Source: a virus
Taxonomy: Duplodnaviria > Caudoviricetes
Virus record (IMG/VR): IMGVR_UViG_3300020577_002562
Coordinates: 1-64,000 of that record
Reading direction: 5' to 3' (one strand)
Length of the DNA stretch: 64,000 nt
Of the stretch, positions 1 to 64,000 are shown piece by piece. Within the stretch, counting starts at the first letter, position 1; every line of letters begins with the position of its first letter. The notes under the pieces were generated by a model, which had not been told where the DNA came from, made no database searches, and worked only from the letters and a program-made list of their open reading frames with translations. A program made the translations under genes and the position numbers.

Positions 1-81
1 GAGGCGACGCCTTGCGGCGTCGCGGTTGTGGTGTGCGAAGGCTGGTGCGCCGCAAGGCGCGCCTCACCTCCAACGTTGTGC
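1..81 (-). repeat. attC-like imperfect inverted repeat, truncated by the window edge
   Basis: 1-19 pairs with 48-65 (18 bp, one bulged base at 7). Minus strand reads GCACAAC-GTTGG-AGGTGAGG just after the stop of ORF 89-337. Confidence 0.5.
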
Positions 82-88
82 CCCAGCC

Positions 89-337
89 TCACGCCACCGC
101 CAGTGCGTGCCCGCGCGGCACCTTGAAGCCGGCCGCCTTGGCGTGCCCGCCGCCGCCGTACTGCTTCGCCACGTCGGACACGTCCACGCCGTCGTCGGTG
201 GCGCGCAGGCCGAACACGCCGCACTTCTGGCAGGCGGTCGGCTGGACGGTGCACTCGGCTTCCAGCTCGTACTCATGGCCGTCGAGGGTTCTGCGGATCA
301 GCGTCCAACCGGGCAGATCAAGGATGTCAGTGGTCAT
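89..337 (-). pseudogene. Chimeric ORF: ISL3-transposase-like Zn-finger N-terminus fused to a DHHA1 C-terminus
   Basis: DILDLPGW...QPTACQKCG followed abruptly by FGLRATDDGVDVSDVAKQYGGGGHAKAAGF. Confidence 0.55.
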
Positions 338-544
338 TCACTGATTGTCGGTGCGCGCCATCAGGCGTTCATAGCTCACCACGCGGCGCAGGCCCAGCCG
401 GCGCAACTTGTCGCGGCCTGGGTTCACGTTCGCGTAGGCGCGCATGCGCGACAGGTAGCCCACGTCGATCTCCGTCACGCGGGCCACGGCGCGAAGGCTT
501 CCGTGCTGCGCCACGAGTTCGTCAATGCGGTCTTGCAGCGTCAT
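338..544 (-). CDS. Small XRE-like HTH protein
   Basis: SLRAVARVTEIDVGYLSRM helix-turn-helix pattern; ATG at 544. Confidence 0.6.
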   Translation of the reverse strand: MTLQDRIDELVAQHGSLRAVARVTEIDVGYLSRMRAYANVNPGRDKLRRLGLRRVVSYERLMARTDNQ

Positions 545-1052
545 CAGTCCCACCCGTCTCAGGCAGCGGACCACGGTGGTAGACAACTTGATCCTGCCGA
601 ATCTCCTCCAGGTGCTTGAGCCAATCCGTGTCGCTCCAGCCAACGGGCGTCGGTGGCCTGTCGCCGGTCACTTGGGCCGCGAAGCCTGGGTCTTCCGCAA
701 GGCGCCTCTTCAGCGCGGCAATGTCAGGTTTCAACGCGGGGTCCGCGTTCAGCAGGCCGGCGCCGGCCAGGATCTCGCGCACACGCGGCAGGATCGACTC
801 GTGCTGGCCGGCGTGCAGCTTCATCAGCAGCTCCAGCAGCTCGGTGTTGCCGTTCTTGTACGAGTCACGCTCGATCTCGGCTTCATTGGTTGCCAGCAGC
901 ATGGCATCCACCACCCACCGATGGGGATGCCACGTCTCGGCGAGAAGCTCCGTGGCAGGCATGTATTCGTGGCGCTCGCCACAGTGAACAGCGGCCTCGC
1001 GGGCCAGTTCAACGCAACGGTCTTGGTGCATGTGCATCCTCTCTTTCAACAC
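522..1052 (-). CDS. Hypothetical protein
   Basis: 176-aa ORF in a co-oriented run with high GC3. Confidence 0.6.
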   Translation of the reverse strand: MLKERMHMHQDRCVELAREAAVHCGERHEYMPATELLAETWHPHRWVVDAMLLATNEAEIERDSYKNGNTELLELLMKLHAGQHESILPRVREILAGAGLLNADPALKPDIAALKRRLAEDPGFAAQVTGDRPPTPVGWSDTDWLKHLEEIRQDQVVYHRGPLPETGGTDDAARPH

Positions 1053-1188
1053 GGAAATCCGTTTTCAGACTGTACAACCAAATGCACTATTCAACATGGA
1101 AATCCGGAGAGCCCTTTTACCTTAGTCATGTCCCCACCAAGACGGGTGATACGCGCAAAAATGGGCTCAGAGCTGCGACTGTAGAAAG

Positions 1189-1213
1189 CCTGAAGCATTG
1201 CTAGTGCTTCAGG
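1189..1213 (-). terminator. Probable intrinsic terminator
   Basis: CCTGAAGCA...TGCTTCAGG stem followed by CTTTCT on the minus strand. Confidence 0.55.
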
Positions 1214-1282
1214 ATCTCCAGTGTACTCGGGGCCCAGAATGGTGATGTTTGGCATAGCCTGTTCCAGTGAGTTACTATGTAC

Positions 1283-1573
1283 TCACTTTACAGCTATACG
1301 TTTCTCCGCACGACGTTGTTTGCGCGCCTGCTTGCGCTTCTCTACTTCAGCGTTCCATTGCGCGATCTCGTCGCGTTTTCGTTTGCGTTCCTCCGCCAAT
1401 GCGCGCATGCGCTGTAGGTTCTGTTGATGTCGCTTGTTTTCTGCCGGGTCGGCGATCTTGCTAAGTTCGTCCAAAGGCGACGGAACCTCTGGGAGAGTTT
1501 CCGCGGCCACCATAGACATTGCACTAAGCAACAGCACTGCTTCTTGCACGTTCCTCATGTGTTTTCTCCACAA
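1283..1573 (-). CDS. Hypothetical basic coiled-coil protein
   Basis: ORF in the leftward operon. Confidence 0.6.
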   Translation of the reverse strand: MWRKHMRNVQEAVLLLSAMSMVAAETLPEVPSPLDELSKIADPAENKRHQQNLQRMRALAEERKRKRDEIAQWNAEVEKRKQARKQRRAEKRIAVK

Positions 1574-1773
1574 GCGGATGGATCCACAGTTTCCTCCAGC
1601 ATGTGCAAGTCGTGACCAAGCACCTCACACCAGATTGGACTAGAGTCCCCGATCTTCTTGAACTGGTACCAACTACCAAGTTTGCCCAGATAAATCAACC
1701 GCTCTGGTTGGTTCTTCCAGTTGTAACGCTTACCTGGTATCATACCAGCGGGCGTCAGTTCTATCGCTGCCAT
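1555..1773 (-). CDS. Conserved-looking phage hypothetical protein
   Basis: GKRYNWKNQPERLIYLG...WCEV; SD-like AAGGA upstream. Confidence 0.7.
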   Translation of the reverse strand: MAAIELTPAGMIPGKRYNWKNQPERLIYLGKLGSWYQFKKIGDSSPIWCEVLGHDLHMLEETVDPSACGENT

Positions 1774-1783
1774 TTCGATCCTT

Positions 1784-2623
1784 TCAGTGCGCTTCTACTC
1801 GGTTCAGTATACGATCAACATATCCAGGTACTGGTTCGATCAGTTCGATCCGATCCCGGTACTTCAATAGCGGATACAGACTGTGAGTGGCGACAATGAG
1901 TTGGGACTGCTTATAGTCGCCACACATGAGATAGTCCCACATATCAATGTTCGCCAATGCGTCGAGCGACTGCTCGGGCTCGTCCATCAACACTACAGGG
2001 TTATCGGTAGTCTGCACGTACAACTCGTTCAGTACCCGCTCTTGTTTCGAGTACACAGACTCGAACCTGTCTGCTCTCTTCTCTTTTGGGGTGGATGACA
2101 ATGTGGTGCGCAAGAGCTTGGCTTGTCGTTGCCCTGTCACCGTGTCGATGGCACGTTTCAGACAGGCTAGATTCGCTTGACCAGACGACTTGTGTTCAGT
2201 GAGTTCCGCGTACTCGCGCGCCTCCTTGTCATATCCCATCATCATGGCATGAGTGATACCGACTTCGTCCCCAGGGATCAGACCCGGTCTGTAGTAAACT
2301 GCCGGACCTATGTCTCCATAGACATGCAGACCACAAAGCCACAACGGAGTACCCCACCAGTTCGGTGCGTCACTCCACCAAGCTCTAGCATCAATGCTGG
2401 ACATATATCTGTGGTCTAGCGTAGACACGCCGGTAAACCAGGACAGCGTCCGCAAAGCCAACGCCTTCAGCAGTGCTGACTTGCCACTGCCGTTAGGACC
2501 AACGATCACGTTTGGCTTGATAGTCGAGAAGTGCAACCCGTTCTTGAACCGTTGCATCAACTTGGTTGTAGGTAGATACGGAACCGCCTTGAATGTCGGC
2601 TCCACCTTAACATTGAAGATCAT
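1784..2623 (-). CDS. Stand-alone ABC-type (AAA_21-like) ATPase
   Basis: Walker A GPNGSGKS, signature SSGQ, Walker B VLMDEPE, H-loop VATHS. Confidence 0.85.
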   Translation of the reverse strand: MIFNVKVEPTFKAVPYLPTTKLMQRFKNGLHFSTIKPNVIVGPNGSGKSALLKALALRTLSWFTGVSTLDHRYMSSIDARAWWSDAPNWWGTPLWLCGLHVYGDIGPAVYYRPGLIPGDEVGITHAMMMGYDKEAREYAELTEHKSSGQANLACLKRAIDTVTGQRQAKLLRTTLSSTPKEKRADRFESVYSKQERVLNELYVQTTDNPVVLMDEPEQSLDALANIDMWDYLMCGDYKQSQLIVATHSLYPLLKYRDRIELIEPVPGYVDRILNRVEAH

Positions 2624-2625
2624 GT

Positions 2626-3042
2626 TCACACCTCGTCTTTCAGACGATCTTCCATCTGCTGTTTGGTTTCTGGCGTCAAGTGCAGGTACTCGCATAGCTG
2701 GCGGTACCCCTCTCGCGCATCATTAGCTATTGATTGACTATGGTGACGATAGCCAATGACCTCCAGAGCATGCATCAGATGCCCAAGAAAGTGAACAGGC
2801 AGCATATCGAAAACCAGGGGAGATTCTTCAGCCAACTTCAGAATCGGAGTGACGCGCTCTGCTCGCATGAAGGTCTTATGCGGCGCCGCGTTGTTCAGCA
2901 CCACTGACCGAATCCATCGCGTCCACGCCTTCAGTTGTGGACTACCGCCTGCATCAGGCCCACGGATAGCACAGAGCAAAACAGTCTGCTCCTTCCATGT
3001 GCAGTGTATAGTCACCCATTCTTTCAGTACGGACTTGTTCAT
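2626..3042 (-). CDS. Hypothetical protein
   Basis: Start chosen at MNKSV; abuts its neighbours. Confidence 0.7.
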   Translation of the reverse strand: MNKSVLKEWVTIHCTWKEQTVLLCAIRGPDAGGSPQLKAWTRWIRSVVLNNAAPHKTFMRAERVTPILKLAEESPLVFDMLPVHFLGHLMHALEVIGYRHHSQSIANDAREGYRQLCEYLHLTPETKQQMEDRLKDEV

Positions 3043-3047
3043 ATCTA

Positions 3048-3380
3048 TCACACAGTGAGAAGATTGAGGGCAGATTGAAGCTGACGCCGGAATTGCCGGG
3101 ACATCAAACGCTTGCATTCGGTGAGCGACTTGGCAGTCACCACACGGGTGAACTGCGAGTAATGCTTGGCATCCACGCGCAGTTCATACCAACCAACGTG
3201 AGAGTCCTTGACTTTCCTGTCCACAAAAGTCCATATGATGCCCACATAGCTTCCATCGTAGAAAACTTCACACAACACGCGGCCAGGTTTATCTTGCTTG
3301 AACGCAAAAGGAATGCGCTTGATCTTACCAGGCGGACGAAATTCAAGCTTGAGGATTTCGATGTCTGAGGTGTCCATCAT
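3048..3380 (-). CDS. Hypothetical protein
   Basis: Start MMDTS overlaps the upstream stop codon. Confidence 0.6.
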   Translation of the reverse strand: MMDTSDIEILKLEFRPPGKIKRIPFAFKQDKPGRVLCEVFYDGSYVGIIWTFVDRKVKDSHVGWYELRVDAKHYSQFTRVVTAKSLTECKRLMSRQFRRQLQSALNLLTV

Positions 3381-5893
3381 TGAACTCCAGTAAACCACTT
3401 GAGGTTGCGGAAGCTGCCCTGAGCGTAGCGCGTACCGGCAAACGAACCGATGTACTGAGTACCCATCGGAATTGAGCCAGTGACCGGTACTGACGTACCT
3501 GCCACACCGTTTGCGTAGACGGTGAGCCACCCATTAGCCAGCACCACCTCGACCAGCACCGTACCTGATGGCATTGGCACCTGCGCAGGTGCCCCGGTGT
3601 TGTCGTTGAGCGTTGCGTTCAGCATACCGTTCGCCACGTAGACATCAAAGAAGGATGAGCTATTGGCATACACGGAAAACAAGGTGTGCTTGTTGGTGTT
3701 CTTGTTCGATGCGGTATACTCGAACGCCACGCGACCGTTCGAGATGGCTGTTGGCATAGGCAACGACGCCAATACCGGCGCACGGTATGTCGAACTAGCC
3801 TGCGTCACAATTGGTGACGACATGGACGCCTGCTCATTGGTGGGTGCTTGCACCACTTGCGGCAGCACGGCATAAACAACAGTGTTGGCGGGTACCAGTA
3901 CACGCAGTACGCTCGTACCGTTGACGTTCGGTCCACGCCACTCAACTCGTTGGTAGGAAGAATTGGTGAACTGTACAGCGCCAGAATGGGACATCAACAA
4001 CAGACTCGGAGTACCGGTGCCTGAGACACGCTTGACCCAAGCACTAGCCGTCGTGTAGCGTCCGACGACACCTCCAGGCGTACCAGCAAAATCGAATGCA
4101 GTGTTGCCCTGCGGACCACCACTCAACTTGTAGACCAGACCGTTGTAGCACTGGAAACCAATACCTGCAGCCACTACACCATTCCAATCCCAGACCACGG
4201 TGGCCGTACCGGCACTACTGGCGGGAACCCCAGTAGTGAACATCTTGCTTGTAACAGTCAGATCAGAGTCCGACCAGTAGTAGACCGGAAGGTTGTTGTT
4301 GGTTCCGCTGATCGAACTGTGAATCCCGTCATTCGGCAAAGGCTCTGCCAGAGTCACGCGCACCGACTGATGTTGGTAGCTGTCGGGGTTGGTCGATTGC
4401 GCCAACGTAGGCAGCGTTACGCCAGTGACCCGCGAATAGTGCGGGATCATGTTGTTCCTCTGGATGATGAACCGATCATCCAGTTTTGGGATCCGATGGA
4501 TCTGTACCCACTGACCAGCGGGCTTCAACTGGAGTTGACCACTACTGGTGAACGTCATCTCCTTCTGCGTAACACTGGCGATCACGAATGGCCCTTGTAC
4601 ACCACCGTTCGCTGCGCCTGAGGGTAGTTCCGTCAAGTATAGCCACACGCCCATACCAGCACGCCAGCCATTCGCAATGAAGTCCGTACTCTTGGAGGCC
4701 ACCAACTTGTCAAACCCGTTGGCGTTGGTGAGAGTAATGTCATTAGCGCGATACGTAAAGCGACCGCTTCTCGGGTCCAAATAGACGAAATTGGAGCCCG
4801 CCGTTCCTGGGGCTGTGAATGCGTAGTTGACAGAGGCACCATCAACGACTGCTACTCCGATTTGCTGAAGACTGTTCCAGATTGACAGATTTGTGGCAGA
4901 GTCCTCAACCGCCAACCCTAAGGATTGGATCGGAGTTCCGATGACTTCGGTAAGATCGCCACCTGCCGATACGGCTTGGTTGTTCGCATTCATCGAACCG
5001 TATACGGGATTGAAGATGGAACAGCAAGTTCGCGCGGTAGTGCCTGTTGTCTCAAACCACTGGACACCTGGCGTACCCGTACTCGGAACATACTCCGACG
5101 ACCATTGCTTGGTCTTGAAGCCAGTAACGTCCTCGAACTGCATCTTCGCCAAATCGAAAGTTGCTTCGACAGACAACACAGTCTTGGGGGCCTGAATAGA
5201 CCATCCAGTGTGCTGTTCGTACAATGGGATGGTCTGAGATGTGGTTTGCCACGCACCGTTCGTGAGGCTCAGCGAAGTTCGCGGGCTGTTCGATTCGGAA
5301 CCGATGGCGGTTCCAGAAGTACGTCCTTGATGCGTCCACGACAAGCCTAGTTGACCGCTCACTTGCTTCAGTGCCAGGCGCGACGCGAACAAGCCAGGCG
5401 CTCGTGGTCCAGGCTCGGCCCCAAATAGCTGCATGATAAAGGGAGACCCTGTTTGGCCGATTGCATGTGCGACACGTAGTGCAGACTGTGCGTTTCCGTT
5501 CAAATCGGTGGTGACGAATGACCACGATGAGGAACCATCAGCCAGTAGCGTCCACTTGGTTGGATCTTCGGACCACAGGAAGATGTTCTTGACGCGCCGT
5601 GCTCCGGTGAAGCCGGGTTCGTTCGCGTCGAGTGGCAACCATACTCCATCATAGTCAAGCACGGAGCCAGCCGAAGGTCTGGAGTACGCGAGGGCCTCAG
5701 TCCTTGTGTGCAGATCCACCGATTGCAGAAGCGTGCCTGTGATCTGCGCTTGCGCTCGTTCTCGGGTCTCCATTTGCGGTTGCTGGACACTCTCTGTTGC
5801 GCTCGGGCCGCTGCCACCACAAGCAGCCAGCACGGTAAGTGCAGCCAATGAAAGATAGGTATACAGTCGATGCGTCTTCACGTCATTCTCCAA
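3377..5893 (-). CDS. Large beta-rich lipoprotein with head-spike/fibre-like motifs and a C-terminal LamG/ConA-like domain
   Basis: Signal peptide with lipobox LAAC-GG (likely GTG start at 5881 with GGAGA SD); C-terminal LTVYANG...YIGS...GSFRNLKWF. Confidence 0.7.
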   Translation of the reverse strand: MENDVKTHRLYTYLSLAALTVLAACGGSGPSATESVQQPQMETRERAQAQITGTLLQSVDLHTRTEALAYSRPSAGSVLDYDGVWLPLDANEPGFTGARRVKNIFLWSEDPTKWTLLADGSSSWSFVTTDLNGNAQSALRVAHAIGQTGSPFIMQLFGAEPGPRAPGLFASRLALKQVSGQLGLSWTHQGRTSGTAIGSESNSPRTSLSLTNGAWQTTSQTIPLYEQHTGWSIQAPKTVLSVEATFDLAKMQFEDVTGFKTKQWSSEYVPSTGTPGVQWFETTGTTARTCCSIFNPVYGSMNANNQAVSAGGDLTEVIGTPIQSLGLAVEDSATNLSIWNSLQQIGVAVVDGASVNYAFTAPGTAGSNFVYLDPRSGRFTYRANDITLTNANGFDKLVASKSTDFIANGWRAGMGVWLYLTELPSGAANGGVQGPFVIASVTQKEMTFTSSGQLQLKPAGQWVQIHRIPKLDDRFIIQRNNMIPHYSRVTGVTLPTLAQSTNPDSYQHQSVRVTLAEPLPNDGIHSSISGTNNNLPVYYWSDSDLTVTSKMFTTGVPASSAGTATVVWDWNGVVAAGIGFQCYNGLVYKLSGGPQGNTAFDFAGTPGGVVGRYTTASAWVKRVSGTGTPSLLLMSHSGAVQFTNSSYQRVEWRGPNVNGTSVLRVLVPANTVVYAVLPQVVQAPTNEQASMSSPIVTQASSTYRAPVLASLPMPTAISNGRVAFEYTASNKNTNKHTLFSVYANSSSFFDVYVANGMLNATLNDNTGAPAQVPMPSGTVLVEVVLANGWLTVYANGVAGTSVPVTGSIPMGTQYIGSFAGTRYAQGSFRNLKWFTGVQ

Positions 5894-6362
5894 TGATGTC
5901 GAGGTGTTGCTGGTTGATATGCTCTTGATGAGCTTCTTCCTGTTTACGTCGCCAGGTCAAAGCCTTGCTCAAGGCTTGATTGAATCGTGCCTTTGTCAGC
6001 AGATAATCGCGGCTGACGTAGACACGATAGAAGTATCGACGGTCTTCCAGTTTCTTGGGCGCCCACACGCAGATAGACAGTTCGCCGCGACCATTGCGAA
6101 CCCTATGTTCGACACGATAGCAGTTTTGCTTGATGTGTGCTGATGGTGCTGGTAGGTGTCGATTTCGATAGGTCTGAGCAGCAATTAGAGCCTCGTTCGC
6201 TCCGCCGTGTACCGAATCGGAAAAGAAACGTGAGTGGCTATCTCCATTACGTCGCCATCGAACTTGCCATCCATAGGTGTCATTGTCTGGTTGCCAGATC
6301 CGAACGATGTTGCGAGTGTCGCTCTTGGTTTGCTTCTCGACTTGAGATTGTTCATTTGGCAA
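5883..6362 (-). CDS. AP2-domain DNA-binding protein
   Basis: GWQVRWRRNG..SRFFSDSVHGG..EALIAAQTYRN. Confidence 0.75.
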   Translation of the reverse strand: MPNEQSQVEKQTKSDTRNIVRIWQPDNDTYGWQVRWRRNGDSHSRFFSDSVHGGANEALIAAQTYRNRHLPAPSAHIKQNCYRVEHRVRNGRGELSICVWAPKKLEDRRYFYRVYVSRDYLLTKARFNQALSKALTWRRKQEEAHQEHINQQHLDIIGE

Positions 6363-6564
6363 GAGTTACTCCTTTGGACTTCAAGTATTTGGTGTATGCG
6401 GCATCAAACTTGTTTTCTGCTGCTAGGATCTTTTCGTCCCAGTCAAATCTCGCAACATTGCAAAAGTATGCTTCTCCTACTTGCTTCCGATGTTTCTTAC
6501 GCGCTCGACGTAAGTTCAAGACCTCTTCGAGCGCATCGAACAGGTATTCAGTTTCAATGGACAT
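6352..6564 (-). CDS. Hypothetical protein
   Basis: Overlapping run; GAGGA SD. Confidence 0.65.
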   Translation of the reverse strand: MSIETEYLFDALEEVLNLRRARKKHRKQVGEAYFCNVARFDWDEKILAAENKFDAAYTKYLKSKGVTLAK

Positions 6565-6931
6565 TTCTGTTCCTCCTCTCCACTTCAGCTAGACGATCCT
6601 CGATGGTTCGCCTGTAGTACCATGACTGCTCCGCCGCATTCCAGCGGCGCTCCACTGTTTTCAACCAGGCGATGTGTGGTCCGAATGCTACGGGGCGCTC
6701 CCATCCCAAGATCTTGTCATTGTCTGGGTGGCGCTTACTTGCTCCACCCCACACGGACATGACATCCAGCAGTTCGGTCATCGGAAGACTTGGGTTCTCG
6801 ACGAACACGTAGATGCCAGTATCAGCCTTGGTGTCAGCATTCCAAACATCGTAGATCGAGAAGCTGAAATGCGTGGGACGTGTGAACCCGTTGATCGTCA
6901 CGGGCATCGATTGGACTTCGCTATGGCTCAT
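6554..6931 (-). CDS. Hypothetical protein
   Basis: Overlapping run. Confidence 0.65.
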   Translation of the reverse strand: MSHSEVQSMPVTINGFTRPTHFSFSIYDVWNADTKADTGIYVFVENPSLPMTELLDVMSVWGGASKRHPDNDKILGWERPVAFGPHIAWLKTVERRWNAAEQSWYYRRTIEDRLAEVERRNRNVH

Positions 6932-6935
6932 GGTT

Positions 6936-7139
6936 CTATTCCTGGTTGAGATTGTTGATCAGACGGCGTGCATCGTCGGTGCGTGGTTCCAGCACCGGAG
7001 CAGGCTCCGCGAATCGAATCGCAGCAGCACGGATCACCTGCTTGACTGACATATCAAGCGGATGGTTGATGGTGCCCAGCAGCTTAAATGGTGGGCGACT
7101 TGAATAAACGTTGTAAGCGTCATACAGAAAGGTGTTCAT
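6936..7139 (-). CDS. Hypothetical protein
   Basis: ATGA start/stop overlap. Confidence 0.6.
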   Translation of the reverse strand: MNTFLYDAYNVYSSRPPFKLLGTINHPLDMSVKQVIRAAAIRFAEPAPVLEPRTDDARRLINNLNQE

Positions 7140-7435
7140 ACTTCTGCCTCTTCAGACTCATCATCCATCGGAAGAATGTCCCAGCCACGCGTCCAAGAGC
7201 CTTGGACTTTGACCAACATGACATTCTGCACTTTCTCGGAAGCAGCCTTTGCGAAGGCTTCCGCCAACGCTTTGGCTTCCACGTATGCCAGTGGCTTTTC
7301 TCCATAAAGAATCGACGGGACAAATGCCTGTCTGCTAATCCAGATGCCACTACGTACTACATAATCGTAGGACACGACATAGCCAATTTGGGGCTCAAGC
7401 CCAGCGATGATTCGCTTTGCGTCTTCAAGAAACAT
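7136..7435 (-). CDS. Hypothetical protein
   Basis: Tightly packed run. Confidence 0.65.
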   Translation of the reverse strand: MFLEDAKRIIAGLEPQIGYVVSYDYVVRSGIWISRQAFVPSILYGEKPLAYVEAKALAEAFAKAASEKVQNVMLVKVQGSWTRGWDILPMDDESEEAEV

Positions 7436-7438
7436 GAT

Positions 7439-7720
7439 TCACCATGACGGTTCTGGTTGAGCGTCGAGCCACTCATCATAAGCCCGGCAGCGATTGAAGA
7501 AGTTACGTACCTTCGCTTGGCGAATTGGAATTGAGGCTCTTGAGCTTCTGTTCAGCAGTCCTTCTAGCAGAAGCTCCGCCATCCATCTCTCCGTACAAGG
7601 CAAACGCCAATTGACTTTGTGAGGCCCTTCTTTGAACGCAATGATGTAGTAGCGGTTGTTGTAGGGCACTTGATCATACGAGATGGAGTAGGCTCCGCAC
7701 TTAATGCTCGGTCGGCGCAT
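7439..7720 (-). CDS. Hypothetical protein
   Basis: Tightly packed run; AGGGGG SD. Confidence 0.6.
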   Translation of the reverse strand: MRRPSIKCGAYSISYDQVPYNNRYYIIAFKEGPHKVNWRLPCTERWMAELLLEGLLNRSSRASIPIRQAKVRNFFNRCRAYDEWLDAQPEPSW

Positions 7721-7731
7721 GTGTTCCCCCT

Positions 7732-8100
7732 TTACAGGACTTGTCCTAACGCTTTATTGCACTTGTAGCTACACGCAGGTTTGTGCCCCGAAATGGCTTG
7801 CGAGATCAAGGCTAGATCTGACCCCGGGATGGCGGTTCCGCACTTCGCACACTTCTGATCAGGTGGTGACTTATAGCGCTCCACCTCTTCTTCGGGCGGA
7901 AGAAGAGAGAAGCATTCGATGCCATAGATCCACGGTTCACCGGGGGCATCTTCGGTGTCGAGAATCGGAGTGGTATAGTAGCCGTCATAGCTATCCGAAC
8001 CATCATCCAAATCTCCCTCCACCAAACCGGCAGGCTCGATTTCAACGATGCGCCCTACGTGGCAGAGAAGTGCTGGTGCTTTTACGATTGCTCGTTGCAT
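7732..8100 (-). CDS. Hypothetical protein with a C-terminal Zn finger
   Basis: CAKC...CSYKC. Confidence 0.65.
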   Translation of the reverse strand: MQRAIVKAPALLCHVGRIVEIEPAGLVEGDLDDGSDSYDGYYTTPILDTEDAPGEPWIYGIECFSLLPPEEEVERYKSPPDQKCAKCGTAIPGSDLALISQAISGHKPACSYKCNKALGQVL

Positions 8101-8108
8101 GATGTTTC

Positions 8109-8876
8109 CTAGTTTGCTGAAGATTCGTTCACGCGGGCTTGTCCGGGCTCACGGCTCTGTTGGCGCTGACGAAATCGGCACACGAAGCATTCACCATCTG
8201 CCACATAGTAGGGACCGTACCTGCTGTGGTTGAACGGCTTCCCGTCGGCGTCGGTGTCGTCCACATCGCACAGCCGGATTTGCGTGACCGGGAACAACTT
8301 GTTCACATGGTCGATCATCGGCTGAACCATCACCGGCGGGAAGTGACCACGAAACTCGGTGATGTCCCAATTGCAGTAGTGGCCGTGAAATTCCGACTCG
8401 GGCATGAGCCATTGGTCGATTTCCGAACGACCGCCGGCACCGATCTTCCGCGTGTAGTGGACGCCAGGATAGAACTCGCGATTCCAGTTGGCATACGGAT
8501 TCATCGAGCAATCGTCGAAGTGTTCCCATTGGCACGAGTAGTACCAACCATCGGAACCTTTCGCGTAGTAGCCCCAATGATTGCCCTCCGGCCGATAGTC
8601 ACCGCCAACGGCGCGGGCACCGATGATGGTCAATTCCACGAAGTGCAGACGGGCCAGCAGATCGGGGACCAGAGTGGTTGAGAGCCGCGCAGAAAGCTGG
8701 AAGCAGGACGAATCGCCGTCTCCCTCAGCAATGATGATCAAACGTTCGCCAATGTCGAAAACGTGATGTTCGTTGTCCATGTTTCGCCCGTTGGCGTTGA
8801 CGCCGAGGTACGGGGTGATGACGGCAGCGATGGAATCCGCGTGTTGCTCGTTGAAGGTCATGGTGGGCGTGGTCAT
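8109..8876 (-). CDS. Hypothetical aromatic-rich protein
   Basis: 255 aa; GGAGA SD. Confidence 0.75.
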   Translation of the reverse strand: MTTPTMTFNEQHADSIAAVITPYLGVNANGRNMDNEHHVFDIGERLIIIAEGDGDSSCFQLSARLSTTLVPDLLARLHFVELTIIGARAVGGDYRPEGNHWGYYAKGSDGWYYSCQWEHFDDCSMNPYANWNREFYPGVHYTRKIGAGGRSEIDQWLMPESEFHGHYCNWDITEFRGHFPPVMVQPMIDHVNKLFPVTQIRLCDVDDTDADGKPFNHSRYGPYYVADGECFVCRFRQRQQSREPGQARVNESSAN

Positions 8877-8889
8877 GGTGATTCTCCAA

Positions 8890-9207
8890 TCACGGGTAGA
8901 TGGGTTGGAATGTCGTGCTCTTGCGATACATCTTCTGGCACGAATCGTACTGCATGTTCTGGGGCACCAGCTTCATGTACTCCTTGATGTCGGCGCTGGC
9001 CTGCGGCATCGAAATGCCGAAGTAGTCCATCAGCGCAACACGGCGCAGGCAGCCGTAGTGCTTGAGCAGAAAGTCGATCATGCGCAGACGCTGTTCGACC
9101 GCGTAGCTGTGGGTCGGCACCGGAAGCGTCGCTTTCACAGGTAGCTCCGCAATGGATTGGAGCGCCGCCAACAATTCAGGAGAACCAGGCTTGCGAGACT
9201 TGTTCAT
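8890..9207 (-). CDS. Stand-alone winged HTH resembling the N-terminal domain of CapW/WYL repressors
   Basis: EQRLRMIDFLL..YG.L.R..LMDYFGISMPQASADIKEY....P.NM.YD...K.Y. Confidence 0.7.
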   Translation of the reverse strand: MNKSRKPGSPELLAALQSIAELPVKATLPVPTHSYAVEQRLRMIDFLLKHYGCLRRVALMDYFGISMPQASADIKEYMKLVPQNMQYDSCQKMYRKSTTFQPIYP

Positions 9208-9241
9208 GTGCTACCTCTCGGCGCCAGTGATGTTGCTGGCG

Positions 9242-9457
9242 CTAGTGTCCAAAATTACATCCGATCAGTGTCCAGTCACCTTGGACCAGCACCAGTCGGT
9301 CGAATGATCCGCAGCAGCCGTTCAGGCGCGCTTCACCGTATTGACGCATTGCTTCGGGATCGCTCAGACTTGCAGAGCGCCTGTTGTCGATGAACGGATC
9401 ATCGACTTCTTGCTCCATCCAAGCGAAGGCGTCAGTGACGTTGGCAAACGACTTCAT
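9242..9457 (-). CDS. Hypothetical protein
   Basis: GCCGSFD...IGCNFGH; start MKSFA. Confidence 0.65.
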   Translation of the reverse strand: MKSFANVTDAFAWMEQEVDDPFIDNRRSASLSDPEAMRQYGEARLNGCCGSFDRLVLVQGDWTLIGCNFGH

Positions 9458-9462
9458 AGTGT

Positions 9463-9849
9463 TCACCAGCGAGAGTCGCAATCGCGGAGATATTCTTCCG
9501 CATCTGCGCGTTGCCGTTCGTTGATACGGTCTTTGCACGAACGGCAGGCGTAGTACACCGGACCGGCCATCCCTTCGTCGGGATCACGCCATGCAAAGAG
9601 CGACTGATTGGACTTGCTGCACGAGCCACAAGTGCCAGTGTAGAAACCGCCACCCTGCTGTGCCAGTTCTTGCTTGTACTGTGCGTAGCACTGATCGCAC
9701 ATATCGGCGTACTCGGCACCGAAGCTGTCGGTTTCGCCTTGCACGCGATACGCTGCCTTGATCGTCGGATGGGCATCGCACTGCGCATCCGCCGGAGCAG
9801 CGCGAGTGCAGCCCGGCAACGTGGAAACTGGACCAGAAACGTGTGCCAT
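9463..9849 (-). CDS. Cys-rich Zn-binding phage protein
   Basis: CDAH, QGETDSFG, CDQC, CGSC, CRSC; AGGAG SD. Confidence 0.75.
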   Translation of the reverse strand: MAHVSGPVSTLPGCTRAAPADAQCDAHPTIKAAYRVQGETDSFGAEYADMCDQCYAQYKQELAQQGGGFYTGTCGSCSKSNQSLFAWRDPDEGMAGPVYYACRSCKDRINERQRADAEEYLRDCDSRW

Positions 9850-9916
9850 GTCAATCTCCTTGTCTGTGATGTCTGTGGCGTCTGGGTATCTGGGTGTCTG
9901 GGTGAGTTGATGAGAG

Positions 9917-10171
9917 CTACGTCAAGTAGAGTGCGGTACCGCACTTGTTCTGGTCGCGGGGCGGAATGATCTTGGCCCACATCTTGACCGAGAGCCACAC
10001 GGGCCAGAAAGCGGCGGCCGGCAGCGCCCGGAATCCGTTGTATTGCCATGCAGCCTGTGGCAGACCGTTCGGTATTGGCGGCGGCTCTTCCCAATCCACA
10101 TGGTAGGCCGCGCCGAAGATGAACAGCGCGATCAGCAGATACCAGGCCAGAAAGAACTTGCGGTAGTTCAT
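9917..10171 (-). CDS. Small membrane protein
   Basis: Hydrophobic N-terminus; AGGAG SD. Confidence 0.6.
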   Translation of the reverse strand: MNYRKFFLAWYLLIALFIFGAAYHVDWEEPPPIPNGLPQAAWQYNGFRALPAAAFWPVWLSVKMWAKIIPPRDQNKCGTALYLT

Positions 10172-10374
10172 GGTTTCTCCTTGCGCTCGAATTCGAGCAC
10201 ACGACCTTCGTAGTGAACGGCCACTAACTTGTCGGTAGAGTGCAATGCGTTTTGCACATCGCGCAAGTCCATAACGGTGAATTGCCCACACCGTCCCAAC
10301 TCATTTGCAGGCGGCGGTGTCGAATCCACACGAAACTTGGAGCCGTTGACAACAAAGCTAACGAACAGAATCAT
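10168..10374 (-). CDS. Hypothetical protein
   Basis: ATGA overlaps at both ends. Confidence 0.6.
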   Translation of the reverse strand: MILFVSFVVNGSKFRVDSTPPPANELGRCGQFTVMDLRDVQNALHSTDKLVAVHYEGRVLEFERKEKP

Positions 10375-10682
10375 GGCTTCACTCCGTGGGACTTCAGATA
10401 CTCGTCGATGACCCGGAAGATGCGCAGCAGAGTTTCCACATTCCCGTACAGAAGCTGCTCGTTCGGAAACATCGTGTTGGTCACGTCGAACTCGCCTTGG
10501 TACACACGAAACTCGCCACGCACCAAGTTCGCGTCGCGTCGATGGTTAGAGTCGAGAGCCAAGCTGACTTCGTACCCGTGGTAGTTGAACTTGACGCAAG
10601 ACCTCCAGTTGGTCTCGCCTCGGCTGGCGTCAACCAACGTCTGACCCACGGTTTGATTCGGTATCCAGATCAAGTTGTTCAC
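10371..10682 (-). CDS. Hypothetical protein
   Basis: Packed run. Confidence 0.6.
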   Translation of the reverse strand: MNNLIWIPNQTVGQTLVDASRGETNWRSCVKFNYHGYEVSLALDSNHRRDANLVRGEFRVYQGEFDVTNTMFPNEQLLYGNVETLLRIFRVIDEYLKSHGVKP

Positions 10683-10695
10683 CTCAGTTCTCCGT

Positions 10696-10965
10696 TCAAA
10701 TGTCGTCCGGGTACATGCCGCCCGCTACAGGCGTGTTCTCGTCGGGCAGGTGGTTCAAGCTGACTTGCAGGTCGGTCCACTTGTTGCCGAACTGTTCGGC
10801 CTGCGGATACTTGGCTTGCGCCTGCTCCGTAGTCTCGAAGTTGTCCAGAAACGTCTTGCGCGGCTGGCCGGCAAGAATGCTGTTGGTAGGGAACTGGTCC
10901 CAGCCGAGTACGTCGATGCCGCCGTAGCGGCCTTGCCGCAGCGTGTAACGTTGGTACTTGCTCAT
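10696..10965 (-). CDS. Hypothetical protein
   Basis: Start MSKYQ with GGAG SD. Confidence 0.7.
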   Translation of the reverse strand: MSKYQRYTLRQGRYGGIDVLGWDQFPTNSILAGQPRKTFLDNFETTEQAQAKYPQAEQFGNKWTDLQVSLNHLPDENTPVAGGMYPDDI

Positions 10966-11333
10966 TTCAACAACTCCGCTTTGCGTGCGGCGAAGGCCGC
11001 GACTGCCAACAGTTGCCAAACACCCAGAACTTCCGAGGTGATCAGATCACGCAAGTCAAACATCGACGCTCCCATGAACACCCCGTTGCTTGCGATGGCG
11101 ATCAGAGTCAACGGAATGCCCCAGGATGGTGGCAAGGCGCTGTAGAAAGCCACCTCGGAAACTGCCACCATCGGATGCAGATGCATCATCCAGGCCCAGA
11201 CCAGATTCGTCACCAGCAGCAGACCGATGGGCATCCACCGCTGACTCATGCCGGTATACGTGGTGAAGTAGCGCCCCGGCTGCATCAGCATCAGCCGGAA
11301 GGCTTCGACGAAGATGAGTGCAAAGTATCTCAT
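10962..11333 (-). CDS. Integral membrane protein
   Basis: About three hydrophobic segments. Confidence 0.65.
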   Translation of the reverse strand: MRYFALIFVEAFRLMLMQPGRYFTTYTGMSQRWMPIGLLLVTNLVWAWMMHLHPMVAVSEVAFYSALPPSWGIPLTLIAIASNGVFMGASMFDLRDLITSEVLGVWQLLAVAAFAARKAELLK

Positions 11334-11340
11334 CTGGACA

Positions 11341-11910
11341 TCACTTCATGACGGCAGCGAACGCTTGCCCCATCGCCGTGTTCGGCGGAATCAGAGCAGC
11401 TAGTTCAGCAGCCACTCGGGCCGAGTGTTCCGCATGGATACGTTCGCGCTCCGCCTCGATCAGATGGCGCGGTTGCAGTGCACGCACGGACAGCGCCTGA
11501 ATCGCGCGGTCTTTGGCGATCACGCGAATGCCGGGCAGCGGCCGGACCAGCGGCTTGCACACGATGATGCGGCGCGGCTTGGTCTTGGCGACGACTTGGC
11601 GAATCTTGGGCAGCGTCACTGCCAAGTTCACCAGCACGTGCAGGCTGCGATGGTCGGCATCTGGGCTGTACTTGCGCACGAAGTCCAAGTGATCCAGCAC
11701 GCGCAGCGCCCCGTTCACATGGATGTCATCGCCGACGGCCAAGTACCAACCACGGCCCTGGTCCAGCAGTTCACAGGTCTTGAACTTCAGGCAGTCGGTG
11801 TTGAAGTGCTTGCGCAGCCGTTCGACGTCCTGCTTGCTGATGCGCAGCGCGAACTGGCAGTCAGTGGTGTTCTGGTGCTTCGGGAAAATCGTGTAGCCGT
11901 TGCGGATCAT
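11341..11910 (-). CDS. Hypothetical protein
   Basis: AGGAG SD; high GC3. Confidence 0.75.
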   Translation of the reverse strand: MIRNGYTIFPKHQNTTDCQFALRISKQDVERLRKHFNTDCLKFKTCELLDQGRGWYLAVGDDIHVNGALRVLDHLDFVRKYSPDADHRSLHVLVNLAVTLPKIRQVVAKTKPRRIIVCKPLVRPLPGIRVIAKDRAIQALSVRALQPRHLIEAERERIHAEHSARVAAELAALIPPNTAMGQAFAAVMK

Positions 11911-11964
11911 GGTTAGCTCCTACCGTTGCGGTGGTTGAGTATCGTGAACTCGGAAAACAACTCC

Positions 11965-11991
11965 AGGGTGGAGCGTCAGACGCTCCACCCT
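11965..11991. repeat. Perfect inverted repeat (13-bp arms, 1-nt centre)
   Basis: AGGGTGGAGCGTC-A-GACGCTCCACCCT. Confidence 0.85.
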
Positions 11992-11998
11992 CATGGCA

Positions 11999-12535
11999 CT
12001 ACTTCAGATCGGCCGCCTTGCTCACGGCAGAAGCGGAGCCGGTGACATCACGCTTGGCGGTTTCCAGGGCGAAGCACGCACGCTCGAAGCGCCGCTTCAT
12101 CGTGGGCGTCGGCCAGCCGCCAATCTGCGCCACCAACGTTTCCACCTTCTTGATGATCTTGGCGCTGTCGGTGGTCTTGACCAGATGATTTGCCCGGATC
12201 AGCGCACGTTGCGCCGAGTTGTGTTCACGTGCGGGGTGTTCGAGACGCACGGTTGCATCGAAGATCGCACGACTGGCCACCTTCTTGGAGAGTTGGCTGC
12301 GCAACGTTTCATACCGGGCAGCTTCTTTTTCCGTGGCCAGTTGCCACCCGGCCGCTTTGATCGAGGCCAGCTTCGTCGAAGCGGCGTACTTCTTGACCAG
12401 ATCGGCCAGCGTGATGTTTGGATCGACTCGGGCTGCGACAAACAGTCGTGCCCCGATCCGCTTGAACTGCTTGTACTTGTCGTAGAAGTTGTGGCTCACC
12501 CAGACTTCTTGACTCTGATACGTGATATATGGCAT
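11999..12535 (-). CDS. Basic helical protein, paralog A
   Basis: MPYITYQ...KQFKRIGARLF; alignable end to end with 12692-13213. Confidence 0.8.
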   Translation of the reverse strand: MPYITYQSQEVWVSHNFYDKYKQFKRIGARLFVAARVDPNITLADLVKKYAASTKLASIKAAGWQLATEKEAARYETLRSQLSKKVASRAIFDATVRLEHPAREHNSAQRALIRANHLVKTTDSAKIIKKVETLVAQIGGWPTPTMKRRFERACFALETAKRDVTGSASAVSKAADLK

Positions 12536-12691
12536 GATGGTTCTCCGTGAGATTGGGCAACTCCGTGCCCGGTTGATGATCAGTGCCGGCAGATACGCAG
12601 TTGCGGCGCTTCGACTCGCTTGTACGGTTCGATCTGGGCGATCCAGAATGCCAAGTCGTCGGCGTCAGACGCTCCGCCCTTGGGACAGCAC

Positions 12692-13213
12692 TCAGCTATC
12701 CGACTTGGCAGTTCTCGGTTCGATCATCGACTTGAGCGACTCGACTGCAAGGCAAGCACGCTCGAAGCTCTGCCGCGCGGTCTGTGAAGGCCAGCCGCCG
12801 GCTTCGGCCACCATCTTCTCCACCCGCACTTGGATCTTCAGCAGATCCAGCTTCCGGGCAGAAACGACTGCCGCATCCAGGTCACGCTGCGCTTTGCGGT
12901 AGCGGCGTGGTAGCGCGTTGAGGCGATAGGCCGCCGATGAGATCGCGCGAGAGGCCGCCTTCTTGGCGAGTTGGCGACGCAGCGTTTCGTACTGGACAGC
13001 CTCGCGTTCCGAGGCTGGCGTCCATCCCGCCGACTTGATCGACGCCAGCTTCGCCGAAGCGCCATGCTTCTTGACCAGTTCGGCCAGCGTGACGTTGGGG
13101 TTGATCTTGGCCGAAATGAACAGGCGCGCTCCGATCTTCTTGAACTGTCGGTACTTGTTGTAGAATCCTTGGGTCGTCACAATGTCTTCGCCTTGGTACG
13201 TGATATATGGCAT
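12692..13213 (-). CDS. Basic helical protein, paralog B
   Basis: MPYITYQ...RQFKKIGARLF; same upstream TCTCACGGAGAACC. Confidence 0.8.
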   Translation of the reverse strand: MPYITYQGEDIVTTQGFYNKYRQFKKIGARLFISAKINPNVTLAELVKKHGASAKLASIKSAGWTPASEREAVQYETLRRQLAKKAASRAISSAAYRLNALPRRYRKAQRDLDAAVVSARKLDLLKIQVRVEKMVAEAGGWPSQTARQSFERACLAVESLKSMIEPRTAKSDS

Positions 13214-13232
13214 GAGGGTTCTCCGTGAGAAA

Positions 13233-13252
13233 GGCGGTGACCGGTCACCGCC
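13233..13252. repeat. Perfect 20-bp palindrome, possible terminator or processing site
   Basis: GGCGGTGACC|GGTCACCGCC. Confidence 0.8.
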
Positions 13253-13259
13253 GGGTTGA

Positions 13260-13589
13260 TCAAGACAGACTCACCGTGCCGCTGGGCACGTTGCCGTCGC
13301 TGTGTGACAAGTCGAACCGGAAGACCGGGCCGAGATTCCACTCATAGACGCGATACGCCATGTAGTTGTCTTCCAGACGGCGCCAGTCTGCGTAGCTGGC
13401 GACCCACTGCTCGAAGTCGGCAAGCGACTTGAAGAACTTGATGTAGGCGTGTTGGAAACCACAGGGCCAAGTGCTGAACGAGTAGACCGCAGCGTACTCG
13501 GCATCGGCAGGCCAATCGTGGCCGGCGGTGCGATGGCTGTCCAGGTGGTCGGCCACCGCACTACTGATCTGAAGTTGGTGCATTTGCAT
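13260..13589 (-). CDS. Hypothetical early protein
   Basis: GGAGA SD; high GC3. Confidence 0.7.
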   Translation of the reverse strand: MQMHQLQISSAVADHLDSHRTAGHDWPADAEYAAVYSFSTWPCGFQHAYIKFFKSLADFEQWVASYADWRRLEDNYMAYRVYEWNLGPVFRFDLSHSDGNVPSGTVSLS

Positions 13590-13715
13590 GCAAGTCTCCG
13601 TCGGTTGCCCTCATACGAGGGATGCTAGCGAATTTCTGTTGCCAAGCACCGCTAGCCGGGTCTGTATGCCCATACTCCGCAAGCCAGCCACAGCCGCTTG
13701 CAGAAACTGTCTCGC

Positions 13716-13922
13716 TCAATCTTCGTCAGACTCCTCATCCAGTTGGTGACTCATAGAACTGGCAATCGCCAGGGCTTGTCCGAACATCAACCGATGCTGG
13801 CCGAGACATACGCGATCAGACTCGCGTCGCCCCTTGCTCTTGGTCTTCCTGGCCACGATCTTTTTCTGACCGTTGATGAAGACCACTCGCTTGCCAGGCA
13901 TCACAGACTTCTTCATGTCCAC
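13716..13922 (-). CDS. Small hypothetical early protein
   Basis: First ORF after the promoter at 14011-14038. Confidence 0.55.
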   Translation of the reverse strand: MDMKKSVMPGKRVVFINGQKKIVARKTKSKGRRESDRVCLGQHRLMFGQALAIASSMSHQLDEESDED

Positions 13923-14010
13923 GCTCCATTAGTGGGCCGTTGAAGGCGCCGGCCGGAACCGGCGAAAATGTAACCAATTGTAACCGTCTGCTGGTCTGGT
14001 GCTTGCATCC

Positions 14011-14038
14011 ATTGTAGCACAAAAACCGCCGAAATCAA
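14011..14038 (-). promoter_or_regulatory. sigma70-type early promoter
   Basis: TTGATT-16-TACAAT with TG extended -10 and upstream A-tracts. Confidence 0.7.
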
Positions 14039-14142
14039 GCGGTTTTTGTGCAGTGCAGCATGGTTTTTGATGGTTTTTGCGCGGTACCAGTGACCGTATG
14101 CTTGCCCGGCTAGCGTAGGCCACAACCAAGAATGCGGGCCGT

Positions 14143-14763
14143 CTAGTCGGATCTGGCTACCAACATCGACTTGTACTTGTGGAATGTGAAATCAGGGGCG
14201 CAGTCTAGCAGCCTTCGAGCTACGTTTCGATGGGCATATTGATGGAGCGCGTGTTGATCTGTACCGTTGACGCAAGCATCTATATACCCTTCGATGTAAC
14301 CTGTAGCCATTGCAGCACCACTGCCAGCAGCAAACACAGTGACCGGTTGGTCTATCTCTACCTGATGTACGTTCAAGTAGCTCCAGAAAGGGAAAATGCC
14401 ATAGCCAGATACCAACACACCCTCGACCGGTAGATCCAGCAGTCCAGTCTCTGGGTCATGCACCGGCGACCATAGAGTATCTCGCCCATTGTCGAACAAC
14501 ATATCAAGCAATGTACGAACCTCTTCTACATTGGTGGGTTCGCGTGTGATGCTGAACTTTTGCTTGGCGCTCTGAAGCAAAGCACAATAAGCTGAAGGAC
14601 CCGTGACTCCGATGGTACATAGCGGCTTGTCCGTTTCTGATGACATGATCGTGACCAGCTTATTCATCGAGAGCGGACCTGTCACTAAGCCTGATACTCG
14701 CGTATCAGCACTTATCATGTAGCTCGCCTCTTCTTGCAAATAGGTTGCGATGATGCATGTCAT
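14143..14763 (-). CDS. Ntn-hydrolase (HslV/proteasome-beta-like) peptidase
   Basis: MTCIIA N-terminal Thr, ADTRVS, IGVTG, AAGSGA. Confidence 0.7.
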   Translation of the reverse strand: MTCIIATYLQEEASYMISADTRVSGLVTGPLSMNKLVTIMSSETDKPLCTIGVTGPSAYCALLQSAKQKFSITREPTNVEEVRTLLDMLFDNGRDTLWSPVHDPETGLLDLPVEGVLVSGYGIFPFWSYLNVHQVEIDQPVTVFAAGSGAAMATGYIEGYIDACVNGTDQHALHQYAHRNVARRLLDCAPDFTFHKYKSMLVARSD

Positions 14764-14766
14764 GGT

Positions 14767-15642
14767 CTATGCTTTGCCTTTCCAGAATCCAAGATGTTTA
14801 CGGTTGAATGAATCGAGCTTGCGACGTTGTTCTTCAGACAACTGCTTGCGCGGCTTGGGTTGCCGTAGCTGCGGCCACGGTTCTGTTGGCTGGATGAAGA
14901 AGCCCACCAACTGCCGCTGTAACTTGATGTGCTCCCATGAAGATTGTCTGATCCGGGCTGCTATGCCAGTCAACGACTTGCGTGCCTTCCATATGCTGCG
15001 CAAGTCACCGTACTCTGCTATCAGTTTCTGCGCGGTACCTGGTCCGATGCCGACCACGCCAGGAATGTCGTCTACGCCATCACCCACCAACGCCAAGTAG
15101 TCATGGAACTGTTCTGGTGTGACCCCGTACCGCTTACGCATTCGGCTGACAGTCAACTCTGTTGGGTCTTTGCCGTTCCATATGCGAACGGTTTTACGTA
15201 GCAGCACGTTGAAGTCTTTGTCTCCGCTAACAACCACCACGTCATCGGCAGGTCCGGCTGCTCTACAATAGCTGCCAATCCAGTCATCTGCCTCGACACC
15301 CTTCTTGTGCGCTACGTGGTAGCCTAACAAGCGAACCAGTTGGCGTGCCAGCTTGGCCTGAACACGGAAGTCGTCTAGTTCGCGCTGCTTCTTCTTGTCT
15401 TTGCTACTGCGCAACCGACTGATCTTGTAGTCTGGGTACAGATCGTGACGTGGCCCTCTACCACCACCATCGAAGCAAACTGCGGTATGCGTAGGCGCGT
15501 ATCTACCGACGCATTCGCCAATCTTGTTCAGCAAGCCCTTCACAGCATGTGTGGACTGACCGTTGTACGTCAGCCGATCCATCGCATAGAAGGCGCGCCA
15601 CATCATATTGTTGGCGTCAATGATAAGTATCTTCCTAGGCAT
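14767..15642 (-). CDS. 5'-3' exonuclease / flap endonuclease (PolI N-terminal-like)
   Basis: LIIDANN, VCFD, YPDYK, GVEADD, SGDKDF, ALVGDGVDDIPGV.GIGP.TA. Confidence 0.95.
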   Translation of the reverse strand: MPRKILIIDANNMMWRAFYAMDRLTYNGQSTHAVKGLLNKIGECVGRYAPTHTAVCFDGGGRGPRHDLYPDYKISRLRSSKDKKKQRELDDFRVQAKLARQLVRLLGYHVAHKKGVEADDWIGSYCRAAGPADDVVVVSGDKDFNVLLRKTVRIWNGKDPTELTVSRMRKRYGVTPEQFHDYLALVGDGVDDIPGVVGIGPGTAQKLIAEYGDLRSIWKARKSLTGIAARIRQSSWEHIKLQRQLVGFFIQPTEPWPQLRQPKPRKQLSEEQRRKLDSFNRKHLGFWKGKA

Positions 15643-16654
15643 TGTTCTGTTCCATGTCACCAGCGTCACTCACGTCACTCATGTCAATGCGGTCACCACG
15701 CCCGAACCGTTTGAAGTAGCTCTTGATCAGATCCAACGGCATGTCCATAGGATCGATCTTGTCCCTCTTCAGTCTGCGTGCGTCTTCCAACAGCCGGCAG
15801 ACCTTCACTTCCACACGGTCAACCAGCAGCTTGCGTATGTCATTGCTGGCTTTCCGGCCAGGCTCATCACCGTCCATCATCAGCACCACTCTAGTCACTC
15901 CCATGTTGACAATGATGTCGGCTTTCGCTTCCGTAAAGTTATTCGTGCCCATGATGCAGACTGCTGGTATGCCTAATCTGATCAACCGCAGCGCATCACG
16001 TTGACCTTCCACCAACCACATAGTACGCGGTCGGCCGACCCTGTGAATCGGCCACAGTGCTTCATCGCGCACCCAGTTGCCACGCGCATTGATAAACGTC
16101 GGCCCTTCTTTAGGCTTCTCAAACCACGCTTTGAAGCCGCCTATCATGTCACCACCGATACCATAGACTGGGAAGACCAGGCACTCTTCTCCACTGGTGC
16201 TGCACAGAGCATACAACGCGTTGAGTTTCGCCAGGTACCGGAACGAGAAACCACGCCACTTGCCGATGCCTCTATTATGCTGTGCCAGTGGTTTGTTGAA
16301 CGTGCACGCCAGGTCTTCCAGCAACTGATCGATTGTCAGTTCAGAGAACACCTGTGTCTTGATTTCACGCCGGCGTGCGTACACATCCGTTTGCTTGCCT
16401 ACAGCTATCTGCTGCAAGCCAAGTACGCCAGCCAGTTCATTCCACGGACCCTTCTTCTTGCAACCCCAGCAATAGAAGTAGCCAACTGGAACCAAGTGGC
16501 CTTTGCTAAACAGATTGTCTTGCAGATTGACGCTGCAACTAGGTCGCGTTTCTTGGTGGAACGGACACGGTACCATGCCCTTGGTTTCAGTGACACGAGC
16601 ACCTGGTACGCGTTCCACTTCGGCTCGTATCATGTTGCGTTCGCTATCGAGCAC
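15635..16654 (-). CDS. DNA primase (CHC2 Zn finger + TOPRIM)
   Basis: CPFHQE.RPSC...FYCWGC; LVEGQRDA; MMDGDEPG. Confidence 0.9.
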   Translation of the reverse strand: MLDSERNMIRAEVERVPGARVTETKGMVPCPFHQETRPSCSVNLQDNLFSKGHLVPVGYFYCWGCKKKGPWNELAGVLGLQQIAVGKQTDVYARRREIKTQVFSELTIDQLLEDLACTFNKPLAQHNRGIGKWRGFSFRYLAKLNALYALCSTSGEECLVFPVYGIGGDMIGGFKAWFEKPKEGPTFINARGNWVRDEALWPIHRVGRPRTMWLVEGQRDALRLIRLGIPAVCIMGTNNFTEAKADIIVNMGVTRVVLMMDGDEPGRKASNDIRKLLVDRVEVKVCRLLEDARRLKRDKIDPMDMPLDLIKSYFKRFGRGDRIDMSDVSDAGDMEQNNA

Positions 16655-17233
16655 CTCTACCTCTCACTTGTTTTGGTCTTGAGCATGACATACTTTACCG
16701 ATTCGCTTTCGTTCGTCTAGTCAGCGTTCCTCTAGGCTCAGGACGTAGACGTAGTTTCGGACGGTACTGTGACCTGCTGGACCCCGGAGTTGTTTCTCAT
16801 CCCTTGTTCTTTAGTTGTCTTGTTCCTTGGTGCTTTGGTGAATTGTTGACTTGTGGTACTGTTTGGTATCCAGGTACTCCGCTGGCGCTTCGTACCTGGA
16901 AGCAATCTCGCTGTCGCTCGATTGCAGTGATCTGTCGGACCTACGGTCCTTATTCGCTTCGCTCGTGTTTCGTTTCACTCAACGAAGGTCGTCCTCGCAT
17001 GAGTGCTTTGCCGACGGTGTAGAGTATTGTACCATAGTCGAAGTGTCAAAACTCGACCAGAAATGGAGTGCGTTTTCGAGCCCAGCAAAAGGCATGGTTT
17101 CGCGCTCTCGTAATTGTTAGACCAACCATTGTGAAATCGCAATTTCGCCTGATTTGACCCTCAAAACCACAGTCGAAAAGTAGCCGATTTTTGGCCGAAA
17201 AAAGGCACCACCAGACCACCATCTGACCGAAAA

Positions 17234-17261
17234 TCTGGTGCGCTCTGGTGCGCTCTGGTGC
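17234..17261. repeat. 10-bp tandem repeat TCTGGTGCGC x2.8
   Basis: Read directly from the sequence. Confidence 0.9.
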
Positions 17262-17275
17262 CGACCACTTTTCGC

Positions 17276-17286
17276 ACTGTAAAGTA
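17276..17286 (+). promoter_or_regulatory. Candidate phage promoter ACTGTAAAGTA
   Basis: Identical 11-mer at 29489-29499 with the same spacing to the next ATG. Confidence 0.55.
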
Positions 17287-17317
17287 GACCGTGTTCAACA
17301 TGTAGGGAAAGGCAATC

Positions 17318-17659
17318 ATGACGACAACTGAATCGGAGTTGGGTAAAGCGCTCCCGCCAACGCGATATGCACTTTACCAAATTCTAGAATCCAAGTCCAT
17401 AGCGGGGCTGGTCCGTGAAGTGAACGAGATGTTGTACGCCGCACCGATAGACGGCCACACTGCTTGGGATTGCTTCGGCTCTCCGATGGTTGTTCCTGGT
17501 GGTCATTGGGCACAAGCGATGCTTCGTCGTCGTTTAGAAAGCGCCCAACGAATGCCCTTCTATGTCACTTGCACTGAATGTCTAACGACGCAGGAGTGTC
17601 TAAACAAAGACCGCTGTCAACGTACAGGGAAAGAGTTGACCAAAGGCTTGATGCCGTAG
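17318..17659 (+). CDS. Hypothetical protein (DUF1737-like N-part, Cys-rich C-terminus)
   Basis: LVREVNEML...W.CFGSP...WAQAM; CTEC. Confidence 0.6.
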   Translation: MTTTESELGKALPPTRYALYQILESKSIAGLVREVNEMLYAAPIDGHTAWDCFGSPMVVPGGHWAQAMLRRRLESAQRMPFYVTCTECLTTQECLNKDRCQRTGKELTKGLMP

Positions 17660-17671
17660 CGGCGCAATGAC

Positions 17672-17965
17672 ATGAATACTGAATCAACGAACCTCACGAA
17701 CTCCACGAAACGAGACACTGCAATGGCAACAGCATACGAGAACGCATACGGCAGCCGCAAGAAGCAACTCCCTCGACCAGCACAATGCACATGCGGAGGT
17801 GCTATGAATTGGAAGGGGTCCGCGCTGCGCAAAGCATCTATCGAGGAACAGAGCACTCTACAGTGTGGTAAGTGTCATTCCGAATTCACCATTGCACTGG
17901 ATCAAACAACTATCTACCTGACCCGACGTTCAGTTGTACTGGCATGGAATGAGTCTCGAAAGTGA
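17672..17965 (+). CDS. Zn-ribbon (Lar-like) protein
   Basis: CTCGG...CGKC...AWN. Confidence 0.55.
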   Translation: MNTESTNLTNSTKRDTAMATAYENAYGSRKKQLPRPAQCTCGGAMNWKGSALRKASIEEQSTLQCGKCHSEFTIALDQTTIYLTRRSVVLAWNESRK

Positions 17966-17974
17966 GAAGGCTTC

Positions 17975-19081
17975 ATGCCAAATCGTCGAGAGCTTGCTCA
18001 TGCAGTGTCCTACATGAGTCGGTTGAAACGTCGGCTTGTGATGACGACTGCGGTAGATCGGGCGGAGAGTGAGCACTATCTGCTACAGCGACGCGCGAAC
18101 TCCTGCTATATCGGAGAGCGTCAGCAACCTCAGTTGCTGCTGCGACTTCAGATTCCAAGAGAGCCTAAGTTGCTGTATAGAGTCCGGCGTTTGTTGGAGA
18201 TGACAGAAGAGGAGCTTCAATCACGGCTCGGCAAGACCCCCAAGAATGACTGGCGAACTACTCTCGACTACTGGGTACGTAGACGGTTGCGCAACGTGGT
18301 GGACCCAGAACTGCGCAAGCTCATACCGGCAGTTGTGGACCAGACTCTGCGCTATCAGGTGCGGGTGCCATTCATGGCGGCAGGCACCACCAGACGATTG
18401 TGGATCGGTCAAGAGTTGCCTGTGATGGTAACTGATCTGAACCCTTCTGGCAACGAAGCGTTGGAGATTCAACTGGGATCGACAACCATGTTTGCCAAAC
18501 GTTCGTACTCCATCGACTTGACACCACGTTTGTCGCAACACTCATCACTGCCAGAGCCTAACAGGGTTCTGTCACAGGTACCAGCCGTGTTCACTAATTT
18601 CATCCATGGGCCGGAAGGATGGTACTGCGATCTTCTGTGTCATCATAGGACGACTCCGGGTTCTGGAGTGTGGCGCCCTAAAGTCATGTGGTTGGTATTG
18701 TGGCCGACATCTACTGGAATGAACTGGGCGTTCGACAATGAGCAAGGGCATCTCACGTTTTCGGAACAGCCGCCGTTGACAACACTGATGTTGATGATGG
18801 ACTGTGCCTACAACACAGTGGTTGAAGCCCCAGCCAATGGCGCTAGATGGTGGCCCCAAGTACGCCGAGTGCTATTCAAGATGGCGTACCAAGGTCGTAC
18901 AAGGTTACAGTGGGTCACAGAGCACAAAACGCCCGCAGATGATCCCTTTTCGTGGCTGCTGAAGAAGGTCCCGCGAGAACGAGGATCTGTAGAGTATTGG
19001 TTGGATGACTGCAAGTTCACCAAGAGCAGTTACTTCACCAACAAGGTAGCACGAACCCGCCAACGTCATGCATGGCTATGA
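17975..19081 (+). CDS. Hypothetical protein
   Basis: 368-aa ORF. Confidence 0.8.
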   Translation: MPNRRELAHAVSYMSRLKRRLVMTTAVDRAESEHYLLQRRANSCYIGERQQPQLLLRLQIPREPKLLYRVRRLLEMTEEELQSRLGKTPKNDWRTTLDYWVRRRLRNVVDPELRKLIPAVVDQTLRYQVRVPFMAAGTTRRLWIGQELPVMVTDLNPSGNEALEIQLGSTTMFAKRSYSIDLTPRLSQHSSLPEPNRVLSQVPAVFTNFIHGPEGWYCDLLCHHRTTPGSGVWRPKVMWLVLWPTSTGMNWAFDNEQGHLTFSEQPPLTTLMLMMDCAYNTVVEAPANGARWWPQVRRVLFKMAYQGRTRLQWVTEHKTPADDPFSWLLKKVPRERGSVEYWLDDCKFTKSSYFTNKVARTRQRHAWL

Positions 19082-19449
19082 AGGAGAAGAGCATGCCACA
19101 ACCAAAGCGCACCATCAATTGCATGAGTTTCAAGATTGATGGTTACTGCACTCACCAAGCTGCACCAAGACGACTTTTTAGCATAGCCCGTTGCCTCGAA
19201 TACGATAGTCAGTTCTCGGTCGATCCTAGATTGTCTCCTGCCCGGTGTCGATTGAAAACACCACATGATGTTCCGAAACCTCCGCCAAAGCCTCCGCCAA
19301 AGAATCCGTCAAGAATTTCGACCAAGTCTGTGGAGAACGACTGTGAAGATCAGGGCTTTTCTGATCTCAGCGCCGGTTGCAACAAGTGGCCTTGTAGTAA
19401 TGCACCAATAGTCAATCGACGCTGCACTTGTTGTGGTGGGAGTTACTAG
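19072..19449 (+). CDS. Cys-rich hypothetical protein
   Basis: Packed run. Confidence 0.55.
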   Translation: MAMKEKSMPQPKRTINCMSFKIDGYCTHQAAPRRLFSIARCLEYDSQFSVDPRLSPARCRLKTPHDVPKPPPKPPPKNPSRISTKSVENDCEDQGFSDLSAGCNKWPCSNAPIVNRRCTCCGGSY

Positions 19450-19457
19450 GAGACCCG

Positions 19458-19733
19458 ATGAACTGTAGTCGCACTGGATGCACGAACGTTGCAACCAAAT
19501 TGCCAAAGGTTAGCTTCGCTGCCAAGGTCAAACGATACGGCGCACGAGCACACTTTCAATTTCCCTTACCAGTGTGCGATGAGCACGCAGTAGCCGACCC
19601 GGCTCTATACATCACAGATGACAGTTGGGATCACATAGTGGACACTATCAAGTTTGCTGGATATGCAGAGCCTGATAGAACCACTGTAGAGATTTCCTTC
19701 GTACCCATTCCGTCAGCATACAATGCAGAGTAG
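19458..19733 (+). CDS. Hypothetical Zn-binding protein
   Basis: AGGAG SD; CSRTGC...CDEH. Confidence 0.65.
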   Translation: MNCSRTGCTNVATKLPKVSFAAKVKRYGARAHFQFPLPVCDEHAVADPALYITDDSWDHIVDTIKFAGYAEPDRTTVEISFVPIPSAYNAE

Positions 19734-20691
19734 TCAACTGAACAGTACGGCCCGCAGCTTGCGCGAGTTCAAGCGTGTGGCTGAAGAGGCATTGCAAGCC
19801 AAGTTTGAAGTGCCGTTGTCGATGCTGCCAAAGGAAGAGCAGCTAGACTGGAAGAAGCGGGCCAGAGAACTGCACCCATCCACACTGCCATTCTGCGGTC
19901 TACGTGCATGGTACGAGCGCACTAATCTACTGCGTACTGACCCGTTGGTTGAGCGTTCGTTCCAGAAGGACTACATACTACAGAACGGCCATCTGATGCA
20001 CCAGTTGTTGCAGCAGTGGTTGGGTCGTCAGATGACCATCTACGGCAACTGGCGATGCCCCAAGTGCAACACTCTCCGCGAGTTCAAGCCACGTCCTCGT
20101 AAGGCATGCTCGTGCGGAGCCGACCAGTGGCAGTACGAAGAACTGGGTGGCCGGTGGGGCAAGAATACGGTATGGCACACAGACACTCTTTGGAGAGACA
20201 GTGCCAAGCGTTTCTGGGCGGTGGACTATAAGAGCACGGCTAGCACACGCATCAAGGCACACCAGCAGAGCGGTGACGTGTTTCCGTACCCTCGCAACCG
20301 CTTGCAGCTTGAGACCTACATCTTGCTGGAAGAACAGCAGTACGAAATCGACATAGAAGGGTGGATCCTCTTCTATCTGTCGCGTGACTACCCGTACTAT
20401 CAGATGGTTGTGGTCGGTGAGAAGTTCGACGAAGACCGGCGCAAGGCAGTAGCCGAGCACTTGCGCAAGAGCGACCGTCTGCTGAGTGTAGTGTTACAAC
20501 CACCCAGCATTGAGACAGCGAACAAGACCGAGAAGCACAAACTGTGCCCATCGTTCAAGTTTTACAAGGACAAGGTGCACGATGAGTATAGCCCATGTCC
20601 GCTGGCTGAAGACAAAGTGTGCTTCAAGCAAGTAGCGTTGGACAAGCGTATACAGCAGGCGCTCAAAGACTTGGCTAAGAGGAAGCGATGA
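19723..20691 (+). CDS. Cas4-like PD-(D/E)XK exonuclease
   Basis: LHPSTLPFC, G..MH, HTD...VDYKST, QLETY, C-terminal Cys cluster, internal CPKC/CSCG ribbon. Confidence 0.8.
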   Translation: MQSSQLNSTARSLREFKRVAEEALQAKFEVPLSMLPKEEQLDWKKRARELHPSTLPFCGLRAWYERTNLLRTDPLVERSFQKDYILQNGHLMHQLLQQWLGRQMTIYGNWRCPKCNTLREFKPRPRKACSCGADQWQYEELGGRWGKNTVWHTDTLWRDSAKRFWAVDYKSTASTRIKAHQQSGDVFPYPRNRLQLETYILLEEQQYEIDIEGWILFYLSRDYPYYQMVVVGEKFDEDRRKAVAEHLRKSDRLLSVVLQPPSIETANKTEKHKLCPSFKFYKDKVHDEYSPCPLAEDKVCFKQVALDKRIQQALKDLAKRKR

Positions 20692-21098
20692 AGATCATAC
20701 CGATCCAAGAATTGGCGCCACGGTGCCCAGACTTTGACCGAGACTGCGACGACGTAAGAGATCATCTGAAGTGCTGGAAAGGTACTGCTGATCTTTGGTA
20801 CATAGATCACTACACTGAGCAAGCTCAAGGCTACTGTCCATATGTCATAGGGCAGATGAAAGCGCATACCATCAAAGGACATGACATGAAGTTCCTGTGG
20901 TTCCTAATCAAACAAGGGTCGCGCAAACTACTAAGAGGCACTGGACAACTGCTGTTCGCCATGCTCTTGCTAGCCTTCTCGTGGCTCATTTTTCCACTGT
21001 GTTGGTTCGTGGAGTGGATAGATAAAGAGCATGATCGCTTTCGTGAAGAAGAACGTAGACGAGCTGATGATCAGAAGGAGCTAACAAGTAATCGATAG
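20688..21098 (+). CDS. Hypothetical membrane protein
   Basis: One hydrophobic segment; ATGA overlap. Confidence 0.55.
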   Translation: MKIIPIQELAPRCPDFDRDCDDVRDHLKCWKGTADLWYIDHYTEQAQGYCPYVIGQMKAHTIKGHDMKFLWFLIKQGSRKLLRGTGQLLFAMLLLAFSWLIFPLCWFVEWIDKEHDRFREEERRRADDQKELTSNR

Positions 21099-21106
21099 GA
21101 GGCAAC

Positions 21107-21403
21107 ATGCTTGAAGACGTAAGACATCTATGTGACAGGCCATGTTCGTGGAAGACAAGCTTGAAGGTAGCACTGGTTCAAGAGATCTTTCGGCAGCACC
21201 AGTCGACGGGGCTGCTACCATATATGATCGAGTTGGACTACCATATGTATAGTGGTCTGCTAAACTCCTTGACGCCGCAAGATCGTCTGGAGCTGATGCC
21301 CGTACCTGATCAATTCTGGGGCGTACCGATCACCATCATACCTGAGTTGCCGGAACCGCGAGTGATCACCATGCGAACGCGAGATGTAGTGAGACTGACA
21401 TGA
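21107..21403 (+). CDS. Hypothetical protein
   Basis: AGGAGG SD. Confidence 0.6.
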   Translation: MLEDVRHLCDRPCSWKTSLKVALVQEIFRQHQSTGLLPYMIELDYHMYSGLLNSLTPQDRLELMPVPDQFWGVPITIIPELPEPRVITMRTRDVVRLT

Positions 21404-22416
21404 GAGTAGATGACTTGGTAGTTGTCAAGGACGACAAGAGCAAGCATCTAGTGCGCGTGTTGAAGCTCAAGCCTTTAAGTGGCGTGCTTGAAAGCTCCAG
21501 AGCTGATGAGCCCAAGTACGTGGACTTTGACGAGAAGCAGGTCCTGGTGAACTTAGGCGCAAAGCCTATGTTCGGTTCCGTCTATGGCTGTAAAGTAGAG
21601 TGGATGCGGTCGCGGCATCCTCACGAAGCTTGGGGTCAGATCACCGTCATGCGTGATTTGTCCAAGGTCGAGCGCAAGGTCATACGGGAAGCTTTGGATA
21701 ACCAACTGGCGTTGCGCAAGCGTTTGCGTCTACCTGCTCCTACGTACATCAAGGCCGTAGAGCTTCGAGAGAACAGTGGCAAGTGGGCTGGTAAGTATGC
21801 TTTCCGACCACGCGATAGTGACGTGATGCAGTTGATGCCTAAGAGCTTTGCTGAAGTGAGTGAGTCACAGGGTGTGGTCAAGCCAAACAAGTGGTTGCCA
21901 TATCTGATCGCGCACGAGGATGCTCATGGACTCTGGTATAGGTACTGCACGCCTAAGATGCATGCACGTTGGATCAACCTGTACCACAGCACAGTCATGC
22001 TGTCTCGTGCTGAACCAGATGCAGTTCGGAATCTAGGCAAAGCTTTCTTCAAGAGCCGTGCTAGCAAGCAGGAGTTTGCATCAGACTTGACAGAAGAGGA
22101 CGGGGCTCTGTTCGATAGCTGCATCGGATGGATCACCAACTATCACTCCTTGAGCCAGCGCAATCTCGACGTGCTGTTCGCGGATAACCCGAGCAATATC
22201 AAACAACTGTGGCCGCGAGAGGCCATCTTCGAGACAGACCATGAGATACCACTTGGCGAGTACGCCTCTGTATCTCCTGAAGAGTGCTTTGCCGAAGCGT
22301 TCGCATTGAAGTACGCTGGTGGCATGAAGTTGCCGAAGGCGTTTGACAATCTGATGGAGAAGACCATTGAAGCACTGCCTCGTATCGCCAAGACTTACCA
22401 ACACGGAGCTGAATGA
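21400..22416 (+). CDS. Zincin-type metallopeptidase
   Basis: IAHEDAHG (HExxH) and YASVSPEECFAEAF. Confidence 0.75.
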   Translation: MRVDDLVVVKDDKSKHLVRVLKLKPLSGVLESSRADEPKYVDFDEKQVLVNLGAKPMFGSVYGCKVEWMRSRHPHEAWGQITVMRDLSKVERKVIREALDNQLALRKRLRLPAPTYIKAVELRENSGKWAGKYAFRPRDSDVMQLMPKSFAEVSESQGVVKPNKWLPYLIAHEDAHGLWYRYCTPKMHARWINLYHSTVMLSRAEPDAVRNLGKAFFKSRASKQEFASDLTEEDGALFDSCIGWITNYHSLSQRNLDVLFADNPSNIKQLWPREAIFETDHEIPLGEYASVSPEECFAEAFALKYAGGMKLPKAFDNLMEKTIEALPRIAKTYQHGAE

Positions 22417-22709
22417 TGCCACTTGAGACTCACACATTCCTGGACAATGCTGCGGATCGAGTGAACTCAGACAATCATGTCTTGTCAGAACAGCCTAAGT
22501 CGTGCAGTACCGGAATCCATTACGATAGCTCTACAGGCCAAGTGTTGATCAAACGGTACAACCAACATGGTGATGATGTAGGAGCTGTTCAGCTACCGTT
22601 CAGGCATCTAGAGGAGTTCATGGCCGAGCGCATTCGCCAGACGGAAACACAGCGCCTTGAGCAAGCATCAGCACACACCCTGCTGTATGGAAAGTGGGGG
22701 CGCACATGA
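22413..22709 (+). CDS. Hypothetical protein
   Basis: ATGA overlap. Confidence 0.55.
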   Translation: MMPLETHTFLDNAADRVNSDNHVLSEQPKSCSTGIHYDSSTGQVLIKRYNQHGDDVGAVQLPFRHLEEFMAERIRQTETQRLEQASAHTLLYGKWGRT

Positions 22710-22939
22710 CTCCATTGTTAGCCGCCCTTATCTGGATCGTACTAGCACTTGTGGTTTTCGTATGGTATCTGTGTGCCTGGAACATGGCTGGATTTTGGCT
22801 GATTCCACAGTGGTGGGCACAGATCAAGTGCCGTCACAGGACAGGATTTCTGATGAACATCGACTTTGACGGCACTGCCCAATATCAATGCGCGACTTGT
22901 GCCAAACTGATCACTAAACCGTTGAAGGAGCACACATGA
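22694..22939 (+). CDS. Small membrane protein with a Cys motif
   Basis: N-terminal TM; CRH...CATC. Confidence 0.55.
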   Translation: MGAHMTPLLAALIWIVLALVVFVWYLCAWNMAGFWLIPQWWAQIKCRHRTGFLMNIDFDGTAQYQCATCAKLITKPLKEHT

Positions 22940-23145
22940 GTACGCAAGATGAGGAGTGCAAATGCTGCGGTTCACGACCTGACGCTAGAAAGAGGTATCT
23001 GGGTGGTATAGATGCATCAGAACGTACGAAGGTTGAAGAGTTCACAAAGTGCCCGTTCTGTTCAAGTCAGAAGTGTTGCATGTGTGACATGGGTAATGAT
23101 GTTCGTTGCACGTCATGTGTCGATGAAGAAGAGGACTACGAGTGA
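22936..23145 (+). CDS. Small Cys-rich protein
   Basis: AAGGAG SD; multiple CxxC. Confidence 0.6.
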   Translation: MSTQDEECKCCGSRPDARKRYLGGIDASERTKVEEFTKCPFCSSQKCCMCDMGNDVRCTSCVDEEEDYE

Positions 23146-23918
23146 AGATCAAAGTCAAGCCGGTGGCCGGTAAGAAAATCAAGACCGCTAAGCCCACTAA
23201 GACCAAGAAGGGGTTTCTACCAGATCGCGAGAAGCTCAGTGCAACCAAGAACAAGGGGCCGTTGGTAGTCAAAGTCACCAAGGGTGAGAAGAAAGCGGAC
23301 ACCACCTCCGGTAAGCGCCGAGTCGACCCACAGTCCGTTAAGGATCTGAAGGGGGCAAGCTACAACCCTCGATACATCAGCGAAGCTCAACTCAAGCGTC
23401 TGAAGATCTCGATGGAAAGCTTCGGCGACTTGAGCGGTATCGTGTTCAATGTAGCGTCAGGTGTGTTGATCAGCGGACATCAGAGGTTGAAGACCCTAAG
23501 CGGGAAGAAGTCTAAGCTGGTCAAGAAGGCAGTTCAAGACAAGCGCGGCACCGTGGCTGAAGGTCAGCTTGTAGTTGTCGAGTCTGACGGTAGCAAGACC
23601 AGAATCCCGTACCGGGAAGTAAACTGGTCAGATCAGCAGACTGAGATTGCCGCTAACATTGCAGCCAATGCCCACGGTGGTGAGTTTGACGACATTAAGC
23701 TGGGCGGTCTGCTGCACAAGTTGCACAAGGGCAAGTTCGACATCGAACTGACTGGTATCAGTGAACTGGACTTTCGCAAGATGGTCATTGACTTCCGAAA
23801 GGGCAAAGGTAGTTCCGTCACGGAAGTTAAACCAGACGACGACACGCCGACCGGGAAGAATGCAGAGTCTGGTTCCAAGTGCAAGTGCCCACGGTGTGGA
23901 TTCAAGTTTCTAGCGTGA
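23142..23918 (+). CDS. ParB/Srx-like N-terminal domain protein with a C-terminal Zn ribbon
   Basis: YNPRYIS...LKISMESFG....IVFN...LISGHQRL; NIAAN..GGEFD; KCPRCGFKF. Confidence 0.85.
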   Translation: MKIKVKPVAGKKIKTAKPTKTKKGFLPDREKLSATKNKGPLVVKVTKGEKKADTTSGKRRVDPQSVKDLKGASYNPRYISEAQLKRLKISMESFGDLSGIVFNVASGVLISGHQRLKTLSGKKSKLVKKAVQDKRGTVAEGQLVVVESDGSKTRIPYREVNWSDQQTEIAANIAANAHGGEFDDIKLGGLLHKLHKGKFDIELTGISELDFRKMVIDFRKGKGSSVTEVKPDDDTPTGKNAESGSKCKCPRCGFKFLA

Positions 23919-23925
23919 TGGTATC

Positions 23926-24456
23926 ATGTGGTGGACTAACTTCTTGAAGCGTCATTCAAAGCCTATCGCAGACAGCATGACGCCGGAAGCGACGAAAGAC
24001 GACAGAAGTCATTGGCTAGGCAACACGTTGTTCGGAATGCAGACCCTTCGCTTGACACTTAGAACTGGGGATAACAGCATCCTCTATTGGCCTAATGATG
24101 TCAAGTCCGTTGTTGGTAGGGTGACTGCCATTGGTGAGAACAGTGTAAAGGTCAACGGGGAGTGGTACGAATTAGACTGCCAGGAAGTTGGTGGGCTGCG
24201 TGTGGTGGACATCATACCTTCTGACACTAGCGCAGATTACGGAACAGGCGTTCTCGTCAAAGGTAAGCTAGTTGCTTGGTTTATAGAACTAGACTCAGCT
24301 ATTGAGTGGGCATCAGAGAAGCATCCGGGTCAGTGGCTAACACGACGCGCGGTACAGCCAAAAGAAGAGCCATTCACCCAATCAGAATCCGAGGCAATCG
24401 CCAAAGCCGCTGACGTGTTGAGAGATAAGGCCAGAGTGACACCGACCGCAGACTAA
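23926..24456 (+). CDS. Hypothetical protein
   Basis: 176-aa ORF in the run. Confidence 0.65.
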   Translation: MWWTNFLKRHSKPIADSMTPEATKDDRSHWLGNTLFGMQTLRLTLRTGDNSILYWPNDVKSVVGRVTAIGENSVKVNGEWYELDCQEVGGLRVVDIIPSDTSADYGTGVLVKGKLVAWFIELDSAIEWASEKHPGQWLTRRAVQPKEEPFTQSESEAIAKAADVLRDKARVTPTAD

Positions 24457-24784
24457 TGATGTACCCACATACATGCTCTTGCGATGAGAGCTATCTTCTG
24501 CAACAAGGTGGATGGATTGTCATCTCGGTTAACGGCAGCATTTCAAATAGCACTGACAACCTACACAGTTCTTCGTACAGGATTGGAAACTACGTTAGCA
24601 CGCAGATTCACCATCCGTCGCGTAGACCAGGTAAACCGAAAAGACGATCTCTCCTGTGGTTTGAGCACTTCAATAGTTACCCAGCAGCGCCGCGCAAAGA
24701 CTACCATAGCATTACCACCCAGCCAGAAGTGCGGTTGATGGTGCATGAGAGTCAGTCAGAAAGAAGGTCTCGCGCTCGTAGACG

Positions 24785-25093
24785 GTGGTTGCAGACATTG
24801 ACCCGGAGGCTACATTGAGTCCTAGACTAAGAACCACGTTGAACGATCCGCATTGGTTGGCGTTGAATGGACCCAAGTTGGCAAAGCTGCTGCCAGAGAC
24901 TTGGACGCATATAGCCAATCTGAATCCGCTACAGCTAGATTTCAATCTTAAGCTCTTAGGTGTTGATTGGCGCACCGATCAGGAGTTTGCAGAAACCATG
25001 ATGTCGCTGGAGCAACACACGATCCTATTACGATCTGGTATGCTTGTTCGACGGAACCATAGACTGATGGGAGCACAAAATGCCGATGACTGA
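24785..25093 (+). CDS. Hypothetical protein
   Basis: Packed run. Confidence 0.55.
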   Translation: MVADIDPEATLSPRLRTTLNDPHWLALNGPKLAKLLPETWTHIANLNPLQLDFNLKLLGVDWRTDQEFAETMMSLEQHTILLRSGMLVRRNHRLMGAQNADD

Positions 25094-25322
25094 TACCTTG
25101 ATTGCACTGATAGAGCGCGGTCCGCTGTGGGATGGTGATGTGCCGAGCAAGATCGAGCGTGACACTCTAATCAATCAGGGTTTGGCCGTTCGTGTAGTAG
25201 TCAAGGGCAGTGACGGCTACACAGCAGCTACATATAGAGGTCGCGATGCTTACAATCAGCACTATGGGGGCGACACCTTGTCGACCTCGATGTGCGTAAG
25301 ACGGCTGGCTAAGGCACCATGA
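25080..25322 (+). CDS. Small winged-helix-like hypothetical protein
   Basis: GPLWDGDVPSK..RD.L...GLA. Confidence 0.65.
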   Translation: MPMTDTLIALIERGPLWDGDVPSKIERDTLINQGLAVRVVVKGSDGYTAATYRGRDAYNQHYGGDTLSTSMCVRRLAKAP

Positions 25323-25562
25323 GTAGCAAGTACCTGAGTGGACATCAGCAACGATTGAAGACGCATGGGGCTTACTGGGTATGTGCTCACCCATTGCTTA
25401 AGGTTCAAGAGTTGAAACGGGACACTAGATGTCCGACTTGTTGTAGAGCGGTGCGCATAAATCACTCGGAGTGGCTTTATTTATCCTGGAGATACCCACA
25501 ACCAGTACCGGACACACTACCGGAGGATCTTTCACCTTCAGGCATAGTATTGTGAGAACCGT

Positions 25563-25850
25563 ATGACACAACCACTGTCCCAAGAAGCGGCTTTCGCTCT
25601 AGGCGCCGAAGCTATGAAGTCCAAGATCACTGCTTGGCTGATGATGAATGGATACATGACTGTAGCACCCAAAGTGCTGACGTTGGAGAACCCCGCTTTT
25701 TCTATGCCAGAGTCGGTGACTATCGAACCGATCAAGCAAGCAGCAGAAACCCGCAGAGTCAATGTTGCAAGTTGCAACTGCAACGATATGGCCGGGCAGT
25801 CTTTTTTCGAGTGGCGGTGTCCCGTACATGGCTACCAAAGTGACGCATGA
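25563..25850 (+). CDS. Hypothetical protein
   Basis: ATGA overlap with the MTase gene. Confidence 0.55.
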   Translation: MTQPLSQEAAFALGAEAMKSKITAWLMMNGYMTVAPKVLTLENPAFSMPESVTIEPIKQAAETRRVNVASCNCNDMAGQSFFEWRCPVHGYQSDA

Positions 25851-26848
25851 AATACACAGTCTTGAACCTACCAACGATGGAGCGAATCAACGCCAAGCCC
25901 AAGAAAGCCGGCGTTGCCGTTTCTCTGTTCAGCGGAATGGGTGGGGGTAGCATAGGATTGAAGCTGGCTGGCTACGAAGTACGGTACGCTAATGAGTTCA
26001 TCCCGATCGCGCGAAAGACGTATAGAAAGAACGCTCGGGGCACGTATTGTGATGGACGTGACATCCGCAAAGTCAAGCCCAAGGACATTCTGGAAGTTAT
26101 TGGTTGTAAGCCTGGAGAAGTGGACTTGCTTGAAATGTCCCCGCCCTGCAAAGTCTTCAGTGCAGCGCAAGCACGCAACCGAGAGAAGAATGTAGGCCAG
26201 GTTATCAACTACTCGGAGAACGTCAAGCAACGAGTAGACGATCTATTCTTCGAGGGGTGCCGCATTCTCAAGGGTATTCAACCGCGTGCATTCATTGCTG
26301 AGAACGTGAAGGGACTGTTGGCAGAAGCTAACAAGTCCATCTTCAAGGAGGTGTATCGAGCATTGGAGCGATGCGGCTACAGAGTCAAGGCCGCAGTGCT
26401 GAACGGCACAGACTTTGGCGTACCTCAAGCTCGTGAGCGTTTGATCTTCATTGGCATCCGCAAAGACTTAGGGATTGAACCGCAATTTCCCGACATCAGT
26501 GAACACAAACCAGTGTACGTGCAGGATGCACTGCCTCATGTGGCGAAGATCAAGACTGGCCGCAAATTCGTACAGGCGAAGAGTAACTTCATCTCGACGA
26601 TCACGGCAGCCGACTCGGCCATCAGTTTCACGGCCCAGTTTTCAGCAGGAGGCTTCTGTGAGACAGTCGACGGCACCATACGCAAGTTCACTATCAAGGA
26701 ACTCAAGCTGTTAAGTAGTGTACCGCAAGACTTCAAGCTGATCGGAACATTCAAACAACGCTGGGAACGATTAGGTCGAATCCATCTGCCACTGCAAGTC
26801 TACTACTTGGCCTCCACTCTACGAAAGCAACTGAAAGCTGCAACATGA
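25847..26848 (+). CDS. C5-cytosine DNA methyltransferase-family enzyme with motif-X Asn->Arg; candidate DNA carboxymethyltransferase
   Basis: Motif I LFSGMGG, IV SPPC (C101), VI AENVKG, VIII GVPQARER, IX RKFTIKE, X ERLGR(311)IHLP in place of GN. Confidence 0.9.
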   Translation: MKYTVLNLPTMERINAKPKKAGVAVSLFSGMGGGSIGLKLAGYEVRYANEFIPIARKTYRKNARGTYCDGRDIRKVKPKDILEVIGCKPGEVDLLEMSPPCKVFSAAQARNREKNVGQVINYSENVKQRVDDLFFEGCRILKGIQPRAFIAENVKGLLAEANKSIFKEVYRALERCGYRVKAAVLNGTDFGVPQARERLIFIGIRKDLGIEPQFPDISEHKPVYVQDALPHVAKIKTGRKFVQAKSNFISTITAADSAISFTAQFSAGGFCETVDGTIRKFTIKELKLLSSVPQDFKLIGTFKQRWERLGRIHLPLQVYYLASTLRKQLKAAT

Positions 26849-27108
26849 CATTCTTGCCTACTGGATCAACAGATCTGACAGAAGACGATGACATCGATCA
26901 GGTAGATCAACAGTACATGACACCATTGCTCGGAAAGATCGTCCATGATCTGGGTGGCAAATACTTCATCCCTGCTGCGCAGTTGGGAACGAACGCGCTG
27001 TACTCGTTGGAAGTCTCCGAAGATGACACGGGTATAACCATCGTGTCCACCATAGTTGAACCGGGGGACAATGCCACATACGTAGCTCCAAGCCAAACGA
27101 GGAACTGA
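26845..27108 (+). CDS. Small acidic hypothetical protein
   Basis: ATGA overlap with the MTase gene. Confidence 0.6.
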   Translation: MTFLPTGSTDLTEDDDIDQVDQQYMTPLLGKIVHDLGGKYFIPAAQLGTNALYSLEVSEDDTGITIVSTIVEPGDNATYVAPSQTRN

Positions 27109-27109
27109 A

Positions 27110-27862
27110 ATGACTGATGTTCGAGTTGAAGGTTGTAGCACTAGTTCCGCACCCCAAGACCACGTACTGCCTTCTGGTCTTTGGAAGTTCGATGAAGAGG
27201 TCACCAAAGTCTTTGACGATATGCTGGCACGCAGCATACCTGGCTACGAGACAATGCGGTGGGCAACACATCAAGTTGGTGCTCAGTTTCTACAAGGTGA
27301 TTGGTCCACGGTCGTTGACATCGGAGCCTCACGAGGCGAGTCGGTGGACTGGTTCATCCAGAATCATCCGCGTCACAAGTACAAGCTGATCGAAATTTCG
27401 CAGCCCATGCGAGAGACTCTGGAAGCTCGGTACTCGGAGAACCCCGACGTTCGAGTCTGGAACCGTGATCTGCGTGAAGCTGATCAGGTTTTTGACAAGG
27501 TAGATGACTGCTCAATGATCTTGAGTGTGTTGACGTTGATGTTCGTTCCGATTGAGCACCGTCCGGCACTGGTGCGTGCAATGTGGGAGACGCTCAGACC
27601 AGGTGGCGTTCTGATCATGGTTGAGAAGATGTTGGGCGCCACACCGTTGCTGGATGCGAAGCTCAAGGACACGTACTACAAAATGAAGGCTGATAACGGC
27701 TACACGCAAGATGAGATCCTGCGAAAGAAGCTGTCGCTGGAAGGTGTGTTGGTGCCTCTGACCGAAACGTGGAACCGAGACTTGTTGGAGCGGGCCGGCT
27801 TCAACCAGATTGACTACTTCTTCCGATGCCTTCAATTCGGCGGGTTCATCGCTGTAAAGTAA
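27110..27862 (+). CDS. cmoA: CmoA-like carboxy-S-adenosylmethionine synthase
   Basis: WKFDEEVTKVFDDMLARSIPGY, VDIGASRG, LTLMFV, GGVLIMVEK, K.DNGYT..EI.RK..SLEGV, FFRCLQFGGFIAVK all parallel CmoA motifs. Confidence 0.8.
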   Translation: MTDVRVEGCSTSSAPQDHVLPSGLWKFDEEVTKVFDDMLARSIPGYETMRWATHQVGAQFLQGDWSTVVDIGASRGESVDWFIQNHPRHKYKLIEISQPMRETLEARYSENPDVRVWNRDLREADQVFDKVDDCSMILSVLTLMFVPIEHRPALVRAMWETLRPGGVLIMVEKMLGATPLLDAKLKDTYYKMKADNGYTQDEILRKKLSLEGVLVPLTETWNRDLLERAGFNQIDYFFRCLQFGGFIAVK

Positions 27863-27865
27863 TCG

Positions 27866-28288
27866 ATGAAGAAGACCTACAATCCGTACCGTAACTTGCT
27901 GGCTAAGGTGCGGTATCTACTCCATACCGACGCGAAGATGACTGAAGCCCAATTGACTGACCACCAGTGGATGCTTATGGCGAAAGTGGCGGGGTCTCAA
28001 GTGCTTGTCGGTAAGGGTGGGGTGAACACCATGTTCTATCAATTCGGGGACCGCAAGCGCAAAGTGTGCGGCCCTATGGAACTGGTAGAGTTGTTGAAGA
28101 GGTTGAGCAGGCGTCGGTACGTTGCTTACCGAGTGAATGATACCTTAGCTTGGAGTGAGAAGACTGCTTTAGCAGCCGATCCTAAGCCAAAGACAAAGAT
28201 CATCGGCATTCGCGCCGATGGTAAGGAAGTAGTCGTGTATACTGCCACAAAGACGTTGCAGGGGTATCAATGGGCAAAGGTCGAGTGA
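27866..28288 (+). CDS. Hypothetical basic protein
   Basis: Within the modification cluster. Confidence 0.7.
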   Translation: MKKTYNPYRNLLAKVRYLLHTDAKMTEAQLTDHQWMLMAKVAGSQVLVGKGGVNTMFYQFGDRKRKVCGPMELVELLKRLSRRRYVAYRVNDTLAWSEKTALAADPKPKTKIIGIRADGKEVVVYTATKTLQGYQWAKVE

Positions 28289-29160
28289 TTCCCCGAGAAG
28301 CTTTCAAGCAACACGAGAAACTAGCTAAGGCGTTGCATTCTAGATTGCTTGAACTTGTCGCTCCGTTGCCTAAACGAGTTGCTGTGTTGTTGTCTTCAGG
28401 GGTAGATAGTCATGCAGTGCTGTTCGCTTGTTTGGAAGCCAAGAAACAGGTAGCCACGTACACGTTTGGTGTGCGCGGAGTATCATCTAAGGATGTTCGT
28501 GTGGCCGCTCGTACAGCGGACGAATTGAAACTACCTTGGACGTTCATTGAGCTTAATCCGTCGGTAGAAGAATTGCGCTCTTACCTTAGGCTTTTGTACT
28601 CCGACAGTGTGGGCGCCAAGATCCACATTAACAAGAGTTCAGTGGAATGCCTGTGGCCTATGCTTAGAACTCTACCTCATGTTGATGAGAAGTGTGTGGT
28701 TGTTGGTATGGGCGGAGATGTGCCTTACGCCACGACTAGATCCACAAAGAAGCAGGCACTACACTCTTTTGAAGAGCATCTTAAAGCCCGACAAGAATAC
28801 GCAAGAACCGCATCGCGTCGCAAAGATCCGCAGTCAGTTTGTACAGACAACTGGATTGCGGCAAATCGTCGAGGCATGAGAGTAGTGCAGCCGTTAGCAG
28901 ACCCGAGATTTCTAGAACTGCATCGGAGTATGCACCCTATACACGAGGGGTGGAATCCGATACAGAAAGCCCCTTTGCGTCTTGCCTTCTACGATTGGTT
29001 TGCACGATGCCCAGCGTTGATTCATCAGTCCTACAATGCAGGAGACACAGGAATCAGTGATGCCTTCGAGAAGTTGCTGACCCAGTCTTTTGAAGGCAAA
29101 AAATTCAAGTCGGTGCGGGGGCTGTACTCCGCTATAGAGCGAGGAGAAGTCAAACCATGA
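28270..29160 (+). CDS. Asparagine-synthetase-like ATP-dependent amide ligase (synthetase domain only)
   Basis: PP-loop VAVLLSSGVDS, TYTFG, VVVGMGGD, QK.PLR; no N-terminal Cys glutaminase domain. Confidence 0.8.
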   Translation: MGKGRVIPREAFKQHEKLAKALHSRLLELVAPLPKRVAVLLSSGVDSHAVLFACLEAKKQVATYTFGVRGVSSKDVRVAARTADELKLPWTFIELNPSVEELRSYLRLLYSDSVGAKIHINKSSVECLWPMLRTLPHVDEKCVVVGMGGDVPYATTRSTKKQALHSFEEHLKARQEYARTASRRKDPQSVCTDNWIAANRRGMRVVQPLADPRFLELHRSMHPIHEGWNPIQKAPLRLAFYDWFARCPALIHQSYNAGDTGISDAFEKLLTQSFEGKKFKSVRGLYSAIERGEVKP

Positions 29161-29178
29161 AGTGAGAAACTGCGCACA

Positions 29179-29187
29179 CTAATTTCA
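29179..29187 (+). promoter_or_regulatory. Candidate late promoter motif [CG]TAATTT[CG]A
   Basis: Also at 40651, 43576 and 55933, each upstream of a virion, lysis or peptide gene. Confidence 0.5.
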
Positions 29188-29242
29188 GACCAGCAGTACC
29201 GGACAGGTCCTGCACTTCCGCAACAACACTCCTGGAGTTGAC

Positions 29243-29365
<123 letters not shown>

Positions 29366-29388
29366 GCCAGCCACCATTGGCTGATCTG

Positions 29389-29426
29389 AAACAGGCACAG
29401 AAGGCTTTGGCTTTCTGTGCCTGTTT
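29389..29426 (+). terminator. Intrinsic terminator
   Basis: AAACAGGCACAGAAGGC-TTTG-GCTTTCTGTGCCTGTTT. Confidence 0.8.
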
Positions 29427-29530
29427 GCATTTCTGACTCTATACGGTAGTCTTTGGTTGGATTCCCGTGACGACTGGATTCGACTGAGACTGTAAAGTAT
29501 GAGCATCGCAATTTTGGCTGTTCCACAACA

Positions 29531-29872
29531 ATGACTGTTTCTATCAATCGTAGGTTCGATTCGATGGCACACTACGGCAATAGTATGGGAGCCACGTATC
29601 ACGTTCCGTACTGTCAAGATTGGAGTTGGCTGGACTCCTTAATGTGCGACAGTTTCGACTACGCCTTGCTGAATCCGAAACGATTGAGTCTGATGGACTT
29701 TCTATTGGAGTGGGAGAGTCAGCTTCTAGATTTGATAGAACAACGCCATCCACACTCCACGGCTCAGGTTCGTGTAATGGAGCCTAACTGGTTAGAGGCA
29801 ACTATCCAACTGCGTAGCGGTATGAAGGGTTCAATCAAAGCCGGAGCGTACTTGAAATGCCTAAACAAATGA
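29531..29872 (+). CDS. Hypothetical protein
   Basis: Follows the ACTGTAAAGTA motif. Confidence 0.55.
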   Translation: MTVSINRRFDSMAHYGNSMGATYHVPYCQDWSWLDSLMCDSFDYALLNPKRLSLMDFLLEWESQLLDLIEQRHPHSTAQVRVMEPNWLEATIQLRSGMKGSIKAGAYLKCLNK

Positions 29873-30294
29873 CTGCCGAACAGATCCTGACGGCGTGCCC
29901 ACCACGAGTTGCAGTTGGCGCAAAGACAGTGATCATCAAAGATGCGAAGCCCTCTGTCACCAAAGACAAGAGACAGCGTATCGTCTGCAAGATCATCTCG
30001 ACAAATACCCTTGACGGCAACCGCAAACCACCACCTCCAGTCAAGACGCACACGTCAACAGTTGAAGCCCTGGTGCCAGATAAGTACATACGCGACCGCG
30101 ATGTGCCTGTGCGCGTGTCATGTACTTGCGATGATTTCTGGGCCACTTGGGAGGTTGCCTTGTTCAAGCGTGGCGCTGCTAAGATCCAGTTCTCGAACGG
30201 TGAACTGCCAGTAGAAAAGAACCCTCGGATGATCCCTGGGTGCTGTAAGCATCTGTACAAGATGCTGCAACAGATTAGAGGTCGACGTATCTGA
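29857..30294 (+). CDS. SWIM-type Zn-finger protein
   Basis: VSCTCDDF...NP..IPGCCKHL. Confidence 0.8.
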   Translation: MPKQMTAEQILTACPPRVAVGAKTVIIKDAKPSVTKDKRQRIVCKIISTNTLDGNRKPPPPVKTHTSTVEALVPDKYIRDRDVPVRVSCTCDDFWATWEVALFKRGAAKIQFSNGELPVEKNPRMIPGCCKHLYKMLQQIRGRRI

Positions 30295-31283
30295 TGTCAA
30301 GCGATGTCATCAACAAGCTGAAGAGCATAAAGGAAGTTCTGGAGGACAACTACAGCACCGAGCAACTCTTTGATGTGCTCGATGCTTTGTTGTATGCTGG
30401 GACTTTCTACATGCTCTGGTGCTCCTCGTATTTAGAGCACCAACTGATGCTGATCAATAGCTGGTACACTACGTCCCAGCGACGCAAGATCTCACGACTG
30501 CCTAAGGACAAGTTCGCCGCAGCCGTTGTATGCTTGCGAGTCAGCACAGCAGCTTCCTCTGATGACAAGCTTTCTGTAGTGCGGAATCTAGGACTAGAGC
30601 GAAACTTGCTGATCTACCACATGGACCAATGGTTGAAGCAGGTAGAAAAGATTTCCCAGTGTCAGCATCGTGATCAACAGCAATTCATGATGGATGAGCT
30701 TAGGGTAGACAACCCTGAGAGGCTATGGCTAGCCGCACGTTCTGTAAAGTATTTCTTGAACGAAGCGCTTCAATTTCGGGAGCATATCAGCCAGAAGTAC
30801 ATGCGGCTGGTGGTGAACGAGGTGGCAGCGCACGCCAAACGCCAACACGATCTGACGGGGTCCAGACAAGATCCAAGTGACATCGCGCAGAACTTTATGC
30901 TGGCAGTGTACAAGGCGATTGACAAGTGCGATCCACTTAAGGGCACGTTGACATCGTATGTGCTACAGTGGATCGGCAACGCTAAGACCTCGGTTCAATT
31001 CAGAGATGAAACTGGTACCGCATACTTGCTGCCGTCGGCCAAGCGAGGCGAAGTAGTCAACTTCACGGTAGACACTGATGCTGAGGTACTAAACAACGTT
31101 GCCACTGACGAACTCAGTCACGAAAGTAACTTGGAGAGAAAGCAACGACTAGAAGAAGTACGAAAGATCGCACGACAAGCAGACCCTAAGGGATACGGTC
31201 GTCTGCTTCTTGGTATCACCGAACTCTTATCCGAGTCAGAGGTTCGGTTGTTGAAGATGAACTCGGTAAGCGCAAAAAGGTAA
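30294..31283 (+). CDS. Divergent sigma70-region-2-like phage sigma factor
   Basis: MRLVV..A.....DIAQNFMLAVYKAIDKCDP.KGTLTSYVLQWI. Confidence 0.7.
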   Translation: MSSDVINKLKSIKEVLEDNYSTEQLFDVLDALLYAGTFYMLWCSSYLEHQLMLINSWYTTSQRRKISRLPKDKFAAAVVCLRVSTAASSDDKLSVVRNLGLERNLLIYHMDQWLKQVEKISQCQHRDQQQFMMDELRVDNPERLWLAARSVKYFLNEALQFREHISQKYMRLVVNEVAAHAKRQHDLTGSRQDPSDIAQNFMLAVYKAIDKCDPLKGTLTSYVLQWIGNAKTSVQFRDETGTAYLLPSAKRGEVVNFTVDTDAEVLNNVATDELSHESNLERKQRLEEVRKIARQADPKGYGRLLLGITELLSESEVRLLKMNSVSAKR

Positions 31284-31289
31284 CCACAC

Positions 31290-32678
31290 ATGGCACGCGA
31301 GTTTAGCCGCACACGAGGTCGTAGTTTCAGTGAGATCAAACCGTCCATGGGCGGTCGTTCCAATTACAAGTGGACGGAGCATGTAGACGCTCTAGACTGG
31401 GGTAACGGTGATTACCGTACAGTTCGCCTGGTAGGTGGAGTGTATGAACATGGACAGCACTCCATCACCATTGAATACTCCAAGAAGGGCAGCAAGAAGA
31501 CAAACATCATTCCGATCACCAAAACTTGCTTGGCTTGGGATCCTGAAGCAGGTGCTCGTGTCACAGACAAGAAGTGTCCATACTGCAAGTTGAAGAACCA
31601 ACAGTTCAAGGTCGTGTGTACGTCGAATGTCATCGACCGGGAAGCGCAAGAGAACGCGCCCAAGAAAGCCAAACCGTATACCAAGAAGGAGATCAAGCTC
31701 GGTTTCAAGCTGGTGGATGAAGACTCTTGGTCACCGATTCGAGTTATCAAAGCGCCTTCCACGCTGGTCAAACGAATCAAGAAGGTCGGTGAACGAAACA
31801 TCACCAAAGTCAAAGGGAAGAAGGTCAAGTTTGATCTGGCGCACCCCAAGTACGGATGCGACATTGAAGTCAAGTTTGACAAGGACGAATCTCCGTCCGA
31901 TATGTACGATGCTGTCAAGTCGGACGAGGGCAAGGTGCCGCTGACTGAGGAAGAGCGCGGTCTGCTGCTGTTTGATCTAAGCAAGCTGTTTCCGGCGGAA
32001 GATCTGGCTACTGCCAAGAAGGAAGCGGAGCAACTCGCCAAGAAAGCTCCTAAGTCGGACGAGGATGACTCTGAGGATGATGGTGACTATGACGATGACG
32101 ATGAGGAGGAAGAGAAACCCAAGAAGGGGAAGAAGAGCAAGTCCAAGAAGCGCAAGTCCGATGATGACGATGAAGACGACTCTGACATCGATGAGGACGA
32201 TGACTCGGATGAGGACGATGACTCGGATGATGACGATGACGATGACGATGAGGAAGAAGAGAAGCCCAAGAAGGGGAAGAAGAGCAAGTCCAAGAAGGAC
32301 GATGATGAGGATGACGATGACGACGAGGATGATGACGACTCCGATGATGAGGATGATGACGACTCGGATGACTCCGATGATGAGGATGAAGAGGTAGATG
32401 ACGATGACGACGAAGACGCTGAGGAGTCCTCTAAGTCCAAGAAGTCCAAGAAGTCCTCGAAGTCCAAGAAGCCAGCCAAGTCCACGAAATCTGCGAAGTC
32501 CAAGAAGTCCTCGAAGTCCGACGACGAGGACGAAGAAGACTTAGACGATCTGGATGATCTGGACGACGAAGATTCTGATGACGATGAGGAAGAAGAGAAG
32601 CCCAAGAAGGGTAAGAAGTCCAGTGGCAAGAAACGTAAGGCCAAAGACGAAGATGACGACGAGGATGATGACGAGTAA
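31290..32678 (+). CDS. gp32-like ssDNA-binding protein with a very long charged tail
   Basis: VRLVG, CLAWD...CPYC, YGCDIEVK...Y; adjacent to RecA; ~200-aa D/E/K/S tail. Confidence 0.65.
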   Translation: MAREFSRTRGRSFSEIKPSMGGRSNYKWTEHVDALDWGNGDYRTVRLVGGVYEHGQHSITIEYSKKGSKKTNIIPITKTCLAWDPEAGARVTDKKCPYCKLKNQQFKVVCTSNVIDREAQENAPKKAKPYTKKEIKLGFKLVDEDSWSPIRVIKAPSTLVKRIKKVGERNITKVKGKKVKFDLAHPKYGCDIEVKFDKDESPSDMYDAVKSDEGKVPLTEEERGLLLFDLSKLFPAEDLATAKKEAEQLAKKAPKSDEDDSEDDGDYDDDDEEEEKPKKGKKSKSKKRKSDDDDEDDSDIDEDDDSDEDDDSDDDDDDDDEEEEKPKKGKKSKSKKDDDEDDDDDEDDDDSDDEDDDDSDDSDDEDEEVDDDDDEDAEESSKSKKSKKSSKSKKPAKSTKSAKSKKSSKSDDEDEEDLDDLDDLDDEDSDDDEEEEKPKKGKKSSGKKRKAKDEDDDEDDDE

Positions 32679-32717
32679 GTGAACGTCCGAGTCACGTAGC
32701 TCGTTGTTGCATCGAAC

Positions 32718-32741
32718 AAGGGGCGCTCTAGAGCGCCCCTT
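32718..32741. terminator. Perfect 24-bp palindrome, terminator-like
   Basis: AAGGGGCGCTCT|AGAGCGCCCCTT. Confidence 0.6.
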
Positions 32742-32757
32742 CTCACTGGAGAAGTCA

Positions 32758-34110
32758 ATGGCAAGAAAGTCTCAGCAAGAAAAGCCTGCGTTTACCATCG
32801 ACTACGGAGAATTGGTGTCCTCCGTAGAGAAGAAGTTTGGAGTGAACACCGGAACGATGGACGCAAAAGCGCAGCGTGCAAGTGCTGTGTCCACTACTCT
32901 ACTCGGTACTGATTTGATGCTCGGCGGAGGTCTTCTACCAGGCGCATGGTATACCGTACTCGGCGGAGAGCAATCTGCCAAGTCCACACACTGCATGCAC
33001 ATGGCGCAAGGCGCTGCGCGGGCTGGCATTCCGATCATCTCTTACGATGACTTTGAGGGATCACTAGATCCGGTCTACTGGGAAGCGATGATCTTGTCTG
33101 CCGTGAAGGGTCTTCGGTTCCATGAAGTCTTCGGTGTGCAAGACGAAGATGGAAACTACGTCATCAAGCCCAAGATCAGGAAGCGTGAGCCCGACAACGC
33201 AGAGCAGTTCTTCGATCCGATAGCTAGCCTACTGCGCAAGCTGCCGTACAAGCGATTCATCAAGGGTCGTTGGTTCTACGCATTCAAGAACACCAAAGAG
33301 AACCGCAAGTACGTTGGTGACAACTATAGCAAGGTCTTATACTCCAAGTACAATATGTTCTTTGTAGAAGCGCACGACGGTTTGCCACAAGCGGTGTTCT
33401 TCACTGACTCATACCCTGCCATGTTCCCAGAACGTTTGGATGAGGACGACGCAGGCTCCGGCATGGCTGCCATTGCCCGCATGTTCGCCGAGAACGTACC
33501 GAAGGTGCTCGGCAAGCTGAAGCCGAAGGGAGCCACCATTGTTGGCGTAAACCAACTGCGGCTGCGCCCTGGCTTCAACATGGGGGATCCATCGTATGAG
33601 CCGGGCGGCGAAACAATCAAGTTTGCTTCGTCAGTGCGCATCCGGCAAACGGGACGCAGCGTACCGCATGGTAAAGGGCCAATTGAAGTGGAAGACTCGA
33701 TTGGTGAGGGAGAAGATCGCTATCGCTACGTTCACATGAAGACCATCAAGAACAAGCGCGGCACTCCGTATCTTGAAGCATGGCAACGTGTCTGGGTCTC
33801 GGATACCAGCGGCCAAGCGCATGGCTTTGATCCCGTGTGGGACACATTCTCTTTCTTGCGTCAGACCGGACAAGTGACTGGCGGTATGAACAAGATGAAG
33901 GTGCCACTGTTGAGCACTAAGCGTTCATACTCTTGGGATGAGTTCAAGAGACTGATCTTGACTGAGAAAGCAGACCGACCCAAGATGCTGAAGAAGCTTG
34001 GAATGCGAGAAGACCCAAAGCTGCGCGACACTTGCTTCAAGCAGATTCGTACAGGTGAAGCCATGAAGATGATGTTCGACACTATCAGTAAGCACTCGAA
34101 GGAAGAGTAG
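32758..34110 (+). CDS. recA: RecA/UvsX recombinase
   Basis: VSTTLLGTDLMLGGG, GGEQSAKST, DFEGSLD, FTDS, VNQLR, EPGG.TIKFASSVR, KNK. Confidence 0.9.
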   Translation: MARKSQQEKPAFTIDYGELVSSVEKKFGVNTGTMDAKAQRASAVSTTLLGTDLMLGGGLLPGAWYTVLGGEQSAKSTHCMHMAQGAARAGIPIISYDDFEGSLDPVYWEAMILSAVKGLRFHEVFGVQDEDGNYVIKPKIRKREPDNAEQFFDPIASLLRKLPYKRFIKGRWFYAFKNTKENRKYVGDNYSKVLYSKYNMFFVEAHDGLPQAVFFTDSYPAMFPERLDEDDAGSGMAAIARMFAENVPKVLGKLKPKGATIVGVNQLRLRPGFNMGDPSYEPGGETIKFASSVRIRQTGRSVPHGKGPIEVEDSIGEGEDRYRYVHMKTIKNKRGTPYLEAWQRVWVSDTSGQAHGFDPVWDTFSFLRQTGQVTGGMNKMKVPLLSTKRSYSWDEFKRLILTEKADRPKMLKKLGMREDPKLRDTCFKQIRTGEAMKMMFDTISKHSKEE

Positions 34111-35138
34111 TGTCAGAACTACATGGAGTGGCTATAGGGGATCTGCATCTGGACAAGATGCGCAAGCATTTCCCTGACCGGCATCTTGAGCTACAGTACA
34201 GCGCCGTATCGCGTGCATTGACACATGCATATAGGAATGGCGCGAGTCATGCCATCTTTCTGGGCGACATTGGTGAAGGCGGTAAGGACTTCACGAACAA
34301 CTTGGTGCTCAGTGCTGGGGCTCAAGATCTATTGTTGACCATCATACATGACTGGGGACCGAAGATCAATCTGGTATTCTACGCGGGCAATCATGACTTC
34401 ACAGACCTCAGCAGTCAGACGTTGACCACGTTCGCAAGGCTGTCCCGGTTGTCTTACATACCGGCAGAGTTTCACTTGACGCCCGCAGTCATCAGCCACA
34501 AGAAGCTGCGGATAAACATCTTACCGTACCCAGCACAAAAGCCACCGGACTCCAATCTGAGCTTCGCTCACTATGAAGTGGCAGGTGCGGTAACAGACTC
34601 CGGTCGCTTGTGTGAAGAGGCTCGTAAGCATAACTATGGGGGAGTGCCGTTCATTCAAGGTCATCTACACACGCCGCAGAAGATCCGCAACCACCATTAT
34701 CCGGGCACATTGTACCAGACCGCGTTCGGCGAGCGGTTGCCTAAGGGCTTTGCTGAGTTCAAGTGGGACGGCAACAAGCTGAGATACAAGTGGATCGAAC
34801 AAGATCCACCGTTCACGCTGCACAATCTTCGAGTCAACAGCCGCAAGGATCTGAAGACCATCAAAGATGACCCGCTGCACCTGTACAAGCTGTTCGTGAA
34901 CGAAACCGTCAAGCTTAAGGACTCAGATCTTGATCGTCCGAACATCGTCAATCGACTGAACTTTGGTACTGAACAGGAAGCCGATGCATTGGAAGCCGCA
35001 GAGTTCGCACTTGAAGAGCAGACGCTAGACTTGGGGTATGACAAGATCTTGGAAGACCTGCTAGCTAATGAGGGGTTGTCTCCCAAACTGGTGCGCATGT
35101 GTAAAGTAGAGTTGGACAAATTCAAGAGCAAGAGCTAA
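34110..35138 (+). CDS. Mre11/SbcD metallophosphoesterase nuclease
   Basis: GDLH, LGD, GNHD, GHLH, YPGT. Confidence 0.9.
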   Translation: MSELHGVAIGDLHLDKMRKHFPDRHLELQYSAVSRALTHAYRNGASHAIFLGDIGEGGKDFTNNLVLSAGAQDLLLTIIHDWGPKINLVFYAGNHDFTDLSSQTLTTFARLSRLSYIPAEFHLTPAVISHKKLRINILPYPAQKPPDSNLSFAHYEVAGAVTDSGRLCEEARKHNYGGVPFIQGHLHTPQKIRNHHYPGTLYQTAFGERLPKGFAEFKWDGNKLRYKWIEQDPPFTLHNLRVNSRKDLKTIKDDPLHLYKLFVNETVKLKDSDLDRPNIVNRLNFGTEQEADALEAAEFALEEQTLDLGYDKILEDLLANEGLSPKLVRMCKVELDKFKSKS

Positions 35139-35140
35139 GC

Positions 35141-36229
35141 ATGACCAAGTTTGCAGTAGCCTCAAATCCGTGGACACTCAAGTACCGACCGCGACGATTC
35201 AAAGACGTAGTGGGGCAAGACAACGCCGTAGCCATTCTACAGGGCATGTTGAAACGGCAAGAGATACCGAATGCTCTGCTGCTAGCCGGTCCGTATGGAT
35301 CAGGCAAGACGACACTAGCACGTATACTGGCTCGGTACGTGAATTGTGAAGAAGGGACTGCGTGCGGAAAGTGCAAGTCGTGCAAGCTGCCAACTCACCC
35401 CGATGTGTCTGAACTGGATGCCGCCGAGCAACGAGGTATCGACGAGATACGCAACCTGCTGCGACGATCCCGAGTCAAGCCAATGCACAGCATCCGTTTC
35501 TTCATTCTGGATGAGGTGCAGCAACTGACTTCGCAAGCCAGCGGTGCGTTGCTCAAGAGCTTGGAAGAGCCTGGCCCTACAACGTGCTATGTGCTGTGTA
35601 CGAATGAGCCGCACAAGGTGCCGGACACGGTGCTCAGTCGATGCCAGCGGATCATGCTGAACTTGCCAACTCGCAAGGACATCGCTACACGGTTGTCACA
35701 GATTGCCGAACGCGAATCCGTCAAGATCAAACAAGAGGTCCTAGACGCCATTGCAGAGTCTTCCGGTGGACACATGCGAGATGCTGTTAGTCTCCTGCAG
35801 TCAACGGTGCAACTCATGTCTAGCGGAGAGACAAACCCGAGCAAGCTGATAGCTAGTGTTGGACAATCCACGTCCGCATCCTCCGTGGCAATCGCCACTA
35901 AGGTGTTGGTGTGCCTCTACAAGAAGTCCTACGCGAAGGCGGCCGCAGCATTGCTGGACTTTACCACGAACGGCGAGGCGGCTATCCCGTTCGTCAACAT
36001 GATGCTGTACATGAACGAGTACGCTCTGGCCAAGAAAGTAGGAGCAGAGTCCTCTGTGTGGCACACACCGAATAATCGCAAGTTCTGGGAGACAGCTTCC
36101 AAGTTCGTGGACAACTCAGAACAGGTGTTGACCACAAGCCGTGTCTTGCTTGAGATGCGAAGTCGTCTACAGTATTCAGGTGCGCCGGATCGAAGCGTGT
36201 TGCTGGGGTTGCTCACATGGAAGAGCTAG
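35141..36229 (+). CDS. dnaX: Clamp loader, DNA pol III gamma/tau-like
   Basis: KYRPRRFKDVVGQ, GPYGSGKTT, CGKCKSC, ILDEV, LLKSLEEP, SRC, GHMRDA. Confidence 0.92.
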   Translation: MTKFAVASNPWTLKYRPRRFKDVVGQDNAVAILQGMLKRQEIPNALLLAGPYGSGKTTLARILARYVNCEEGTACGKCKSCKLPTHPDVSELDAAEQRGIDEIRNLLRRSRVKPMHSIRFFILDEVQQLTSQASGALLKSLEEPGPTTCYVLCTNEPHKVPDTVLSRCQRIMLNLPTRKDIATRLSQIAERESVKIKQEVLDAIAESSGGHMRDAVSLLQSTVQLMSSGETNPSKLIASVGQSTSASSVAIATKVLVCLYKKSYAKAAAALLDFTTNGEAAIPFVNMMLYMNEYALAKKVGAESSVWHTPNNRKFWETASKFVDNSEQVLTTSRVLLEMRSRLQYSGAPDRSVLLGLLTWKS

Positions 36230-36573
36230 TCTATACATTCGTTGCCACAGCCTACGGAACTATGTTTTTGGGCAAGGCGGCTACTACCACTCTTCAGATT
36301 GATGCTGAGACAGGGATGCGTGAGTTTAGCCACGGCGGAACTCTCATACTGATCCAGCCAATGGTCTACCGAGTAGTGGACATGCCAGGTAACATTGGGT
36401 TCCCTGTGCTGTTCACTATGCCAATGTGGAAGAGCCCAGCACAACTCCAGCCGCTTGTGTTTGCTCCGGAGGACGTGTTGGTCTTGGATCAAGAAGTACC
36501 TGTTGGCATCATAGCCGCTCACATCCAATCTATTGGTGTACCGGTAGCCGTTGAGCCAGGAGAGCAGCATTGA
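36217..36573 (+). CDS. Hypothetical protein
   Basis: Packed run. Confidence 0.6.
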   Translation: MEELVYTFVATAYGTMFLGKAATTTLQIDAETGMREFSHGGTLILIQPMVYRVVDMPGNIGFPVLFTMPMWKSPAQLQPLVFAPEDVLVLDQEVPVGIIAAHIQSIGVPVAVEPGEQH

Positions 36574-38825
36574 GCACTGCAAAGACGAAGCAGAGCTTTG
36601 GCATCCGGCTAAAGTCTGTACGTCTGCAAAAGGTCGTCCTGTTTGAAGATGCATCATTCAAGTTCGCCAACGGTATTACCTACGTAGTCGGTAAGAACAC
36701 CAATCGGCGAGAACCAGACGCGTCCAACATGACGGGCAAGAGTCTGTTGTTCTCGATACTGCCGCAAGCCATACTAGATGCTAGTCCGTTGCCGGTCAAA
36801 GGCATACGCAGCGCATCGAAAGATGGCATGTCCAAGAGCTCCTGCATTACCGTTAGTGCAGAAGTCGGTGATCAGAAGGTCGATGTCTCCAAGTCATTGG
36901 CGAAGCACACCATCTTGATCGAGGGGTCTGACATACAACGTCGGGGTAAGGTACTGGTCAAGGACAAGCTCAAGACGCTGTTTCCTCTGTCAGAAGAGGA
37001 GTTCTTCTCCCTCTACTATCTGAACACGCTTAGACCAAACACCTTGCAATATGGAACTGCACCAGTTCGTGCCCAGTTCTTTGTCAATCTGTTCCGTCTG
37101 AACCATCTGGATGAGGTACGAAAGTGGCTGCTACGGCAATCGTCTGAAGTAGCTGAGAATCAGCGGCTGCGTGATCGTCTTAGAGAGGAGTTGAAAGCTC
37201 TACCGCAGCATAAGCCGCTAGCTGACTTGCGATCCACCATCGAATTGCTGTCTTCTAGACAAGAGAGACTGAAGAAAGAAGCGCGTGACCTAAACATTGA
37301 GTGGACACAAAGCCAACTACATGAGAGTGTCCAGCCAGCCAGGCGTAGGGTCAAAGAGCTAAGGGCTCAATTGAAGGAAGATGGAGCCTCACTACGAGAG
37401 GAGTACCGAAAGCTTGAGAAGAAGCGCCGCACTCTCATTGATCTAAAGCGACAACAGGAACTGTACCAAGAGTCTCAAGCAAAGCTTAAAGGCAATCCGT
37501 ATGTCGGCAAAGACAAAGACGAGCTGAAGCTACTGCGCACCAAGATCATACAGAGGCAGAACCAGCTTCAGTCTACAGCCTCGGATGAACCTGACAAACC
37601 AGCCGTTAGCCGTAAGCTGGCAACATTAGGAGAGTCCGTTTCCGAGTCTATAGCTACTAAAGCAACTCGACAAGTAGCCTTGTACATGCAGGCCAAGAAC
37701 GAGTTGGCAGACTTCAAAGAGCTTTTGCGTGAGCACCAACAGTGCCCTACTTGTCGCAGCGAATTGTCCGGGCGAGTGACCAGAGCGACAGTCAAGATGC
37801 TACGCAACAAGGCACTCAAGTTGCGTCGAGAAGCGGCCGCACTTCTGAAGCAGAAGAAGGCTCGTGTCGCATGGATTGAATGGTCTGAGTACGCTCAAGC
37901 AGTAGAGGAGTTCAAGCGGCAAGAGAAGATAAGGCATTGGCTCAAGAAGCACAGTCTCAAGCAGATCAATGCGGTAGTCGAGTCCTCACACATTAAGCCG
38001 ATCACACATAAAGGTGATGTACGGACTGAGTTGCAAGTCTTGGCCCGTCGCTTGAACACAGTGACAGAGCAACTCCGATTGGCCGATCAGTTGGCAGAAG
38101 CTCAGGCTCTATATGACGATCTGAAGAAGCGAGTGGTGAGACCTACGCGTGAACAGTCTGTGATTCGTAAGGATCTAGACCGTGTTGCCGAGCGTATGGA
38201 CCGAATTGGGGAGGAGCTTCCGAAAGCCACCGCTGATTATCGATTGGCTAAGGAGACACACAAGCAACGGCGTAAGCTGCAGGCTACCATCTCCGAGTTG
38301 AGGAGCGGCAGCCGTGCTAAGGTGCTTCAAGCCCTAGTAAACGTGTTCTCTAAGGGTGGGGTGAAGTTGCTGGTGTTGCAACGCATAGCGAGACTGCTCC
38401 AGCAGAATATGAACAAGTACGCCAAGCTGTTGTACCCTGAACCTATGGAGTTCACGCTGACAGTGACACACTCACGCTTTGACATCACTGCTACTAGAAT
38501 GCTCAAGGCGCGCAAAGACGTATCCGATGTTAGGAATTTGAGCGGAGCTGAATCTCGTCTGTTCCCATTGCTTCTGTTGTTGGCACTTCTTCCGATGATA
38601 CCGATCAAGCGACGGATGGATACACTGATCTTGGATGAGCCAGAAACGAACATGGACCCAGGTATGCGTAGGATACTCACAGACACTCTGCTGCCGCAGT
38701 TGAACAAGATCGTACCTAAGATAGTGGTAATCAGCCCACACCAGAGTCTTGTACCAGCAGGGGCAAGAGCGTTCACTGTTGTTAAGCGTGGCGACCAGTC
38801 TACTCTTGAGCGAGGACTGCAATGA
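36570..38825 (+). CDS. Rad50/SbcC SMC-like ATPase
   Basis: SNMTGKS, coiled coils, CPTC zinc hook, LSGAE, LILDEP, ISPH. Confidence 0.92.
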   Translation: MSTAKTKQSFGIRLKSVRLQKVVLFEDASFKFANGITYVVGKNTNRREPDASNMTGKSLLFSILPQAILDASPLPVKGIRSASKDGMSKSSCITVSAEVGDQKVDVSKSLAKHTILIEGSDIQRRGKVLVKDKLKTLFPLSEEEFFSLYYLNTLRPNTLQYGTAPVRAQFFVNLFRLNHLDEVRKWLLRQSSEVAENQRLRDRLREELKALPQHKPLADLRSTIELLSSRQERLKKEARDLNIEWTQSQLHESVQPARRRVKELRAQLKEDGASLREEYRKLEKKRRTLIDLKRQQELYQESQAKLKGNPYVGKDKDELKLLRTKIIQRQNQLQSTASDEPDKPAVSRKLATLGESVSESIATKATRQVALYMQAKNELADFKELLREHQQCPTCRSELSGRVTRATVKMLRNKALKLRREAAALLKQKKARVAWIEWSEYAQAVEEFKRQEKIRHWLKKHSLKQINAVVESSHIKPITHKGDVRTELQVLARRLNTVTEQLRLADQLAEAQALYDDLKKRVVRPTREQSVIRKDLDRVAERMDRIGEELPKATADYRLAKETHKQRRKLQATISELRSGSRAKVLQALVNVFSKGGVKLLVLQRIARLLQQNMNKYAKLLYPEPMEFTLTVTHSRFDITATRMLKARKDVSDVRNLSGAESRLFPLLLLLALLPMIPIKRRMDTLILDEPETNMDPGMRRILTDTLLPQLNKIVPKIVVISPHQSLVPAGARAFTVVKRGDQSTLERGLQ

Positions 38826-39520
38826 AATTCCGAGTCAATGGGTTCGCTGCCACTACTCCACAACGGTTGTCACAAGCATTGACAGCTTTCGGAGTCAAGC
38901 ATACTGTCGTCACCTCAGTAATTCGCGAAGCTCAGACAGGGGTTGTAGTGTTTGCAGGTGTTGATACTTTTCGCTCCAGTTACCAGTATCTGCGTGAAGG
39001 AGTACGTTCTGTATCGTGCTTGGTCTGCGACAACTACTTTGCACTGAGATCGCGTCATCTTCCAGTGGCCGACCATGCCAAACCTACTGGTTTGCTGATA
39101 ACTGAAATCGATATGAAGCCTGACCATGAGCTGTTCGAGATGGTGCAAGAGACTAAACGATGGAAGCCTAAACCAAAGGCAAAGTCACTGTCCAAGGCTT
39201 TGTTGAAAACGACTCGCGTATCGATGGTGGGGACGCTCCAAAACTTACTGTTCAAGGTATCGGACAAGGAGCAACGACAGCGGATCAAGAATCATCTATT
39301 CACTGCTCTGGTGCGTAATGACCCAGTTTCTGTGCAGGAGGCTCCAAAGACAATTCGGGCACAACTACTAGCCGTAGTCACAGACCAGACTTTCCAGGCA
39401 CTTGGGGCCGCAGTGCGTGATGTGTTGGACAACGCTTCGATAGAGGCAGCAGCGGTTCGTCACGATGTCAGCAAGTATGACATCTCTTATTCGGTAGCAT
39501 ATATCAGGAAGCTAGTGTGA
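38822..39520 (+). CDS. Hypothetical protein in the replication block
   Basis: ATGA overlap; possible C-terminal HTH. Confidence 0.7.
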   Translation: MKFRVNGFAATTPQRLSQALTAFGVKHTVVTSVIREAQTGVVVFAGVDTFRSSYQYLREGVRSVSCLVCDNYFALRSRHLPVADHAKPTGLLITEIDMKPDHELFEMVQETKRWKPKPKAKSLSKALLKTTRVSMVGTLQNLLFKVSDKEQRQRIKNHLFTALVRNDPVSVQEAPKTIRAQLLAVVTDQTFQALGAAVRDVLDNASIEAAAVRHDVSKYDISYSVAYIRKLV

Positions 39521-40608
39521 TGATCAAGACCAAGCAAATTCCTTCGCTGGAGGACTACAGAATCGGTGAAGCTCCAGTTGATACATTGGTAGTCACCGGA
39601 GAGTGCGATCTTGCAGGTGTAAGTCTAGCTGCTCTGTCGCGCCATGTGAACCGGCGTCTGGTGTTCAAGAAGCGTCCGAAATTGAGAGGCCGATATGATA
39701 ACACGATTGTTGCCCGCTCACTGATGGCTTACGGCTTTCAGGTGTTTGATACCGTGCGTAACGCCTACAAGATCAATTCTATCTGTCAGTTCAACTACAC
39801 GGACCCGAGGTACATCGACTATGTGCTGTACGCTGTAGCTTACGGATCGGACCCTAATCGAGTTCGACAGTTGCTTGCTCAACCTGTAATGCAGTGCACC
39901 CACATGTATGAGTTGATGGGAGGCTCCGCAGAATTGAGCCTGTACGGTATGGCTGACTACCCGCACATCCAGTTCACTTCAGTAGACATCGACGATCGGG
40001 CCAATAGGTACGTTTGGCGTAGAGCACAAGCTGCTGGTCTACAGGTGTACGTTGAAACTGAAGATGTGACGCAATTCGAGCCTTATAGAAATGAGAAGAT
40101 CGTGAACGCCTGCTTCATTGGGAAGCAGTCGATTAACTACTTTGACCCACTGGCCGTAAGAGATCTGCTAGAGCATTTACTCGTTAATTACGATGTGATT
40201 GCACTTGAACTATTGACACCGATTGATGCCTACAAGAACTACCACAGCAAGCACGAATGCGATTGGTTGCCCAGGGGGCAGCAATTGGTAGAGCGATTTT
40301 GCTCTGATCAGCCTGAACGACCTCGAGCCAATCCTGTAACCTCTCGGCTTGCGTTCTCCTTGTTCTTGGAACATATCGACAAAGGACAGTTGCTGAATTG
40401 GCATCATGTTTCGGCCTACGATTGGTGGATGTACAACCTACAGTCCGTGGTTCACATGATGATGCAGATGGGTATAGCCACATCCGACATGTGGTACTAC
40501 ACATATGGGAATCGAGCTGCCGTGCGCGTAGACGAGTACAAACCTGAACATCATCGCGCTATCATGGAAGATGGTGATGTTGTGACCTTGATCGTTCGTA
40601 GAAACTAG
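39517..40608 (+). CDS. Divergent class I SAM-dependent methyltransferase-like protein
   Basis: YELMGGSA, FTSVDID, EDVTQF, QSINYF. Confidence 0.6.
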   Translation: MMIKTKQIPSLEDYRIGEAPVDTLVVTGECDLAGVSLAALSRHVNRRLVFKKRPKLRGRYDNTIVARSLMAYGFQVFDTVRNAYKINSICQFNYTDPRYIDYVLYAVAYGSDPNRVRQLLAQPVMQCTHMYELMGGSAELSLYGMADYPHIQFTSVDIDDRANRYVWRRAQAAGLQVYVETEDVTQFEPYRNEKIVNACFIGKQSINYFDPLAVRDLLEHLLVNYDVIALELLTPIDAYKNYHSKHECDWLPRGQQLVERFCSDQPERPRANPVTSRLAFSLFLEHIDKGQLLNWHHVSAYDWWMYNLQSVVHMMMQMGIATSDMWYYTYGNRAAVRVDEYKPEHHRAIMEDGDVVTLIVRRN

Positions 40609-40643
40609 CAGAAGGGGTTGGCAATTGCCAACCCCTTCTGCTA
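40606..40643. terminator. Perfect 38-bp palindrome ending the replication block
   Basis: TAGCAGAAGGGGTTGGCAA|TTGCCAACCCCTTCTGCTA. Confidence 0.65.
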
Positions 40644-40683
40644 TGACGCACTAATTTGAGCCATCTGAACGGAAGACCGGACC

Positions 40684-42846
40684 ATGACCCAACCTGATGT
40701 CTATTTCAGACGAGCCGACGTGTATATTGATGATGGATTCACAGGCCCAGAGAACATCGCATCCCTAGGCGCCAATATCTTGCCCCCAGTGGTTGACTTT
40801 TCGGCTACTCCGCTGATAGGAGTAGCTCCACTGACTGTGGACTTCACGAACTTGTCACAGTACGGTGTGAGTGACGCCTGGGATTTCCAGAACAATGGAT
40901 CGACCGACAGTGTATTGCACAGCCCTACAGGTATTGTGTTTGGTTCCCCTGGTCTGTACTCCGTCAAGTTGACTGTAACGAACACTGCTGGTACAGTTTC
41001 GTTAACCAAGGTGAACTACATTGACGTAGGATCATTGCCCATAGTAGATTTCTCCGGTACTCCGTTGTCTGGTAACGCCCCGTTAGATGTGACGTTCACC
41101 AACTTGTCTTCAGGTGCAGTCTCCTACGCATGGGACTTTGAGAACAACGGATCGACGGATAGTACTGCAACAAACCCGACCCACACGTATCCAGATCCTG
41201 GTACGTATACTGTCAAGCTAACCGGAACTAACGCCTACGGTTCGGCCACTCAAACCAAGACTGCCTACGTGACAGTCAATGCAGTCGGCAATCGGAACGC
41301 ACTACTGACCTTTGAGAGCTTGTTCCCAACAGGAGATAAGAGCCTTGATGCTGCTGTACTGAACCATTACAATGGAGGTACAGACAGCAACGGTAACTCA
41401 GGTCGAAACTATGGCATTGTTTTCGACGCAAACTCGATTGTGAGCTATTCGTTGTACGAGGATGGAACAGCCGACGGCAACTTTGTCTCTAATCCTAGTA
41501 AGGGAGCAGCAGTCTCCAGCCTTGGTGGTACAATAACTATCACCATTGCGGGAGGTTTCTACGAGCAGGTCGTAGCCAGCTTAATCGTGTTGTCGGGCTC
41601 AACTGTAACCATGCGCGTGAAGAATCCAGCGGATGCAGTGATCGCCACGACAACGCTACCATTTACGTCTACTGGAACGGTGTACGATGACTCAAACACC
41701 CCACAAACCGTTGATGTGTGGGAGAAAATCACCTTGGCTTTTGCGGGTGAGGGGCGCAAACTGGAAATAGCTGGTACTGTGAACCAGGTGGCTATCGACA
41801 ATATTCTGTTCCGGCTGCCGTCCAGTCCGTTGAACCCGTCTATCATCGACCCTGACGTTGGCGGTACGTTGACTGCTAACGTATCGAACGGCGCTGTTAC
41901 GTGGTTTGCGATGGAGTGGGATGGTGAACGCGACTATGACTTTGCATTGACGGGAGGTGCAGCAGCCTCAGCCAAAGCTTATGTCTACAAGGGGGAACTA
42001 TCGACGCCGACATCATTCACGTCAGCGGCCCCTTATGCGCTAGATCACGCAGGTGGTATCGTTAAGTTCCCCAACTACGGCAGTAGTTCTCCAGACACCG
42101 TTTGGGTTGGTGTGACTGCTAGCTCTGGCGCTTCAGCGTCGGCCGGATTGACGGTAACTCCAGGGTCTGGGGCAGTTAACCCAGTTAACTTGCAAGTGAC
42201 AGAAAGGGACCGTAGCTTTGCTAGTGTACTCTGGTTGCTGGATGGTCAGGGTGCCGACAACTCGACCACGTTTACGGATCTGTCTACCAATGCCCGTACA
42301 GTGACGCCTACAGGTAACACAAAGATCAGCACGGCACAGTTCAAGTTTGGATCCAGTTCCATCTACTTCGACGGCGTAGGTGACAATCTGACGCTGGCGG
42401 ATACGCCAGACATGAACATAACGGGGTCATTTAACTTCAGAGGTTGGTTCTACATTGAGGCGAACACCAGTCTGAACATGACGTTCTTAGCCTTTGGTGG
42501 AGCTACGCATTGGCAACTGTATCGACGAACTGCCTCTAGTAACAAGCTGGTTCTGTGGAATGGATCATCCAACATCATCATTGGTAGTACCACGCAGATA
42601 GGAACCACGGCCTGGTATCATATTGAGTGGTCATTCGATGGCACGACGCATCGCATTTTTGTCAACGGCAATCTTGAAGGTAGCGCAGTAAGTGCATTGA
42701 GTGTCAACCCAACTTCTATGATCGTCGGAACGTACTTTGATGGAACGGAAGCTTTCCAAGGGTGGGCACAAGACATCGAAGCTACCACAGTAGCACGACA
42801 CACCGCAGCCTTCACAATCCCACGCTATAAGCTTCCTGCAGCTTGA
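40684..42846 (+). CDS. Virion/tail protein with two PKD (Ig-like) domains and a C-terminal LamG domain
   Basis: Two VDFS.TP..G.APL.V.FTN.S...WDF.NNG...PG.Y.VKLT repeats; KFGSSSIYFDG...WYHI...FVNG. Confidence 0.88.
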   Translation: MTQPDVYFRRADVYIDDGFTGPENIASLGANILPPVVDFSATPLIGVAPLTVDFTNLSQYGVSDAWDFQNNGSTDSVLHSPTGIVFGSPGLYSVKLTVTNTAGTVSLTKVNYIDVGSLPIVDFSGTPLSGNAPLDVTFTNLSSGAVSYAWDFENNGSTDSTATNPTHTYPDPGTYTVKLTGTNAYGSATQTKTAYVTVNAVGNRNALLTFESLFPTGDKSLDAAVLNHYNGGTDSNGNSGRNYGIVFDANSIVSYSLYEDGTADGNFVSNPSKGAAVSSLGGTITITIAGGFYEQVVASLIVLSGSTVTMRVKNPADAVIATTTLPFTSTGTVYDDSNTPQTVDVWEKITLAFAGEGRKLEIAGTVNQVAIDNILFRLPSSPLNPSIIDPDVGGTLTANVSNGAVTWFAMEWDGERDYDFALTGGAAASAKAYVYKGELSTPTSFTSAAPYALDHAGGIVKFPNYGSSSPDTVWVGVTASSGASASAGLTVTPGSGAVNPVNLQVTERDRSFASVLWLLDGQGADNSTTFTDLSTNARTVTPTGNTKISTAQFKFGSSSIYFDGVGDNLTLADTPDMNITGSFNFRGWFYIEANTSLNMTFLAFGGATHWQLYRRTASSNKLVLWNGSSNIIIGSTTQIGTTAWYHIEWSFDGTTHRIFVNGNLEGSAVSALSVNPTSMIVGTYFDGTEAFQGWAQDIEATTVARHTAAFTIPRYKLPAA

Positions 42847-42872
42847 TCATTCGCAAACCTGAGAGGTAACAA

Positions 42873-43268
42873 ATGGGCATAGCACTGCTGTTCATTAAGA
42901 ACTACTGGAAGCAAATTCTAGGGCTTGTGCTCGTACTGGCACTGTTGGCATTCACCTGGTGGGCAGTTGCGAGTACATTGGCTGCCGCAGAAGATCGTGG
43001 CTATCAAAGAGGTAAGGCTGAGTTAGCCGCCGAGTATGCAAAAAGAAAGCAGGCCGAAGTTGAGAAGCTGACTGAGATGGTCAATACCATCGTCGCAGAA
43101 TCCCAAGCCGGCGCAGCGCGAGTAGAAGCTGCCAGCAAACGAGCTACGGCCGCCAACTCAAAGATCCTGGAAGCGGTTACTACAGCGAACAAACCACTCA
43201 CTCAACCTGACTGCACATTCACCGACGATTTCATGCAGTCTTGGGATCAATTGAGGAGAGCAAAGTGA
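42873..43268 (+). CDS. i-spanin (Rz-like)
   Basis: N-terminal TM plus coiled coil, upstream of a lipoprotein. Confidence 0.65.
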   Translation: MGIALLFIKNYWKQILGLVLVLALLAFTWWAVASTLAAAEDRGYQRGKAELAAEYAKRKQAEVEKLTEMVNTIVAESQAGAARVEAASKRATAANSKILEAVTTANKPLTQPDCTFTDDFMQSWDQLRRAK

Positions 43269-43579
43269 ACACGCACCCAAGAATTGACTTGTTGGCTGCC
43301 ATTAGCCTGGCAATACTTTGCACGGGCTGTGCTACAACCGATCCAATTGTGCTGCCGAAGGAGACTGTGATTACGCAGCAACTCAATATCGATCCGAAGC
43401 TCCTAGAAGAGTGTGAGCCAGACTTAGCGCCGCTTGAAGGCCGAACATCACTGGCTGTACTTGGAGCCTTAGACAAGTCTCAGGTGATCCACCAACGGTG
43501 CTACAACAAACACAAGGAGCTCTCTGACTTGATCAAGAAATTCCTACGTTCGGACAACATGAAACTGCAAAGTCAGTAA
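43265..43579 (+). CDS. o-spanin (Rz1-like lipoprotein)
   Basis: Lipobox LCTGC; IDPKLLEEC.P; C..KH..L. Confidence 0.7.
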   Translation: MNTHPRIDLLAAISLAILCTGCATTDPIVLPKETVITQQLNIDPKLLEECEPDLAPLEGRTSLAVLGALDKSQVIHQRCYNKHKELSDLIKKFLRSDNMKLQSQ

Positions 43580-43636
43580 TTTGAGATCGACCACGAATGT
43601 GGATCTACGCATACACCGCAGACAAAGGAGTACCCA

Positions 43637-44035
43637 ATGAACGCGGAGAGCGCAGCAATAGCAGTGCATTCTACAGGGGTTCAAGCCATCGGCTTGGCCC
43701 TATTTGGCATTCTCGGCATACCATTGAATGCCATTGTGTGGGGACTGATTGGTGCTTACGGTGGCTCCGTAGTCACTCGACCTATTCGTGACACGGAAGG
43801 TGCGATCTTGTACATGTGCGCCTCTTTGTTGTCTGGTTTGGCAGGCTACACGATTTCTCGTATGTGGTTCAATGGGGAAGCAGTGTTGACCAATCTGTTT
43901 TCCGGCGTGCTGGGATTCTTGTTCAACGCAATTTCTGCCTCGGTGATTGCTGTCGTGCCTACTATGGTGCAGACGGTAGCTAGCGTGGTAACGTCGCGAT
44001 TCAAGACCGAGTCGAAGAACAAGGAGGGGCAATGA
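43637..44035 (+). CDS. Holin-like membrane protein
   Basis: 3-4 TMs, charged C-terminus, AAGGAG SD. Confidence 0.6.
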   Translation: MNAESAAIAVHSTGVQAIGLALFGILGIPLNAIVWGLIGAYGGSVVTRPIRDTEGAILYMCASLLSGLAGYTISRMWFNGEAVLTNLFSGVLGFLFNAISASVIAVVPTMVQTVASVVTSRFKTESKNKEGQ

Positions 44036-44445
44036 TCTCTACACTTCAACTCCTGCAACCTCTGGTGAGCTTGACAACAGTCATCGTATGCCTCTACTTG
44101 ACGGCTATGTATGGCAAGCGTTTGTTCAAGGTCAGCGTACAGCGACAACCATCTGGCTTTGTCATCATGCAGTTTCTTGGTGCTGCGTATCCAGCCCTGC
44201 TGATTCTGGAACTTCAAGCTCACCCGGTTAGATTCATAGACGGTCTTGTGCTTGCGTGGTCCGCATTGTATCTATGGCGCAGCAGAGAGCGGATGGCTCT
44301 GTATGTGAAGGATGCTGAAGCAGGTGTTCCGAAACGAGAGATGGAAGACGTGTCTGAAACTCGAATGATCCTCAAGCCAAAGAGTGAGCCTGCCAAAGTT
44401 GATCAATCTAGCACCGATCAGGAGAAACCAAATGCTGGTACGTGA
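44032..44445 (+). CDS. Membrane protein (holin/antiholin-like)
   Basis: About 3 TMs. Confidence 0.55.
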   Translation: MISTLQLLQPLVSLTTVIVCLYLTAMYGKRLFKVSVQRQPSGFVIMQFLGAAYPALLILELQAHPVRFIDGLVLAWSALYLWRSRERMALYVKDAEAGVPKREMEDVSETRMILKPKSEPAKVDQSSTDQEKPNAGT

Positions 44446-44995
44446 TAACTTTCTGGATGACGCCCAAACCATCGGCTGCGATGTAGCTGCAATCCAGGCC
44501 GTAGCCGCTGTTGAGTCTCGTGGTGGTGGTTTTGATCCAGAGGGCTTTCCGAAGACCCTATTCGAGGGTCATTGGTTCTACCGGCTGACCAAGGGCAAGT
44601 TCGCAGCCACTGCGCCAACGCTTTGCTATCCAACGTGGACACGGCAGTTCTATGGCAAGTCCTGGCAAGAAGAGAAAGCTAGACTGCAAGCTGCCTGTGA
44701 GTTGGATCGTACAGCCGCATTGCAGTCAGCAAGCTGGGGCATGTTTCAAGTGATGGGATTCAATCACGTTGTCTGCGGTTTCAAGACAGTGCAACAGTTT
44801 GTCAATGCCATGTGCAAGGACGAGAACGAGCAACTGGCAGCCTTCACCAGCTACGTTGTCAACTCTGGGTTGTCTAGCCATCTGATCAAGCATGATTGGG
44901 ACGCTTTCGCGTACCACTACAATGGCCCTGAGTACAAGAAGAACAACTATGCAGAGAAGCTCGCAGCGGCCTATGCCAAATTCAGTTCGACATAA
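44432..44995 (+). CDS. Endolysin, N-acetylmuramidase (DUF3380) family
   Basis: AVAAVESRG.GF, LFEGH.F, SASWGMFQVMGFN, FA..YNGP.Y..N.Y. Confidence 0.93.
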   Translation: MLVRDNFLDDAQTIGCDVAAIQAVAAVESRGGGFDPEGFPKTLFEGHWFYRLTKGKFAATAPTLCYPTWTRQFYGKSWQEEKARLQAACELDRTAALQSASWGMFQVMGFNHVVCGFKTVQQFVNAMCKDENEQLAAFTSYVVNSGLSSHLIKHDWDAFAYHYNGPEYKKNNYAEKLAAAYAKFSST

Positions 44996-45030
44996 CCTCA
45001 TGGTAACTGGGATGAAGAAGCAGAAACAAC

Positions 45031-45381
45031 ATGAAGGAATCTATCTCAGAGTCGATTCGCTTTCTGTGGGAGTATCCGTACATAGCGGGCTTCTACGGTG
45101 TGTGGACGGCGTTTGCTCGTTGGCTGATTGGTGACCGCAAGGGCGGAATGTGGGCGCTCCTCAGCTATGTCGTGTCTAGTGTACTGGTAGCTGTAGCCAT
45201 GTCTCTGTATCTTGATGATGAGCACATCTCAAGTGGAAAGCGGCTGGCCTACATCATCTTCGCTTCGTTCATTGCTCGTGATATTCTAGGAGCAATCATG
45301 ATCGTAGCTCGTGATCTAGCCACCGATCCTCTAACCACACTCACTAAGCTTCGCAAAGTGTTTAAGGGTAATGCCAAATGA
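45031..45381 (+). CDS. Holin-like membrane protein
   Basis: 3 TMs, basic C-terminus. Confidence 0.55.
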   Translation: MKESISESIRFLWEYPYIAGFYGVWTAFARWLIGDRKGGMWALLSYVVSSVLVAVAMSLYLDDEHISSGKRLAYIIFASFIARDILGAIMIVARDLATDPLTTLTKLRKVFKGNAK

Positions 45382-45722
45382 ACTGGTCTGAATCGATGGT
45401 GCTGGCCGTGGCCGCCATTCTGCTGATGGTGGATGGAATTGTTCAACTCTTGTACGGAGCCTTGCTTAGTAAGTTGCAAGATCGACGCTCTAGACAACAC
45501 CCTAGTCTACGCTTTGTTCTTGGTGTAGGAATGTTCTTGACTGGACTACGATGTATGTACCAGATAGTGTCCGGTACAGAGGTTGCCAAGCTGATTCCTG
45601 GCGATGTACTAATTCCATTGGCACTGATTGGTTTGGGTTCTTTGGGTGTATCATACAGCTCTCTGAGGGAGCTGACCAACTATGTGGCTTCTAACATGAA
45701 GGAAAGCAACCATGGGTGCTAA
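45378..45722 (+). CDS. Membrane protein
   Basis: 3 TMs. Confidence 0.55.
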   Translation: MNWSESMVLAVAAILLMVDGIVQLLYGALLSKLQDRRSRQHPSLRFVLGVGMFLTGLRCMYQIVSGTEVAKLIPGDVLIPLALIGLGSLGVSYSSLRELTNYVASNMKESNHGC

Positions 45723-46245
45723 CAATCCAAACACGATGCTGCCTAGCACTGGCGCAAACTACGAAGCCTACAATCAAGCAATCAATGCGCAGCCATTCAA
45801 CACAAGTGTGTTGGCAGAGTCCATTCCAGCGTCTGGGCTGCCAACACAAACCGCCATGCTGGGGCTACGTCGTGCCGCCGATGTGAACGGTAACGTCAAC
45901 ATCAACAACCCGCTGGAGAATGACGCGCTGGAAAGCGGTCAGCAGGTTATTGTGACTGGTGTGTCTGCGGCACCTGCCAATACTACAGCATGGAAGAGTG
46001 GTGGTCTTGGTTTCTCTGTTCAAGGTAAGTTGACTGCAGGTTCTGCCACCGTCAATATCCAAGGCTCTGATGATCCGCTGGCATTGACGAACCCGAGTAC
46101 AGCGATGTGGACGACTGAAGCCACCTTGTCGCTTACAGGCGCTAATGATGTGAAGGGTGCCATTCTGTCTGGTTCTTACGCAGCGTATCGCTTGAACTTC
46201 AGTGCCATCACAACAGGTCCAGTTGACGTATACCGTGGTGTATAA
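45712..46245 (+). CDS. Probable virion structural protein (jelly-roll-like)
   Basis: G/S/T/A/N-rich; SATVNIQGSDD...W...YRLN. Confidence 0.55.
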   Translation: MGANNPNTMLPSTGANYEAYNQAINAQPFNTSVLAESIPASGLPTQTAMLGLRRAADVNGNVNINNPLENDALESGQQVIVTGVSAAPANTTAWKSGGLGFSVQGKLTAGSATVNIQGSDDPLALTNPSTAMWTTEATLSLTGANDVKGAILSGSYAAYRLNFSAITTGPVDVYRGV

Positions 46246-46257
46246 TCTGGTGCTCAA

Positions 46258-47970
46258 ATGAAACGACTCAAGCCCTTCGGACCGGTTGACGGATTCATTC
46301 ACGTTGGCCTGGTATCCATGTTGTTTTACATGGCAGTGTTTGCCAAACAGAAGCCCTTTCTCAGCGCTGAACTGCTGAAGTCATTGAAGCAATGGGTGCC
46401 ATTGGGTCGTGAGTTCGTCAAGAAGTACGGCATTAGCATCAAAGCATACCAGGCGTACACTCAGTTGCTGATGGTGGCTACTGAAGAAGAAACCATCGAT
46501 GACCACTTGTATGAGCTACTAGATTCCTATAGGGCCGCAATGCCCAAGATTCAGCGTGATGTGTCCATCTCTCACGAACAGCTAGGCATGATCAAGGACA
46601 TCATGCTGTGGATGAAGAACGAGAGTTGCAATGCACTGGCGCGAGTGGAGCGTGGACTGTCTACAGTCACAAGTGAATCAGCGTTGATAGCGGGCTTCCA
46701 GAAGGACTTGGAATCCCAAGATCCGTTCTTGGAAGAGTTGATCCCATTGGTGAAGAAGCTTGGGGGTTCTGGTGTTCCAATCAAGTGGGAACTCACCATT
46801 GAGGAGTCCAGGGCAGTAAACAAAACTAAGCCAGCCCTGTACAAGAAGTATCTTGAACTCAAGCGTACTGTAGAGGGCATAGCGAAGCGCGGACTGATGG
46901 ATTACGTTCGCGCCTCTGGCAAGGAGTCGGTTCCGATTAAAGACGCAGTCAAGTATCTCGAAGCTCAAGGGATACAGCACAAGCTTCCAATGGAGTTCAA
47001 AGGCAACGTCGGTGAAGATGGTGCTCTGTATACTGGTGGTGCCAAACAGCTCAGGCTGTCGTCTGCACCTCGATACAAGATCGTGATGAATCCAAAATAT
47101 GATCCAATCAAAGACGATCAGTTCGTAGCCACGGAGATTCGTCCGACGCTAAACGCCAAGGGTAAACCTAACGTTGCACACCTCTACACTGTGCAGTACA
47201 CGCGTCGCTCCATGCGCGAGAAGTACAAGATGGTGAGTGTGCTCATTAAGAATCAGAACAAGTACCGTCGTAAGTGGATTGAGGACATGAAGTCAGATGA
47301 TCCAGATCGTTGGGTGTTCGGTCTGATGGTTGAGTTGTCTTACAGCACATGCGCTCGTATCTCGGAGCCAGGAGCGGAGAATACGAAGGGCCGCACTTTT
47401 GGATTGAGTTCCTGGCTGGTTGGCAACATCAAACGAATGGGGCCTTCTAGAATCATTGAATACACTGGTAAGGACTCTGTACACCACAAGCACAAGATCG
47501 ACCCGAGCACAGCCATTTCTCGCCTAGTAATCAAGCGTTTGGATTCGTTGACCAAAGACCGCCCGCGTAAAGAACTAGTGTTTGAGGTGGATGGCAAGTA
47601 TTACTCACCACAGAAGATTCGTACCTATTTCAAGACGTTGACCGGCATTTCTGATGTGTCGATTCACAAGATCCGAACCATGCGAGGCACTGAGTTGGCG
47701 GAGAAGGAATTGGAAAAGCGGATTGGCATCCTTGATTCTAAACGCTCTCTCACGCAGACAGTTGTTGACAAGTCATTCCAAGAAGCATTGACCGCAGTTG
47801 GCAAGCTCCTGGGTCACGTGAAGGGGGTCGGTGCAGAACAGAAAGCGACGTGGACCACCGCTAGTAAGAGCTACGTGGACGCGGACTTGCAACGTTCCTT
47901 CTATGAGCACTTTGCAGATCGTGGCATACGTCTGAATAAGACGGTCGCCCGCAACGTTGGAACTAAGTGA
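46258..47970 (+). CDS. Type IB DNA topoisomerase-like protein with a long N-terminal extension
   Basis: STCARI, TFGL, YTGKDSV.H, HKIRT..GT, LGH, T.SKSYVD. Confidence 0.8.
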   Translation: MKRLKPFGPVDGFIHVGLVSMLFYMAVFAKQKPFLSAELLKSLKQWVPLGREFVKKYGISIKAYQAYTQLLMVATEEETIDDHLYELLDSYRAAMPKIQRDVSISHEQLGMIKDIMLWMKNESCNALARVERGLSTVTSESALIAGFQKDLESQDPFLEELIPLVKKLGGSGVPIKWELTIEESRAVNKTKPALYKKYLELKRTVEGIAKRGLMDYVRASGKESVPIKDAVKYLEAQGIQHKLPMEFKGNVGEDGALYTGGAKQLRLSSAPRYKIVMNPKYDPIKDDQFVATEIRPTLNAKGKPNVAHLYTVQYTRRSMREKYKMVSVLIKNQNKYRRKWIEDMKSDDPDRWVFGLMVELSYSTCARISEPGAENTKGRTFGLSSWLVGNIKRMGPSRIIEYTGKDSVHHKHKIDPSTAISRLVIKRLDSLTKDRPRKELVFEVDGKYYSPQKIRTYFKTLTGISDVSIHKIRTMRGTELAEKELEKRIGILDSKRSLTQTVVDKSFQEALTAVGKLLGHVKGVGAEQKATWTTASKSYVDADLQRSFYEHFADRGIRLNKTVARNVGTK

Positions 47971-47979
47971 AAGCCCATC

Positions 47980-48327
47980 ATGAAATTTGATCCTCTGCGT
48001 TTTGGTACCTCTCTTGTTCGCAAGATCGGTGTGCGTAGTCTTCGAGAGAAGTCTCTGAAGTTCGGTGTTGGGTTCATTCATATGGAGCGTGGTGAACTAG
48101 CCAATGCGTTTCCAACAGTTCAAGTCTTGAATGGTAAGCTCAAGAGGCTCAATTCAAACCGACTCGACATCGAGACCCCACCACAAACGTTCGATCTTGC
48201 CCGCAATCATGGTGGATTCATTACCACGTATAGAGCTACCATCAATGATGCAGGCGGTGAAACTGCCGTGGATCTTGAAATCCAGATCGATACTGTAGCA
48301 GCTACCCTCCTTGTTTACGAAGTGTGA
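47980..48327 (+). CDS. Hypothetical protein
   Basis: Packed run. Confidence 0.65.
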   Translation: MKFDPLRFGTSLVRKIGVRSLREKSLKFGVGFIHMERGELANAFPTVQVLNGKLKRLNSNRLDIETPPQTFDLARNHGGFITTYRATINDAGGETAVDLEIQIDTVAATLLVYEV

Positions 48328-48764
48328 TCGCAGCCATGCGCAAGCTCAAGCAAAGCAACGAGTACATCGACCGGCTGATCCTGGAGTTCATGCGTCGCTT
48401 TCCGTCACTGACTACCCGTAGCGGAGCTTATGACAAGTGCAAGCTGGTTAGCCTGGAACTGGCAGCATTCTTGCGCAAGCGTGGCCTCAAGGCTTCGATG
48501 ATCCATCTGCAAACGCCGACAGACGCTTACCCGAACGCTTGCAGCCAATGGCTAGAAAAGCCGGCTGAGGAATGGTCGCACTACGTAGTGAAGGTCGGTA
48601 CTCGATTGATTGATGCCACGGCTCGCCAGTTCGACCCCAAGGCCGATGTTCCGCAAGTGTTACCGATGAGTGTGATGCGTACTAAGTGGAAGGTCATCGA
48701 AGAGGACTCTTTCTTGGATCGTTGGGTCACAGAAGTGATGCCGGTCAAAGAGTTCAACGTATGA
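48324..48764 (+). CDS. Transglutaminase/papain-like protein
   Basis: DKCKLVS..L, HYVVKVG, LIDATARQF (Cys-His-Asp order); likely start at ATG 48336. Confidence 0.6.
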   Translation: MIAAMRKLKQSNEYIDRLILEFMRRFPSLTTRSGAYDKCKLVSLELAAFLRKRGLKASMIHLQTPTDAYPNACSQWLEKPAEEWSHYVVKVGTRLIDATARQFDPKADVPQVLPMSVMRTKWKVIEEDSFLDRWVTEVMPVKEFNV

Positions 48765-49327
48765 AGCGCTTGCAAGTAGCTGCTATCGGCGCCGTCAAGA
48801 AGGGTGCGTTTCATAAGTGGCTGGGCAAGTCTGAGGATTCGCCAATCACTGATGCAGACATCAAGAAGGGCCTAGCATCTGATGATGCGCATGTGCGTAA
48901 GATGGCGAACTTCGCCCGCAATGCTAAGAAGTGGGCGCACTCATCGAGCATCGGGCATCTGGATTCAGAGACTGCTGCCTGGCCCAAAGACTTCTTCAGC
49001 TTGTGTGCCAAAGAGATGCCAAAGGAGTTTAAGGAAGCAGTGAGTATCACCATCCGTGGCTACTACAAAGACATCATGGATTTCACCTGCTACATGAGAA
49101 CATCGCAATCGAACCCTTTGATTCGCTTCTATGATTTCGAGCAGGACACGAGCACCAAGCCAGCGACCAAAGAAGGCGTAGACGACTTTGTGGCGGACAT
49201 CCGCAAGATCGCTAAGAAGAATGGGATGGTTGAAATACGCGACATCAAGAACATGATGGGCCACACGTATGCGTTGACTCGCCTTCCGCGTGGTAACGGT
49301 CTGCGGGTGATTGCGCTTCTTCGCTGA
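48761..49327 (+). CDS. Hypothetical protein
   Basis: Start MKRLQ overlaps the upstream stop; KKGAFHKWLG...RKMANFARN. Confidence 0.7.
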   Translation: MKRLQVAAIGAVKKGAFHKWLGKSEDSPITDADIKKGLASDDAHVRKMANFARNAKKWAHSSSIGHLDSETAAWPKDFFSLCAKEMPKEFKEAVSITIRGYYKDIMDFTCYMRTSQSNPLIRFYDFEQDTSTKPATKEGVDDFVADIRKIAKKNGMVEIRDIKNMMGHTYALTRLPRGNGLRVIALLR

Positions 49328-49356
49328 CCAATCGATACAGACTGTCGGTAAAGTAA

Positions 49357-49794
49357 ATGAAGCAGCTTGTCCAACGTGACCAACGCGCCCGGTCACTTGA
49401 ACGGTACGGAACGACCCACTACTTTGTGCCGTTTCCGATGGAGAACATCGACGATAACTTGAGCCTGCTGTACTTGATGATGAAGCACCGACTGCCAAAG
49501 GCTTCTGTCGTCAAGATTGCGGTGGATAGTCTAGTGGCGATACAGAACTCTGTTAGCTGTGCCGGAGTTCGTAGATACAAGCGAGGTGATCGCAACCCCA
49601 TCCTAGTAGCAAGAATCAATGGGGTCAACTACATCATTGATGGAACACACCGAGCAACTGCTGCGTGGGCTATGCGAGAACCGTTCGTGTATGCTCACTA
49701 CCTTGAGTTCAGAGGGTTGGACTTGAGGCACCATTACGGTGGAATGACAACATCAGAGTGGAACGCTCTGTATGATGAGGCCTTAGTGAAATGA
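49357..49794 (+). CDS. ParB/Srx-like domain protein
   Basis: L.AIQ..V, PILVARINGVNYIIDGTHRATAA. Confidence 0.7.
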   Translation: MKQLVQRDQRARSLERYGTTHYFVPFPMENIDDNLSLLYLMMKHRLPKASVVKIAVDSLVAIQNSVSCAGVRRYKRGDRNPILVARINGVNYIIDGTHRATAAWAMREPFVYAHYLEFRGLDLRHHYGGMTTSEWNALYDEALVK

Positions 49795-50273
49795 AACAGC
49801 TAGTCACGGCAAAGACCTACAAGCCTTTCACTAGAGCTGGTGGTCTGTATAGCTCCTGCACAGTCAAGGATGAAGCACGTTTGGTGTCGTGGTGTCAGAA
49901 CCTACAACTGCCGGTGGAAGAGGCAGAGAATGGTGAACTGCATGTCACCGTGATCTACAGTCCACAGCATTGTCCTCCCGACGCTACTCCGCTTCCGACC
50001 TCAGGTATGGCAACGGTGATCGGAGTAGATCTGTTTGGACCAGAGGGTGATACACTGGTCTTGCTGCTGCAAAGTGCATTTCTGGCCGAGTTGCACGACC
50101 GCTGGCGGGATCTTGGTTGCGTGCCAACCTTTCCTATGTACAGGCCACACATCACATTACAAAAGAACGTGCGCCAGTGTGATCTGGAGGGCTTCAATTC
50201 TCGAATCCAGTGCAGTCCACTGCTGACGGTAGAGTTATCTCCTGAAGTACTAGAGGACATCAAAGATGGGTAA
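49791..50273 (+). CDS. acb1: 2H phosphodiesterase, anti-CBASS Acb1 family
   Basis: GLY, LHVTVIYS, LFG, LVL.L.S..L..LH, FP.YRPHITL. Confidence 0.8.
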   Translation: MKQLVTAKTYKPFTRAGGLYSSCTVKDEARLVSWCQNLQLPVEEAENGELHVTVIYSPQHCPPDATPLPTSGMATVIGVDLFGPEGDTLVLLLQSAFLAELHDRWRDLGCVPTFPMYRPHITLQKNVRQCDLEGFNSRIQCSPLLTVELSPEVLEDIKDG

Positions 50274-50499
50274 TCCTTACGCTTACCGACCTCGTCCACA
50301 ATCCAAGTTCAACAGATACAGTGTCACTGTCCAGTACGCGGGCGAGATGAAAGAGTATGAGACAATGGCACAGACTGAAGCAGGTGCCAAAGCAAACGTA
50401 GCGTACCGTGTCGCCAAGGACTGGAATCTAGTGGTCAGTCTGGTACACGCTAAGATACGTTCAGGTGACATCGTGTTCACCATCAAACAAATCGGCTGA
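50266..50499 (+). CDS. Hypothetical protein
   Basis: Packed run. Confidence 0.6.
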   Translation: MGNPYAYRPRPQSKFNRYSVTVQYAGEMKEYETMAQTEAGAKANVAYRVAKDWNLVVSLVHAKIRSGDIVFTIKQIG

Positions 50500-50567
50500 A
50501 TCAGCCCTACTCAAGCTCCAAACCTGATCGTTAGATCTACGGTGACTGCAATACAAGGAAGACGATC

Positions 50568-50978
50568 ATGGAAGCCGGAGCCAACTCTATCTTTCAGTGG
50601 GTGCTCTCTATGAACGCTGCAACGTGGACACTGCTGGTCCTGACGGTTGCTGGTCTAGCAGTTGCCTGGCGTGCTCAGACACGCGATGACTTCGACTTTG
50701 CTCGCATGCTGCTGGACAGCAACGGCAAACCCAGCGCCACGCGAATGGGAACGTTTGTGTGCTTGGCGGTCAGCACTTACGTCTTGATCTTGGCCTTCAT
50801 CAACGCCAAGGACAACGTCACCACCAATGTCCTCTATATGTTCGGCATCTACTTGGCAGTGTGGAGTGGTGCAAAAGTCATCGAGCGTGCCATTGACGCA
50901 TGGGTCTCGATCAAGGGAGGCAATCCACTTCCACCAGCGCCACAAGTACAAACGCCTCCCACTGCTGAAGACAAGTGA
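50568..50978 (+). CDS. Membrane protein (holin-like)
   Basis: 3 TMs; D.NGKPS.TR motif. Confidence 0.6.
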   Translation: MEAGANSIFQWVLSMNAATWTLLVLTVAGLAVAWRAQTRDDFDFARMLLDSNGKPSATRMGTFVCLAVSTYVLILAFINAKDNVTTNVLYMFGIYLAVWSGAKVIERAIDAWVSIKGGNPLPPAPQVQTPPTAEDK

Positions 50979-51469
50979 TGAAACGACTTGTGCAAAGACT
51001 AACTGCCACGAACGTTACTGATCTGACGATCAGGCGTTGGTACGATAAGTCTACGAGAAACTGGATCGTCACTCTACATGACTCTGATGACAATCAAGTA
51101 GGTGATAGCATTGTTGTCTATAGTCGCGGTGAAGCCTCGAACATCAAGAAAGACAATCCAGCGTTCAATGTACCCTCGGAGCCGGAAGACCGCTACGGCT
51201 TTTCCGTGCCTCAAGAGTTTAGGCCGGCGATGAGGGCGCTCGTCCGAACTGTAGACACAAATCCAGGTGATGTCCAAGTTTGGGACGTAAAGACCAGGTC
51301 GCTTAAGTTTCGCCTCTACTACAGCAGCGCCACGCTCTTCATCACACGCGATTCAGCAGGGGCAAGAGGAGTCTGCGGTGTGTTGCCAATTCTGCGTTGG
51401 ATGAAAGCGAAACTCGTGCGCCTGCGGTTGGGTACTCAAGAGCTAACTCTACGCAATCTTAAAGCTTGA
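50978..51469 (+). CDS. Hypothetical protein
   Basis: MKRLV start. Confidence 0.65.
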   Translation: MKRLVQRLTATNVTDLTIRRWYDKSTRNWIVTLHDSDDNQVGDSIVVYSRGEASNIKKDNPAFNVPSEPEDRYGFSVPQEFRPAMRALVRTVDTNPGDVQVWDVKTRSLKFRLYYSSATLFITRDSAGARGVCGVLPILRWMKAKLVRLRLGTQELTLRNLKA

Positions 51470-51471
51470 CC

Positions 51472-52200
51472 ATGAAACGGCTTGCCAAACCTGTCACGTA
51501 TGCTCAGTACCGCCACGCTATCTTGGCTGCCACTGGCCAGGAAGTTGCGTGGTCTTTCTCTTTGCCTCCGCAACTGGTCAAGTTCGTAGCGACGATCAAA
51601 CAGGTGCTGAAGCAGATTGCTGACCAGACGGGCGCGGCAATCGCGGACATAGGTAGAGCACTGGCACACAAGCAGATGTTCGCAGTGCTGAAAGCAATCG
51701 GATTCAACCTGAAGAAGCTGTTGGATGGGTTTGGCAAGCTGATGGCATTGATGCGTCAAGGTCTGACTGACGTGTTCAGAGCACTTGAAGACAAAGGAGT
51801 GCTGAAGCACTTGGCAAGTGGTGCTCATCACGTAGATGAGTTCCTTGATCATCACCCAGTGTTGCGCAAACTGATCGGATCAGCATTGGCTGCGTTCTTG
51901 TTCTGGGTGTGGTTGAACATGGCTTTCGTTGGTGACCCGGCGTATGACTTTGACCTTAGCTCGGTAGTTGCCGCATTCTCTGGTCGGTACACCATCTACC
52001 AATTCTTTGCCAGCCCTGATGCCTTGACCACGTTCACGTTCTTGGCGGCGGGCTTCTTGGGCTTTGGAGTACAGTGGCTTGGAGCTACCATACCGAACCT
52101 CATTGTAGCGATGGTGGCTACAGGCTTCAAGATGTGGAAAGACTCCGCGCACAAGAAGCAACTGCAACCAGTGTTGAAGCTTACTAGGCTAACACCATGA
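51472..52200 (+). CDS. Membrane protein with amphipathic helices
   Basis: MKRLA start; 2-3 C-terminal TMs. Confidence 0.7.
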   Translation: MKRLAKPVTYAQYRHAILAATGQEVAWSFSLPPQLVKFVATIKQVLKQIADQTGAAIADIGRALAHKQMFAVLKAIGFNLKKLLDGFGKLMALMRQGLTDVFRALEDKGVLKHLASGAHHVDEFLDHHPVLRKLIGSALAAFLFWVWLNMAFVGDPAYDFDLSSVVAAFSGRYTIYQFFASPDALTTFTFLAAGFLGFGVQWLGATIPNLIVAMVATGFKMWKDSAHKKQLQPVLKLTRLTP

Positions 52201-54119
52201 AACAACTGATGACTCTGGCAGCGAACATCTCCGATCTGGAACGTTTGGTACGTTTGCTGAAGAAGGCCAAAGACTCGTACTACAATGATGGTACGTTCTA
52301 CAGGGCAGAGCCGCGTGAGTTTCCTGCTGATCTGCGCCCAGACGGCCCACAGCTAATCACGGACAAGCGTTACGATAAGCTGGAAGACGCACTGCGAGAA
52401 CGCGACCCGACGAACAAGCTGTTGCGCAGCGTCGGTACTGCGTCAAGACAAAAGGTCAAGCTCCCGTTCTACATGGGCAGCTTGACCAAAGTACGTTCAG
52501 AGTCGGAAATCGTTGACTGGTCCGAAGAGTACCCAGGACCATGGGTCATCAGCGACAAGATCGATGGCATCAGCATTCTCTTGTCATACAAGAGCGACGC
52601 GGTGAAACTCTACACGAGAGGTGAAGCTACCTCTGGTATGGACATCACGCATCTGGCACCGCATCTCAAGTTGCCGAAGCTGAAGGGCACGTTTGCCTTG
52701 CGTGGCGAACTGGTGATGAGCAAGTCACGGTTCGACAGTAAGTGGGCGCAAGCATTCAAGAACCCTCGCAACATGGCGGCCGGCTTGGCGAATCGCAAAG
52801 ACGTACATGATGCAGTCAAAGACCTGACGGTCATGATCTACGAAGTGCTTGTGCCTCGCGTCAAACCATCGCGTGCTCTGAAGTGGGCCAAGTCCAAGGG
52901 ATTCACTGTTGTTCCGCACAAAGTCGTCACTGACATCGACGGAGACTATCTGCACCAGACGTTCATGCGTCGGCGTGCCGCAGGCAAGTACGAAGTTGAC
53001 GGTTTGGTGTTGGTTCAAGACCAGGTTCATCCGTTGAACAAGCAGCCGTATCCAGATTGGGGGCGTGCGTTCAAGAGCGAGTTGGCGGATGACGTTGCCA
53101 ATGCCACAGTCAAGAGCGTGGAGTGGAGACCTAGTCGTCACGGCTACCTGGTGCCGCTGATTCACGTTGAGCCGGTTAAGCTCAAGGGCGTGACTGTCAG
53201 CAAAGCCAGCGGTAAGAATGCAGGCTTCATCCGTGACAACAAGATCGGCACTGGTGCTGTAGTGAGGCTGCGCCGCAGCGGTGACGTGATCCCGGACGTG
53301 AAAGATGGCGACGTAATCAAGCCAGCACGCAAAGCGGCACTGCCACCCGCCACGTATCGCTGGCACTGGGACAGCGGTCAAGTCAACATCGTGCTGACTT
53401 CCAAGACGGAACAGAAGAACGCACCTGAAATTCAAGTGCAGGTGCTTGAGCACTTCTTCAAGACGTTGGGGGTTGAGCGGATCAAGGCAGCTACACTGAT
53501 GTTGTTCGTAGAACAGGGTTATCAGAATGTGATCCAGGTGCTGCGTTTGAGTCGTCGTCAGTTCACCAACATCGAAGGAGGGTCGGCCAAGGTGTTGGAT
53601 GCTGTGTACGATCAGCTGCAGGAGCGTCTGGCGGAAGTCGATCTACCGACGCTGATGGATGCATCGAACGTGTTTGGACGGGGCTTTGGTACACGTCGAT
53701 GCTCGGCCATCGTCAATGCATTGCCCAATATTCTGAAGCTCAGTGGTCGGGAAGACTTGCCGCAGCGCATCGACGAGATTGAGGGCTTCGACTTGAAGAC
53801 TGCTAGCGGCTTTGCCGCCAAGCTCCCTCTGTTCGTGAAGTGGCTTGCAAAGTCTGGTATCACACCGCGTGGGCCAAAGCGTGTACGTCCGGTTGGCAGC
53901 AAGCTGGACGGCCACCGTGTTCTGTTCACAGGTTTCCGTGATAGCGACTTGGAGAAGCGCATCGTTGCCAACGGGGGTCAGATTGCTAGTGGTGCTAGTA
54001 AGGCCACTATTCTGCTGGCGAAAGACCCTGGAGGCAACTCTGCCAAGTTGAATGCCGCACGGCAGCGTGGGATCAAGATCATGACGGCAGACCAGTTCAT
54101 TCGCAAGTACGGTATCTGA
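52197..54119 (+). CDS. ligA: NAD-dependent DNA ligase
   Basis: YYN, YDKL, MGSL.K, KIDG, TRG, RGE, NPRN, EVDG, RSGDVIP, C-terminal BRCT (FTGFRD..LE). Confidence 0.95.
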   Translation: MKQLMTLAANISDLERLVRLLKKAKDSYYNDGTFYRAEPREFPADLRPDGPQLITDKRYDKLEDALRERDPTNKLLRSVGTASRQKVKLPFYMGSLTKVRSESEIVDWSEEYPGPWVISDKIDGISILLSYKSDAVKLYTRGEATSGMDITHLAPHLKLPKLKGTFALRGELVMSKSRFDSKWAQAFKNPRNMAAGLANRKDVHDAVKDLTVMIYEVLVPRVKPSRALKWAKSKGFTVVPHKVVTDIDGDYLHQTFMRRRAAGKYEVDGLVLVQDQVHPLNKQPYPDWGRAFKSELADDVANATVKSVEWRPSRHGYLVPLIHVEPVKLKGVTVSKASGKNAGFIRDNKIGTGAVVRLRRSGDVIPDVKDGDVIKPARKAALPPATYRWHWDSGQVNIVLTSKTEQKNAPEIQVQVLEHFFKTLGVERIKAATLMLFVEQGYQNVIQVLRLSRRQFTNIEGGSAKVLDAVYDQLQERLAEVDLPTLMDASNVFGRGFGTRRCSAIVNALPNILKLSGREDLPQRIDEIEGFDLKTASGFAAKLPLFVKWLAKSGITPRGPKRVRPVGSKLDGHRVLFTGFRDSDLEKRIVANGGQIASGASKATILLAKDPGGNSAKLNAARQRGIKIMTADQFIRKYGI

Positions 54120-54220
54120 CCATGAAACCGTCTACTAGCCGCATACAGCTTGGAAAATGTCCAAGAACGAAGCCCAAGAGTTCACGGAAGCCAACCTGAT
54201 ATAGATAGGTAGAATCCATT

Positions 54221-55039
54221 ATGTCATATGTAGTAACGCGGAAGTTCACGTACTACTCGGCGAAGAACTCGCGGGAGCTGAATTTAACTCCAGGTGATGT
54301 GTTCAACTGCTCATTCAATGAGGCAACACGCTTCTATACCATTGAAGTACAAGGGGACATAAAGTATAGATTGACCGGCGTCGCATGGAAAACATTGTTA
54401 GAGCACTCTCAACCCGTCAAAACGGTTAAAGAGGGTGGTCTAGACTTAAAGTATCTGACTAGGTGGTGGGATTCGCTATCAAGCGCCGAACAACGGAGAG
54501 AACTTTCATTGATCCAGATGGTTCCAGAGTGGTTTACTACCGGAGCTTTTGGAAAGAAGATGCGATTATCATCCAAACCTTCGCTAGCGGGTATGTATGA
54601 TAGCCAAGCTGTATATGAAGGTGCTCCTAGAGTTTGGCTGAGACTGCGTAGACTGATGAAGAAACTACCACCAGTTCGCACAGTGTACAGAGTACAGGCC
54701 ATCTCAAGAACTGCTTTAGTGAGGACGTCAACTACAGTTACTCCGCTAAAGGATATGACCAGTTTCTCACTGTCACCCGACATAAAAGACACACTGTTGG
54801 CTATACTACCAAAAATGCGTGGCGGTCCCAAAGTTTTATTGACCGTTCGCGTTACTGATGAAAGCCAAGTCCTGTTTGACTACCGATGGGTACGAAGCGT
54901 ACTGAACTCGACTGTAGATCATCCTTGGCTGAATCAGATACGTAAAAGTTGGCGTGTGGTGTATCGCTCTTTTCTTCTTGAAGAAGAAATAGTCCTGTAC
55001 ACTCCAAAACCATTCCGAGCAAAGCTTATCCCTCTTTGA
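54221..55039 (+). CDS. Candidate R-S-E-clade ADP-ribosyltransferase with an SH3-like N-terminus
   Basis: TVYR, MTSFS, LEEEIVL in the expected order; ELNLTPGD. Confidence 0.45.
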   Translation: MSYVVTRKFTYYSAKNSRELNLTPGDVFNCSFNEATRFYTIEVQGDIKYRLTGVAWKTLLEHSQPVKTVKEGGLDLKYLTRWWDSLSSAEQRRELSLIQMVPEWFTTGAFGKKMRLSSKPSLAGMYDSQAVYEGAPRVWLRLRRLMKKLPPVRTVYRVQAISRTALVRTSTTVTPLKDMTSFSLSPDIKDTLLAILPKMRGGPKVLLTVRVTDESQVLFDYRWVRSVLNSTVDHPWLNQIRKSWRVVYRSFLLEEEIVLYTPKPFRAKLIPL

Positions 55040-55477
55040 ATGATTGAAGACCCCATGACCGACATGACCGAAGCAATTGGCGTTGTGCATTACAAGAAGG
55101 GCTACAAGTACCAGTTGGTACAGGCTTTCAAGATCCAGACTACGGTGAAGCCTCCATTGGATGTGCATACCGACTGGATCGACTTGACCAAAGACGGCAT
55201 GCTGACGCTGGCTCCAGGTTATGCATGGAATGGACCGAATTGGCCTGCCATTGACACTGAGACTTTCCGGCGCGGGTCTCTGGTGCACGATGCTCTATAC
55301 CAACTGATCTCTGACATGAAGATCAGTACGTCCATGAGAGCGGAGGCTGATCACATGCTGAGAAGGGTCTGTATAGACTCTGGTATGTGGCCGCCGCGTG
55401 CTTGGTGGGTATGGACTGGAGTGCGAATTTTCGGCCGTAAGTACGCAACTGCCATCAATCCAACACTAGTGGCGTGA
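55040..55477 (+). CDS. DUF1353-like protein
   Basis: GYAWNG, SLVHDALYQ, R.EAD, VRIFG. Confidence 0.75.
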   Translation: MIEDPMTDMTEAIGVVHYKKGYKYQLVQAFKIQTTVKPPLDVHTDWIDLTKDGMLTLAPGYAWNGPNWPAIDTETFRRGSLVHDALYQLISDMKISTSMRAEADHMLRRVCIDSGMWPPRAWWVWTGVRIFGRKYATAINPTLVA

Positions 55478-55479
55478 TC

Positions 55480-55947
55480 ATGCGCAAACTCCTTCAATTG
55501 GGAACTGCCACTGCATACGAGCCAGATAGTGAGCCTACTGGCGGCATCACGCAAAAACGAGTAGGTCAACCGGAGTGGTTGAGCAAGCACATCTACGTAG
55601 TCGATGAGATATGGTGCATGCCTGGTTGTCCTGACACGGCGATGCGCGTGTGCTACAACAAGTCCGACCAGTACGTAGGCGATGAAGACACAGGTCGCTA
55701 TCTGGCTCAACGAGGCATCGCCCCTGAACCGGCTGATCCGCAACACAGTGTCTGTTCCATTGGCTACTGCGAAAAGGACGGCAAGTGGTATGGATGGTCG
55801 CACCGTGCCATGTTCGGTTTCAAAGTCGGTGACCCACCATCTAGGCCCGGTGACTGTATCAGGCACGGACGAATTGTTGACGACACCTACGCAAAGCAAT
55901 GTGCTCGCCGATTCGCCCGATCAGTGAGTACAGTAATTTCACTCTGA
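55480..55947 (+). CDS. Conserved-looking phage hypothetical protein
   Basis: CSIGY.EKDGKWYGWSHRAMFGF.VG. Confidence 0.75.
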   Translation: MRKLLQLGTATAYEPDSEPTGGITQKRVGQPEWLSKHIYVVDEIWCMPGCPDTAMRVCYNKSDQYVGDEDTGRYLAQRGIAPEPADPQHSVCSIGYCEKDGKWYGWSHRAMFGFKVGDPPSRPGDCIRHGRIVDDTYAKQCARRFARSVSTVISL

Positions 55948-56020
55948 TTGGTGTGCGTACACCGGATCCTCAATTTACTGTTGCCGCTTACTGGTATAGG
56001 AAAGCACGGAGTATTCCATC

Positions 56021-56548
56021 ATGGCAAAGACCTACACGATCCAGAATCTGGGTCAATCGATTGTTGCTCTCCCGGAGGGCGTGTTCTATCCGAACGTTCC
56101 TGGCCGTTCGGTTACCGTTGACTACGATCTGAGCGCCAAGGCTATTGCGGCCATGTCGAACGGCACAGTCAGCATTTCGCCAAAGCCGTCCACGGTGGCA
56201 GGCCCAGCACCTGATGCTGATGTGACCAACTCGGTAACCGTGTCGAGCAACACGGTAACGCCGAACTTGGATCTCGGTATGTACGTGACACCGGCTACAG
56301 CTATCGCAGCAAACCTGACGATTGCCAACCCGACGAACTCGTCGCAATCCAAGTACGCGGGCTTGAAGATGAACATTGCACTGCTTAAGGATGCGACTGG
56401 TGGCACGTACACCATCACGTATGGTTCGCAGTACAAAGGGACGACCCTTGGCTCGTTCGCTGCCACGGTCAGCGTCAAGTACCTGATCGAATTCACTTGT
56501 GACGGTACCAACTGGGTGCAGACCGGAATCTCGGCCGCGTACACATGA
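56021..56548 (+). CDS. Probable virion structural/decoration protein
   Basis: T/S/A/G-rich; LTIANPTN, DATGG.YTIT.G, F.CDGTNW; GGAG SD. Confidence 0.65.
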   Translation: MAKTYTIQNLGQSIVALPEGVFYPNVPGRSVTVDYDLSAKAIAAMSNGTVSISPKPSTVAGPAPDADVTNSVTVSSNTVTPNLDLGMYVTPATAIAANLTIANPTNSSQSKYAGLKMNIALLKDATGGTYTITYGSQYKGTTLGSFAATVSVKYLIEFTCDGTNWVQTGISAAYT

Positions 56549-56598
56549 TCTGACGTGCTGCTCTGATGGTCCTCACGAGGGGTCTAGTTCAGACGAAA

Positions 56599-56635
56599 AG
56601 AAGGGGCGGTGGAGAATTTCTCCACCGCCCCTTCT
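56599..56635. terminator. Bidirectional terminator-like inverted repeat between convergent blocks
   Basis: 18-bp arms AGAAGGGGCGGTGGAGAA-T-TTCTCCACCGCCCCTTCT. Confidence 0.8.
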
Positions 56636-56674
56636 GCTTTGGTTCTCACGTTTTGCGCCGCCACCCCACCGTGC

Positions 56675-56935
56675 TCACTTCGGTTCGATCTTGATGCTGC
56701 CGTCAGTCTGCTCTACCAGTTTCACGGTAGCGGACCCACAACTTTCAGTTGCTATTTCATAGCCAGTGCTCGGTACTCGAAATTGCCCAGCACTTACGAA
56801 CGCTTCCCATTTTCGTGCCGCTGCCACCAGTTCACGGTAGACTTCCGCCGTCAGAGTGACGGGCCACGGGCATCCACATTCTGTCTGCGCATTGTACGTC
56901 AATGCAGCTTGTGTTTGTGGGCTGAACATTGTCAC
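56675..56935 (-). CDS. Hypothetical protein
   Basis: GTGA overlap. Confidence 0.55.
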   Translation of the reverse strand: MTMFSPQTQAALTYNAQTECGCPWPVTLTAEVYRELVAAARKWEAFVSAGQFRVPSTGYEIATESCGSATVKLVEQTDGSIKIEPK

Positions 56936-57885
56936 TCCATGTAGTAGCTGTACATCAGCTTGTGCAAAGTCTCCACATCCACCCGCGCACCAGCAGCGTT
57001 GTGGTGGCCCCCACCATCAAACAACTCGGCTAGCTTCACGCAATTGACACCGCCAGTGCCGGGAATGCCTCGAAAACTTAGTCGGACTCGCTCTTGCTCG
57101 AAATTGAATCCAAGAAAGAACTGGTACTCTGGGTGAGCTTGCAAGTATAGAGCCGCAGCATGCCCTAGGAGTGCTACCGGCATGTTGCACATGAAGCCCT
57201 TGTTCGATCCGATGCTGATCGGTATGCCATGCGCCCAGTGATTTTCCATCATGTCCAGACGGTACTCGTGAATCACTCGCCACCTGGTCAACGCATTACG
57301 AACACACTCATCACCATGAGGCCCCAGAAATTGCTTGCGCAGAAACTGGATGCGCTCAACGTCAGACTGCCCTCGCGTTTCGGCGTAGAAGCCAGCCTGG
57401 AATGCCGTCACATCTTCATGGAACGGATCGCGCCACGTATCGTAACGGCCCACAAGCTCGACGGCAAATGGCACTGGCTTGTAGCCTAAGACTGAACATA
57501 CGTGATCCCACGCTAATTCGGCGCTGCACTTTCCAGTATTGTGGCTGACCACGACTAGAGATACTATACTCTCAGGGGTCTGATTACTATCAGCCAGTTT
57601 CTCCAGCATTTCTTTAGTGCTTTGATGGTGATCGATCAACATCACGGCACCATTTGTCTCTTCACAGATCCTTAGAAGATCGCCCTCTCGGATGGACCAA
57701 TCCACCAGATAGACATGATCGGCCTTCTGGATCAGCGGTATCAAGCTTTCGACTGACCATTTGGTTCTGTCATAGTTGAAGTTGGCAAATGTGGTGTTTG
57801 GAGACAGCAACGACAGGACAGCAGCCCCCATCCACCCGTCCAAGTCGTTGTCATGTATCACCAGGTGATTATAGTGTTCCATCAT
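56932..57885 (-). CDS. DHH/DHHA1 phosphoesterase
   Basis: HDNDLDG, LVDWS, IDHH, YDTW, GGGHHNAAG. Confidence 0.9.
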   Translation of the reverse strand: MMEHYNHLVIHDNDLDGWMGAAVLSLLSPNTTFANFNYDRTKWSVESLIPLIQKADHVYLVDWSIREGDLLRICEETNGAVMLIDHHQSTKEMLEKLADSNQTPESIVSLVVVSHNTGKCSAELAWDHVCSVLGYKPVPFAVELVGRYDTWRDPFHEDVTAFQAGFYAETRGQSDVERIQFLRKQFLGPHGDECVRNALTRWRVIHEYRLDMMENHWAHGIPISIGSNKGFMCNMPVALLGHAAALYLQAHPEYQFFLGFNFEQERVRLSFRGIPGTGGVNCVKLAELFDGGGHHNAAGARVDVETLHKLMYSYYME

Positions 57886-58069
57886 TAGCCTCTTGATTTG
57901 GCTTACTCGTATCTATTGTCAACCTCATGAGTAGGTCCGGATTACGTTGTAAGCCAGCAAGCACAGCAGCTACTTCATCGGACAAGTCCTCCTCACCTAC
58001 TTGAAATAGACTGTCAACTGCGTTGATAAGAATTGACTCTATGGACCTAGTCAATAACCCGGCACTCAT

Positions 58070-58723
58070 CTACAGTTCCCAGTCAAGTGTTACGAGCACC
58101 CGCTCGAAAAGCTCGTCTTGCGTTTCCGGCATCACCGGCAGCGTGACTATGGTGAGTGGTGTACGGACTACGTTCAACGTCTGCTGTCTAGCCCAACGGA
58201 AAGCATCCTTCAAGTTCAGATGGCGCTCCGCCACCTTCTCTTCCATGACATCACGCGACTCACGCGACTTGGCACGTTGTAGAACCACCTCTTCGGAGGG
58301 CTCCAACAGAATGATGGCATCGGGTATGATGGATTTCCTGACACCGCGAATGACCATCGAGATAATGTGAGATTGTGGCCCAGACCGACCGTACATCTGG
58401 TAGGCCAATGTGGACATGAAGAAACGGTCGCATACAACGTTGTACCCAGACTCAATGGTCGGACGGATCAGTCCATCTACGTGATCTTGCCGTGCTGCCA
58501 TAAACGCCAATAGTTCGGCGTCAGGTGAACTACGCACAGTCAGCAGTGCCTTGCGGATGTCTTCGGCGAACCTCGTGCCACCAGGCTCTCGCGTGAATAC
58601 TGTTTTGCGTAGTGGGTGCTCTTCAGGTAGCTTCAGCACCCAATCACGAAGTTGATTGATCAAGTACGTCTTGCCGCACAGATCGGGCCCCTCGAGCACG
58701 ATGAATTTCCCATTTGCACTCAT
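58070..58723 (-). CDS. tmk: Thymidylate kinase
   Basis: FIVLEGPDLCGKT, TREPGGT, F.AAR.DH, CDRF..ST.AYQ. Confidence 0.93.
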   Translation of the reverse strand: MSANGKFIVLEGPDLCGKTYLINQLRDWVLKLPEEHPLRKTVFTREPGGTRFAEDIRKALLTVRSSPDAELLAFMAARQDHVDGLIRPTIESGYNVVCDRFFMSTLAYQMYGRSGPQSHIISMVIRGVRKSIIPDAIILLEPSEEVVLQRAKSRESRDVMEEKVAERHLNLKDAFRWARQQTLNVVRTPLTIVTLPVMPETQDELFERVLVTLDWEL

Positions 58724-59376
58724 TCCAACCTCCAACCTTTCAAGTTAGCCAAACTCACGGCTGCTGTTTTCATCACCGTGTATGTGGTGACGCGATCCGG
58801 CCTGTGCTCCCAATGCGTCAACGCTTTAGACAGTGGCCTCCAGAGACACCCAGCTCCTATGTAGGCTACGTTATCCACGCAAGCTAGAACTTTCCTGTAG
58901 CCATCGTAGAAACCTAGATCCAGCGGTTCCTTGCAACCGTTCCCTAGCGTGCAACCGTTCCCTAGCGTGCAACCGTTCCCTAGCGTGCAACCGTTCCCTA
59001 GCGCGCAACCGGCCCCTAGCGTGCAATCAGCCCCTAGCGTGCAATCATCCCCTAGCGCGCAACCGTTCCATAGCGTGCAACCGTTCCCTAGCGTGCAACC
59101 GTTCCCTAGCGCGCAACGGTTCTCTAGCGTGCAACCGGCCCCTAGCGTGCAATAGTTCTCTAGCGTGCAACCGGCCCCTAGCGTGCAACCGGCCCCTAGC
59201 GTGCAATAGTTCTCTAGCGCGCAACGGTTCTCTAGCGTGCAACCGCTCCCTAGCTTGCAGCCGGAACCGACTATCAGCTTACTTCCAGCTCTTACCCATG
59301 GGAGACCAGAAGGGGCAATACGCCACCCATGTACATCAGTATCCCATGACTTAACAACTTCTGACAAATCGATCAT
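58720..59376 (-). CDS. Hexapeptide-repeat (left-handed beta-helix) protein
   Basis: (LGNGCT)-type repeats; C-terminal YIGAGC.WR.L..A..HW. Confidence 0.8.
   Translation of the reverse strand: MIDLSEVVKSWDTDVHGWRIAPSGLPWVRAGSKLIVGSGCKLGSGCTLENRCALENYCTLGAGCTLGAGCTLENYCTLGAGCTLENRCALGNGCTLGNGCTLWNGCALGDDCTLGADCTLGAGCALGNGCTLGNGCTLGNGCTLGNGCKEPLDLGFYDGYRKVLACVDNVAYIGAGCLWRPLSKALTHWEHRPDRVTTYTVMKTAAVSLANLKGWRLE
58933..59256. repeat. 18-bp coding tandem repeat, 18 units
   Basis: Consensus GCAACCGTTCCCTAGCGT. Confidence 0.95.
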
Positions 59377-59387
59377 GCTTAAGTCCT

Positions 59388-59822
59388 CTATAGCAGTCTG
59401 ACGATGTTCTTCAGCATCAAAGCCAGTTCGACAGTCCCATCGGCCGGCTTAGTGGCTCCTGACTCCAGCCGCTCTATCAACTCCTCGATTTTGGCGGGCA
59501 GCATTTCCAAGTGGCTAGCTCCAATCTCTACTTTACCGAGTCGCTTCCTGGATTTCTCGTCCAGCGTGAAGCTTCCAGTAACCACGATGTAGTGACCTAT
59601 CTTCTTGAACTTGAGCCGGCCGCTCTTGACCAACTCGCGTGCAGGAGAACGGGACACCACCATCCAGTCGGAATTCGGATCTTGAATCCGCCACTTGAAG
59701 TCTTCATCATTGCGGGAGAAGGTCCGTTTGAACCACTCCTTCTTCACCTTCACGGATAGACCGCTCGCCAGCTTTGAATCTATGTTGATCTTGCGGCAAA
59801 GCCGATCAATAACTTCGGCCAT
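59388..59822 (-). CDS. Hypothetical protein
   Basis: 144-aa ORF. Confidence 0.65.
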   Translation of the reverse strand: MAEVIDRLCRKINIDSKLASGLSVKVKKEWFKRTFSRNDEDFKWRIQDPNSDWMVVSRSPARELVKSGRLKFKKIGHYIVVTGSFTLDEKSRKRLGKVEIGASHLEMLPAKIEELIERLESGATKPADGTVELALMLKNIVRLL

Positions 59823-59910
59823 TACTTACGCTCGAAGTAGGTGAAACCTAGAATGTGGAGCGTGGTCTTCGCATTTACCTTGATTTTCATGTTCAACTCC
59901 GCTCAGTTGA

Positions 59911-60372
59911 CTAACGCTTGTGCCCCAGAAGGATGTCTACAATTCCAAGTATCTTGCTGCCTAGTTTTTCAATCTCGAAGGCATCGTCATCATCCATATT
60001 GCGGAGGACTGGGTCCAAAGTATTGAGCAGCAGTTGCTGCTGGTAAGGTGATAGATTATTGCTCCCCTCTTCGTAAAGCTTCTCTCTAGCGGCCTCTAGA
60101 TTCTGCTCGTACTTCAATCTCACCGAATATAGGCGTGCCGCTAACTCGACAAAGCTCCTCAAGTCTGGCGTTATTTCGACCCCAGCACCACGAAGCCGGG
60201 CGTAGACTCCTTCATGTAGCTCGCTGCCCGTATCAATATCAAGATGATCCGGTCGGATCAGCTTCATGATGCTGACCATTGTGTGTTCTGTGAACGGCCC
60301 GCATCCAAGAGCCATTTTCTTGGCGGTCTTGGGCTCGGTGTGTCTTGTCGTCTTCACTTGCTTTTGATCCAT
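59911..60372 (-). CDS. Hypothetical protein
   Basis: 153-aa ORF. Confidence 0.65.
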   Translation of the reverse strand: MDQKQVKTTRHTEPKTAKKMALGCGPFTEHTMVSIMKLIRPDHLDIDTGSELHEGVYARLRGAGVEITPDLRSFVELAARLYSVRLKYEQNLEAAREKLYEEGSNNLSPYQQQLLLNTLDPVLRNMDDDDAFEIEKLGSKILGIVDILLGHKR

Positions 60373-60623
60373 GCTTGCCTCGCTTGTTTGGCTAGTTTCA
60401 ATGCTGGTTCGCGCCGCAGTTTATCCTTGGCTTGATGGAGTAGCCACCACCCATCGAATGCTTGGCGCGGCAGACCAACTTCCGCCCAGTCCACCCGGTC
60501 CAGCACTGCTGGCAGCTTGGCACCCAACTGCGTGACAATGCCGCACAGCAATGCTTCGATTTGGTCCTTACTCAAGTCGAATGGACGCTCTGACCAGTTA
60601 CTTGGTAGCTTTGCTCTTGGCAT
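60354..60623 (-). CDS. Hypothetical protein
   Basis: Overlapping run. Confidence 0.6.
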   Translation of the reverse strand: MPRAKLPSNWSERPFDLSKDQIEALLCGIVTQLGAKLPAVLDRVDWAEVGLPRQAFDGWWLLHQAKDKLRREPALKLAKQARQAWIKSK

Positions 60624-61011
60624 GCTTTGCCTTCTTGAGTGATTTTGCCTTCAGCAGCAAACGCATCAACTCTTTCTGCGCCCGAGAGTCGGACAACAGC
60701 TTGAGTTCCTTTGCGTCTAGAGCTTCCACTCCCTGGTTTACCACTTTGGCAGCCACTTCGCGGTATGGGGCGGCTTCGATGCGGCGTCGCTTCCTCTCTT
60801 TCACTTCTTGCGCGTAGGCGGTACGTGCAGAGACTAGTCGTTTGTCGATTCGAGCGTTCAACCAAAGGGGTGCACGCTCCTTGACAGCATCGAGCCCGCC
60901 GTTCTTGACCAGTACGGCTAGTAGTCCACCTAAGGTGATCTTTAACGACTTGATTTGATCCATGTGTCGCATCTCTGTGGCACTCGGATAACCATCACTT
61001 GAACATGGCAT
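60598..61011 (-). CDS. Hypothetical protein
   Basis: MPC..G start; AGGAG SD. Confidence 0.7.
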   Translation of the reverse strand: MPCSSDGYPSATEMRHMDQIKSLKITLGGLLAVLVKNGGLDAVKERAPLWLNARIDKRLVSARTAYAQEVKERKRRRIEAAPYREVAAKVVNQGVEALDAKELKLLSDSRAQKELMRLLLKAKSLKKAKHAKSKATK

Positions 61012-61087
61012 GGTGTTCTCCTATTTTCTACGCGAGTCGCGTCAACAACTCGACCTCAGCTTGCAAAGCGTCAGTCATTTGGTCTTA

Positions 61088-61396
61088 TCAGTTGAACGTG
61101 GCAGCCCACGCTTCGGCCACAGACTTGCCGCGACCCGTCAGTTGCTTGGACTTCGGACCCCAGCTCAGAGTGGTCTTGCATACGACCTTGTCGCCACGGA
61201 TCAGGAAGATGCTGTGGAAAGAACGGTCCTTGGTGGTGACTTCCAGCGGCTGCTCCTTGGACTCGCCACGGCGGAATTGCAGAGCGACAACGTGACGGCC
61301 GATTTGTGCATGGCGCAGAACTCGGCCCCAGTGGTTGGCAGCGATGGCCTGATGAATGGAACGAACTTCGGAATTGATGGATTGGGTCTTGCTCAT
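61088..61396 (-). CDS. Hypothetical protein
   Basis: GAGG SD. Confidence 0.65.
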   Translation of the reverse strand: MSKTQSINSEVRSIHQAIAANHWGRVLRHAQIGRHVVALQFRRGESKEQPLEVTTKDRSFHSIFLIRGDKVVCKTTLSWGPKSKQLTGRGKSVAEAWAATFN

Positions 61397-61432
61397 GGTG
61401 CTTCTACCTCTATGGGTTGGATGAGATCGGCT

Positions 61433-61822
61433 TTAACGTCGCATCTTTGCGACTTCTTCAGCCTCAGTTGGTGAAAAGATCGGTACCAGATTGCTCTTGT
61501 GCATCACAGCGACTCCGAGTACCTTGGTGCCCGTGTAGACCGGACTCTTTGGTGGTGCGGTCGATCCCGCATCCATCCGTTGTGGTAACGCAGTAACAGT
61601 ATCTGAGACAGTCGAGTCTTCTACGCCGAGGTCGGCTAGAGACAGGGCTGATGGAATGGTGGTTGGTTCTGTGGGTCGTGTCGAACTAAAGCGCCAACTG
61701 TCCCACTTCTTGTTCAGTTTGGCCCAGTTGGCTTGAGCTTCGCGTATTCTTTCGTCCCGGTTCTTCTTTGAGGTCATCTTCGCTCCATTCGTCATCGTCA
61801 TCGTCCACATCTCACAAGTCAT
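61433..61822 (-). CDS. Conserved myovirus hypothetical protein
   Basis: YTGTKVLGVAVMHKSNLVPIF....A.EVAKMRR. Confidence 0.75.
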   Translation of the reverse strand: MTCEMWTMTMTNGAKMTSKKNRDERIREAQANWAKLNKKWDSWRFSSTRPTEPTTIPSALSLADLGVEDSTVSDTVTALPQRMDAGSTAPPKSPVYTGTKVLGVAVMHKSNLVPIFSPTEAEEVAKMRR

Positions 61823-62015
61823 TACCTCTATCAGACTGCTTTTGCAAGATACGGTGTGCTATCCTCTTCAGAGGACTCCGACAGTAAGAGCACGACAAGG
61901 CGTCTGATTGGTGAGGAGCTCCACATGAGGCGCAATGAGTTGGCGCTTGCTCAAGTTTTTCTTGAGCGGTTTGCGATTTCACGGTTACCCGCAGATATGA
62001 AAGCTGAATTCCCAT
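61812..62015 (-). CDS. Zn-ribbon protein
   Basis: CASCGAP...CSYC. Confidence 0.6.
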   Translation of the reverse strand: MGIQLSYLRVTVKSQTAQEKLEQAPTHCASCGAPHQSDALSCSYCRSPLKRIAHRILQKQSDRGNDL

Positions 62016-62022
62016 CGCTGTT

Positions 62023-62337
62023 CTACCGTTGCCAGCGCACGAGGACTTCCTCTCGGCTGTGTGGTGGATTGCGGTGGATTACCGACAAGGTCCCGTGACT
62101 AGGGATCGCCCACGTAGTCTGGCGGAAATGTAGACTTTGACCGCCCCACTTCGGTTCGCGGCCAACCCACTTGCGGAGTTTTTCTCTCACCTCATCCACT
62201 TTCGGGCGCAAAACACGAATTTCCAGGATGAAGGGGTTCATCTTGACGGCAGGGAATTCATTGCTGACTTCAATGCCCAGTCTCTTGAGTGCTTTGATGG
62301 CAACCTCGACATCGGGCAGGTCATATGAGGTACTCAT
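62023..62337 (-). CDS. Hypothetical early protein
   Basis: First ORF after the sigma70 promoter. Confidence 0.65.
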   Translation of the reverse strand: MSTSYDLPDVEVAIKALKRLGIEVSNEFPAVKMNPFILEIRVLRPKVDEVREKLRKWVGREPKWGGQSLHFRQTTWAIPSHGTLSVIHRNPPHSREEVLVRWQR

Positions 62338-62423
62338 GTGCTAGTCTCAGAGTTGATCGGTTGGAAAATGGTTCCAGTTTCTATGCGGATCGGGAGCTTC
62401 TCTCCGAGTCTGTCCGCAACTTC

Positions 62424-62452
62424 ATTTTACCACGTTTTCTGCGCCGCGTCAA
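62424..62452 (-). promoter_or_regulatory. sigma70-type promoter
   Basis: TTGACG-17-TAAAAT with TG extended -10. Confidence 0.8.
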
Positions 62453-62497
62453 GCGCAAATTGACGCTAGCTGACAAATGTAACAGCGCAGGAAATCG

Positions 62498-62860
62498 TTA
62501 GCTAGCGCCAGCTCCAGCGGCCCCTGTGTCCTTGACATCTTGTACCGGAAGCGGCCATGTGCCATCGCTCTTCAGAAATGTTGAGATGTCATCGACGCGC
62601 AGAGTCTCTGAAGTCGGAACGAATACCTCGGCACCGACCAGTTCGTATAGATACACGATAGGAGTGCGGCTGTTCGCCACTTGCTTCTTCAGTGTCCGCA
62701 CAGCCTCTTCTCGTGAGGTGGCAGGGAATCGTTCCAGCCCACCACCGCCGGCACGTAACACGGCGAACATGGTTGGCGGCGTCTTGTTGATCGACTGAGA
62801 AGCAGGCGCTGCTGTCGGTACTTCTGCATCTAGCACAGGTGGTTGTGTATCCATGCTCAT
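62498..62860 (-). CDS. Hypothetical protein
   Basis: ATGA overlap. Confidence 0.65.
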   Translation of the reverse strand: MSMDTQPPVLDAEVPTAAPASQSINKTPPTMFAVLRAGGGGLERFPATSREEAVRTLKKQVANSRTPIVYLYELVGAEVFVPTSETLRVDDISTFLKSDGTWPLPVQDVKDTGAAGAGAS

Positions 62861-63561
62861 TTCAGGTGACTCGCTTTCAGGGAGTTGACTGCTTCCATTA
62901 CGCCGGTGATTCCGTTGACCCTAAAGAACTTGAGCGCAGACCGCTTCATCTGGTCAATGATGGGTGGACTCGTTCCGTGCATACATGCCACGCACAACTG
63001 ACCTTGGGCACGCTTCTCCAAGTCGGCTGTCGCTTCGTTAGCCTCCAACCAGACCAGCTTGATGTCTGGGTACTTCTTCTGAACTGCCGTTGTCAGTATC
63101 GTTCGATCCTTATGGTGGATACCGGCGATCAGAATCCGATGCCGTGGCGTGGGCTTCGCAACGGCTATTGCTTTGACTTGTTCGCGTACCTGTTGACGAC
63201 GTATCTGGTGGTTGGCCTTGGAAACGGCGCGAGTTTCTTCTTTGCTTCGCTCCATTTGATCATAAGCCGCCTTCCACTTCTTGAGCAAGACCACCGAGTT
63301 CTCGACCGTATCGAGTTCCGGGAAGCCAGGGATGCGAAGCGTGGCTCCGATCTTGTCCAAGATGGTGGCGAACCGTTCGATCTCCTTCTTGGAGCAGAAA
63401 GCACGACGCCGGTCTTTTGGCAGTACCGTCTGCATCACGTCCCAGTTCAGACTGACGAAGGATGGAGTCGATGGGGTGGTTTCGCGCCACAGCTTGATCA
63501 TACGTTCTTGAACCAGCGCGTGCTCTTCCTCATCCCACTTGATGTACTTGCGAGTTGTCAT
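62857..63561 (-). CDS. Hypothetical protein
   Basis: 234-aa ORF. Confidence 0.75.
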   Translation of the reverse strand: MTTRKYIKWDEEEHALVQERMIKLWRETTPSTPSFVSLNWDVMQTVLPKDRRRAFCSKKEIERFATILDKIGATLRIPGFPELDTVENSVVLLKKWKAAYDQMERSKEETRAVSKANHQIRRQQVREQVKAIAVAKPTPRHRILIAGIHHKDRTILTTAVQKKYPDIKLVWLEANEATADLEKRAQGQLCVACMHGTSPPIIDQMKRSALKFFRVNGITGVMEAVNSLKASHLK

Positions 63562-63566
63562 GATGG

Positions 63567-63872
63567 TTACTTGTCCTTGAAAACAGAATCAGACTTGCGC
63601 ATCAAACGCTCATGCCGCCGCGCCATTTCGTCGAAGTACCGTGAGTTCTTGTCGAAGGTATCCTCCATAGACGGCCAGAGATTGAAGCGCTGTTTCTCCT
63701 CGTTGGTCAATGGTCGGGTAGTTGTCGTTGTGGTTGTTGTCTCGGGAGCCGCTCCGGGCTCCGTCTTCTCGTAGCTCACGGCCATCTGTCCTGTAAACAA
63801 GCAACGTATTGCTCTGGCGAGAATGGTCAGGCGGCCGCGCCAAGTTGATACTTTTAGATTGAGTGTGGTCAT
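63567..63872 (-). CDS. Hypothetical protein
   Basis: Start MTTLN with GGAGA SD. Confidence 0.6.
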   Translation of the reverse strand: MTTLNLKVSTWRGRLTILARAIRCLFTGQMAVSYEKTEPGAAPETTTTTTTTRPLTNEEKQRFNLWPSMEDTFDKNSRYFDEMARRHERLMRKSDSVFKDK

Positions 63873-64000
63873 GTGGTCTCCGTGCGAAGTTTTCCTCTCG
63901 GATTGACTAGAGTCAATGCTTTCCTGGTCCGCCGCGCGTAGCGAATGGTTGCCCACGTACCGGACCGTAGCACTTCGTCTGCCGTGAATGGTGTTGCGAT

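Follow-up and report, generated by a model that had tools for sequence, protein, structure and literature searches.

Among the closest described systems is that of Synechococcus phage S-B43, in which CmoA acts as a Cx-SAM synthase, CmoX as a DNA cytosine C5-carboxymethyltransferase and CmoY as an ATP-dependent amide ligase; they form 5-carboxymethylcytosine, which is subsequently converted to the amide with glycine (Yang et al., Nat Commun 2025, PMC12783734). This pathway, published in December 2025, is backed by biochemistry, by the crystal structure of SpCmoX (8YF3) and by mass spectrometry of virion DNA, and 5cxmC was found to protect against HhaI (PMC12783734). CmoX is defined by two criteria, an SPPC motif and an arginine at the position of SpCmoX R350; this arginine contacts the Cx-SAM carboxylate, and SpCmoX takes only Cx-SAM and not SAM (PMC12783734). 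Glycine is the only amine proven for the CmoY family and is used by its sole characterised member lacking a glutaminase domain, while a predicted ammonia route has been assigned to a separate cluster bearing such a domain (PMC12783734). The same study noted that many CmoX contigs carry ParBc proteins, and explicitly left open the diversity of amines on the carboxyl handle (PMC12783734).

The window analysed here consists of the first 64,000 nucleotides of a 187-kb phage record from IMG/VR (IMGVR_UViG_3300020577_002562), the completeness of which is about 75%. A preliminary description of this DNA had proposed that tightly coupled genes at 25847-29160 encode a C5-cytosine methyltransferase (MTase), a CmoA-like protein and an asparagine-synthetase-like PP-loop ligase, and that these act in a chain from SAM to Cx-SAM, from cytosine to 5-carboxymethylcytosine and from the carboxylate to an amide. 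An ORF check bore out the arrangement, with five plus strand ORFs at the coordinates given below, overlapping or abutting with junctions of -4, +1, +3 and -19 nt, and the three domain assignments agree with the PF00145, TIGR00740 and Asn_synthase calls. Upstream of the MTase gene the gene train goes on, as a 95-aa ORF at 25563-25850 overlaps its start by 4 nt. The proposed chain of reactions corresponds to the S-B43 pathway (PMC12783734), homologs of all three enzymes and the diagnostic CmoX residues being present, and a comparable cyanophage pathway, to which the preliminary description had pointed, is indeed published in the form of S-B43. The pathway is already published, and the cluster in the window is a divergent member of it; based on homology and gene context, we estimate at roughly 85% the probability that it encodes, in a jumbo-phage form, the CmoA-CmoX-CmoY pathway of DNA hypermodification.

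The first gene of the cluster (25847-26848, plus strand, 333 aa) encodes a predicted CmoX-type DNA cytosine C5-carboxymethyltransferase, an assignment which draws on homology and diagnostic residues. The protein matches PF00145 (C5-MTase) at E 4.6e-47, and its closest solved structure is that of SpCmoX (8yf3, E 1.8e-48), followed by HaeIII (1e-21) and HhaI (1e-16); identity amounts to 48% with gp177 of Pseudomonas phage PaBG and to 36% with SpCmoX. The catalytic SPPC motif (S98-P99-P100-C101) is invariant with PaBG gp177 and SpCmoX in the alignment, and the C5-MTase motifs I, IV, VI and VIII are present, motif VI as ENV at 152 and motif VIII (QxRxR) as QARER at 194-198. Arg311, invariant in the MTase alignment, aligns to R350 of SpCmoX in 8yf3 and to the Asn of the motif-X GN of HaeIII. 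Both published CmoX signatures can thus be recognised in the protein, and these diagnostic residues predict that it would use Cx-SAM.

The putative CmoA-type carboxy-SAM synthase (27110-27862, plus strand, 250 aa) was identified by its homology to CmoA models and structures. It matches the CmoA structures 1im8 (E 1.3e-31) and 4gek (2.1e-25) end to end over residues 22-250, belongs to phrog_4752 (PHROGs, E 1e-64), and is 40-47% identical to the CmoA proteins of PaBG (40%) and Erwinia phages and, over its full length, 29% identical to SpCmoA. Its score against NCBIfam TIGR00740 (133.7 bits, E 8e-39) lies below the curated cut-off of 193.3 bits, as do those of PaBG (130.5), phage Y3 (142) and the biochemically proven SpCmoA (115.6); since even the last falls short, this cut-off excludes functional phage enzymes. 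We therefore class the protein, as judged from its sequence, as a presumptive phage CmoA and not as a bacterial TIGR00740 equivalog, and its homology to the proven enzyme suggests that it would synthesise Cx-SAM from SAM and prephenate.

The gene-neighbourhood survey that the preliminary description had called for showed that the three families do co-occur: among 80 viral loci, which were found through the ligase, CmoA is present within about 6 kb of it in 76 and CmoX in 65, in several gene orders. All three genes are likewise carried by Erwinia and Yersinia jumbo phages, and in PaBG they stand in the same order as in the window. A further recurrent associated member of the module is a ParB-N (ParBc)-like gene with a C-terminal CPxC motif (23142-23918, plus strand), located 1.9 kb upstream of CmoX and assigned by family profile and synteny as a homolog of PaBG gp176. 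Its product is 47-58% identical to that of the gene immediately upstream of CmoX in the related locus L015 and in PaBG-type loci, and the family occurs in 34 of the 80 ligase loci. Neither a Pfam search with the single sequence nor a scan of the genome for PF02195 gave a match; the family profile matched the N-terminal domain of Noc/ParB/Spo0J in the PDB (7nfu 2.8e-12, 6sdk 3.2e-10, 4umk 5.4e-10).

Two small genes lie between the enzyme genes. The one between CmoA and the ligase, orf140 (27866-28288, plus strand, 140 aa), encodes a basic protein (pI 10.0; phrog_23597) homologous to PaBG gp179, which holds the same position. The family was found in 23 of the 80 ligase loci; its gene stays beside that of CmoA or of the ligase even though the order of the genes varies, with at least four arrangements seen. 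A search of 5.8 billion proteins yielded no more than 32 clusters of the family, each of about 150 aa, and neither a Pfam domain nor a fused form was found among them. The AF2 model of orf140 is of high confidence (pLDDT 94.7); Foldseek returned no match at E < 0.1, and the fold matches obtained, some of them to PUR- or Whirly-like nucleic-acid-binding proteins built from repeats of a four-stranded sheet and a helix, all fall below the Z of 7-8 given as noise for the tool (Pur-alpha 3k44, Z 6.2, rmsd 3.6 over 80 residues; YkuJ, Z 6.0; PBF-2, Z 3.9; MRP1/2, Z 3.8). From its gene context we propose orf140 as a candidate fourth component, a nucleic-acid-binding accessory in PaBG-, Erwinia- and Yersinia-type jumbo phages, a role argued from synteny among related phages with common ancestry. 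The other gene, orf87 (26845-27108, plus strand, 87 aa), is an acidic orphan (pI 4.05). Its start shares 4 nt with the end of CmoX, and it stops 1 nt short of CmoA. No match to it was found in Pfam, PHROGs, NCBIfam, the named phages, the 80 related loci or 1.84 billion representative proteins. The four variants listed from wastewater contigs all leave its amino-acid sequence unchanged, and in a closer relative its place is taken by two small ORFs of 73 and 57 aa.

The last gene (28270-29160, plus strand, 296 aa) encodes a protein consisting of an Asn_synthase (PF00733) synthetase domain only, with the PP-loop SSGVDS (S42-S-G44-V-D46-S47); a glutaminase domain was found neither by Pfam and NCBIfam nor by profile search and structure comparison. 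The profile of the ligase family aligns exclusively to residues 200-442 of AsnB and also matches beta-lactam synthetase, and, at TMq 0.65-0.67, the AF2 model (pLDDT 82.7, of low confidence at residues 155-170 and 225-229) retrieves AsnB along with the beta-lactam and carbapenam synthetases. The alignment with SpCmoY extends from end to end at 25-28% identity (tblastn E 1e-6). By domain, homology to SpCmoY and linkage to CmoA and CmoX, the protein is a member of the CmoY family of AMP-forming amide ligases, with its activity predicted, and it belongs to a divergent clade. In a quick maximum-likelihood tree it sits on a long branch (1.54) as sister to L015 only, outside the 16-member SpCmoY clade (support 99). 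Of the 26 columns conserved throughout the family it retains 22, the changes being G58K, N228W, Q256N and N275E, a pattern which together with the long branch could mean either that the enzyme is decaying or that it has a new specificity. At the positions of R251 and R253, two residues invariant in the SpCmoY clade alone, the protein has F279 and S281. We have not filed the protein as a glycine ligase of the SpCmoY clade, given its position outside that clade and the replacement of R251 and R253.

The position outside the glycine-ligating clade and the loss of its two invariant arginines favour an amine other than glycine, which we consider slightly more likely than glycine itself; as the glycine-binding residues of SpCmoY are not named in the text of PMC12783734, the argument from the arginine pair is our own inference. 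It might tentatively be speculated that in a lineage comprising the window, L015 and a 13-kb Logan relative the ligase joins a non-glycine amine to 5-carboxymethylcytosine, giving rise to an undescribed hypermodified base, and that the 140-aa protein of the PaBG gp179 family is a fourth, DNA-binding component of CmoA/X/Y in jumbo phages, a combined proposal that is more readily doubted than asserted. It is also possible, if doubtful, that the product is that of S-B43 and that the ligase attaches glycine to form 5-glycylcarboxymethylcytosine, which would make the cluster a plain ortholog without new chemistry. Glycine is, after all, the only amine experimentally demonstrated for the family, the end-to-end homolog SpCmoY shares the lack of a glutaminase domain, and several smaller clusters also retain glycine-carboxylate-binding residues (PMC12783734); the low identity to SpCmoY, the placement outside a well-supported clade, the missing arginines and the four altered family-wide columns argue against this product.

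The preliminary description had specifically suggested 5-carbamoylmethylcytosine, with an amine conjugate as the alternative. While the latter stands, the former is without precedent, as SpCmoY attaches glycine and the ligase of the window has no glutaminase domain that would deliver ammonia. Formation of this simple amide from free ammonia appears improbable: we infer that synthetase domains of the Asn-synthetase type can use NH3 and that an enzyme of 296 aa offers little space for a large substrate pocket, but the published prediction of an ammonia route concerns the glutaminase-bearing cluster and the domain-less member uses glycine (PMC12783734). Even less weight should be given to a degenerate ligase, with the pathway ending at 5-carboxymethylcytosine, or to a ligase acting on a substrate other than DNA. 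The long branch, the four changed near-invariant columns and the low-confidence segments of the model would fit such a scenario; however, the PP-loop and the remaining conserved columns are intact, the full-length ORF shares 19 nt with orf140, a relative with a 54%-identical orf140 homolog keeps the same layout, and fragments spanning the ligase are 99-100% identical in independent samples.

The window had further been described as devoid of CmoB and tRNA genes, which holds for both, CmoB being absent even from the whole 187-kb record; the record does, however, hold five tRNA genes about 105-115 kb past the window, three of which have cmo5U-type anticodons, namely tRNA-Val(UAC), tRNA-Pro(UGG) and tRNA-Thr(UGU). 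In Gram-negative bacteria, these tRNAs receive a cmo5U-type modification. A reading in which the MTase forms 5mC in the ordinary way and CmoA, the canonical enzyme of the tRNA pathway, serves cmo5U34 formation through a host CmoB, including on these phage tRNAs, is nevertheless hardly credible, since the MTase has SPPC and Arg311 in place of the motif-X Asn like the Cx-SAM-only SpCmoX, the record lacks CmoB, and CmoA is linked to MTase and ligase in 65-76 of the 80 loci whereas the tRNA genes are more than 100 kb away. As the record encodes cmo5U-type tRNAs, phage Cx-SAM could also feed host CmoB, a conceivable side benefit which does not account for the cluster.

For the cluster as a DNA hypermodification pathway, the following route is proposed. 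CmoA would turn SAM and prephenate into carboxy-SAM, and CmoX, with Arg311 for the motif-X Asn, would draw on Cx-SAM in place of SAM to install 5-carboxymethylcytosine in the double-stranded phage DNA once it has been replicated. The glutaminase-less ligase would then adenylate the new carboxylate and couple an amine, resulting in an amide-linked hypermodified cytosine. The modification would shield the phage DNA from host nucleases, as 5cxmC does against HhaI in the published system.

These findings extend the 5cxmC system to PaBG-, Erwinia- and Yersinia-type jumbo phages of Gram-negative bacteria, for which our literature search found no paper on DNA modification. Several of these phages are cultivable isolates, so that the chemistry is directly testable on virion DNA. 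In the genome paper of PaBG, gp180 is given solely as a metabolic asparagine synthase. For PaBG and its relatives, in whose genomes these genes now bear the labels 'tRNA methyltransferase', 'asparagine synthase' and 'DNA cytosine methylase', our result corrects the annotation. With their conserved extra protein and a ligase that falls outside the glycine clade, these loci are also a place to seek new base chemistry and new DNA-labelling enzymes.

As in S-B43, the three enzyme families are clustered, CmoX has SPPC and the carboxylate-contacting arginine, the Asn-synthetase-type ligase is glutaminase-less, CmoB is absent and a ParBc-type protein is associated. In contrast to the cyanomyovirus S-B43, the phage of the window is of the PaBG/Erwinia jumbo type; identities are low (CmoX 36%, CmoA 29%, ligase 25%), the genes are arranged as X-(87)-A-(140)-Y instead of A-Y-X, the ligase, without R251/R253, falls outside the SpCmoY clade, and two additional small genes are present, orf140, restricted to jumbo-phage versions, and the orphan orf87. 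Its CmoX has a shorter variable region (333 aa in total, compared to 372 aa in SpCmoX), and GpC specificity should therefore not be assumed. The Erwinia (Y3, Yoloswag, SNUABM) and Yersinia (fHe-Yen9-02) jumbo phages differ by a CmoX of about 700 aa with a large insert, 14-18 kb away from CmoA and the ligase. With the bacterial CmoA/CmoB pathway to tRNA cmo5U34 the locus shares the chemistry of CmoA, but the acceptor enzyme is a homolog of DNA C5-MTases instead of CmoB, the proposed target is C5 of DNA cytosine and not tRNA ho5U, and a ligase step follows. In the engineered carboxymethyltransferase M.MpeI N374K, a basic residue for the motif-X Asn is likewise reported to switch the cofactor to Cx-SAM; the enzyme of the window is natural, of phage origin and has Arg instead of Lys. 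M.MpeI itself targets CpG. The ligase shares the adenylating PP-loop synthetase fold of asparagine synthetase B, beta-lactam synthetase and carbapenam synthetase, but has no N-terminal glutaminase domain and would act on a carboxylate borne by a DNA base. A further counterpart is gp176-gp180 of PaBG, where a ParB-like gene, a C5-MTase, CmoA, a basic protein of about 150 aa and the ligase follow each other in the same order (identities: CmoX 48%, CmoA 40%, ligase 34-35%); orf87 is absent there, the ParB-like gene abuts CmoX whereas six small ORFs intervene in the window, and the orf140 family is common to both phages.

In Synechococcus phage S-B43, SpCmoA produces carboxy-SAM (Cx-SAM), the C5-MTase homolog SpCmoX uses this cofactor only and converts cytosine at GpC to 5-carboxymethylcytosine, and SpCmoY joins glycine to the product with ATP; the glycine amide is present in virion DNA (Yang et al., Nat Commun, Dec 2025; PMC12783734). 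Apart from that study, our literature search retrieved no further paper on the natural system. The cluster analyzed here is a new, divergent member of this pathway published in December 2025 rather than a new pathway, and the chain of reactions proposed in the preliminary description, from Cx-SAM via carboxymethylation of cytosine to an amide, is supported by it. The five ORFs are located exactly where that description had placed them, all on the plus strand: a CmoX-type MTase (25847-26848, 333 aa), orf87 (26845-27108, 87 aa), CmoA (27110-27862, 250 aa), orf140 (27866-28288, 140 aa) and a ligase of the CmoY family (28270-29160, 296 aa). The successive junctions measure -4, +1, +3 and -19 nt, and the genes form part of a long run of genes in one direction. 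A blastn search with the 3.3-kb region matched no named phage, and a promoter and terminator scan yielded counts not above those in shuffled sequence.

PF00145 (E 4.6e-47) identifies the 333-aa product as a C5-cytosine MTase, which, among solved structures, matched SpCmoX (8yf3) at E 1.8e-48, HaeIII at 1e-21 and HhaI at 1e-16, and which carries the motifs S98-P-P-C101, ENV and QARER. CmoX proteins have been defined bioinformatically by the SPPC motif together with Arg350 in place of the motif-X Asn (N304 of HhaI) (PMC12783734); in the MTase, R311 is the residue aligned with SpCmoX R350 and the HaeIII GN Asn. The 250-aa protein resembles CmoA (TIGR00740, E 8e-39), and CmoA structures match its residues 22-250 (1im8, 1.3e-31; 4gek, 2.1e-25). 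Its TIGR00740 score of 133.7 bits lies under the curated cut-off of 193.3, which mirrors bacterial equivalogs and is not a measure of function, because SpCmoA, an enzyme proven biochemically, reaches only 115.6 bits and the homologs of Pseudomonas phage PaBG (130.5) and Erwinia phage Y3 (142 bits) also fall below it. The assignment is based on this calibration against SpCmoA and not on active-site residues; Tyr200, Lys91 and Arg315, considered as such a set, were dropped as they belong to CmoB. At the viral locus L015, whose ligase and CmoX make it the nearest relative, CmoA (L015:4784-5530; family HMM score 78 bits) is strongly divergent and only 26% identical to that of the window, compared with 40-46% for more distant phages.

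Cx-SAM made by the phage could, as a secondary effect, also supply host CmoB. The preliminary description had noted neither a CmoB-like gene nor a tRNA in the window. This holds for the window, and for CmoB in the whole record; five tRNAs, however, are encoded about 105-115 kb past the window end, at 168-179 kb (Val(TAC), Pro(TGG), Arg(TCT), Thr(TGT) and Met(CAT); 168396-178708 of the record). Three of these have cmo5U-type anticodons (Val-UAC, Pro-UGG and Thr-UGU), and Val, Pro and Thr anticodons of these types undergo cmo5U-type wobble modification in Gram-negative bacteria. Thus, phage-made Cx-SAM might aid maturation of the phage tRNAs through host CmoB, but a role in tRNA leaves the MTase with its Arg311, the ligase and the conserved linkage of the genes unexplained. 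The proposal that orf87 is a chorismate mutase supplying prephenate was rejected, as nothing in the record matches CM_2 (PF01817).

That the three enzyme genes travel together in related phages, as modification of DNA would have it, was borne out in an alignment-based ligase scan of IMG/VR, which returned 80 loci; a scan of viral contigs with a single ligase sequence found no match, and the alignment was required. Local HMM searches placed CmoA within about 6 kb of the ligase in 76/80 loci and CmoX in 65/80, in several gene orders. PaBG has a ParB-like gene, the C5-MTase, CmoA, a 150-aa protein and the ligase, S-B43 the order CmoA, CmoY, CmoX, while in Erwinia and Yersinia jumbo phages CmoA adjoins the ligase and CmoX is a form of about 700 aa with a large insert, 14-18 kb off. 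In such loci (L008-L010 and L012-L014; Erwinia Y3, pEa_SNUABM_5 and Yersinia fHe-Yen9-02), the insert of about 1 kb (phrog_36001) separates an N-terminal part with motifs I-IV from the C-terminal part within an open frame, and a Dam-like MTase gene lies 1-3 kb from the ligase. Directly downstream of the CmoA-ligase pair of phage Y3, a gene is annotated as 'oxygenase' (L004:6074-6712), which could process the modification further in that lineage.

The ligase (296 aa) belongs to the Asn-synthetase-type PP-loop enzymes and has no glutaminase domain. The family profile aligns only with AsnB residues 200-442 and with beta-lactam synthetase, and the AF2 model (pLDDT 82.7) matched beta-lactam synthetase, carbapenam synthetase and AsnB at TM 0.65-0.67. 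Identity amounts to 25% with SpCmoY, 34-35% with PaBG gp180 and 38-41% with L015, the sole close relative. A quick ML tree built from 72 ligases joined the window ligase, on a long branch (1.54), to L015 and placed it outside the SpCmoY clade of 16 rows (support 99). It retains 22 of the 26 columns conserved across all clades, the PP-loop included; the changes are G58K, N228W, Q256N and N275E. Two arginines, R251 and R253 in SpCmoY numbering, are invariant in no clade but that of SpCmoY, where they may bind the carboxylate of glycine; the window ligase has F279 and S281, and other clades have Y/H and S at these positions. We therefore consider it somewhat doubtful that the amine attached by the window ligase is glycine. 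The authors of the S-B43 study remarked that ligase clusters apart from that of SpCmoY may use other amines (PMC12783734).

A candidate fourth component is orf140 (phrog_23597), which is homologous to PaBG gp179, its positional counterpart. The family occurs in 23/80 loci, none in the SpCmoY clade, and adjoins CmoA (A) or the ligase (Y) in varied orders (A-140-Y, Y-A-140, Y-140-A, A-Y-140); in Erwinia-type phages the homolog lies 1-3 kb downstream. This argument from synteny is weakened because the phages bearing orf140 share ancestry. A 13-kb Logan contig with a 54%-identical homolog shows the order MTase, two small ORFs, CmoA, orf140 homolog, ligase and, later, a sigma factor. In a set of 5.8 billion proteins, the family amounts to just 32 clusters, each of about 150 aa, with no Pfam domain and no longer fused forms found. 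With a pI of 10.0 the protein is strongly basic, and the family alignment shows invariant W35, G49-K50, N54-T55, P70 and W136 and a VGKGGxNT motif. Confidence in the AF2 model is high (pLDDT 94.7); Foldseek against the PDB gave no match at E < 0.1, the ESM Atlas no usable match, and VIA-align hits were all under noise level (Pur-alpha, Z 6.2, the best; YkuJ, Z 6.0; Whirly-type, Z about 3.9). A complex prediction of CmoA, ligase and orf140 as partner scored 0.02 (mark 0.32), which speaks neither for nor against binding. It is a reasonable proposal that orf140 is a nucleic-acid-binding accessory factor.

By contrast in charge, orf87 is acidic (pI 4.05; 14 D+E vs 3 K+R). Relatives were found neither in Pfam, PHROGs, NCBIfam, named phages, related loci and the Atlas nor by an exhaustive HMMER search. 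The ORF overlaps CmoX by ATGA and its stop lies 1 nt before CmoA, and in near-identical environmental contigs 4/4 variants are synonymous; this tight packing and the variants argue for a real gene. In the closer relative on the 13-kb contig, the slot holds ORFs of 73 and 57 aa. Some small acidic phage proteins act as DNA mimics; to regard orf87 as one would be pure speculation.

The source IMG/VR record of 187,209 bp, whose first 64 kb form the window, is about 75% complete by CheckV, which suggests a jumbo phage with a genome of roughly 250 kb. After the cluster, at 30294-32678, follow genes for a sigma-70 region-2-containing protein (phrog_17569) and an SSB-like protein (phrog_15004), whose nearest named relatives are jumbo phages of Xanthomonas, Erwinia, Pseudomonas (PaBG) and Vibrio; the same sigma-like gene also follows the cluster in the 13-kb relative. 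Across the whole record, 6-bp palindromes are strongly avoided (median log2 obs/exp -0.7; CGTACG 1 vs 50 expected, CGATCG 5 vs 58, AGTACT 5 vs 55), in spite of the predicted cytosine hypermodification. Since GpC-containing and GpC-free palindromes are depleted alike (p 0.65), the CmoX target motif is not inferable from them. The whole stretch was found in one sequencing run, probably the source sample. Short contigs 95-100% identical over orf87/CmoA, orf140 and the ligase occur in four wastewater metatranscriptome runs of one study; such RNA-library contigs indicate presence, not transcription, and uncovered stretches carry no meaning. A close relative thus occurs in wastewater. One wastewater contig skips 252 nt at 32180-32433, inside the segment of the SSB-like gene that encodes an acidic C-terminal part, and other contigs have a different repeat-like sequence there, suggesting that this repetitive tail varies in length among strains.

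Upstream of the cluster, and outside the coordinates of the preliminary description, a ParB-like ORF (23142-23918, 258 aa) encodes a product with 47-58% identity to the protein whose gene immediately precedes CmoX in L015 and PaBG-type loci. The family is present in 34/80 ligase loci, its profile matches the ParB/Noc/Spo0J N-terminal domain (7nfu, 2.8e-12), and the protein has a CPxC motif in its C-terminal part. This agrees with the ParBc association reported for S-B43-type systems, for which the SPPC and Arg350 definition retrieved 5,615 CmoX candidates from IMG/VR v4, UniProt and MGnify, alongside 4,257 CmoA, 2,251 ligases and 1,660 ParBc proteins (PMC12783734). The remaining interest of the cluster lies in the amine used by a ligase outside the glycine clade and in the conserved basic 140-aa partner. 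The PaBG genome paper gives gp180 only as a metabolic asparagine synthase; the same variant is carried by cultivable jumbo phages (PaBG, Erwinia, Yersinia) and is, thus, directly testable.

Follow-up and report, generated by a model that had tools for sequence, protein, structure and literature searches.

The window, by which we mean the whole 64,000-nt stretch of DNA that was analyzed, spans positions 1 to 64,000 of IMG/VR record IMGVR_UViG_3300020577_002562, an uncultured jumbo-phage contig that is linear, 187,209 bp long and ~75% complete. It carries a gene module that runs, in order, from a ParB-like gene through six small ORFs to a CmoX-type gene, an 87-aa ORF (orf87), a CmoA homologue, a 140-aa ORF (orf140) and a CmoY-like ligase. 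The features to which we refer are the following:

23142–23918, plus strand: ParB-like protein, 258 aa (phrog_620, E = 1.4e-31)
25847–26848, plus strand: predicted CmoX-type DNA cytosine C5-carboxymethyltransferase, 333 aa (Pfam DNA_methylase PF00145 over residues 25–232, E = 4.6e-47; PDB 8YF3, E = 1.8e-48)
26147–26149, plus strand: codon of the catalytic Cys101 (SPPC, motif IV), an invariant column aligned with SpCmoX C98
26777–26779, plus strand: codon CGA of Arg311 in motif X, a predicted binder of the Cx-SAM carboxylate, aligned with SpCmoX R350, HhaI N304 and the HaeIII motif-X Asn
26845–27108, plus strand: orf87, an orphan acidic ORF of 87 aa between CmoX and CmoA (pI 4.05; 14 D+E vs 3 K+R)
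27110–27862, plus strand: CmoA-like carboxy-SAM synthase, 250 aa (1IM8, E = 1.3e-31; 4GEK, E = 2.1e-25)
27866–28288, plus strand: orf140, a conserved accessory protein of 140 aa (phrog_23597) that recurs in CmoX/CmoA/CmoY modules
28270–29160, plus strand: CmoY-like ATP-dependent amide ligase, 296 aa, synthetase domain only (PF00733 Asn_synthase, E = 3.9e-08; phrog_26038)

The orf87 reading frame shares 4 nt with the CmoX stop, and a single nucleotide separates its end from the CmoA start in a translationally coupled arrangement, and the phage-encoded CmoA begins 262 nt downstream of CmoX. The CmoX gene is the single C5-MTase gene of the whole 187-kb record, and a megablast search of phage records with positions 25000–30000 returned no match. 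The window also encodes an SMC-like protein that resembles those of the Lu11/Motura jumbo phage group (24–31% identity).

The first-pass annotation of this DNA had described a C5-MTase with motifs I, IV, VI and VIII intact and a motif X that reads WERLGRIHLP, and translation confirms both the reading and its coordinates. Bases 26762–26797 encode W-E-R-L-G-R-I-H-L-P-L-Q in the frame of the ORF at 25847–26848, which places the CGA codon at residue 311, and motifs I, IV, VI and VIII read FSGMGGGS, SPPC (within EMSPPCK), ENV and QARER. When all PDB chains were searched with phmmer, the top match was 8YF3 chain A, the SpCmoX enzyme encoded by Synechococcus phage S-B43 (Yang et al., Nat Commun, December 2025, PMC12783734), which a profile built from 30 family sequences matches at E = 1.1e-98, with the whole length covered. 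The window protein is 46% identical to gp309 of Pseudomonas phage PaBG and 34–36% identical to SpCmoX. It combines the C5-MTase fold and SPPC motif by which Yang et al. recognize the family, with C101 falling on SpCmoX C98, itself aligned with the C81 nucleophile of HhaI (PMC12783734), and an Arg stands where SpCmoX has R350 and HhaI has N304, so that the Gly-Asn of motif X, through which canonical SAM-dependent C5 DNA methyltransferases contact the methionine moiety of SAM, is lacking, Arg replacing Asn. In an alignment with SpCmoX and the PaBG protein, the SpCmoX residues that contact Cx-SAM (F25, E47, F48 and D69) correspond to F28, E50, F51 and D72 of the window protein, all in invariant columns. 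The two enzymes thus share the fold, the SPPC nucleophile, an ERxGR motif X, the Cx-SAM contacts and phage CmoA and CmoY neighbors. They differ in length (333 aa in the window vs 372 aa, with a shorter target-recognition or variable region between motifs VIII and IX), in the residues after the Arg (HLP in place of VPP) and in gene order, which is CmoX-CmoA-CmoY with orf87 and orf140 added in the window and CmoA-CmoY-CmoX in S-B43. The target motif of the S-B43 enzyme is GC.

We examined the placement of the Arg by three routes, phmmer, MAFFT and the family profile, all of which set R311 on SpCmoX R350. In the phmmer match to 8YF3 chain A, R311 lies on residue 350 in the second aligned stretch, and a weak phmmer stretch to HaeIII matches it to the Asn in GNAV. 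When MAFFT aligned the window protein to its S-B43 and PaBG counterparts, E307, R308, G310 and R311 all fell in invariant columns. The 30-member profile gives full-length alignments to M.HhaI (E = 1.8e-33) and to M.HaeIII (E = 4.8e-44), enzymes that have the fold and catalytic motifs of CmoX but read GN(S/A)V in motif X where the window reads GR, and it places the family Arg on HhaI N304 (counted back from printed alignment residue 319) and on the HaeIII Asn; the earlier assignment of R311 to the motif-X Asn therefore stands. The Arg311 column is invariant among the 30 aligned family members, and ERxGR is present in 79 of the 80 nearest viral relatives (37–53% identity), the exception being a Leu variant, L022 (L numbers denote fetched viral contig loci). 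Asn occupies the same position in 54 of 58 phage C5-MTases examined from a control set, the motif being unreadable by script in the remaining 4. As judged from these alignments, Arg at motif X of CmoX is not a chance feature.

What the Arg might do is suggested by the S-B43 enzyme. In the 1.9 Å crystal structure, Arg350 of SpCmoX replaces M.HhaI Asn304 and directly touches the carboxymethyl group of Cx-SAM; Cx-SAM was the sole cofactor that the wild-type enzyme accepted, SAM not being used, and the R350N mutant had no activity with either (PMC12783734). The alignment to R350 supports the proposal, made from the window sequence, that R311 would bind the Cx-SAM carboxylate. The same annotation had likened the Arg to an engineered carboxymethyltransferase switch, and the likeness to M.MpeI N374K is drawn by the CmoX authors themselves (PMC12783734). 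Because R350N is inactive with SAM and Cx-SAM alike, the Arg is, by analogy, necessary and yet no simple reversible switch, and an R311N mutant of the window enzyme would probably be a dead enzyme. M.MpeI N374K, like CmoX, can use Cx-SAM owing to a basic residue in place of the motif-X Asn, but there it is a Lys engineered into a CpG methyltransferase, whereas the window protein has a naturally occurring Arg and belongs to a distinct clade. The engineered M.MpeI N374K still uses SAM. Our profile alignment to M.MpeI (4DKJ) ended short of motif X, and the equivalence to N374 rests on the literature and on HhaI N304.

The first-pass annotation had further taken motif X as evidence linking the enzyme to the adjacent CmoA, and had raised the prospect that methyltransferases with the GR motif are enriched beside cmoA homologs. 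We ran this enrichment check on the 80 nearest CmoX relatives in viral contigs, taken with their flanks, and on a control set seeded on the Asn-type C5-MTase of Citrobacter phage CfP1 (GNSV), whose flanks were longer than those of the Arg-type set. A match to the CmoA HMM was present in 74/80 Arg-type loci vs 0/59 Asn-type control loci, which bears out both the link and the enrichment; each set is in essence a single clade and the control contains redundancy, and these counts are to be read as an association and not as many independent events. Four of the six Arg-type loci that gave no CmoA match are cut off on one side, and the Leu variant L022 is among the six. In a FastTree phylogeny of 92 sequences rooted on Asn-type methyltransferases, the Arg-type proteins form a single clade (support 0.90), in which the window protein groups with L084, PaBG, L024 and L003 (support 0.99), apart from the Asn-type phage C5-MTases.

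These data bear on whether the window gene could encode an ordinary SAM-dependent 5-methylcytosine methyltransferase that tolerates the Arg, with CmoA serving another use, for instance to deplete SAM or to modify host tRNA. Its catalytic motifs are those of any C5-MTase, and phage cmoA needs no C5-MTase partner, as such a gene lies within 6 kb in only 8 of the 80 closest viral cmoA loci. Against this, the Arg is invariant in the clade and tracks cmoA in the proportions given above, wild-type SpCmoX took Cx-SAM and not SAM, and all of the Cx-SAM contacts named in the CmoX paper are kept, which together leave the ordinary methyltransferase reading only a very slim chance of being right.

The residues that follow Arg311 (26783–26791, within IHLP) set the window protein apart from most of its relatives: V313 and P314, in the context [AS]-V-P-P, occur in ≥90% of the 30 aligned relatives, where the window has H313 and L314, and H313 may lie near the cofactor. 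This VPP-to-HLP change could be read as the mark of a CmoX-family member whose activity has changed or disappeared, a protein that either only binds or uses a further-modified cofactor. His after the Arg is, however, shared by L084 (GRSHVP) and L140 (GRSHLP), both complete modules, and for this reason we regard it as a lineage feature, inherited and kept under selection, and not as decay. The nucleophile, ENV, QxRxR and the cofactor contacts are also all intact, and the gene is translationally coupled in an intact module; we accordingly consider altered or lost activity highly unlikely. Loss of the Arg itself is seen in L022 (L022:1015–1965), whose motif reads WARLGLSVPP; the Glu is missing too, no cmoA lies nearby, and the gene may have reverted or may be decaying.

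The CmoA homologue is supported by full-length homology to proven CmoA proteins. Its top PDB matches, H. influenzae YecO/CmoA (1IM8) and E. coli CmoA (4GEK), both align end to end, and it is 29% identical (E = 2e-25) to the experimentally active SpCmoA. It matches TIGR00740 with E = 8.2e-39 but at 133.7 bits falls below the equivalog cut-off of 193.3, and it scores 90.1 against 285 for NF011995, both models being tuned to bacterial tRNA-pathway CmoA. K207 (27728–27730) occupies the position of E. coli CmoA R199, where phage CmoA proteins show R, K or E, and the neighboring K206 is invariant; we considered whether K207 might disable the window protein and rejected this, as SpCmoA, which is highly active, aligns Glu at that position. 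In the 187-kb record we detected neither a CM_2 chorismate mutase nor CmoB, absences that are not proven in a record ~75% complete; because the record shows no CmoB, the phage CmoA appears to be without a tRNA-pathway partner.

A separate observation concerns the 80 closest viral cmoA loci as a group. In at least 62 of them, the gene upstream encodes a ~530-aa protein with a ParB N-terminal domain and a class-I Rossmann methyltransferase fold (loci L087–L163; for example L134:3964–5556, protein P0004), and in this arrangement, seen at most of the closest viral cmoA genes, cmoA lies ~450 bp downstream. This protein belongs to phrog_5475, bears the motifs DFGAGH and SVLNSVPF, has 657 homologues, many of them in Verrucomicrobiota, and finds CcbJ, GSMT and TylM1 in Foldseek searches at ~1e-6. 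No PF00145 match was found in five whole records of this type. The protein is a candidate for a second type of enzyme, outside the C5-MTases, that uses Cx-SAM; Yang et al. report that they found no candidates of this kind (PMC12783734).

The module of the window is common to PaBG and to five other long phage contigs. PaBG gp310–gp306 represents its closest cultured relative, with a matching set of genes in matching order that are annotated generically as ParB-like, DNA cytosine methylase, tRNA methyltransferase, hypothetical and asparagine synthase. Identities between the window and PaBG are 46% for CmoX, 37% for CmoA, 34% for CmoY and 46% for the ParB-like protein, and the 150-aa hypothetical protein of PaBG is homologous to orf140 (E = 6e-08). 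The window ParB-like protein is 45–49% identical to the ParB-like genes that adjoin CmoX in PaBG, L003, L024, L084 and L140. PaBG differs from the window in that it lacks orf87, has ParB immediately upstream of its CmoX and reads GRSVPP where the window reads GRIHLP. The PaBG genes are absent by name from the main text of the CmoX paper (PMC12783734), and we found no literature report on PaBG DNA modification.

Gene content between and around CmoX and CmoA varies across these loci. The orf87 product gave no Pfam, NCBIfam or PHROG match and has no homologue in any fetched locus; an ORF at the same position in L140 is a chorismate mutase, an identity that we rejected for orf87, which matches no such family. 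Type II chorismate mutases lie between CmoX and CmoA at L140:5656–5922 (PF01817, E = 1.5e-07) and L224:2853–3296, where they would supply prephenate for Cx-SAM synthesis by CmoA. The L140 and L224 modules also include a 2OG-Fe(II) oxygenase, and L003 and L225 a DUF1611 protein. In L140, a 242-kb phage contig, CmoX (L140:3350–5647) reaches 765 aa owing to an intein (Hint + LAGLIDADG) inside the methyltransferase, which precedes Pfam profile position 71 (protein residue 519).

The remaining two genes of the module are the ligase and orf140. The CmoY-like ligase is a PP-loop (SxGxDS) synthetase domain homologous to SpCmoY (29% identity, E = 6e-16) and without a glutaminase domain; its PP-loop reads LSSGVDS, with S42, G44, D46 and S47 invariant, and the CmoY family profile matches the synthetase domain of AsnB (1CT9, E = 3.8e-06). 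Because it is only 29% identical to SpCmoY, the window protein probably falls outside the SpCmoY network cluster. The orf140 family is rare, with only 32 clusters in 5.8 billion, and 10 of 10 members examined sit in a CmoX/CmoA/CmoY module, the order of genes varying. Its AF2 model is confident (pLDDT 90.7), and fold searches gave nothing above noise: the best Foldseek PDB match had E = 0.099, ESM Atlas matches had TM < 0.5, and the best VIA-align match was a Pur-alpha repeat (Z 6.4, residues 4–84). Complex predictions of CmoA and CmoY with orf140 as partner scored 0.41, 0.00 and 0.00 in separate runs against a mark of 0.32, and count neither way on binding. We speculate, with considerable doubt, that the PaBG-type module might make a cytosine hypermodification other than 5-glycylcarboxymethylcytosine, with orf140 (phrog_23597) as a new and indispensable component that might, for instance, bind DNA or deliver the amine.

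In S-B43, CmoA produces Cx-SAM, which CmoX uses to carboxymethylate cytosine at C5 within GC sites, and CmoY, an asparagine-synthetase homologue, ligates glycine onto 5cxmC (PMC12783734). By analogy, the window CmoA would convert SAM and prephenate to carboxy-SAM; Cys101 of CmoX would attack cytosine C6, after which the carboxymethyl group of carboxy-SAM would pass to C5 to give 5-carboxymethylcytosine, with Arg311, in place of the motif-X Asn, pairing with the extra carboxylate of the cofactor. The CmoY-like PP-loop ligase would then adenylate the DNA-borne carboxylate and join an amine to it, glycine in the case of S-B43, and the outcome would be a hypermodified cytosine that shields phage DNA from host nucleases. 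The evidence from the window consists of homology, residue conservation and gene linkage, while the chemistry, the choice of cofactor and the contact between Arg and carboxylate come solely from the S-B43 homologues. We put at roughly 0.88 the probability that the ORF at 25847–26848 belongs to the phage CmoX family and would act like its S-B43 homologues; weighing against this reading are the 34–36% identity to the characterized enzyme, IHLP after the Arg, the CmoA scores below the equivalog cut-off and the failure to find a chorismate mutase in the record.

Yang et al. list 5,615 candidate CmoX proteins (SPPC + R350) in IMG/VR, UniProt and MGnify, with 4,257 CmoA proteins, 2,251 ligases and 1,660 ParB-domain proteins on the same contigs (PMC12783734), and because the record analyzed here is of the IMG/VR type, the window protein may well belong to that set. 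The observation made in the first-pass annotation and its interpretation are right but had already been published (December 2025), and the gene is a further, PaBG-type example of the CmoX system. Since published work tells DNA carboxymethyltransferases apart from methyltransferases by the Asn-to-Arg change, the gene can be annotated with confidence as CmoX and not as a Dcm-like methylase. This assigns a whole jumbo phage group to the 5cxmC hypermodification class. Pseudomonas phage PaBG, which belongs to that group and can be cultured, offers a direct experimental route to the product of the conserved accessory protein and the divergent ligase.

What the first reader, a model, noticed from the sequence alone, without database searches (positions are those of the whole stretch)
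46258..55947. Shared N-terminal M-[KR]-[RQK]-L leader on nine unrelated proteins: candidate capsid-targeting signal for injected enzymes
Seen starts: 46258 MKRLKPF (topo IB), 48336 MRKLKQS (Cys-His-Asp enzyme), 48761 MKRLQVAA, 49357 MKQLVQR (ParB-like), 49791 MKQLVTA (Acb1), 50978 MKRLVQRLTA, 51472 MKRLAKPVT (membrane), 52197 MKQLMTLAA (ligase), 55480 MRKLLQLGTA. The codons vary (AAA CGA CTC, AAG CGC TTG, AAA CAG CTA), so conservation is at protein level. I did not see this start among the genes called outside this block. Established: T4 internal proteins share a short N-terminal capsid-targeting sequence removed by the prohead protease. Inference: ligase, topoisomerase and anti-defence proteins sit among late genes because they are packaged and co-ejected with the DNA.
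Basis: partly seen in the sequence, partly recalled or inferred. Interest (0 to 1): 0.82.

Follow-up and report, generated by a model that had tools for sequence, protein, structure and literature searches.

The report
Shared address tag on phage enzymes
Nine unrelated neighbouring genes of an uncultured 187-kb phage, among them a DNA ligase, a topoisomerase and two anti-defence enzymes, start with the same four amino acids; relatives use the tag too, and it most likely sorts these proteins into the virus head, though no experiment shows this.

Summary
All nine starts read M-[KR]-[RQK]-L. They are 9 of the 14 genes in 46258-55947, against 3 of about 249 genes in the rest of the 187-kb phage genome (Fisher p = 3e-11). 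The nine proteins are unrelated by BLASTP, and the codons differ, so the tag is kept at protein level. A looser form, often followed by a small-Ala-small or RLxx[TS]A element, marks a second gene cluster at 142-155 kb. It also marks orthologues and non-orthologous genes in relatives (a Logan contig, Vibrio phage GR7B, Ralstonia phage RSL1).

Both clusters sit behind a candidate late promoter that is shared with the head and portal operons. In relatives the same genes lie in one operon with a head-tail connector and a giant helicase. The PaBG homologue of that helicase is a published virion protein.

The phage has a T4 gp21-type head protease, and its capsid protein has a conserved short N-terminal A-X-E site. 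The capsid-targeting reading is therefore the best explanation (about 45%). It remains unproven: there are no virion data for tagged proteins, and the tags carry no consistent cleavage motif.

This scan has already noted analogous tags in other Lu11/PaBG-like jumbo phages. I found no paper that describes them.

The parts
46258..47970 (+). tagged gene 1: topoisomerase IB, starts MKRL
   Evidence: Pfam PF01028, E 2e-14. A 52%-identical homologue, P0242, starts MKKL.
48336..48764 (+). tagged gene 2: 142 aa, unknown function, starts MRKL
   Evidence: No family match. Its orthologue in L001 (40% identity, aligned from residue 1) starts MKQL.
48761..49327 (+). tagged gene 3: 188 aa, unknown function, starts MKRL; ATGA overlap with the gene before
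49357..49794 (+). tagged gene 4: 145 aa, unknown function, starts MKQL
49791..50273 (+). tagged gene 5: Acb1 (anti-CBASS phosphodiesterase), starts MKQL
   Evidence: Pfam PF23474, E 2e-17, with the domain starting at residue 18. Aligns to PDB 7t26 with a 14-residue N-terminal overhang. The GR7B and L001 homologues carry their own phage's tag.
50978..51469 (+). tagged gene 6: 163 aa, unknown function, starts MKRL and then has a T-A-T element
51472..52200 (+). tagged gene 7: 242 aa with hydrophobic C-terminal half (likely membrane protein), starts MKRL
   Evidence: Read from the translation; no family match.
52197..54119 (+). tagged gene 8: NAD-dependent DNA ligase, starts MKQL
   Evidence: Pfam PF01653, PF03120 and PF00533. 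The closest 15 or so homologues (at most 48% identity) keep MK-x-L followed by small residues; more distant ones do not.
55480..55947 (+). tagged gene 9: Tad6-type Thoeris inhibitor, starts MRKL and then has a T-A-T element
   Evidence: Pfam PF25188, E 5e-30, with the domain starting at residue 35. The tag and a Pro/Asp/Ser/Glu/Gly-rich linker precede it.
40651..40658 (+). candidate late promoter ACTAATTT, 33 nt upstream of the tail-fibre-like gene 40684-42846 that opens the unit holding the lysis genes and the tagged block
   Evidence: The same motif lies 13-84 nt upstream of the head operon, a fibre gene and cluster B, and 249 nt upstream of the portal gene. 10-12 of 19 copies are intergenic and correctly oriented, whereas 9% of the genome is intergenic.
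56599..56635 (.). 17-bp-stem bidirectional terminator closing the unit
   Evidence: The only strong terminator-like site between 40000 and 57500.
47980..48327 (+). untagged gene inside the block. The other untagged genes are 50266-50499, 50568-50978, 54221-55039 and 55040-55477.
   Evidence: They show that the tag is not a property of every gene in the operon.

Best explanation
The four-residue start, often followed within about ten residues by a small-Ala-small element, is a short portable N-terminal address tag. It is used by this phage and by its relatives in the RSL1/PaBG/Lu11/GR7B group of jumbo myoviruses. Most likely it directs a changeable set of enzymes and counter-defence proteins into the assembling prohead, so that they are packaged and leave the capsid with the DNA, as the capsid-targeting sequence of T4 does for IPI-III and Alt. 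The set here is topoisomerase IB, NAD-ligase, Acb1, Tad6, a membrane protein and unknowns, and elsewhere in the genome a phosphatase-like protein (PHROG polynucleotide-kinase/phosphoheptose-isomerase families). Shown: the tag exists, is selected at peptide level, is portable between unrelated proteins and is shared across relatives. Also shown: the genes lie in units that carry the promoter motif of the virion operons, and the phage has a gp21-type protease. Inferred: binding to a prohead component, packaging, ejection, and any trimming of the tag.
For: (1) The clustering is far beyond chance and the proteins are unrelated.
(2) The tag acts at peptide level and is not tied to the AUG. Codons vary and K/R swap. 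In GR7B, RSL1 and cluster B the same motif sits 0-3 residues further in.
(3) The tag is portable and the cargo varies. In L001, 7-8 of 19 genes start MKQL or a near variant. Three are orthologues of tagged genes here; four have no homologue in this genome.
(4) It is absent from the DNA polymerase, SSB, UvsX, clamp loader and gyrase, and from the tail and baseplate proteins. So it is neither a general replication-protein feature nor a general late-gene feature.
(5) The head-operon proteins (467-aa protein, capsid protein, scaffold-like protein) also start M-K/R, and so do the GR7B capsid protein and 488-aa homologue.
(6) A candidate late promoter is shared with the head, portal and fibre operons. 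It precedes cluster B and the unit that contains cluster A.
(7) Cluster B contains a head-tail connector homologue. In GR7B, RSL1 and PhiXhv-12, various of the topo IB, Acb1 and ligase genes lie in that same operon, between the connector and the giant helicase.
(8) Experimental anchor: purified PaBG virions contain gp202, a 221-kDa helicase (PMC7412058, Table 1). It is the homologue of this phage's 1566-aa helicase. PaBG topo IB gp84 lies next to the head genes gp80-83.
(9) The protease is gp21-like, with invariant His125, Ser184 and Glu240. The capsid protein has a conserved P-V-V-A-T-E type site at a median position of residue 18: 101 of 120 homologues have [AGS]-x-E there. This matches the A/S/G-X-E rule of the T4-type proteases and T4's 10-20-residue propeptides (PMC5694885).
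Against: No virion proteome exists for this phage or for any tagged protein in a relative.
The tags have no consistent Glu site. The first Glu follows A/S/G-x in only 6 of 18 tagged proteins, against about 4 expected, as read. So trimming, a defining part of the T4 system, is unsupported.
One tagged protein looks like an integral membrane protein.
The ligase and the topoisomerase are also needed inside the cell.
Four residues carry little information, and only 9 of 29 M-K/R-x-hydrophobic starts carry the strict second element.
Ligase homologues in L002 and L004 keep MK-x-L although their neighbours are untagged, so for the ligase the start may partly be intrinsic.
One solved Acb1 (9q2g) has an N-terminus of similar length.
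The 'late promoter' is a motif inference only.
Confidence: 0.45

Rival explanations
1. The tag is a docking or sorting peptide for a destination other than the capsid. Candidates are a common chaperone or hub protein, the replication factory, a sliding clamp, or the membrane.
For: The tag is clearly a peptide-level portable signal. Several carriers act on DNA: ligase, topoisomerase IB and the giant helicase. K-Q-L-x-x-L loosely resembles clamp-binding peptides.
Against: Acb1, Tad6, a phosphatase-like protein and a membrane protein have no reason to sit at a replisome. The DNA polymerase, SSB, UvsX and clamp loader lack the tag. Positions 4-5 of the clamp motif are not kept, and the GR7B and RSL1 versions do not resemble it. 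No DnaN-type clamp was detected by Pfam.
Confidence: 0.2
2. The tag is a degradation or timing signal (an N-terminal degron read by a host or phage protease) that limits the lifetime of accessory proteins.
For: It is a short N-terminal Met-basic-hydrophobic peptide on accessory and counter-defence proteins. This pattern is vaguely like the N-terminal ClpX recognition motifs (from my own knowledge; not tested).
Against: A degron does not explain why the capsid protein and other head-operon proteins begin in a similar way. It does not explain the genetic linkage to the connector and virion-helicase operon. A ligase that must act throughout replication is an odd target.
Confidence: 0.1
3. The shared start reflects translation: a favourable early-codon context (AAA/AAG at codon 2, ATGA stop-start overlaps) in tightly coupled genes with weak Shine-Dalgarno sites.
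For: Gene junctions are tight (ATGA or TGATG overlaps, or gaps of 2-29 nt) and the upstream Shine-Dalgarno sites look weak. Lys at codon 2 is generally favoured (my own knowledge).
Against: This does not explain R/Q at residue 3 and Leu at residue 4 with varied codons, nor the K/R swap. The motif shifts by 1-3 residues from the AUG in GR7B, RSL1 and cluster B. Five equally coupled genes in the block, and the tail genes, lack it.
Confidence: 0.07
4. Chance, or common descent of the 5' ends (paralogy or cassette recombination), without any function.
For: The motif is only four residues long. The L001 Acb1 carries a second tag in front of a degenerate one, which hints at recombination at the 5' ends.
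Against: Fisher p = 3e-11. There is no paralogy and no conserved upstream or synonymous-site DNA identity. The tag is kept in orthologues at 40-52% identity.
Confidence: 0.03

Closest known systems
Capsid-targeting sequence (CTS) of phage T4 internal proteins IPI-III and Alt, removed by prohead protease gp21 (Mullaney and Black 1996, as summarised in PMC5694885)
   Same: Both are short N-terminal peptides shared by unrelated proteins. Both mark genes that cluster in variable loci. The phage has a gp21-type protease. The carriers include counter-defence proteins, as IPI* is in T4.
   Different: There is no sequence likeness beyond M-K. The tag is 4-11 residues long and loosely bipartite, not a fixed 10-mer. 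It has no consistent x-x-Glu cut site. The cargo is larger and mostly enzymatic (ligase, topoisomerase IB, Acb1, Tad6). Neither packaging nor trimming has been shown.
N-terminal propeptides of head and ejection proteins of giant phages SPN3US and phiKZ, cut at A/S/G-X-E (PMC5694885, PMC10052503)
   Same: These are jumbo myoviruses with a T4-type protease. The capsid protein here has a conserved A-X-E-type site. In SPN3US, paralogues gp53 and gp54 share an identical 15-residue N-terminus.
   Different: Those propeptides are mostly longer than 100 residues and are shared only between paralogues. Here a very short tag sits on non-homologous proteins.
Phage P1 Dar system (packaged antirestriction proteins, including the 2255-aa methylase-helicase DarB)
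   Same: A giant helicase-type protein is a virion component in the PaBG homologue (PMC7412058). It is encoded beside small accessory proteins.
   Different: No homology to Dar proteins was tested here. What I know of P1's N-terminal packaging signal comes from memory, not from a tool.
Cargo-loading peptides of encapsulins (HK97-fold shells)
   Same: The concept is the same: a short terminal peptide docks varied cargo inside an HK97-fold shell.
   Different: Encapsulin peptides are usually C-terminal and have another consensus. No docking on the capsid protein was tested.

Membership tests
T4-type capsid-targeting sequence system | The same short N-terminal peptide on several non-homologous proteins of one phage | tested here: met
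   9 of 14 genes carry it, p = 3e-11, with no paralogy.
T4-type capsid-targeting sequence system | The phage encodes a gp21-type (S77-like) prohead protease | tested here: met
   phrog_18299 head maturation protease, E 1e-65. Homologues are annotated as prohead core protease. His125, Ser184 and Glu240 are invariant in 61 sequences. A Pfam PF03420 scan of the genome was negative, but the control did not ring either.
T4-type capsid-targeting sequence system | The tag ends in the protease's cut motif (hydrophobic or small residue, any residue, Glu) | tested here: inconclusive
   The capsid protein has a conserved A-T-E site. Only 6 of 18 tags are followed by [ASG]-x-E as their first Glu, about the chance level. 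Three of six RSL1 tags do end [AS]-x-E.
T4-type capsid-targeting sequence system | Tagged proteins are present in proheads or virions, and the tag is sufficient for packaging | not testable with these tools
   Only indirect evidence: the PaBG virion contains the homologous giant helicase gp202.
T4-type capsid-targeting sequence system | Sequence similarity to the T4 CTS 10-mer | tested here: not met
   Only M-K is shared (compared with the T4 sequence as recalled and as described in PMC5694885).
Sec-type signal peptide | A basic n-region followed by a hydrophobic h-region of 10-15 residues | tested here: not met
   Only the topoisomerase has a hydrophobic stretch after the tag. The other eight continue with polar residues.
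Bacterial beta-clamp-binding motif (Q-L-[SD]-L-F) | Gln-Leu, then hydrophobic residues at positions 4 and 5, on clamp clients including the polymerase | tested here: not met
   Gln is present in only 3 of 9 tags. Positions 4-5 are not kept. The polymerase is untagged. No DnaN Pfam match was found.
Acb1 / Tad6 / topoisomerase IB / NAD-ligase (the cargo domains) | A Pfam match above the curated cut-off | tested here: met
   Scores against cut-offs: PF23474 63.7 bits (27); PF25188 105 (27); PF01028 53.8 (23.7); PF01653 66.5 (27).

The most novel reading that the evidence does not exclude
RSL1/PaBG/Lu11/GR7B-type jumbo phages use an evolvable N-terminal address code to load a rapidly changing toolkit into the capsid. 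The toolkit includes the anti-CBASS enzyme Acb1, the anti-Thoeris protein Tad6, a DNA ligase, a topoisomerase IB and a giant helicase. Counter-defence and DNA-repair enzymes would then enter the cell together with the genome, before any phage gene is expressed.
Probability: 0.3. Interest if true: 0.8.

Novelty: new variant of a known kind. Interest (0 to 1): 0.6.

Why it matters
If the tag loads proteins into the head, Acb1- and Tad6-type inhibitors would be delivered as ready-made proteins. That changes how the timing of CBASS and Thoeris immunity against such phages should be understood. The tag would also give a simple rule for predicting injected proteins in a large, mostly uncultured group of jumbo phages. 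It would offer a very short handle for packaging foreign proteins into phage heads. Even if the destination proves to be something else, the tag defines a functional class of about 20 proteins per genome, most of which have no annotation.

Tried and rejected
(1) Complex prediction of the head protease (61-row alignment) with residues 1-40 of the Tad6 homologue gave no verdict (score 0.00). This is no evidence either way.
(2) I suspected that the variable N-terminal region of the protease carries a tag-like motif. A regex test on 105 homologues was not significant: 5 against 1.9 +/- 1.4, and 7 against 2.8 +/- 1.6. The idea is dropped.
(3) A consistent Glu cleavage site behind the tags was not found.
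(4) Close relatives were sought in IMG/VR with the ligase and the topoisomerase and none was found. Megablast against phage genomes found none. A metagenome scan with the connector protein gave only two distant loci without this tag. The 209-kb NCBI contig behind L020 could not be searched. The contig of P0242 gave no DNA.
(5) The Lu11 region syntenic to cluster B shows no obvious tag. The PaBG region shows none of the MK-x-L type.
(6) The clamp-binding reading was considered and rejected.
(7) Literature searches for a description of such tags in this phage group found none. The RSL1 paper by Yamada et al. (DOI 10.1016/j.virol.2009.11.043), which I expected to hold virion-proteome data, is not held.
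(8) Pfam, PHROGs and NCBIfam gave nothing for the six unknown tagged proteins.


Full report
WHAT THE DNA IS. The window is the first 64 kb of a single 187,209-bp virus contig with 52% G+C. It has no near relative among 50,697 phage genomes. Its major capsid protein (genome 76383-77456) is 38-51% identical to those of Ralstonia phage RSL1, Vibrio phages GR7B and GR11A, Xanthomonas PhiXhv phages, Burkholderia BcepSauron, and Pseudomonas PaBG and Lu11. The head protease (109215-110006, minus strand) belongs to the family annotated as T4-like prohead core protease. His125, Ser184 and Glu240 are invariant in an alignment of 61 homologues.

THE OBSERVATION. Four read MKRL, three MKQL and two MRKL. 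Codon use differs between copies, and Lys and Arg change places, so what is conserved is the peptide and not the RNA.

- In a six-frame scan of the whole genome, only 12 sites combine M-[KR]-[RQK]-L with a start-like position. Nine of them are these.
- With my own gene call (262 genes, 91% coding), that is 9 of 14 genes in the block against 3 of about 249 elsewhere, p = 2.9e-11.
- The tagged proteins share nothing else: all-against-all BLASTP gives no E-value below 0.1.
- Pfam confirms topoisomerase IB, Acb1 and NAD-ligase, and shows that 55480 is a Tad6-type Thoeris inhibitor.
- The labels 'ParB-like' and 'Cys-His-Asp enzyme' could not be confirmed.

THE TAG IS WIDER THAN THE FINDING. A second cluster on the minus strand at 142-155 kb has about ten genes starting M-K-[RHQT]-[LIV] or carrying R-L-x-x-[TS]-A close to the N-terminus.

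- RL..[TSA]A occurs 15 times in the proteome against 5.5 +/- 2.3 in shuffles, and 8 of the 15 lie in that cluster.
- A small-Ala-small element within residues 4-16 follows 9 of 29 M-K/R-x-hydrophobic starts, against 18 of 233 other starts, p = 9e-4.

The tag is therefore loosely bipartite: a basic-Leu head and a T/S/A-Ala-T/S tail.

RELATIVES.
- Ligase homologues. The closest ones (37-48% identity) nearly all begin MK-x-L followed by small residues. More distant viral and cellular ligases do not.
- Logan contig L001 (syntenic, Acb1 and ligase). Seven or eight of its 19 genes start MKQL or a near variant. Three are orthologues of tagged genes here. Four have no homologue in this genome. The tag is thus kept while the cargo set changes.
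- Topoisomerase. The one detectable close homologue starts MKKL.
- Vibrio phage GR7B. Six or more genes around its ligase begin M-I-K-[EQ]-V or M-x-I-K-R-[LI], followed by A-[AS]. These include its Acb1 homologue and a NUDIX protein.
- RSL1. Six small proteins of the syntenic region carry A-A-x-x-R-L-x-[AG]-[ST] at the N-terminus.

In these phages the motif sits 0-3 residues further from the initiator Met. That argues against a translation-initiation signal.

CONTEXT. The plus-strand run 17-56 kb holds SSB, UvsX, SbcCD and clamp-loader genes. After these come a tail-fibre or baseplate-like gene (40684), an endolysin with likely holin and spanin genes, and then the tagged block.

- The motif ACTAATTT lies 33 nt before 40684. 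It also lies 13-84 nt before the head operon (74169), a fibre gene (97127) and the first gene of cluster B (155656), and 249 nt before the portal gene (112601). Of its 19 copies, 10-12 are intergenic and correctly oriented, although only 9% of the genome is intergenic.
- The only strong terminator after 40651 is the 17-bp hairpin at 56599-56635.
- Cluster B contains a head-tail connector homologue.
- In GR7B, RSL1 and PhiXhv-12, various of the topoisomerase IB, Acb1 and ligase genes lie inside that same connector-to-giant-helicase operon. The window's block therefore looks like a translocated part of one ancestral operon.

AN EXPERIMENTAL ANCHOR. The structural proteome of CsCl-purified PaBG lists as band 1 a 221-kDa helicase-like protein, gp202. 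It also lists several unknown proteins, including gp191 and gp83 (PMC7412058, Table 1). PaBG_00202 is the homologue of this phage's 1566-aa helicase and lies in the syntenic operon. PaBG topoisomerase IB (gp84) lies beside the head genes gp80-83. So at least one enzyme of this operon type is packaged in a relative.

PROTEASE AND TRIMMING. All characterised T4-type head proteases cut after Glu in an A/S/G/L/I-X-E motif, and T4 propeptides are 10-20 residues long (PMC5694885). In 120 capsid-protein homologues, a variable and often Lys-rich 8-20-residue N-terminus is followed by a conserved P-V-V-A-[TS]-[ED]-L. At the acidic position the counts are Glu 82 and Asp 20, and 101 of the 120 have [AGS]-x-E there. 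A short capsid propeptide is therefore plausible. The tags themselves show no consistent Glu site in this phage, while half of the RSL1 tags end [AS]-x-E. Whether the tag is removed remains open.

WHAT FAILED. A protease-tag complex prediction gave no verdict. My impression of a tag-like motif in protease pro-regions was not significant. Further close relatives could not be fetched. No paper describing these tags was found.

EARLIER NOTES OF THIS SCAN. Other windows of this genome noted the RLxx[TS]A motif and the promoter motif. Follow-ups on other Lu11/PaBG-like jumbo phages reported analogous tags with other sequences. These are unchecked AI notes. I re-tested the two motifs here, but not the claims about other genomes.

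VERDICT. Capsid targeting is the best-supported mechanism (about 0.45). Its support is the linkage to virion operons, the PaBG virion helicase, the gp21-type protease and the analogy with T4. Neither packaging nor cleavage of any tagged protein has been shown.

Noticed in passing
genome 137567-142267 (-), outside the window (L008:13567-18267): A 1566-aa helicase (phrog_21391). Its PaBG homologue gp202 is a Coomassie-visible virion protein. It may be a packaged DarB-like enzyme.
   Followed up: partly
genome 108063-109184 (-), L007:4063-5184: A 373-aa protein directly downstream of the head protease carries an H-E-x-x-H metalloprotease motif (SprT-like by eye).
   Followed up: no
genome 77511-78029 (+), L005:13511-14029: A 172-aa protein after the capsid gene is very acidic and Gln-rich, with a basic C-terminal tail. 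It is a scaffold candidate by composition only; PHROGs gave no match.
   Followed up: no
genome 74253-75656 (+), L005:10253-11656: A 467-aa protein heads the capsid operon. It has CxxC pairs and a long acidic stretch and starts M-R-K-Q-L. Homologues stand before the capsid genes of GR7B and RSL1.
   Followed up: partly
window 29179-29365: A copy of the candidate late promoter lies 64 nt before a 40-codon ORF for a very Lys/Ala-rich peptide. This may be a small DNA-binding or internal protein.
   Followed up: no
window 56599-56635: A perfect 17-bp-stem bidirectional terminator lies between convergent genes.
   Followed up: yes
window 45712-46245 and 56021-56548: Two Thr/Ser/Gly/Ala-rich proteins of about 175 aa with no family match flank the tagged block. 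The second has a homologue in L001 (37% identity).
   Followed up: partly
L001:4936-5460: The Acb1 of the relative carries a fresh tag in front of a degenerate copy of the tag position seen here. This suggests that tags can be re-added at 5' ends.
   Followed up: partly
L024:14307-20224: A distant low-GC phage contig holds five paralogous 264-320-aa genes, all starting M-K-I/V-P-W-T. This is a separate N-terminal family.
   Followed up: no
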